Source of the DNA: Sulfurimonadaceae bacterium | GTDB lineage: Bacteria > Campylobacterota > Campylobacteria > Campylobacterales > Sulfurimonadaceae | Direction: 5' to 3' | NCBI GenBank assembly: GCA_041562555.1 | Contig: JBFEXS010000032.1 | Coordinates: 1-19,416 of the forward strand | Length of the DNA stretch: 19,416 bases | Shown: positions 1-19,416 of the stretch, piece by piece | Layout: the number at the start of each line of letters is the position of its first letter | How positions within the stretch are numbered: position 1 is the stretch's first letter | Translations under genes and position numbers: made by a program | The notes under the pieces: model-generated | The model's database searches: none | The model's input: the letters and a program-made list of their open reading frames with translations, nothing else | What the model was told of the DNA's origin: nothing

Positions 1-159
1 AAAGGCTCTTTGCGCAGTGATAACGGGATGGATATGAATGCTATTGCCGCACATTTCGGCGGCGGTGGACATATTCACTCTGCAGGTTTTGTCTGTGAGG
101 CGGAATCTTTGCAAGAGATAGAAAAAAAGTTAATACATATTTTAGAAAAAAATTTATAA
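1..159 (+). CDS. nrnA: 3' end of DHH/DHHA1-family phosphoesterase (NrnA-like oligoribonuclease/pAp phosphatase), partial
   Basis: Frame 1 translated by hand: KGSLRSDNGMDMNAIAAHFGGGGHIHSAGFVC...EKNL*, stop TAA at 157-159. SLRS and GGGGH..SAG are DHHA1 C-terminal motifs. Not in the ORF track. Confidence 0.8.
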   Translation, partial: KGSLRSDNGMDMNAIAAHFGGGGHIHSAGFVCEAESLQEIEKKLIHILEKNL

Positions 160-171
160 AGGACAGACTAT

Positions 172-1539
172 ATGCGACGTAAGAACAACTCATCATCTAT
201 ACTATTTTTGATTATTTTTGGAGGTATCATCGGAGGTGTTGTATACCTCTATAATTCGGCTATGTTTGAACGGAACCTTCCGGAAGTAAGTGTGAATACA
301 TCAGAATATTGGAATTTGAAAGAGCCCATAGATATCAGTATCGAGGATGATAGCGGTATCAAGTATTATGAGGTGAAAATGGTTTCATCAGAGGGTGAAA
401 AGGTGCTTTCTCAAGAAGCGATGCTGGTGCCTCAGAAAAAACTGGAGTTGAAAGTAGATTATCCTAAGATGTCCTACGGGATTAAAGACAAAAATGTGAA
501 AATCATTGTTTCAGCAGTTGATGCCAGCAAATGGGATTTTTTTGCAGGTAACAGTATTCGTGTCGAGAAAAACTTTATTGTCGATAAACGCAAGCCGATG
601 GTCTCATTGATCACAAACTCCTATGGGATATATCCGGGTGGTTCAGCACTTGTCATCTTCAAGGCCAAAGATGAGAACCTTAAAGATATGTATATTGAGG
701 TGAACAAGGATAAACGTTTTAAGGTTCAGCCTTTCTATCAGGAAGATCATTATGCTTCTTTGGTCGCATGGCCGGTAACGGAGAAAAAATTTGATGCACG
801 TATCGTCGTTGAAGATCTTGCAGGAAATACCATGCGCGTGCATATACCTTATTACCATAAATCAAAAAGCTATCGTACCTCCAAGATTAAACTTTCTGAT
901 CGTTTCCTGAAAGGAAAGATCGCCGAGTTGGCGTATGAGTTTCCTGAGACGCAGGGAATAGAGGACTCATTGGAACAGTTCAAGATCATCAATGAGGATG
1001 TACGGGCGAATAATGAAAAAATCATACATACGATTACCTCAAAGACTTCTGATCAGATGATAAACAACTTTTCAATCAAGCCTTTTTATCCTTTGAAAAA
1101 TGCAGCCAAAGTCGCAAGTTTCGGTGATCATAGGCTCTATTACTATAAGAATGAGAAAGTAAGTGAATCCTATCACTTGGGATTGGACCTTGCCAGTGTT
1201 AAAATGGGCAAGATTCAGACGCAAAATCACGGAATCACCGTTTTTGCCGAAGAGAACGGTATCTACGGTAATCTTCCCATCATTCACCACGGAATGGGAC
1301 TTTACACCATCTATGGACACTGCTCAAGTCTGAAAGTGGCTCCAGGAGATGCGGTCAGGCCAAAACAGCATATTGCGAACTCTGGTAAGAGTGGATACGC
1401 GATGGGTGACCACCTTCATTTTGGTGTCTTGGTACAGGGAGTGGAAGTACGTCCGGAGGAGTGGATGGATCAAGACTGGATCCGCTTGAACATCACTGAA
1501 GTAATGAAAAATGCGAAAAAGTTGATCGGACGATCATGA
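172..1539 (+). CDS. M23-family peptidoglycan metallo-endopeptidase with N-terminal membrane anchor
   Basis: 455 aa; hydrophobic N-terminus; HLGLD (HxxxD), YGHC and GDHLHFG (HxH) zinc motifs; AAGGA RBS; position before minC/lpxC as in Helicobacter and Campylobacter. Confidence 0.9.
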   Translation: MRRKNNSSSILFLIIFGGIIGGVVYLYNSAMFERNLPEVSVNTSEYWNLKEPIDISIEDDSGIKYYEVKMVSSEGEKVLSQEAMLVPQKKLELKVDYPKMSYGIKDKNVKIIVSAVDASKWDFFAGNSIRVEKNFIVDKRKPMVSLITNSYGIYPGGSALVIFKAKDENLKDMYIEVNKDKRFKVQPFYQEDHYASLVAWPVTEKKFDARIVVEDLAGNTMRVHIPYYHKSKSYRTSKIKLSDRFLKGKIAELAYEFPETQGIEDSLEQFKIINEDVRANNEKIIHTITSKTSDQMINNFSIKPFYPLKNAAKVASFGDHRLYYYKNEKVSESYHLGLDLASVKMGKIQTQNHGITVFAEENGIYGNLPIIHHGMGLYTIYGHCSSLKVAPGDAVRPKQHIANSGKSGYAMGDHLHFGVLVQGVEVRPEEWMDQDWIRLNITEVMKNAKKLIGRS

Positions 1540-2114
1540 AAGTCAAACAACAGACACTTAAAGGGTTTGAGTGTGATATAGAAGATGAGGCTTCATTCAA
1601 GGAGTATTATAATAAAAATGCTCCCTTGATGCAGGGGCATCTTCTGATCCTGAAAGGATCCGTTACTGCAGGGATAAAAGCATTTTTAGAAGAGAAAAAT
1701 GCGGTGTTTGTTGATGCTAATGAAAAGACATTGCTGACAAGAAGAAAACGTTCGACACCTGTGTTGGACCTTCCTGAAGCAAAAACACCTTGTGCTCCGG
1801 AAGAGGGCAGTAAAATGAAACAAAGTACTATATATCATCGCCCGATTCGTTCGGGAGAGCTGATTGAGAGTGATGACAACCTTGTCTTTTTGGGGCGTAT
1901 CAACAGCGGTGCTTTGATTGAATCAACAAGCTCTATACAGCTTTTTGGTATAATTGATGGATTAGTACGTAGTGATGGGGACTACTTATTGCTTAAAGAT
2001 ATTGGAAAAGGTAATGTCATTTTCCATGGGGAAGAGTTAGATAAGTCACAGTTTGATGGCCAATTAAAACTTGTCGAATATAAAAACAGTGCCATTGTGA
2101 TGAAGGAAGTATAA
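1536..2114 (+). CDS. minC: Septum site-determining protein MinC
   Basis: C-terminal [12 protein letters not shown]...[15 protein letters not shown] fits the MinC beta-helix (RSG); ATGA overlap with the upstream gene; lies between M23 and lpxC as in H. pylori. Confidence 0.8.
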
Positions 2115-2998
2115 TGAAACAAACGACTATAGCCAAGCCGGTTGATCTGGTAGGAATCGGACTTCATAAGGGCGTACCTGTCAAGTTGCGTTTAGAACCA
2201 CTTGAAGCAGACAGAGGGATTGAGTTCTTTCGCTCAGATGTAAATATCACGATTCCCTTGAGACCTGAGAATGTTGTAGATACCAAGATGGCCACCGTTA
2301 TCGGTAAAGACGGTTATTTTATTTCGACAATCGAACATATGCTTTCTGCTGTCTATGCTTACGGTGTTGACAACCTGAAAGTTATTGTGGATGCAGACGA
2401 AGTACCGGTGATGGACGGGTCTTCGGCAAGTTTTTGCATGCTTCTTGATGAAGCGGGGATGGTCGAGTTGGATGCTCCAAAGAAGATCATGAAAATCAAA
2501 AAAGAGATAGTGGTAAAAGAGGGAGACAAGTATGTGAAACTCTCTCCTTCGAATGATTTAAACTATGATTTTACCATCAAGTTTAACCACCCGGTCATCG
2601 ATAAACAGAGTTATACCCTTAATTTTTCAAAATCCGAGTATAAAGAAAAAATTTCCAAGGCTCGAACCTTTGGTTTCCTGCATGAGGTACAATATCTCCG
2701 TTCAAAGGGGCTTGCTTTGGGTGGAAGCCTTGAAAATGCGGTAGTCCTTGATGACAAGAAGGTGTTGAATACAGAGGGCCTTCGCTATCCGGATGAGTTT
2801 GTCCGTCACAAGATACTCGATGCAATCGGGGATATGTCTTTGTTGGGAGTCAATTTTATAGGAAACTATGAAGCGTTTGCAGGAAGCCATGATTTGAACC
2901 ACAAATTGACATTGGCATTACTGAAAGAACCGGAAAATTATGAGATCGTAGAGCTTTCAGGAGCAGAGGCAAAAGAACTTGCCCATGCGTATGCCTGA
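2114..2998 (+). CDS. lpxC: UDP-3-O-acyl-N-acetylglucosamine deacetylase
   Basis: MKQTTI..GIGLHKG start, [23 protein letters not shown] and HKILDAIGD motifs; TAATG overlap with minC. Confidence 0.97.
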
Positions 2999-3019
2999 TC
3001 TAAAGAGTACACCCACTTT

Positions 3020-3472
3020 ATGAAGGTCGACGTCGTTGTTATCGAATTGAGCACGCCTATTTTAATTGGTGTGTATGAAGATCAGGTATTGATAAAGACC
3101 TATCGTTCTGATGAGATGAGTTCCGAAGCGCTTCCGCTGCTTTTTAAAGAGATCTTAGATGATTATGAAGTAGAGAATATCGTCTATACCCGTGGTCCGG
3201 GTTCATTTATGGCCATTAAAGTGGCGTATATCTTTTTAAAGACCCTGTGTATTGTCAATGATATCAAGCTATATGCTACCAATGCATTCACCTTTAATGA
3301 AAATCAGCCTATAAAAGCCTTCGGTAAACTCTATTTTATACAAAGCAATGGTACAATTACGACGAAAAAGTTTGAAGAGGCTCCCCAGTCGAGTTTCTCC
3401 CTACCAGAAAAAATAAACCTGAGAAGTTATTCCGAAGAGATAGCACCCTTATACGTATTACCTGCAGTGTAA
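3020..3472 (+). CDS. tsaB: Short TsaB-like (YeaZ/glycoprotease family) protein
   Basis: 150 aa; IVYTRGPGSFMAIKV matches the TsaB GPGSFTGxR motif; conserved position between lpxC and thrB. Start uncertain (see findings). Confidence 0.7.
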   Translation: MKVDVVVIELSTPILIGVYEDQVLIKTYRSDEMSSEALPLLFKEILDDYEVENIVYTRGPGSFMAIKVAYIFLKTLCIVNDIKLYATNAFTFNENQPIKAFGKLYFIQSNGTITTKKFEEAPQSSFSLPEKINLRSYSEEIAPLYVLPAV

Positions 3473-3509
3473 CGTTTAGCCAAGTCTCTTTTCTCACAAA
3501 AGGAACATA

Positions 3510-4391
3510 ATGATAATAAGCGTCCCTGCGACCAGTGCCAATCTTGGTCCTGGATTTGACTCCCTTGGATTAGCCCTGGATCTGCGCAATACTGTTGACA
3601 TCAGACCTTCGCGCTTTCACTCTGTATCGGTACGTGGTGAGGGTGAGAACAATCCCAAACTTAAAGGCAATAATCTTTTTGTCGGTATCTTTAATGATCA
3701 TTACAGCAAGTTGACACAAAAACGTCAGAATTTCAAGTTTACCTTTAACAATCAAGTTCCGCTTTCCCGTGGATTAGGCTCTTCTTCAGCAGTAATCGTT
3801 TCAGCGATTTCATCAGCACATGAAGCAGCAGGCGTAAGAGTAAGCAGGAGGCGTATCCTGAACCACGCGCTTCAGTATGAGCCGCATCCGGACAACATTA
3901 CACCGGCAGTCATGGGTGGTTTCAATACGGCAGTAGTGGAAAAGGGAAAGGTCTTTTCGGAAAAGAAACATATACCGCCGTATCTTAAAGCCGTGGTGGT
4001 GATTCCCAATAAACCGATCTCGACAGCACATTCGCGTACAACGCTGCCTAAGTCATACAATAAGGAGAACGCGATCTACAACCTGTCTCACTCTTCTCTT
4101 TTGGTAGCAGCCTTTTACAGTGAGAACTGGGAGATTTTACGTATAGCATCCAAAGACAGGTTTCATCAACGTCAACGGATGAAGATGTTGCCGGAACTCT
4201 TTACCGTTCAAAAGATGGCCTATGAGAATGGGGCATTGATGAGTACCCTTTCGGGTTCAGGGTCTACATTCTTCTCTATGTGTTATGATGAAGATGCAGA
4301 ACGTATTCATACTAAACTTGAACAACGATTTCCCGAATTTACGGTAAAAACCCTCGATTTTGATAATTTAGGTCTAAAGATAGAGCGTTAA
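3510..4391 (+). CDS. thrB: Homoserine kinase
   Basis: [20 protein letters not shown] motif [15 protein letters not shown] and LSGSGST; AAGGA RBS. Confidence 0.97.
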
Positions 4392-4435
4392 ACCTATCTG
4401 AGTTGAACACATAGTGATAAACTAAGAAAGAATAG

Positions 4436-4449
4436 GGTATAATGGCGCG
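4436..4449 (+). promoter_or_regulatory. Putative sigma70 -10 box (ggTATAAT) with GC-rich discriminator GGCGCG, upstream of infB-rbfA-rimP
   Basis: TATAAT at 4438-4443 preceded by G at -14 and followed by GGCGCG at 4444-4449. Confidence 0.5.
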
Positions 4450-4702
4450 AAAATTACATGTTCCAATACGAATGTGTCTACAATGTAGAGAGAGAATGCC
4501 TCAAAGTAGTCTCATTCGTCTGCAGTGTAAACATAATAAGATCCAAGCCTTTGATGGTGTTGGACGCAGTCTATACGTCTGTCAAGCATGTAGTGAAAAT
4601 CCTAAGCTAGTAAAGCAGCTAGCGGGTCGCTGTAAATGCGCAAAAGATTCACACGAAGAGATAATATCTCTACTTAAGGAGCTAAGAGCTGATGATAGAT
4701 AA
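4442..4702 (+). CDS. ylxR: YlxR/DUF448-family RNA-binding protein
   Basis: PIRMCxxCR...LIRL...GRSLYVC..C pattern; directly upstream of infB and overlapping it. Confidence 0.8.
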
Positions 4703-7337
4703 GGTAAGAGTACACGAGATCGCGACAGAACTGGGTATAAAAAGTAAAGAGGTTGTTGACAAAGCCGCAGAAATGGGGATTGACGTTAAAACCGCTTCCA
4801 GTAGCGTTTCTATGGAAGATGCAGAGAAGATTATGAATTTTGTCATGAATCCTGCTTCATTTGCACCGCCAAAACCAAAACCAAAGATTAAAAAAGCTCC
4901 TAAAAAAGACGAACCTGCTACACAAGAGAGTACTCCAGAGGTAAAAACTGAGACAGCTCCGGTTAATGAGGAAGTGGCAGTAGCAGCAGAAGAGAAAAAG
5001 GCTGAAGAAAAGCCAACAGCTGCAGAAACACAGGCAGTTCAGGAAGAACCCGCAAAAGAAGAACCAAAGACTGAAGAGAAACCGGTGATCAACAAAGTTT
5101 CAAGCGATCGAAAACGCTCCGGTTTGAAGATTGTCAAGAAGAAGAAACCTACAGCAGAGGAAAAAGAGCCTGCTGCAAACTACAGAGAACCGGAATATAC
5201 ATCCTCTTATGGGAAGTTGTCTCCAGAGGCGATCGCCGAGATGCAAAATCGTGCTTCGGCGAAGAAAAAGAAAAAAGTACCGTCGACACATACACCTAAA
5301 AGTCAAGGGAACAAGATTGACATCTTCGGCGGTGATATGGCTGAAGTTTCAATGGATTTTGAAGAGGACCAAGTTGTTCTTCTGGACTTCCGTGAAGAAG
5401 AAGCCCGTAAAGAGCGTGAAAAAGCGATTGAAGAAGAGCGTAAAGAGCGTGAAGCGCGTAATGCTGCGAATCAAGGACAACGCCGTCGTCCGACAAACAA
5501 TAACAGAAATCGCAGTGTATCACGCGGAAAAGCGAAGAAACGTCGTCGTAAGGATACTCCGGATGATGTCATCATTACAAATGTAGAGATCCCGGAAGAT
5601 ATTCGTGTATATGAGTTTGCTGAGAAGATCAACCGTCCGATGGTTGATATCATCAAGGTTCTGTTTGACCTAGGAAAGATGGCAACGAAAAATGACTTTT
5701 TAGGTAAAGACGAGATCGAGATCCTTGCAGAAGAGTTTGAAGTCGAAGTGACGACAATCGATCCTAAGGCTGCTTTTGACCTTGAGAATGCACAAGATAC
5801 TGAAGATGTAGAGATTGACCCGGATGCGGTTAAGCGCCCTCCGGTCATTACGATCATGGGTCACGTAGACCATGGTAAGACCTCTTTACTGGACAAGATC
5901 CGTTCGGGTCGTGTGGCAGATGGTGAGGCCGGCGGTATCACCCAGCATATTGGTGCCTATACGATTGATCAGCATGGTGAGAAAATCACTTTCCTGGATA
6001 CTCCGGGTCACGCTGCTTTCTCCGCTATTCGTTCTCGTGGTGCAAATGTAACGGATATCATTATCATTGTTGTCGCAGCCGATGACGGTGTTAAACCGCA
6101 AACGATTGAATCGATTAAGATGGCAAAAGAGTCGGGGAATCCGATCATTGTCGCGATCAATAAAATTGACAAAGATGGGGCAAACCCTGATATGGCGATG
6201 GCAGGATTGGCAGAACATGGGCTTAATCCTGTTGCATGGGGTGGAGACACGGAGTGTGTGCCACTTTCTGCAAAGACAGGCGAAGGTATCGATACGCTTC
6301 TTGAAACGATCTTACTACAGGCTGAGATCATGGAGCTTAAGGCTAATCCTAAGGCACTTGCAAAAGCGACTGTTGTTGAATCTTCCGTTGAAAAAGGACG
6401 TGGTCCGGTTGCCACTGTCGTCATCAATAACGGTACCTTGAAAGTCGGTGATCCTATTACTGTAGGTGCAGCATATGGACGTGTTCGTGCGCTTATGGAT
6501 GATAATAAAAAACCGATCAAGGCTCTGTCACCTTCTGAGACGGGTGTTGTTGTCGGTTTAAATGCTGTTCCACCTGCAGGTGAGACGCTGGTAGCAATGG
6601 ACAGCGAGAAAGAGGCGAAAGCACTTGCACAGAAACGTCATGAATATGAACGTCATAAAGAGCTTTCTGTCTCAACCAAGTCAACAATGGACGACTTGAC
6701 AGCGATGATCGCTGAAGGTAAGCTCAAAGCACTTTCTGTTATTCTGAAGGCGGACGTACACGGTTCCCTTGAAGCATTGAAGTCTTCATTGACCGAACTG
6801 CGTAATGATGAAGTTAAAGTCAATATTATCTCTTCTGGTGTAGGAGGGATTACTGAAAATGATGTCGCACTTGCAAACGGTTCGGATGATTGTGTTATCC
6901 TAGGATTTAATGTCCGTCCTACCGGTACTGTCAAAGCGGCAGCAAAACAATTTGGTGTTGAGATCAAGACCTACAATATTATCTATGAGATGATCGATGA
7001 TGTGACGGGTATGTTGACGGGTCTGATGTCTCCGAAATATACTGAGACAAACTCCGGTCAAGCAGATGTCAAAGAGGTCTTCAAAATCCCTAAAGGCGTG
7101 GTTGCCGGTTGTATGGTCGTTGATGGTAAACTTGAACGTGGCGGTCTGGTACGTGTTATCCGTGAGGGTGTCGTTATCTTCGAAGGTGAACTTGATTCAC
7201 TTAAACGTTTCAAAGACGATGTCAAAGAAGTCAGCAACGGTTATGAATGTGGTGTCGTCATCAATGGTTACGAAGATGTTCAAGTCGGTGATGTTATCGA
7301 GACCTTTACGAAAGTAGAGCAAAAAGTAGAGCTGTGA
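4692..7337 (+). CDS. infB: Translation initiation factor IF-2
   Basis: 881 aa; N-terminal [11 protein letters not shown]-domain motifs [23 protein letters not shown] and NKID; C-terminal [25 protein letters not shown]. Confidence 0.99.
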
Positions 7338-7705
7338 CTCCCGCAGAAATAAAACAAAAACGCACAGAATCACTTCTGCTGGAATTGATTCCTGAGGCGA
7401 TCTCCTCCCTAAAAGATGCCCGTATTCATGAAGTTGATGTCGTTGCCGTAGTGTGTTCGAAGGGACGAAGTGATGCCAAGGTCTACCTGGATCCCCATTC
7501 GTATACTGAAAAAGAGCGTAATGTATTCCTGAAGCTTCTGCGTGGTGCACGCCCGATTATAGAAGCACACTGTATGCAGGATCAGGGGTGGTATCGCTGT
7601 CCAAATCTGACCTTTGAGTTTGATACCCATTTTGATCGCGTGTCTAAAGTGGAAGACCTGTTTAAACAGATAGCCAAGGAACGAGGAGAAGATGATGAGT
7701 CTTGA
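7334..7705 (+). CDS. rbfA: Ribosome-binding factor A
   Basis: 123 aa directly after infB (GTGA overlap); L.D.RI..V.V..V.CS...SDAKVY and P.L.FEFD motifs. Confidence 0.9.
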
Positions 7706-8126
7706 GTCTGATATTAAAAACGTTGTCGAGTCAATGGGCTTGTCACTTTATGATATTGTCACAGTCAGTGAGTTCGGCGCGACCATTTACCGTGTGATGA
7801 TCAATTCGAAAGAGGGGGTGTCATTGGACACCTGTGCAGAAGTGACCCGTATGCTTAATCCGCTTTTGGATGTGACACCGCCTGTCAGCGGTGACTATCG
7901 TTTAGAGGTAAGTTCTCCGGGGATTGAGCGTAAGTTAAAGACCCTTCATCACTTTAATGCTTCTATAGGCGAGAAGGTCAAATTGGTTATGATCTCCAAC
8001 GAAGTGCTAAAGGGCCCTTTATTAAGCGTTGAAGGCTCTACTGTTACAGTAGAAGATGAACAATCAGGAAAGCAGAGCGTTGCTTTTGATGAGATATTGA
8101 AGGCATCTACTTATTTTGAATGGTAA
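7692..8126 (+). CDS. rimP: Ribosome maturation factor RimP
   Basis: GVSLDTC..V...LD and YRLEVSSPGIERKL motifs; GAGGAG RBS; start at 7692 or 7695. Confidence 0.95.
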   Translation: MMSLESDIKNVVESMGLSLYDIVTVSEFGATIYRVMINSKEGVSLDTCAEVTRMLNPLLDVTPPVSGDYRLEVSSPGIERKLKTLHHFNASIGEKVKLVMISNEVLKGPLLSVEGSTVTVEDEQSGKQSVAFDEILKASTYFEW

Positions 8127-9114
8127 GCAAGAATATATGCAGATGGCACTTGATGCTGCCTGGGAGTATCAAGGTCTAACGTATCCTAATCCAGCAGTTG
8201 GTTGTACCATAGTACAAAATGGTGCAGTCATCGCTGTAGGGGCGCATGCTAAGGCAGGTGAACCCCATGCCGAGGTTATGGCCCTCAAGCAAGCGTATAT
8301 GGCTCTGAGCATCGATAGAGGCATCGAAAAACTGACCAAGGCAGATGATATCCATGATTATCTGCTTAAACATCACAACGGGATCTTTCTTTTTTGTGAC
8401 ATGTATATAACACTAGAACCGTGTACACATCAGGGTAAAACTCCCTCATGCGCCTCTTTGATCCAAAAGATGCGCCCTCAAAATGTCTACATTTCTCATT
8501 ATGATCCTAATCCTGAAGCGACAGGTGGTGCTCAGGCATTGATATCCGGTGGAATAGATGTTCATTATGGGATGTGCGAAGAAGAAGGCAGGGATCTGCT
8601 TGAACCTTTTATGAAGTGGAACGAAGGGCAGTTCGTCCTGTTTAAATGGGCACAGCGTCTTGATGGAACGGTCGATGGAGGGTTGGTTTCGGATGAAGCT
8701 TCCCGCAGGAGAGTACATGAGATTCGAAACCATTGTGATCTGATCGTTATCGGCGGGAATACAGTGCGAACAGATCGCCCGACCCTTGATGCACGCATGA
8801 TTGATGGAAAGGCTCCGGATGTATTGATCTATTCGAATCAAGAATCCTTTGATCAAACAATCCCGCTTTTTGGGATCGAAGGCCGAAACGTGTATATTGG
8901 AAACTCTCTTGAAAAAGTCAAAGAGTATAAAAACATTTTGATTGAGGGCGGTCCTGCTATGTTTAAAGCGACGGAAGAGATCGTAGACAGATATCTATGT
9001 TTCCTGGCGCCAAAAAGCGGGGGGAACGTCGCTTTTACAGATGAAGCAGTTGATATGAAAATTTTAAATACAAAGCAGTTGGACAATGATCTGATGATTT
9101 GGATGAGGAAATAA
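8116..9114 (+). CDS. ribD: Bifunctional riboflavin biosynthesis deaminase/reductase
   Basis: PNPAVG, HAE, TLEPC.H.GKTP.C zinc motifs; reductase motifs K.A..LDG, G.NTV..D.P.L and IEGG. Start is TTG 8116 or ATG 8137. Confidence 0.95.
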   Translation: MNGKQEYMQMALDAAWEYQGLTYPNPAVGCTIVQNGAVIAVGAHAKAGEPHAEVMALKQAYMALSIDRGIEKLTKADDIHDYLLKHHNGIFLFCDMYITLEPCTHQGKTPSCASLIQKMRPQNVYISHYDPNPEATGGAQALISGGIDVHYGMCEEEGRDLLEPFMKWNEGQFVLFKWAQRLDGTVDGGLVSDEASRRRVHEIRNHCDLIVIGGNTVRTDRPTLDARMIDGKAPDVLIYSNQESFDQTIPLFGIEGRNVYIGNSLEKVKEYKNILIEGGPAMFKATEEIVDRYLCFLAPKSGGNVAFTDEAVDMKILNTKQLDNDLMIWMRK

Positions 9115-9830
9115 TGGCAATTGAAAAACAAGAGAAGATCGTTGAGATGTTCAATGATATCGCACCAACCTATGATAGGGCAAATCGTGTACTAAGTATG
9201 GGTATTGACAAGACCTGGCGGAAAAAAGCCTGTGATCTTGCATATAGACTTAAGGGTGATGATGAAATCGATTTGATCCTTGACATCGCCTGTGGAACAG
9301 GTGATATGATGGACTATTGGATGAAGCGATCCGATTATCAGAAGATCCATGTCAAGAAGATACTCGGTGTTGATCCGTCGGAAGGAATGGTCAATGTCGC
9401 CAGAGAAAAGTTTCCAAAATTCGATTATGCGATTTCCAAAGCAACACAGATCCCTGTTGAGGATGCCAAAGCGGACTTCCTCTCCATCTCGTATGGAATC
9501 CGCAATGTGGTAGAGCGTACAGAAGCACTGGACGAATTTAACCGTGTCTTGAAGCCGGGGGGATATGTAGTGATCTTGGAGTTCATGAAGCGCGAGAAAC
9601 CGGGCGCATTGGCGAAAGTGACAGATTTTTATCTAAATAATCTTCTGCCTCGTATTGGTGGTATGATTTCAAAGAATAGAGAAGCATACGAATATCTTCC
9701 TAACTCTATCGAAGGTTTCTTGACTATCGAGAAGATGCAAGAAGAACTTGAACAAGCAGGTTTTGAGATGTGTTATGCGAAAAGCTTTTCGATGAATATC
9801 AGTTCACTGATCATCGCCAGAAAGAAATAA
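9114..9830 (+). CDS. ubiE: Demethylmenaquinone methyltransferase (UbiE/MenG)
   Basis: MFNDIAPTYDRANRVLSMGID..WR, LDIACGTGD, YGIRNV, RVLKPGG and AYEYLP.SI. Start moved from 9099 to ATG 9114 (TAATG overlap with ribD, GAGGA RBS). Confidence 0.93.
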   Translation: MAIEKQEKIVEMFNDIAPTYDRANRVLSMGIDKTWRKKACDLAYRLKGDDEIDLILDIACGTGDMMDYWMKRSDYQKIHVKKILGVDPSEGMVNVAREKFPKFDYAISKATQIPVEDAKADFLSISYGIRNVVERTEALDEFNRVLKPGGYVVILEFMKREKPGALAKVTDFYLNNLLPRIGGMISKNREAYEYLPNSIEGFLTIEKMQEELEQAGFEMCYAKSFSMNISSLIIARKK

Positions 9831-9851
9831 CCCAGTTTCAAAAGGTGTGTT

Positions 9852-11102
9852 ATGAATGTTCTTACGGTTGATGCACTTAATGAACAGATCAAGAACCTTC
9901 TTGAGACCACTTTCATGCGAACCTTTGTCGAGGGGGAGCTTTCACGGGTAACCTATCATAACAGCGGCCATATCTATTTTACTCTGAAAGATGCCTCTGC
10001 ATCCATTTCATGCGTGATGTTTAGAGGAAATGCTTCTAAGTTGAAATTTCGTCTTGAAGAAGGCGTAAAAGTTCTTTTAGAAGCTGCAATTACTGTGTAT
10101 AAACCCCGTGGACAATATCAGCTGAATGTCATTTCGGCCGAGCCATCGGGTCAGGGAGCTTTAGCTCTTGCATTTGAACAGCTTAAGGCGAAGCTGCAGG
10201 CCCAGGGCTATTTTGATCCGGCCCATAAAAAAGAGATGCCTCGATACATTAGCAGTTTAGCGCTTGTAACCTCTGAGACAGGGGCAGCGCTTCAAGATAT
10301 GCTTCGTGTTGCCAGTGAACGTTGGCCTATGGTAAAGATATCTCTGTATGATGCAGTAGTGCAGGGAGACAGTGCAGCTAACTCTATAGCACGGGGTATC
10401 AAGCGTGCAGATCAGAACGGACATGATGTTATCGTGATTGGACGCGGAGGCGGAAGTATAGAAGATCTCTGGGGCTTTAATGAAGAGATCGTCGCCAATT
10501 CCATATACCACTGCAAGACACCGATTGTCTCGGCGGTAGGTCATGAGATCGATTGGGTGATCTCCGATTTTGTTGCTGACCTTAGAGCACCTACACCTTC
10601 GGCAGCGATGGAGATTATACTTCCTGATCGCAATGAGATGCTTTTGAGTATTGACGCTTTGATGCAACAACTGACACGAACGCAGGCGCAACGGCTGCAG
10701 CGAGCAGGAGAACAGCTTAAATACCTCAAGGAAGCCTATGCCCAGAACTCGATTGAGAATCGTTTAAAGATGAAGATGGAAGAGCTAAAACAGATAAGGG
10801 CACGGTTTAATCAGCAGTTTCATTATACCCTTGAGGGTGCAAAGCGTGAGGTACTTCCCTTGATGGAGATGTTACCGCGTTACATGAGAAATAAGCTTCA
10901 GGCCAAGGCGCAGGTACTGAAGCAGCTCGAGAATGCCTTTGCCTCCTATGATCCTAAACTCAAGAATAAGAAGGGCTTTGCACAGATCAGCCAAGATGGC
11001 AAAATTATCGAGCTTGAGAGTATTGAGAAGGGGGCATCCTTTGAAGTGATGAGTGACACGGTAGTCATTCATGCCAAGGCAGAAGGCAAGGAGTTACTTT
11101 AG
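9852..11102 (+). CDS. xseA: Exodeoxyribonuclease VII large subunit
   Basis: VEGELS...SGHIYFTLKD OB fold, RGGGSIEDLWGFN, SAVGHEID and RAPTPSAA motifs; AAGGT RBS. Confidence 0.97.
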   Translation: MNVLTVDALNEQIKNLLETTFMRTFVEGELSRVTYHNSGHIYFTLKDASASISCVMFRGNASKLKFRLEEGVKVLLEAAITVYKPRGQYQLNVISAEPSGQGALALAFEQLKAKLQAQGYFDPAHKKEMPRYISSLALVTSETGAALQDMLRVASERWPMVKISLYDAVVQGDSAANSIARGIKRADQNGHDVIVIGRGGGSIEDLWGFNEEIVANSIYHCKTPIVSAVGHEIDWVISDFVADLRAPTPSAAMEIILPDRNEMLLSIDALMQQLTRTQAQRLQRAGEQLKYLKEAYAQNSIENRLKMKMEELKQIRARFNQQFHYTLEGAKREVLPLMEMLPRYMRNKLQAKAQVLKQLENAFASYDPKLKNKKGFAQISQDGKIIELESIEKGASFEVMSDTVVIHAKAEGKELL

Positions 11103-11142
11103 TGATAAGGTGTTTGTTTATCCTTATTCACGTGTGCCTTTG

Positions 11143-11150
11143 GATATAAT
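11143..11150 (+). promoter_or_regulatory. Putative sigma70 -10 box for truD (gaTATAAT)
   Basis: TATAAT at 11145-11150 with G at -14, 38 nt before the ATG at 11189. Confidence 0.55.
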
Positions 11151-11188
11151 GCTGCTTATCACTTCAAACGCTCCCTTAAAGGTCCTTA

Positions 11189-12274
11189 ATGCAACGTATA
11201 TTCCCGCAACACCACAAGCCAATCAAGTTTAAATTCAAACAGAGTAGAGATGACTTTGTCGTCACCGAGATTCCTCTTGTCGAAACACCTGAAAACAAAG
11301 GGAACTATTTCATTGCAAGAATAGAGAAGAAGGATCTTTCTACCATGGAGATGCTGGGGATTTTGGAGGCACAATTACAGTGCTTTAGTATCGGGTATGC
11401 CGGTCTAAAAGACAAATATGCCACCACGACACAATATATCTCCGTTCCTCTGAAGTTTTCTAAGGCCTTACTAAAGTTCCGTCATCCACGTATTAAGATC
11501 TTGCAGAGCTACAAGGCCAGGGAGAAACTCTCTATAGGTGATCTTAAAGGCAATCATTTTTTTATCCGTCTGCATAATGTCACGGCTGAGTCAGCAGGCG
11601 CATTGCAAGAAGTATTGGATGATATCATGCGACATGGTATGCCGAACTATTTTGGATACCAGCGGTTCGGCAAAGAGAGCGGTAATTTTGAAAAGGCGAA
11701 AGAAGTGGCTCAAGGTGAGGTTAACATGAAGGATAAACGTGTCCAACGGATTATGCTGCATGCGTATCAGTCGTATCTTTTCAATGACTGGTTGGCCAAA
11801 AGGATTAAGCTCTCCCATGAGCTTGAAGCTCTCTCTTGTGAAGAACTGCTTGTCAACTTTAATCTTTCCCAGGAAGAGTGTGATGGTATTAAAAACCAAA
11901 CGGCACTGTTCAAAGTCTTGCCCGGGGATATCATGTATGAGATAAAAACAAAGAAATGGGTCAATGTGACAGATCTTCAAAAAATCCGAAAGCCCTATAA
12001 AGAACATAAGCTTATCCCTACCGGTTTGCTGGCGGGATCGAAGGCATGGAGAGCCAAAGGAAGAGCGGGTGAGATAGAACAGGAATATGATGATGCAAGT
12101 GTTCAGGCAGTGGGGACACGCAGAGAGGCCTGGATATATCCAAAGTCTATCCGGTATACCTATAAACAAGAACAGAAGGTATTTGAATTGAGTTTTACTT
12201 TGCCCAAGGGTTCTTATGCAACCGTATTACTCGAAAATCTTGCAAACAGGGATCTGACGCCCGAATACACTTAG
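11189..12274 (+). CDS. truD: tRNA pseudouridine(13) synthase TruD family
   Basis: DF.V.E, GYAGLKDK.A.T.Q (catalytic Asp), GDLKGNHF, PNYFGYQRFG, AYQSYLFN and F.LPKGSYAT motifs. Confidence 0.93.
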   Translation: MQRIFPQHHKPIKFKFKQSRDDFVVTEIPLVETPENKGNYFIARIEKKDLSTMEMLGILEAQLQCFSIGYAGLKDKYATTTQYISVPLKFSKALLKFRHPRIKILQSYKAREKLSIGDLKGNHFFIRLHNVTAESAGALQEVLDDIMRHGMPNYFGYQRFGKESGNFEKAKEVAQGEVNMKDKRVQRIMLHAYQSYLFNDWLAKRIKLSHELEALSCEELLVNFNLSQEECDGIKNQTALFKVLPGDIMYEIKTKKWVNVTDLQKIRKPYKEHKLIPTGLLAGSKAWRAKGRAGEIEQEYDDASVQAVGTRREAWIYPKSIRYTYKQEQKVFELSFTLPKGSYATVLLENLANRDLTPEYT

Positions 12275-12374
12275 AATGTGATGATGAGAACGCTAGTTCA
12301 GTGTTTCCTCCTTCACCACACATTTCCCACACACCCCTTGCCTAGAATATTTTCAAAAAATATAAAGGCTGAAG

Positions 12375-12767
12375 ATGAATGAGATCTTACTGTTTGACTT
12401 AGCTACAATACATGTCCGTTTTATTTCAAATTTTGCCTTAGAAAAGATATCTGAGCTTCTTCAAAAAAAGGGTTTGGATGCAGAAATTGCAATGAAACGT
12501 GCACAGGAAGTCTTTTTTAACGAGAGTGAGAAGGCAAGTCTGTTTTTGCATAATCTGACCAAGGTTGTGGATGGGAATGTGATGCGAGATATATATCAAT
12601 ACATCGCTCAAAGGGCACTATTGCAATCTCCTATTGATTTTTACTCTTATGATCAGCTTGTTGGTATGATCCAAAGAAACTATAAAATGAATATGAGTGA
12701 AGAGGAGTTGGAAAAGATACGACAGATCGCTCAAGCAAATCGGATCGGTGTCATTTTTAGTGATTGA
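12375..12767 (+). CDS. Hypothetical protein, 130 aa, probably helical and soluble
   Basis: ATG with upstream AAAGG; possible TAGAAT -10 at 12343-12348; fills the gap between truD and clpS; no motif recognised. Confidence 0.75.
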   Translation: MNEILLFDLATIHVRFISNFALEKISELLQKKGLDAEIAMKRAQEVFFNESEKASLFLHNLTKVVDGNVMRDIYQYIAQRALLQSPIDFYSYDQLVGMIQRNYKMNMSEEELEKIRQIAQANRIGVIFSD

Positions 12768-12795
12768 TCAAAGAGAAGCTGGTCCGGAGGGGCAG

Positions 12796-13089
12796 TTAGA
12801 CCTCTTCAACCAAACAGCGTATGGAAAAGCCTTGATCTTTGGCTTTAGTCTCGACCAATTCGGCCTTTGTCTCAGCAACATCAAAAAGATATACACCGCA
12901 AAGCCCTTCGCCATTGGTCGTTATCTCATCGGCGATGAGCATAGCATCTTCCTGGTTTTTATGAAAGGTGTCCATGAGTGTCTGGACGCAGAATTCCCAG
13001 GAGACGTACTTGTCATATATAATATATACAAAATACATCTTTGCTTGATCTACTGGAGGAAAAAAGTTTGTTCTAATTTCAATCGCCAT
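12796..13089 (-). CDS. clpS: ClpS-family adaptor-like protein with degenerate N-degron pocket
   Basis: Ungapped manual alignment to E. coli ClpS: MY.V.I..D.Y...EF...L...F......A..........G...CGVY..DVAETK; AGGA RBS. Confidence 0.85.
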   Translation of the reverse strand: MAIEIRTNFFPPVDQAKMYFVYIIYDKYVSWEFCVQTLMDTFHKNQEDAMLIADEITTNGEGLCGVYLFDVAETKAELVETKAKDQGFSIRCLVEEV

Positions 13090-13121
13090 GCTGTTCCTAG
13101 AAAATCTTTATCTATAGTTGA

Positions 13122-13127
13122 ATTATA
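13122..13127 (-). promoter_or_regulatory. Putative -10 box (TATAAT) for the clpS-like gene
   Basis: ATTATA on the + strand at 13122-13127, 32 nt upstream of the clpS start. Confidence 0.5.
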
Positions 13128-13142
13128 GTCAAAAAAAGATGT

Positions 13143-13156
13143 ATCTTAGCTAAGAT
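13143..13156. repeat. Perfect 14-bp palindrome ATCTTAGCTAAGAT
   Basis: Read directly; identical to its reverse complement; in the clpS-SDR intergenic region. Confidence 0.9.
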
Positions 13157-13201
13157 GATAATGTTAGTTTGGCAAAGGTTTTGTGAAGTAGGCACAGCGC
13201 C

Positions 13202-14032
13202 TTAGATCTTTATTAAGACCTTGTCCAAGATCCTTGTTGGTAGAATGCGCTTTAAACTTCCTAGAATATGTGTGGCTGAGGTGTTATAATATCGTGGTTT
13301 CGGGGTTTTGGACTCAAGGGCATGAATGACATTTTGGATAACGACTTTAGAGTCCCGTGTAAAGGGGTCTTTTTTCTTCTTTCCCTCATAAGGTAACAGC
13401 TCTTTTTTATAGGCTTGCTCAAAAACGGTAGGTTTGCCATGAATGTGCTCATAATATTTCTGCGTCGCATTTTTGCGAAAATCAGAATGCACCGGTCCGG
13501 TATTGATAGTACAGATATGGATATCATCAGGAGCCAGTTCAAGACGTAAGGTGTCACAGAGCCCTTCGATGGCATATTTTGTTGCGTTATAGGCCCCTCT
13601 GAAACGTAAAGAGATCAGTCCAAGTACCGAAGAGTGCTGAATGATACGTCCGTACCCTTGCTGACGCATTATCGGAATGATCTGACGCGTCATCTCATGC
13701 AGGCCGAATAGGTTTGTCTCAAACTGTTCTTTAAGAACCGAAGTAGGGATGTCTTCAAGTGCTCCGGGCTGTCCGTAACCGGCGTTGTTAAAGAGTGCAT
13801 ACAGTGTACCCCCGGTCTGTTTCAAAACCAGTTCAAGAGTCTGTCGGATACTCTCCGGTTGAGTGACATCAAGCATATAGGCATTCAGTCCCTCACGTGT
13901 CAGACGTTTTACATCTTCTTCTTTTCGTGCAGTTGCGAAGACCCTGTATCCATGTTTGTGCAGATAATGGGCTGTATCATAACCGATACCGCTGGAGCAT
14001 CCTGTAATAAGAATAGATTTTTCAATAGACAC
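13202..14032 (-). CDS. Short-chain dehydrogenase/reductase (YbbO-like)
   Basis: ITGCSSGIG, NNAG, SS and YNATK (YxxxK) motifs; GTG start with AGGAG RBS. Confidence 0.93.
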   Translation of the reverse strand: MSIEKSILITGCSSGIGYDTAHYLHKHGYRVFATARKEEDVKRLTREGLNAYMLDVTQPESIRQTLELVLKQTGGTLYALFNNAGYGQPGALEDIPTSVLKEQFETNLFGLHEMTRQIIPIMRQQGYGRIIQHSSVLGLISLRFRGAYNATKYAIEGLCDTLRLELAPDDIHICTINTGPVHSDFRKNATQKYYEHIHGKPTVFEQAYKKELLPYEGKKKKDPFTRDSKVVIQNVIHALESKTPKPRYYNTSATHILGSLKRILPTRILDKVLIKI

Positions 14033-14077
14033 GGGTACGCTCCTGGGATAAAGTTAAGTTCTTTTTTTGGATAAGGA

Positions 14078-14085
14078 ATTTTAGC
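14078..14085 (-). promoter_or_regulatory. Putative -10 box (gcTAAAAT) for the SDR gene
   Basis: ATTTTAGC on the + strand reads GCTAAAAT on the - strand, 45 nt upstream of the GTG start; matches gnTAnaAT. Confidence 0.5.
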
Positions 14086-14137
14086 TAAATCCTAGAGAGA
14101 TTATAGTAGACTTGCGCAAAAACAGAGTGAGATACGA

Positions 14138-14557
14138 ATGAAAAACAAGATGGTATTTAGCGTGATCGCCTTGCTTTTGGTAGCAACAGGTCTCTATTTC
14201 CTTATTATGCAAGAGAAAGGGCCTAAGCCGATCGATCCAAAGAATGTCGTGACGAAGACGGTCAATATGAGCGGGATGACCTGTCGATCATGTGAGATAG
14301 CGATCGAAAAAGTCAGTAAGAATACTGGTGTTGTTAAGATCAAGGCTTCGAGTCCGGATCAAAAAGCGGTTGTTGAATATGATCAGACGCAGACGGATAT
14401 CAATGCTATTATGGAAGCGATAGAGAAGAAAGGGTTTACCCCTGTGAGTTATGAGGATGAAGAAGGTCTGCATGAGTTAAATGCAAGTGTCGAGGAGAAG
14501 CACGAGATGAAATGCGGCGATGGTAAATGCGGCAGCGGCAAGTGCGGAGCTAAATAA
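14138..14557 (+). CDS. Heavy-metal-associated (HMA) domain protein with N-terminal signal/anchor and C-terminal KCG-repeat tail
   Basis: MKNK plus a hydrophobic segment; GMTCRSC in a CopZ/MerP-like domain (A.VEYD...T....I..AIEKKGF); ends MKCGDGKCGSGKCGAK. Confidence 0.9.
   Translation: MKNKMVFSVIALLLVATGLYFLIMQEKGPKPIDPKNVVTKTVNMSGMTCRSCEIAIEKVSKNTGVVKIKASSPDQKAVVEYDQTQTDINAIMEAIEKKGFTPVSYEDEEGLHELNASVEEKHEMKCGDGKCGSGKCGAK
14510..14554 (+). repeat. Three 15-nt-period coding repeats (KCGDG/KCGSG/KCGAK)
   Basis: AAATGCGGCGATGGT AAATGCGGCAGCGGC AAGTGCGGAGCTAAA, then TAA. Confidence 0.9.
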
Positions 14558-14591
14558 GCAGAATAGATAGAAATCAGACGAAAGAATAAAA

Positions 14592-15707
14592 ATGGAATAC
14601 TCAAGAGAATTTATAATAGCACTTTTTGATCTTAGTAATGCGATGGCCCCTTATATTCTCTTTGGTCTAGTGTTCGCAGGGATTTTACACGAAATCGTAC
14701 CGGAGAGTATTGTTACGAAACATCTGGGTAAAGAGAGTGTCTCTTCCGTTGTCAAGTCAACGATTTTCGGTATTCCGCTTCCGGTATGTTCATGCGGGGT
14801 GATTCCCCTTGCTACAAGTATTAAAAAAAGTGGTGCATCCAAGGGCGCGACACTTTCATTTTTGATCTCGACACCGATTACGGGGATTGATTCGATTCTT
14901 GCTACTTATGGGATGTTTGGATGGGTCTTTACCCTGTATCGGGTCTTCACTTCCATGGTTATCGCAACCTTTGCAGGTATCATGACGAACGTCTTTGATA
15001 AAACCCTGGAGGAAGAGGTCAAACCAAGTTTCAGTGCGGTCGCCCCTCCTGCATCTACTCCCGGAAGCTTCTCTTTTGCACCGGCCCAGCCAAAGGAAGA
15101 GGAAGTGACCTCTTGCTGTTCGACAGAGAGTTCTTGTTGTTCAAGCACTTCGGGTACCCCGTCCAAGTTTTCCTTGAAGAAAGCACTTTCCTATGCCTTT
15201 GGAACGCTATTAAGCGATATCGCAAAGCCTTTGTTGTGGGGACTTCTTATCGGTGCATTGATCACTGTTGCAATCCCTCAGAACCTCAGTGACCTCCTAG
15301 TGGAGTATTCATGGATCTCTTACATCATCGTTATCGCTATTGCGATCCCTATGTATGTCTGTGCTACTGCTTCTTTGCCTATTGCGGCGGGATTGATGCT
15401 CTCAGGAGTGAGTGCAGGTGCCGCTTTTGTCTTTTTAAGTGCAGGTCCCGCGACCAACACTGTGACGATCGGTGTCGTTAGGAAGATGCTGGGTTCACGT
15501 TCTTTGTATATCTATCTCGGCAGTATCGCTTTTGGGAGTATTCTGTTTGGTTTGGGATTGGATTATGTCTTCTCTGTCAATGATATCAACCCAAAATCTC
15601 TTGTACACATGCATGAAGAGGTCGGTGTATTAGAAATCGCAAGCAGCATCGTGCTTTGGTTGATGGTGTTTTATTATATCATCAAGCCGTATTTGAAAAA
15701 GGCTTAG
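14592..15707 (+). CDS. SO_0444-like / DUF318 (ArsP_1) permease, putative Cu/Zn efflux
   Basis: Multiple TM segments; PLPVCSCGVIP, SFLISTP.TG.DS, PMYVCATASLP and FL.AGPATN motifs; central SCCS-SCCS loop; C-terminal HMHEE. Confidence 0.85.
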   Translation: MEYSREFIIALFDLSNAMAPYILFGLVFAGILHEIVPESIVTKHLGKESVSSVVKSTIFGIPLPVCSCGVIPLATSIKKSGASKGATLSFLISTPITGIDSILATYGMFGWVFTLYRVFTSMVIATFAGIMTNVFDKTLEEEVKPSFSAVAPPASTPGSFSFAPAQPKEEEVTSCCSTESSCCSSTSGTPSKFSLKKALSYAFGTLLSDIAKPLLWGLLIGALITVAIPQNLSDLLVEYSWISYIIVIAIAIPMYVCATASLPIAAGLMLSGVSAGAAFVFLSAGPATNTVTIGVVRKMLGSRSLYIYLGSIAFGSILFGLGLDYVFSVNDINPKSLVHMHEEVGVLEIASSIVLWLMVFYYIIKPYLKKA

Positions 15708-16054
15708 TTGTCACTAAGGCCTTGAACCTTCAGCAGTATTACTTGGCTTACTTTTGAGGGATCTGTATTGAAAAAGAGCAGGGCATCTTCATACTCTTCG
15801 CTCTGAGGGGTCAGGGTATGTGTACTGACCTCACAGTTTAAACTGTTTAATGCGGGTGTCTTCTCATTGAAAACCAGTTGCATGGTATCCGAACTGTGTA
15901 AGACTTCATTTTTAATAATAAGGTAGAAATTTTGCATATCTTTGACGTAAAGTGAAGTGATAGGAAAAGATATTGCCGTGTCCTTTTCACCTGTCTTGAC
16001 TAAAAAGTTCTTTTGGCTTTGGATGAATCGAATATGTAGCTTAGAAAGTGACAT
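15704..16054 (-). CDS. Hypothetical protein, degenerate pyridoxamine 5'-phosphate oxidase-like (split-barrel) family
   Basis: Start reassigned to ATG 16054 (AAGGA RBS), giving 116 aa. FIQSQKNFLVKT, MQLVF, P.SEEYEDAL..F and QVILLKV resemble PNPOx-like proteins. Stop overlaps the permease stop (TTAG 15704-15707). Confidence 0.65.
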   Translation of the reverse strand: MSLSKLHIRFIQSQKNFLVKTGEKDTAISFPITSLYVKDMQNFYLIIKNEVLHSSDTMQLVFNEKTPALNSLNCEVSTHTLTPQSEEYEDALLFFNTDPSKVSQVILLKVQGLSDN

Positions 16055-16103
16055 TGTGTTTCCTTGGAAATAATAGGCAAAATTATTGCATATTTTTCCA
16101 AGA

Positions 16104-16119
16104 AGCAGATGAATCTGCT
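16104..16119 (-). terminator. Possible weak hairpin/terminator after the 434-aa gene
   Basis: AGCAGAT-GA-ATCTGCT inverted repeat 15 nt after the stop; only a short U tract (UCUU) follows on the - strand. Confidence 0.35.
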
Positions 16120-16134
16120 GAAAGATGTCTCGTT

Positions 16135-17439
16135 TTAGTCGTTTAGACCAACACTCCAACCTTGTCTCCAGTCGTCATCAGGTGTATACGCACCGACAAA
16201 AAGAGCTGTGTCAAAGAATGTGTTCTGGGTAAGAGCACGTACATCTTGTGCCTGTGTAATGGTATCAATGGTATTACTGTCGCTTTGCATGAAGATGTCT
16301 TTGATTTTTTCCAATGAAACACCCGTTGCCCGTTTAACAGCGAAGGTCTCTTCAAGGCAGTTGTTCAAGGAGATACTTTGCAGTTCAATATTCCCTTTTT
16401 TGGCACTGGCGCGATCACGTATTCCAAAACATTTGTTGAAGCCTTTGACATACCCGTTGATCAACGTTGCTCCCGAACCTTTACGCAGTAAAATCCCTTC
16501 ATGGGAGTCTTTGCTACCATGCATCTCAAAGTTCGCGATAATCGGTTTTGCTATCGGTGTCGCCAAGAAGTTTGAACTCAGGTTGTCAGCTTCAATACCC
16601 CGTGCATTTCTCGAGGTAGTCGTTGTCTGCTTGATATAGACATATTGCATTTTTCCCTGGTATCCATGGTCTGTATCGATATTGTCGTCTCCGTTCCCGA
16701 TTAGGACGATATGTGTCAGATTGACGGTTCCACCCCATAGTTCAATCCCGTCATCAAAATTATTATAGACTTCCACATAATCAATTTGTGTCTTATCACC
16801 GACCCCGCCCAGGCTCAGACCATTGAGTTCCTTATCCATACCGACCTCATTGCCTGCATATTTGATGAGGACATACTTCAGGACACCGGAATTATCATGG
16901 GGATCATTTCCTCCAAACTCTCCACCGGTAAGAGCAAATTCAAATCGCTCCAGGCCATCGACATTGGTTGGGGCATTTCCGGCGATTACCACTCCTCCCC
17001 ATTCTCCTTTATGGTGTTTTGAAGCCAATCCGAGAACATCTTTTTTTGAGGTGAAGACGATAGGTTCTTCTTTTGTCCCCTCCGCAAGTATCTTGGAACC
17101 ACGAGAGATAAAGAGATAGTCATCCCCGCTCTGTCCAAATATCGTTGTGCCCGCTTCGATCTTTAAGGTGGCTTGATTACTGTTGTCACCACCGATGATG
17201 ACTTCATCTTCAAGTGCCCATAACTTGTCTTTTGTTAAGGTGATGTTTTTAGTGTAAACGCCGCTGAGCTTACATACATCCTGACCACCTAAGCCTTGAG
17301 AGAACTTTGAAAAATCAGGGCAGGATGCATGCTCCTGACTTATCATCTGAGTCGAAGCAAAGAGTTCCATCTTATCACTCATCAGTGCCGTCGTGATCCC
17401 AAGTGCGATCGCAAAACTAATAACGAATATCTTAATCAT
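16135..17439 (-). CDS. Secreted protein of a widespread uncharacterised family, probable right-handed beta-helix
   Basis: Signal-like N-terminus; LKIEAGT, A.GT.EEPIVFTS, GEWGGVVIAGNAP, DNSGVLKYV.I.YAG, NGLSLGGVG, DDGIELWGGTVN, DD..DTD.GY.G and GIEADN; AAAGGG RBS. Confidence 0.85.
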   Translation of the reverse strand: MIKIFVISFAIALGITTALMSDKMELFASTQMISQEHASCPDFSKFSQGLGGQDVCKLSGVYTKNITLTKDKLWALEDEVIIGGDNSNQATLKIEAGTTIFGQSGDDYLFISRGSKILAEGTKEEPIVFTSKKDVLGLASKHHKGEWGGVVIAGNAPTNVDGLERFEFALTGGEFGGNDPHDNSGVLKYVLIKYAGNEVGMDKELNGLSLGGVGDKTQIDYVEVYNNFDDGIELWGGTVNLTHIVLIGNGDDNIDTDHGYQGKMQYVYIKQTTTTSRNARGIEADNLSSNFLATPIAKPIIANFEMHGSKDSHEGILLRKGSGATLINGYVKGFNKCFGIRDRASAKKGNIELQSISLNNCLEETFAVKRATGVSLEKIKDIFMQSDSNTIDTITQAQDVRALTQNTFFDTALFVGAYTPDDDWRQGWSVGLND

Positions 17440-17476
17440 ATTTTCCCTTTATAAAGGCCAGGCCTTTGATGATGAA

Positions 17477-17520
17477 ATGCTAAAATGATTTGATTACGGA
17501 AGTGTTACCTAAAGGCTACA
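17477..17520 (-). promoter_or_regulatory. Putative OmpR/PhoB-type tandem direct repeats plus a weak -10 (TAGCAT) for the secreted-protein gene
   Basis: - strand reads GTAGCC-N5-GTAACA-N5-GTAATC (11-bp period, 17519 to 17492), then 9 nt, then TAGCAT (17482 to 17477). Confidence 0.5.
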
Positions 17521-17583
17521 GTTTGGTAAATAAAGGCCGATTACGTAAGTAATATGAAACTAAGCGATTACCAGATATATTGC

Positions 17584-17591
17584 GATAAAAT
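17584..17591 (+). promoter_or_regulatory. Putative -10 box (gaTAAAAT) for the LRR-kinase gene
   Basis: TAAAAT at 17586-17591, 18 nt before ATG 17610, implying a short leader. Confidence 0.45.
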
Positions 17592-17609
17592 TCTGTTAAA
17601 AAGAGTCCC

Positions 17610-18881
17610 ATGCATACATTAGAACAGCTTTATTCAGGCGAATTAAAAGGGATCAAGAGACTTCAGTTGTCGCAGGGACTTCGTTCTTTCCCTGAAGAGA
17701 TTTACAGCCTCTCAGACTCTCTTGAGATATTGGACCTGAGTCATAATCAACTAAGCACGCTCCCTCCTGATTTGTACCGTTTGAAAAAGCTGAAGATTGC
17801 GTTTTTCTCACACAACCTTTTTCGGGAAGTCCCTGATGTGTTTAAGAAATGCACACAGTTATACATGTTGGGTTTTAAAGCAAACAAGATTGAGCATTTT
17901 GCTGAAGAGATCTTGCCTTCGAGCATCTCCTGGTTGATTCTGACGGATAATAGAATAGAGAAACTCCCCAAATCTATTGGACAGTTGAAACTACTGCGAA
18001 AGTGTGCTTTGGCAGGGAATCAGATACAAGAAATCCCCCAAGAAATATCGCAATGCAAGAACCTGGAGTTGATCCGTCTTTCTGCAAACAAAATTGAAGA
18101 GATGCCGCCTGCGCTTTTGGAGTTGCCCAAACTGTCATGGCTGGCTTTTTCAGGCAATCCATGTTCGCCTTCCATGGACCTTTCACTTCGTGAAGTCAGC
18201 TACAGCGATTTGGAAGTGGAAGAGCTTTTGGGAGAGGGTGCTTCCGGTGAGATATATCGTGCCTACTCCAAGAGTCTGGATCAAGAGGTGGCATTTAAAT
18301 TGTTCAAAGGCTCGATCACAAGTGACGGATATGCGAAGGATGAGATGAATGCCTATATGAGTACCGGTGAGCACAGGCATCTTATCAAAGTATTGGCAAG
18401 GCTGGAGGGTGAGGAGCGTCTTGGTCTGATCCTTGAGTTGATCTCAAAGGAGTATACGAGTTTGGGGCTTCCTCCGAGTTTAGATACCTGTACCCGTGAT
18501 ACTTTTGAGGCGGGAAGGATGTTTACGGCGGAGATGATTATGGATATTGCAAAAGCCATGTCCTCTGTGTGTAAACATCTGCATGCAAAAGGATTGATGC
18601 ACGGGGATCTGTATACGCATAATATTTTGATCAATACAGAAGGTATGAGCTATTTGGGCGATTTTGGTGCAGCGAGTTTTTATAATACAAAAGATGATAT
18701 ATATGAGAAAATCGAAGTACGCGCATTTGGATGTCTTCTGGAAGACCTTTTAAATCTATGTGCGGATCAGGACACCCGATTGTATGAGAGCTTAAAAGAA
18801 GTCAGTCTAAAGTGTATGGATATGCAGCCTCATCGCAGACCCTTATTCACAGAGGTATATGCAGAGCTTTTATCGCTATGA
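17610..18881 (+). CDS. Leucine-rich-repeat protein kinase family protein
   Basis: About 7 LRRs of roughly 23 aa (LEILDLSHNQLSTLP, WLILTDNRIEKLP, LELIRLSANKIEEMP), then LGEGASG, VAFK, HGDLYTHN and GDFG; no signal peptide or TM. Confidence 0.92.
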   Translation: MHTLEQLYSGELKGIKRLQLSQGLRSFPEEIYSLSDSLEILDLSHNQLSTLPPDLYRLKKLKIAFFSHNLFREVPDVFKKCTQLYMLGFKANKIEHFAEEILPSSISWLILTDNRIEKLPKSIGQLKLLRKCALAGNQIQEIPQEISQCKNLELIRLSANKIEEMPPALLELPKLSWLAFSGNPCSPSMDLSLREVSYSDLEVEELLGEGASGEIYRAYSKSLDQEVAFKLFKGSITSDGYAKDEMNAYMSTGEHRHLIKVLARLEGEERLGLILELISKEYTSLGLPPSLDTCTRDTFEAGRMFTAEMIMDIAKAMSSVCKHLHAKGLMHGDLYTHNILINTEGMSYLGDFGAASFYNTKDDIYEKIEVRAFGCLLEDLLNLCADQDTRLYESLKEVSLKCMDMQPHRRPLFTEVYAELLSL

Positions 18882-19416
18882 TGAAGCGTGTACGAACTGA
18901 TACATCAAAATAGATGCGGCTACGCCTACGTTAAAGCTTTTGACCCCCTCGGCCATCTCAATATGTACTGCCTGATCACAGGCATTGAGAACTTCTTCAC
19001 AAAGTCCTTTACCCTCATGTCCCATGAGCAAGACCCATTTTTTTGGTACCTCTATCTGTGAAAGAGGGATAGAACTATCACTGATCTCAGCCGCGAAGAT
19101 CGTATATCCTGAGGTTTGTAACTGCTTCAAGGTCGTATAGATATTGTCATATTGATGGTAGTCGAGCATGGACACATATCCCATCGACACACGCAGTGCT
19201 CTACGGGCATAGGGGTGGGGGCCCTGTGCCGGTACAAGATAGGAATTGATACCTAAAGCTGCGGCACTTCGGGCGATGGATCCGATATTTTCCGTGGAGC
19301 TGATCTCATCGAGCATGATAATCTGATCCCCCAGTTTTTGTAGAGGAATGGGCCCTGGACGAACCGCATGCATCATCGCATTATGGTGGATTTTATGGCC
19401 GACGATCTCTTGCATC
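18876..19416 (-). CDS. TrmH/SpoU-family RNA 2'-O-methyltransferase, probably 5'-truncated by the window edge
   Basis: NIGSIARSAAALG, R.SMG, MGHEGKGL and I.M...VKSFNV.VAA.I SPOUT motifs; frame open to the window end; stop overlaps the kinase 3' end by 6 bp. Confidence 0.92.
   Translation of the reverse strand, partial: MQEIVGHKIHHNAMMHAVRPGPIPLQKLGDQIIMLDEISSTENIGSIARSAAALGINSYLVPAQGPHPYARRALRVSMGYVSMLDYHQYDNIYTTLKQLQTSGYTIFAAEISDSSIPLSQIEVPKKWVLLMGHEGKGLCEEVLNACDQAVHIEMAEGVKSFNVGVAASILMYQFVHASS

Follow-up and report, generated by a model that had tools for sequence, protein, structure and literature searches.

Peptides with repeated EGKCG motifs, such as HvfA (oxazolin), are usually taken to be substrates of MNIO enzymes, and a survey reports them almost never without one, in 67 of 2583 genomes according to its Table 3 (PMC12452194). 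The modification of HvfA is now assigned as a 5-thiooxazole (10.64898/2026.07.17.739211, PMC13097082). HvfBC needs O2 and in vitro prefers a signal-peptide leader (10.64898/2026.07.17.739211), small leaderless fragments are modified by HvfBC in vivo (PMC11252979), and FonBC fully modifies a DGKCG variant and does not tolerate Pro (PMC13097082). Without the modification HvfA takes up 2-3 Cu(I), but it forms disulfides and cannot compete with BCA for the metal (PMC11252979), and Bufferin 1 depends on its MNIO to function (PMC11626156). Whereas a preliminary description of the present locus held such precursors to be small stand-alone peptides, which do occur with KCG repeats, the survey also describes the precursor fusions MerC|Buf1, MerC|Buf2 and Buf_EGKCG|EF-hand (Antoine et al. 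2025, PMC12452194). A second relevant system is PcuC of B. diazoefficiens, a chaperone extended at its C-terminus by a Cu-binding Met/His stretch (Canonica et al. 2019, PMC6669012).

The gene considered here lies in a window, the whole stretch of 19,416 nucleotides that was analysed, from a genome of the Sulfurimonadaceae (G000 below), and encodes a 139-aa protein (14138-14557, plus strand) whose C-terminus reads ...EEKHEMKCGDGKCGSGKCGAK and whose tail is MKCGDGKCGSGKCGAK. The features of the locus are as follows.

13202..14032, minus strand: divergent SDR oxidoreductase, a conserved neighbour in the genus (Pfam, NCBIfam, relatives' loci)
14080..14107, plus strand: conserved upstream element with the palindrome TTTAGCTAAA and a -10-like TATAGT box (8 upstream regions aligned)
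14138..14557, plus strand: gene for an anchor, an HMA domain and the tag, 139 aa (ORF list, Pfam, NCBIfam)
14153..14209, plus strand: N-terminal hydrophobic helix, aa 6-24, by its predicted topology a likely uncleaved N-in/C-out anchor
14258..14437, plus strand: HMA domain, aa 41-100, MerP/CopZ fold (PF00403 and model)
14273..14293, plus strand: GMTCRSC metal-binding loop, Cys49 and Cys52 (invariant in 13 of 13; GMTCxxC in 119 of 120)
14438..14506, plus strand: predicted extra beta-hairpin and acidic linker, His112 and His122 (model, homolog alignment)
14507..14554, plus strand: MKCGxGKCG tag with 3 Cys (126, 131, 136), predicted to be disordered (motif search, homologs, model)
14592..15707, plus strand: SO_0444-family Cu/Zn efflux permease (NF033936, 388.9 bits, cut-off 300)
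15111..15140, plus strand: Cys-rich permease loop SCCSTESSCC, a possible metal acceptor or sensor to judge from its sequence

The architecture first described, an anchor followed by an HMA domain with GMTCRSC, an acidic linker and a C-terminal KCG tail, is borne out. PF00403 matches aa 41-100 above its cut-off in a Pfam profile search (E 2.4e-12), the GMTCxxC loop is present, and the AlphaFold model predicts a ferredoxin-like MerP/CopZ fold with an rmsd of 1.0-1.3 A to 1osd and 6ff2; the tail is modelled with low confidence (pLDDT 46-65). The Cys residues lie at 49, 52, 126, 131 and 136 and the His residues at 112 and 122, the best hydrophobic stretch is aa 6-24, and a lipobox Cys is absent. 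The protein shares the HMA fold and GMTCxxC loop of MerTP, MerP and CopZ, its CopZ and MerP equivalog scores all being under the family cut-offs (NCBIfam). The MerTP model NF033556 aligns aa 6-101 with profile positions 85-184 of 186 (59.9 bits, cut-off 180), and P0235, a full MerTP above that cut-off with the same tail, is 42% identical to the window protein across its whole length. The gene product thus resembles a MerTP fusion reduced to its C-terminal half, and as the aligned half includes the anchor, the latter is likely the last MerT helix. Unlike MerTP, it has this last helix only, the full MerT transporter with its Cys pairs being absent, and it has an added tail and an SO_0444 permease instead of merA nearby. 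With the anchor oriented by the topology of MerT, the MerTP match, the basic N-terminus and lipoprotein homologs suggest that HMA domain and tail face outward. Since the HMA domain derives from mercury-type MerTP, the metal is not settled; copper is most likely for the tag, and Zn, Cd or Hg are possible given this origin and the permease.

Five matches to the KCG motif in the genome, against none in each of ten triplet shuffles, are not due to chance. The tail is kept in 119 of the 120 best matches to a profile that included it and, with the HMA domain alone as query, in 28 of 29 homologs, the single exception stopping exactly where the tail would start; the close relatives carry the labels Sulfurimonadaceae or Campylobacterales, and a search of the ESM Atlas with the tail gave no usable match. 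Written as MKCG-DGKCG-SGKCG, the tail has the repeated (E/A)GKCG motif of Buf_EGKCG and HvfA, and the HvfA-like character given to it at the outset holds, though the protein scores 13.6 bits against NF050137, under the cut-off of 19.5. Like HvfA/oxazolin and fontiphorin (the Buf_EGKCG or captophorin precursors of NF050137), it combines KCG repeats and 5-residue Cys spacing with export and a copper context. It differs from them in carrying a tail of 2-4 Cys on a folded, anchored chaperone with a score below the NF050137 cut-off, in having a probably uncleaved, MerT-derived helix and then a folded HMA domain where those have a cleavable Sec signal and a low-complexity core, and in the absence of an MNIO gene beside the tagged HMA gene and from most carrier genomes. 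The threefold (G)KCG of the preliminary description is correct for this protein, but the number is not fixed: among the best 120 homologs (profile including the tail) 45 have 2 Cys per tail, 52 have 3 and 21 have 4, which rules out an unmodified tri-Cys clamp as a fixed unit. The two linker His are likewise present but conserved in close homologs only (29/29 and 24/29), and 31 of 120 homologs have no His in the tail region. A C-terminal sorting signal is also ruled out, the tag occurring without a membrane helix and also directly after signal peptides.

The permease gene begins 34 bp 3' of the gene for the HMA protein, an order repeated in four of five close loci and also in the relative G416, and the two genes are likely co-transcribed. 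The upstream palindrome and TATAGT box are a likely promoter/operator. The TTTAGCTAAA element was not found elsewhere in the genome as a regulon motif, and no operator common to the tagged genes of this genome was found. SO_0444 is required under Zn/Cu stress (PMC3219624), and in Nitratiruptor both Cu and Cd induce it (PMC10092412). Neither the domain content of the SDR oxidoreductase nor the relatives' loci gave a sign that it joins the tag system. Three further genes of the window are a 151-aa ORF at 15704-16159, kept 3' of the permease in relatives, and a secreted 434-aa Gly/Asp-rich protein at 16135-17439, neither with a Pfam or NCBIfam match, and at 17610-18881 a fusion of LRR and protein kinase, a homolog of which immediately follows the tagged HMA gene of G495 (L105).

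The HMA protein is one of four ORFs with KCGxGKC in this genome. A tagged lipoprotein of 117 aa (contig C5, 12573-12926) lies directly behind a CusA-type transporter, a tagged DsbD_2 membrane protein (C12, 8915-9682) precedes ccoN, and a classical precursor is followed by hvfB, hvfC and doxX (C106, 1-2081, locus L001). The lipoprotein has KCG tags at both ends and inner Cys; its score exceeds the NF050137 cut-off, and it would receive a RiPP annotation. In a phylum sample of 400 genomes a strict DNA pattern matched 45; we left out G271, in which the matches are not in an open frame, so that 44 motif genomes remain. Among the matches listed we read 91 tagged ORFs from loci of this sample. Pfam assignment of 20 representatives gives as fusion carriers YtkA, PCuAC, NosL, cytochrome c, DsbD_2, HMA, the Cus lipoprotein and helical periplasmic proteins, besides stand-alone secreted peptides, and MerTP or MerT-HMA proteins are also among the carriers. 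On our reading of these sequences the tag sits at the N- or C-terminal end of proteins with signal peptides or membrane helices, and the portable C-terminal tag first proposed, with like tails on other Campylobacterota proteins, is thereby confirmed and extended to either end. The KCG tail is a portable tag on many exported, mostly copper-handling proteins. It resembles the bufferin fusions in placing a precursor-type Cys module on a metal-related protein outside the cytoplasm and, for some MerTP-tag forms, in a mercury-operon context, whereas those fusions are few fixed chimeras and the KCG tag is one short N- or C-terminal tag on at least eight unrelated carriers, most of the host genomes having no MNIO. 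For the tag on these carriers, and for the link to a GMC oxidoreductase described below, we found no description in the openly accessible literature; supplements to the papers cited may list such proteins.

With a metagenomic query that contained the tag, 114 of 120 PCuAC homologs end in it, several of them labelled Gammaproteobacteria, and tagged PCuAC also occurs in G254 and G394; an EF-hand lipoprotein is a further carrier. Like PcuC, the tagged PCuAC proteins join a folded Cu chaperone to a flexible, here putative, C-terminal second site, the tag filling the same position in PCuAC; unlike PcuC, the putative binder has Cys ligands in a fixed KCGxGKCG context in place of scattered Met/His. 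The search for K-C-G-x-G-K-C suggested in the preliminary description succeeds in listing tagged proteins in Campylobacterota but is unspecific outside, 71 of the 80 metagenome loci listed (119 reported) being a different CxxxxCxxC Fe-S motif. The loci L146-L225 carry MKCG[VIL]GKCG[RH]C, which agrees letter for letter with the beginning of the tag, in flavoprotein electron-transfer subunits, which we take to be AsrB/PyrK-like.

Several individual loci of tagged genes may be recorded. A marine gammaproteobacterial PCuAC clade (L179:760-1233 and P0261-P0380) ends in MKCAAGKCG, and a low-GC contig (L187:236-1346) has a tagged EF-hand lipoprotein 3' of a stand-alone GKCG repeat peptide. Full fusions of MerT, HMA and tag stand 3' of ArsR-like genes in L106, L123, L107, L108 and L112, two of them with a merA-like gene next, and untagged MerTP is present in G420 and G425. 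In L021, L027, L069, L073 and L140 tagged cytochrome c genes lie beside an SO_0444 permease, most with an ArsR-like regulator as well, recalling the Cu/Cd-induced Nitratiruptor cluster (PMC10092412).

That no MNIO gene lies in the window, as first stated, agrees with the ORF list; the single PF05114 match of this genome sits on contig C106, and neither the window nor the homolog loci that we read contain MNIO and DUF2063-type genes clustered with a tagged HMA gene. C106 is colinear with G416 at 73% DNA identity and has typical composition, and this synteny with a close relative rules out contamination as the source of hvfABC. In the phylum sample PF05114 is above its cut-off in 16 of 400 genomes; an MNIO occurs in 11 of the 44 motif genomes, always adjoining a precursor, and in none of the 19 genomes with fused tags (carriers assigned by hand). 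Of the 224 genomes in the family set, 18 have a tagged HMA protein, and 14 of these have no MNIO. The remaining four (4/18 against 12/206 in the rest, Fisher p 0.03) amount to a weak enrichment, which counts against a reading of the tag as independent of MNIO. Among closed or nearly closed tagged genomes HvfB was found in 0 of 5 and HvfC in 0 of 4, with G074 as a positive control; absence was judged with PF05114, the HvfB protein, PF09836 and NF050145, a set of searches (positive in G074) that a very divergent MNIO could escape. An assembly artefact is ruled out for G505, G495, G591, G169 and G291, which are closed or nearly closed, and for G414 and G416, in which the hvfBC gap lies inside a contig.

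These last two genomes bear directly on the proposal, made with the first description, that the tag is modified in trans by an MNIO. G000, G410 and G413 have the order precursor-hvfB-hvfC-doxX; at the syntenic site G414 (L129) and G416 (L128) have precursor-doxX without hvfBC and keep the tagged HMA protein, G416 keeping the tagged DsbD_2 and the tagged lipoprotein as well. Compared with the G000 site they appear to form a natural knockout pair for hvfBC, and together with the counts of 4/18 and 0/19 they speak against that proposal as a general mechanism; the suggested test of co-occurrence with DUF692 likewise finds hvfABC in this genome but the tags mostly in genomes free of MNIO. On gene content, the tag is independent of hvfBC. 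DoxX trees group MNIO-positive and MNIO-free loci together in the clade of the genus and do not tell loss from gain. Among tagged proteins, the repeat contains Pro in 16 of 77 where the genome is free of MNIO and in none of 12 that are MNIO-adjacent (p 0.11), and the NF050137 cut-off is passed by two tagged proteins and one stand-alone peptide from MNIO-free genomes. The stand-alone KCG peptides resemble HvfA in their link to DoxX/HvfX (NF050144, 118.9 bits, cut-off 80), and they are Met-rich, the window tail having a single Met. Among the 21 Sulfurimonadaceae/Sulfurovaceae rows listed in the available supplement of the survey (PMC12452194), some apparently mislabelled, 17 show no DUF692 and 20 no EGKCG protein; with most rows lacking EGKCG proteins, the published profile seems to miss these peptides.

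The MNIO-free peptides are often clustered with DoxX, a Gluconate_2-dh3-type small subunit and a GMC flavoprotein, and the tag follows this GMC oxidoreductase, apparently a non-canonical Tat-type FAD/[3Fe-4S] enzyme, rather than MNIO. The GMC occurs in 56 of 400 phylum genomes, in 31 of 33 MNIO-free motif genomes as against 1 of 11 with MNIO, and in 17 of 18 tagged-HMA genomes; these counts are drawn among kin, which overstates significance, and are partly physically linked, so that Fisher values are descriptive. Among 34 genomes of the family the motif is present in all 21 that are GMC-positive, and the GMC is absent from all 10 that are motif-free, in 5 of which a relaxed pattern gives matches of background type only. 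This genome (C80, 3356-5552, L362: a twin-arginine small subunit and a GMC without the His/Asn pair) and at least seven relatives have both GMC and MNIO; tags with neither of the two found occur in G367 and G341. Of the 24 GMC genomes without the strict motif we read 22, and in 13 of these the enzyme adjoins a variant KCG peptide, while in a further 3 DsbD_2 ends in a KCG tail; no KCG peptide was found in the five GMC genomes of family f7 that were tested, where the GMC often adjoins MsrPQ-like genes. Within about 5 kb of 24 of the 46 GMC loci, which include one unrelated sugar GMC, there is a KCG peptide; these cases span seven families and include a Sulfurospirillum plasmid that also carries msrPQ. 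On this plasmid (L300, NZ_CP118374.1, 156131-165756) msrQ, msrP, a sensor kinase, a regulator and a KCG peptide are divergent from the small subunit and GMC genes, and the module lies near a Tn3 transposase.

DsbD_2 offers a test of the association between tag and GMC that is free of physical linkage. The protein was found in 59 of 60 genomes searched, and a KCG tail, after ten Cys-Cys tails were reassigned by reading, occurs in 9 of the 30 genomes with the GMC and in none of the 29 without it, eight of the latter being MNIO-positive. Otherwise this C-terminal position is taken, according to lineage, mostly by CH, CC, HHCH or His-rich tails.

The GMC protein resembles BcGDH (E 1e-40), with which it shares FAD-binding GMC domains, a [3Fe-4S] Cys triad (43 of 43) and a twin-arginine small subunit 5' of it, the RR motif being found in 21 of 23 small subunits; these are features of the FAD dehydrogenases of BcGDH/FDH type with a hitchhiker subunit (6a2u; PMC6719666). 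It differs from BcGDH in its neighbours, which are KCG peptides, DoxX or MsrPQ, and in the replacement of His476 (Leu in 43 of 43) and Asn519 (Pro or Ala in 43 of 43), the catalytic pair proposed for BcGDH (PMC6719666). No triheme cytochrome subunit was seen beside the GMC, and a FastTree phylogeny of the GMC roughly tracks the host families.

That most tag genomes lack MNIO and have a GMC instead suggests that the tag is a second metal site independent of the known peptide chemistry, and the metal-handling carriers, the interchange with metal-ligand tails and the precedent of PcuC point to the same function. We put at about even the chances that the tag is such an MNIO-independent second metal site with probably unmodified Cys, serviced by the GMC system. 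The HMA CxxC would hold one ion tightly, and the tail thiolates would catch or buffer further ions at the outer face of the membrane, the tail handing ions between the HMA site, the adjacent SO_0444 exporter and other periplasmic clients in the manner of the Met/His tail in PcuC. As unmodified HvfA binds Cu(I) weakly and forms disulfides, a helper is to be expected, and the exported GMC with DoxX would probably keep or restore the tail Cys in a usable state; an exported enzyme would reach tails on membrane-anchored proteins, which the cytoplasmic, leader-preferring HvfBC would presumably reach poorly. Where present, HvfBC may be an optional upgrade, chiefly for the stand-alone peptide. Several points argue against this reading. 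The strict conservation of Lys and Gly next to the Cys has the appearance of a site recognised by an enzyme; HvfA without its modification goes over to disulfides and fails against BCA, and Bufferin 1 depends on an MNIO; disulfide reduction would oppose the usual electron flow of the GMC family; G367 and G341 have tags with neither enzyme found; and the GMC persists without a KCG peptide in the f7 genomes and is not sufficient, 21 of 30 GMC-positive DsbD_2 being untagged.

In a rival reading the Tat-exported GMC/[3Fe-4S] enzyme would itself be a second, oxygen-independent KCG maturase and the tag a post-export modification signal giving any periplasmic protein a high-affinity copper site. The chemistry would run from thiol to thioaldehyde to a thiooxazole-like heterocycle (-4 Da), the electrons passing to the membrane, perhaps via DoxX. 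The arrangement peptide-DoxX-small subunit-GMC replaces the usual peptide-MNIO-partner-DoxX, a KCG peptide lies near 24 of 46 GMC loci, which span seven families and a plasmid, the distribution of MNIO over the motif genomes is close to complementary to that of the GMC, and the DsbD_2 tag is absent from all eight MNIO-positive, GMC-negative genomes. The enzyme retains the [3Fe-4S] triad and RR motif while His476 and Asn519 are replaced throughout, and GMC-type oxidases can turn thiols into thioaldehydes. To our knowledge, on the other hand, no flavoprotein makes 5-thiooxazoles; the GMC also persists without KCG peptides, often next to MsrPQ-like genes, and both enzymes are found in this genome and at least seven relatives. 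We regard this second maturase as rather unlikely, and equally doubtful is the bold reading that low-oxygen Campylobacterota mature KCG Cys with a Tat-exported, His/Asn-less FAD/[3Fe-4S] dehydrogenase in place of the O2-dependent MNIO (for HvfBC: 10.64898/2026.07.17.739211). Were it true, action after export would make MKCGxGKCG a universal bolt-on signal for folded periplasmic and membrane proteins, with a RiPP-type copper clamp on HMA, NosL, PCuAC, a cbb3 assembly factor and cytochromes, bufferin-like metallophores would have a second enzymology that arose by convergence, and the motif would mark proteins for modification throughout the proteome. The MsrPQ-like neighbours suit instead an unlikely alternative in which the tag and the Met/Cys-rich stand-alone peptides protect the metal site of the carrier by sacrificially scavenging oxidants or reactive sulfur, metal binding being secondary and recycling falling to periplasmic repair systems (MsrPQ, GMC-DoxX). 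It is favoured by the Met-rich peptides, by the msrPQ genes that adjoin GMC and peptide at several loci, as they do on plasmid NZ_CP118374, and by the precedent of MrpX/YedYZ; the carriers, heavily biased to metal chaperones, the alternation of the tag with CH, CC and His-rich tails in one slot and the single Met of the window tail do not.

Quite improbable is the RiPP model, in which the tag works only once cytoplasmic HvfBC makes 5-thiooxazoles in trans and MNIO-free tags are relics. It can draw on hvfABC in this genome, on a contig syntenic with a close relative, on the weak enrichment of MNIO (4/18 against 12/206) and on the modification of leaderless fragments in vivo (PMC11252979) and of a DGKCG variant by FonBC (PMC13097082); as the DGKCG repeat is acceptable to FonBC, incidental modification in this genome is possible. 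Yet MNIO is absent from 14 of 18 tagged-HMA and all 19 fused-tag genomes, closed ones included, the tags are intact in G414 and G416, and the MNIO-free peptide-DoxX clades seem old. The Pro residues (16/77 in MNIO-free genomes, 0/12 otherwise, p 0.11), which FonBC does not tolerate, and the in vitro leader preference of HvfBC (10.64898/2026.07.17.739211) also stand against the model, and HvfBC modification as a requirement for tag function is largely refuted. Very improbable, finally, is a structural iron-sulfur cluster or Zn site in the CGxGKC loop, like the first half of the flavoprotein CxxxxCxxC. MKCG[VIL]GKCG[RH]C gives the same pattern in the 71 of 80 listed metagenome loci, and PF10418 matches the tagged lipoprotein weakly (E 0.008), but the third and fourth ligands are missing, the Cys number varies from 2 to 4, and cluster assembly is unexpected on carriers with Sec-type export.

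With the unmodified second metal site as the preferred reading, what appears to be new here is a portable EGKCG/bufferin-type tag that is for the most part not coupled to MNIO but to a periplasmic flavoprotein as yet uncharacterised. A large motif set conserved without MNIO serves as a movable tag on proteins of copper delivery to N2O reductase, cytochrome oxidase and efflux systems, in hosts that include abundant sulfur-oxidisers and marine Gammaproteobacteria, and current HMMs can call such proteins 'oxazolone/thioamide-modified RiPP' where no MNIO is found. The non-canonical GMC gives a handle on the role of the unmodified motif, on the purpose of DoxX/HvfX and on a possible second maturation chemistry.

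Two further Cys-rich proteins were seen. In G049 a membrane protein with a C-terminal MKCQAGKCG (L283:3909-4601) adjoins a KCG peptide and GMC genes, and in the genome of the window a 96-aa protein (C105, 2403-2693) has a Cys-rich tail of another type (SCGTG...SCSTGSCGPCGC) and adjoins a paralog without the tail.
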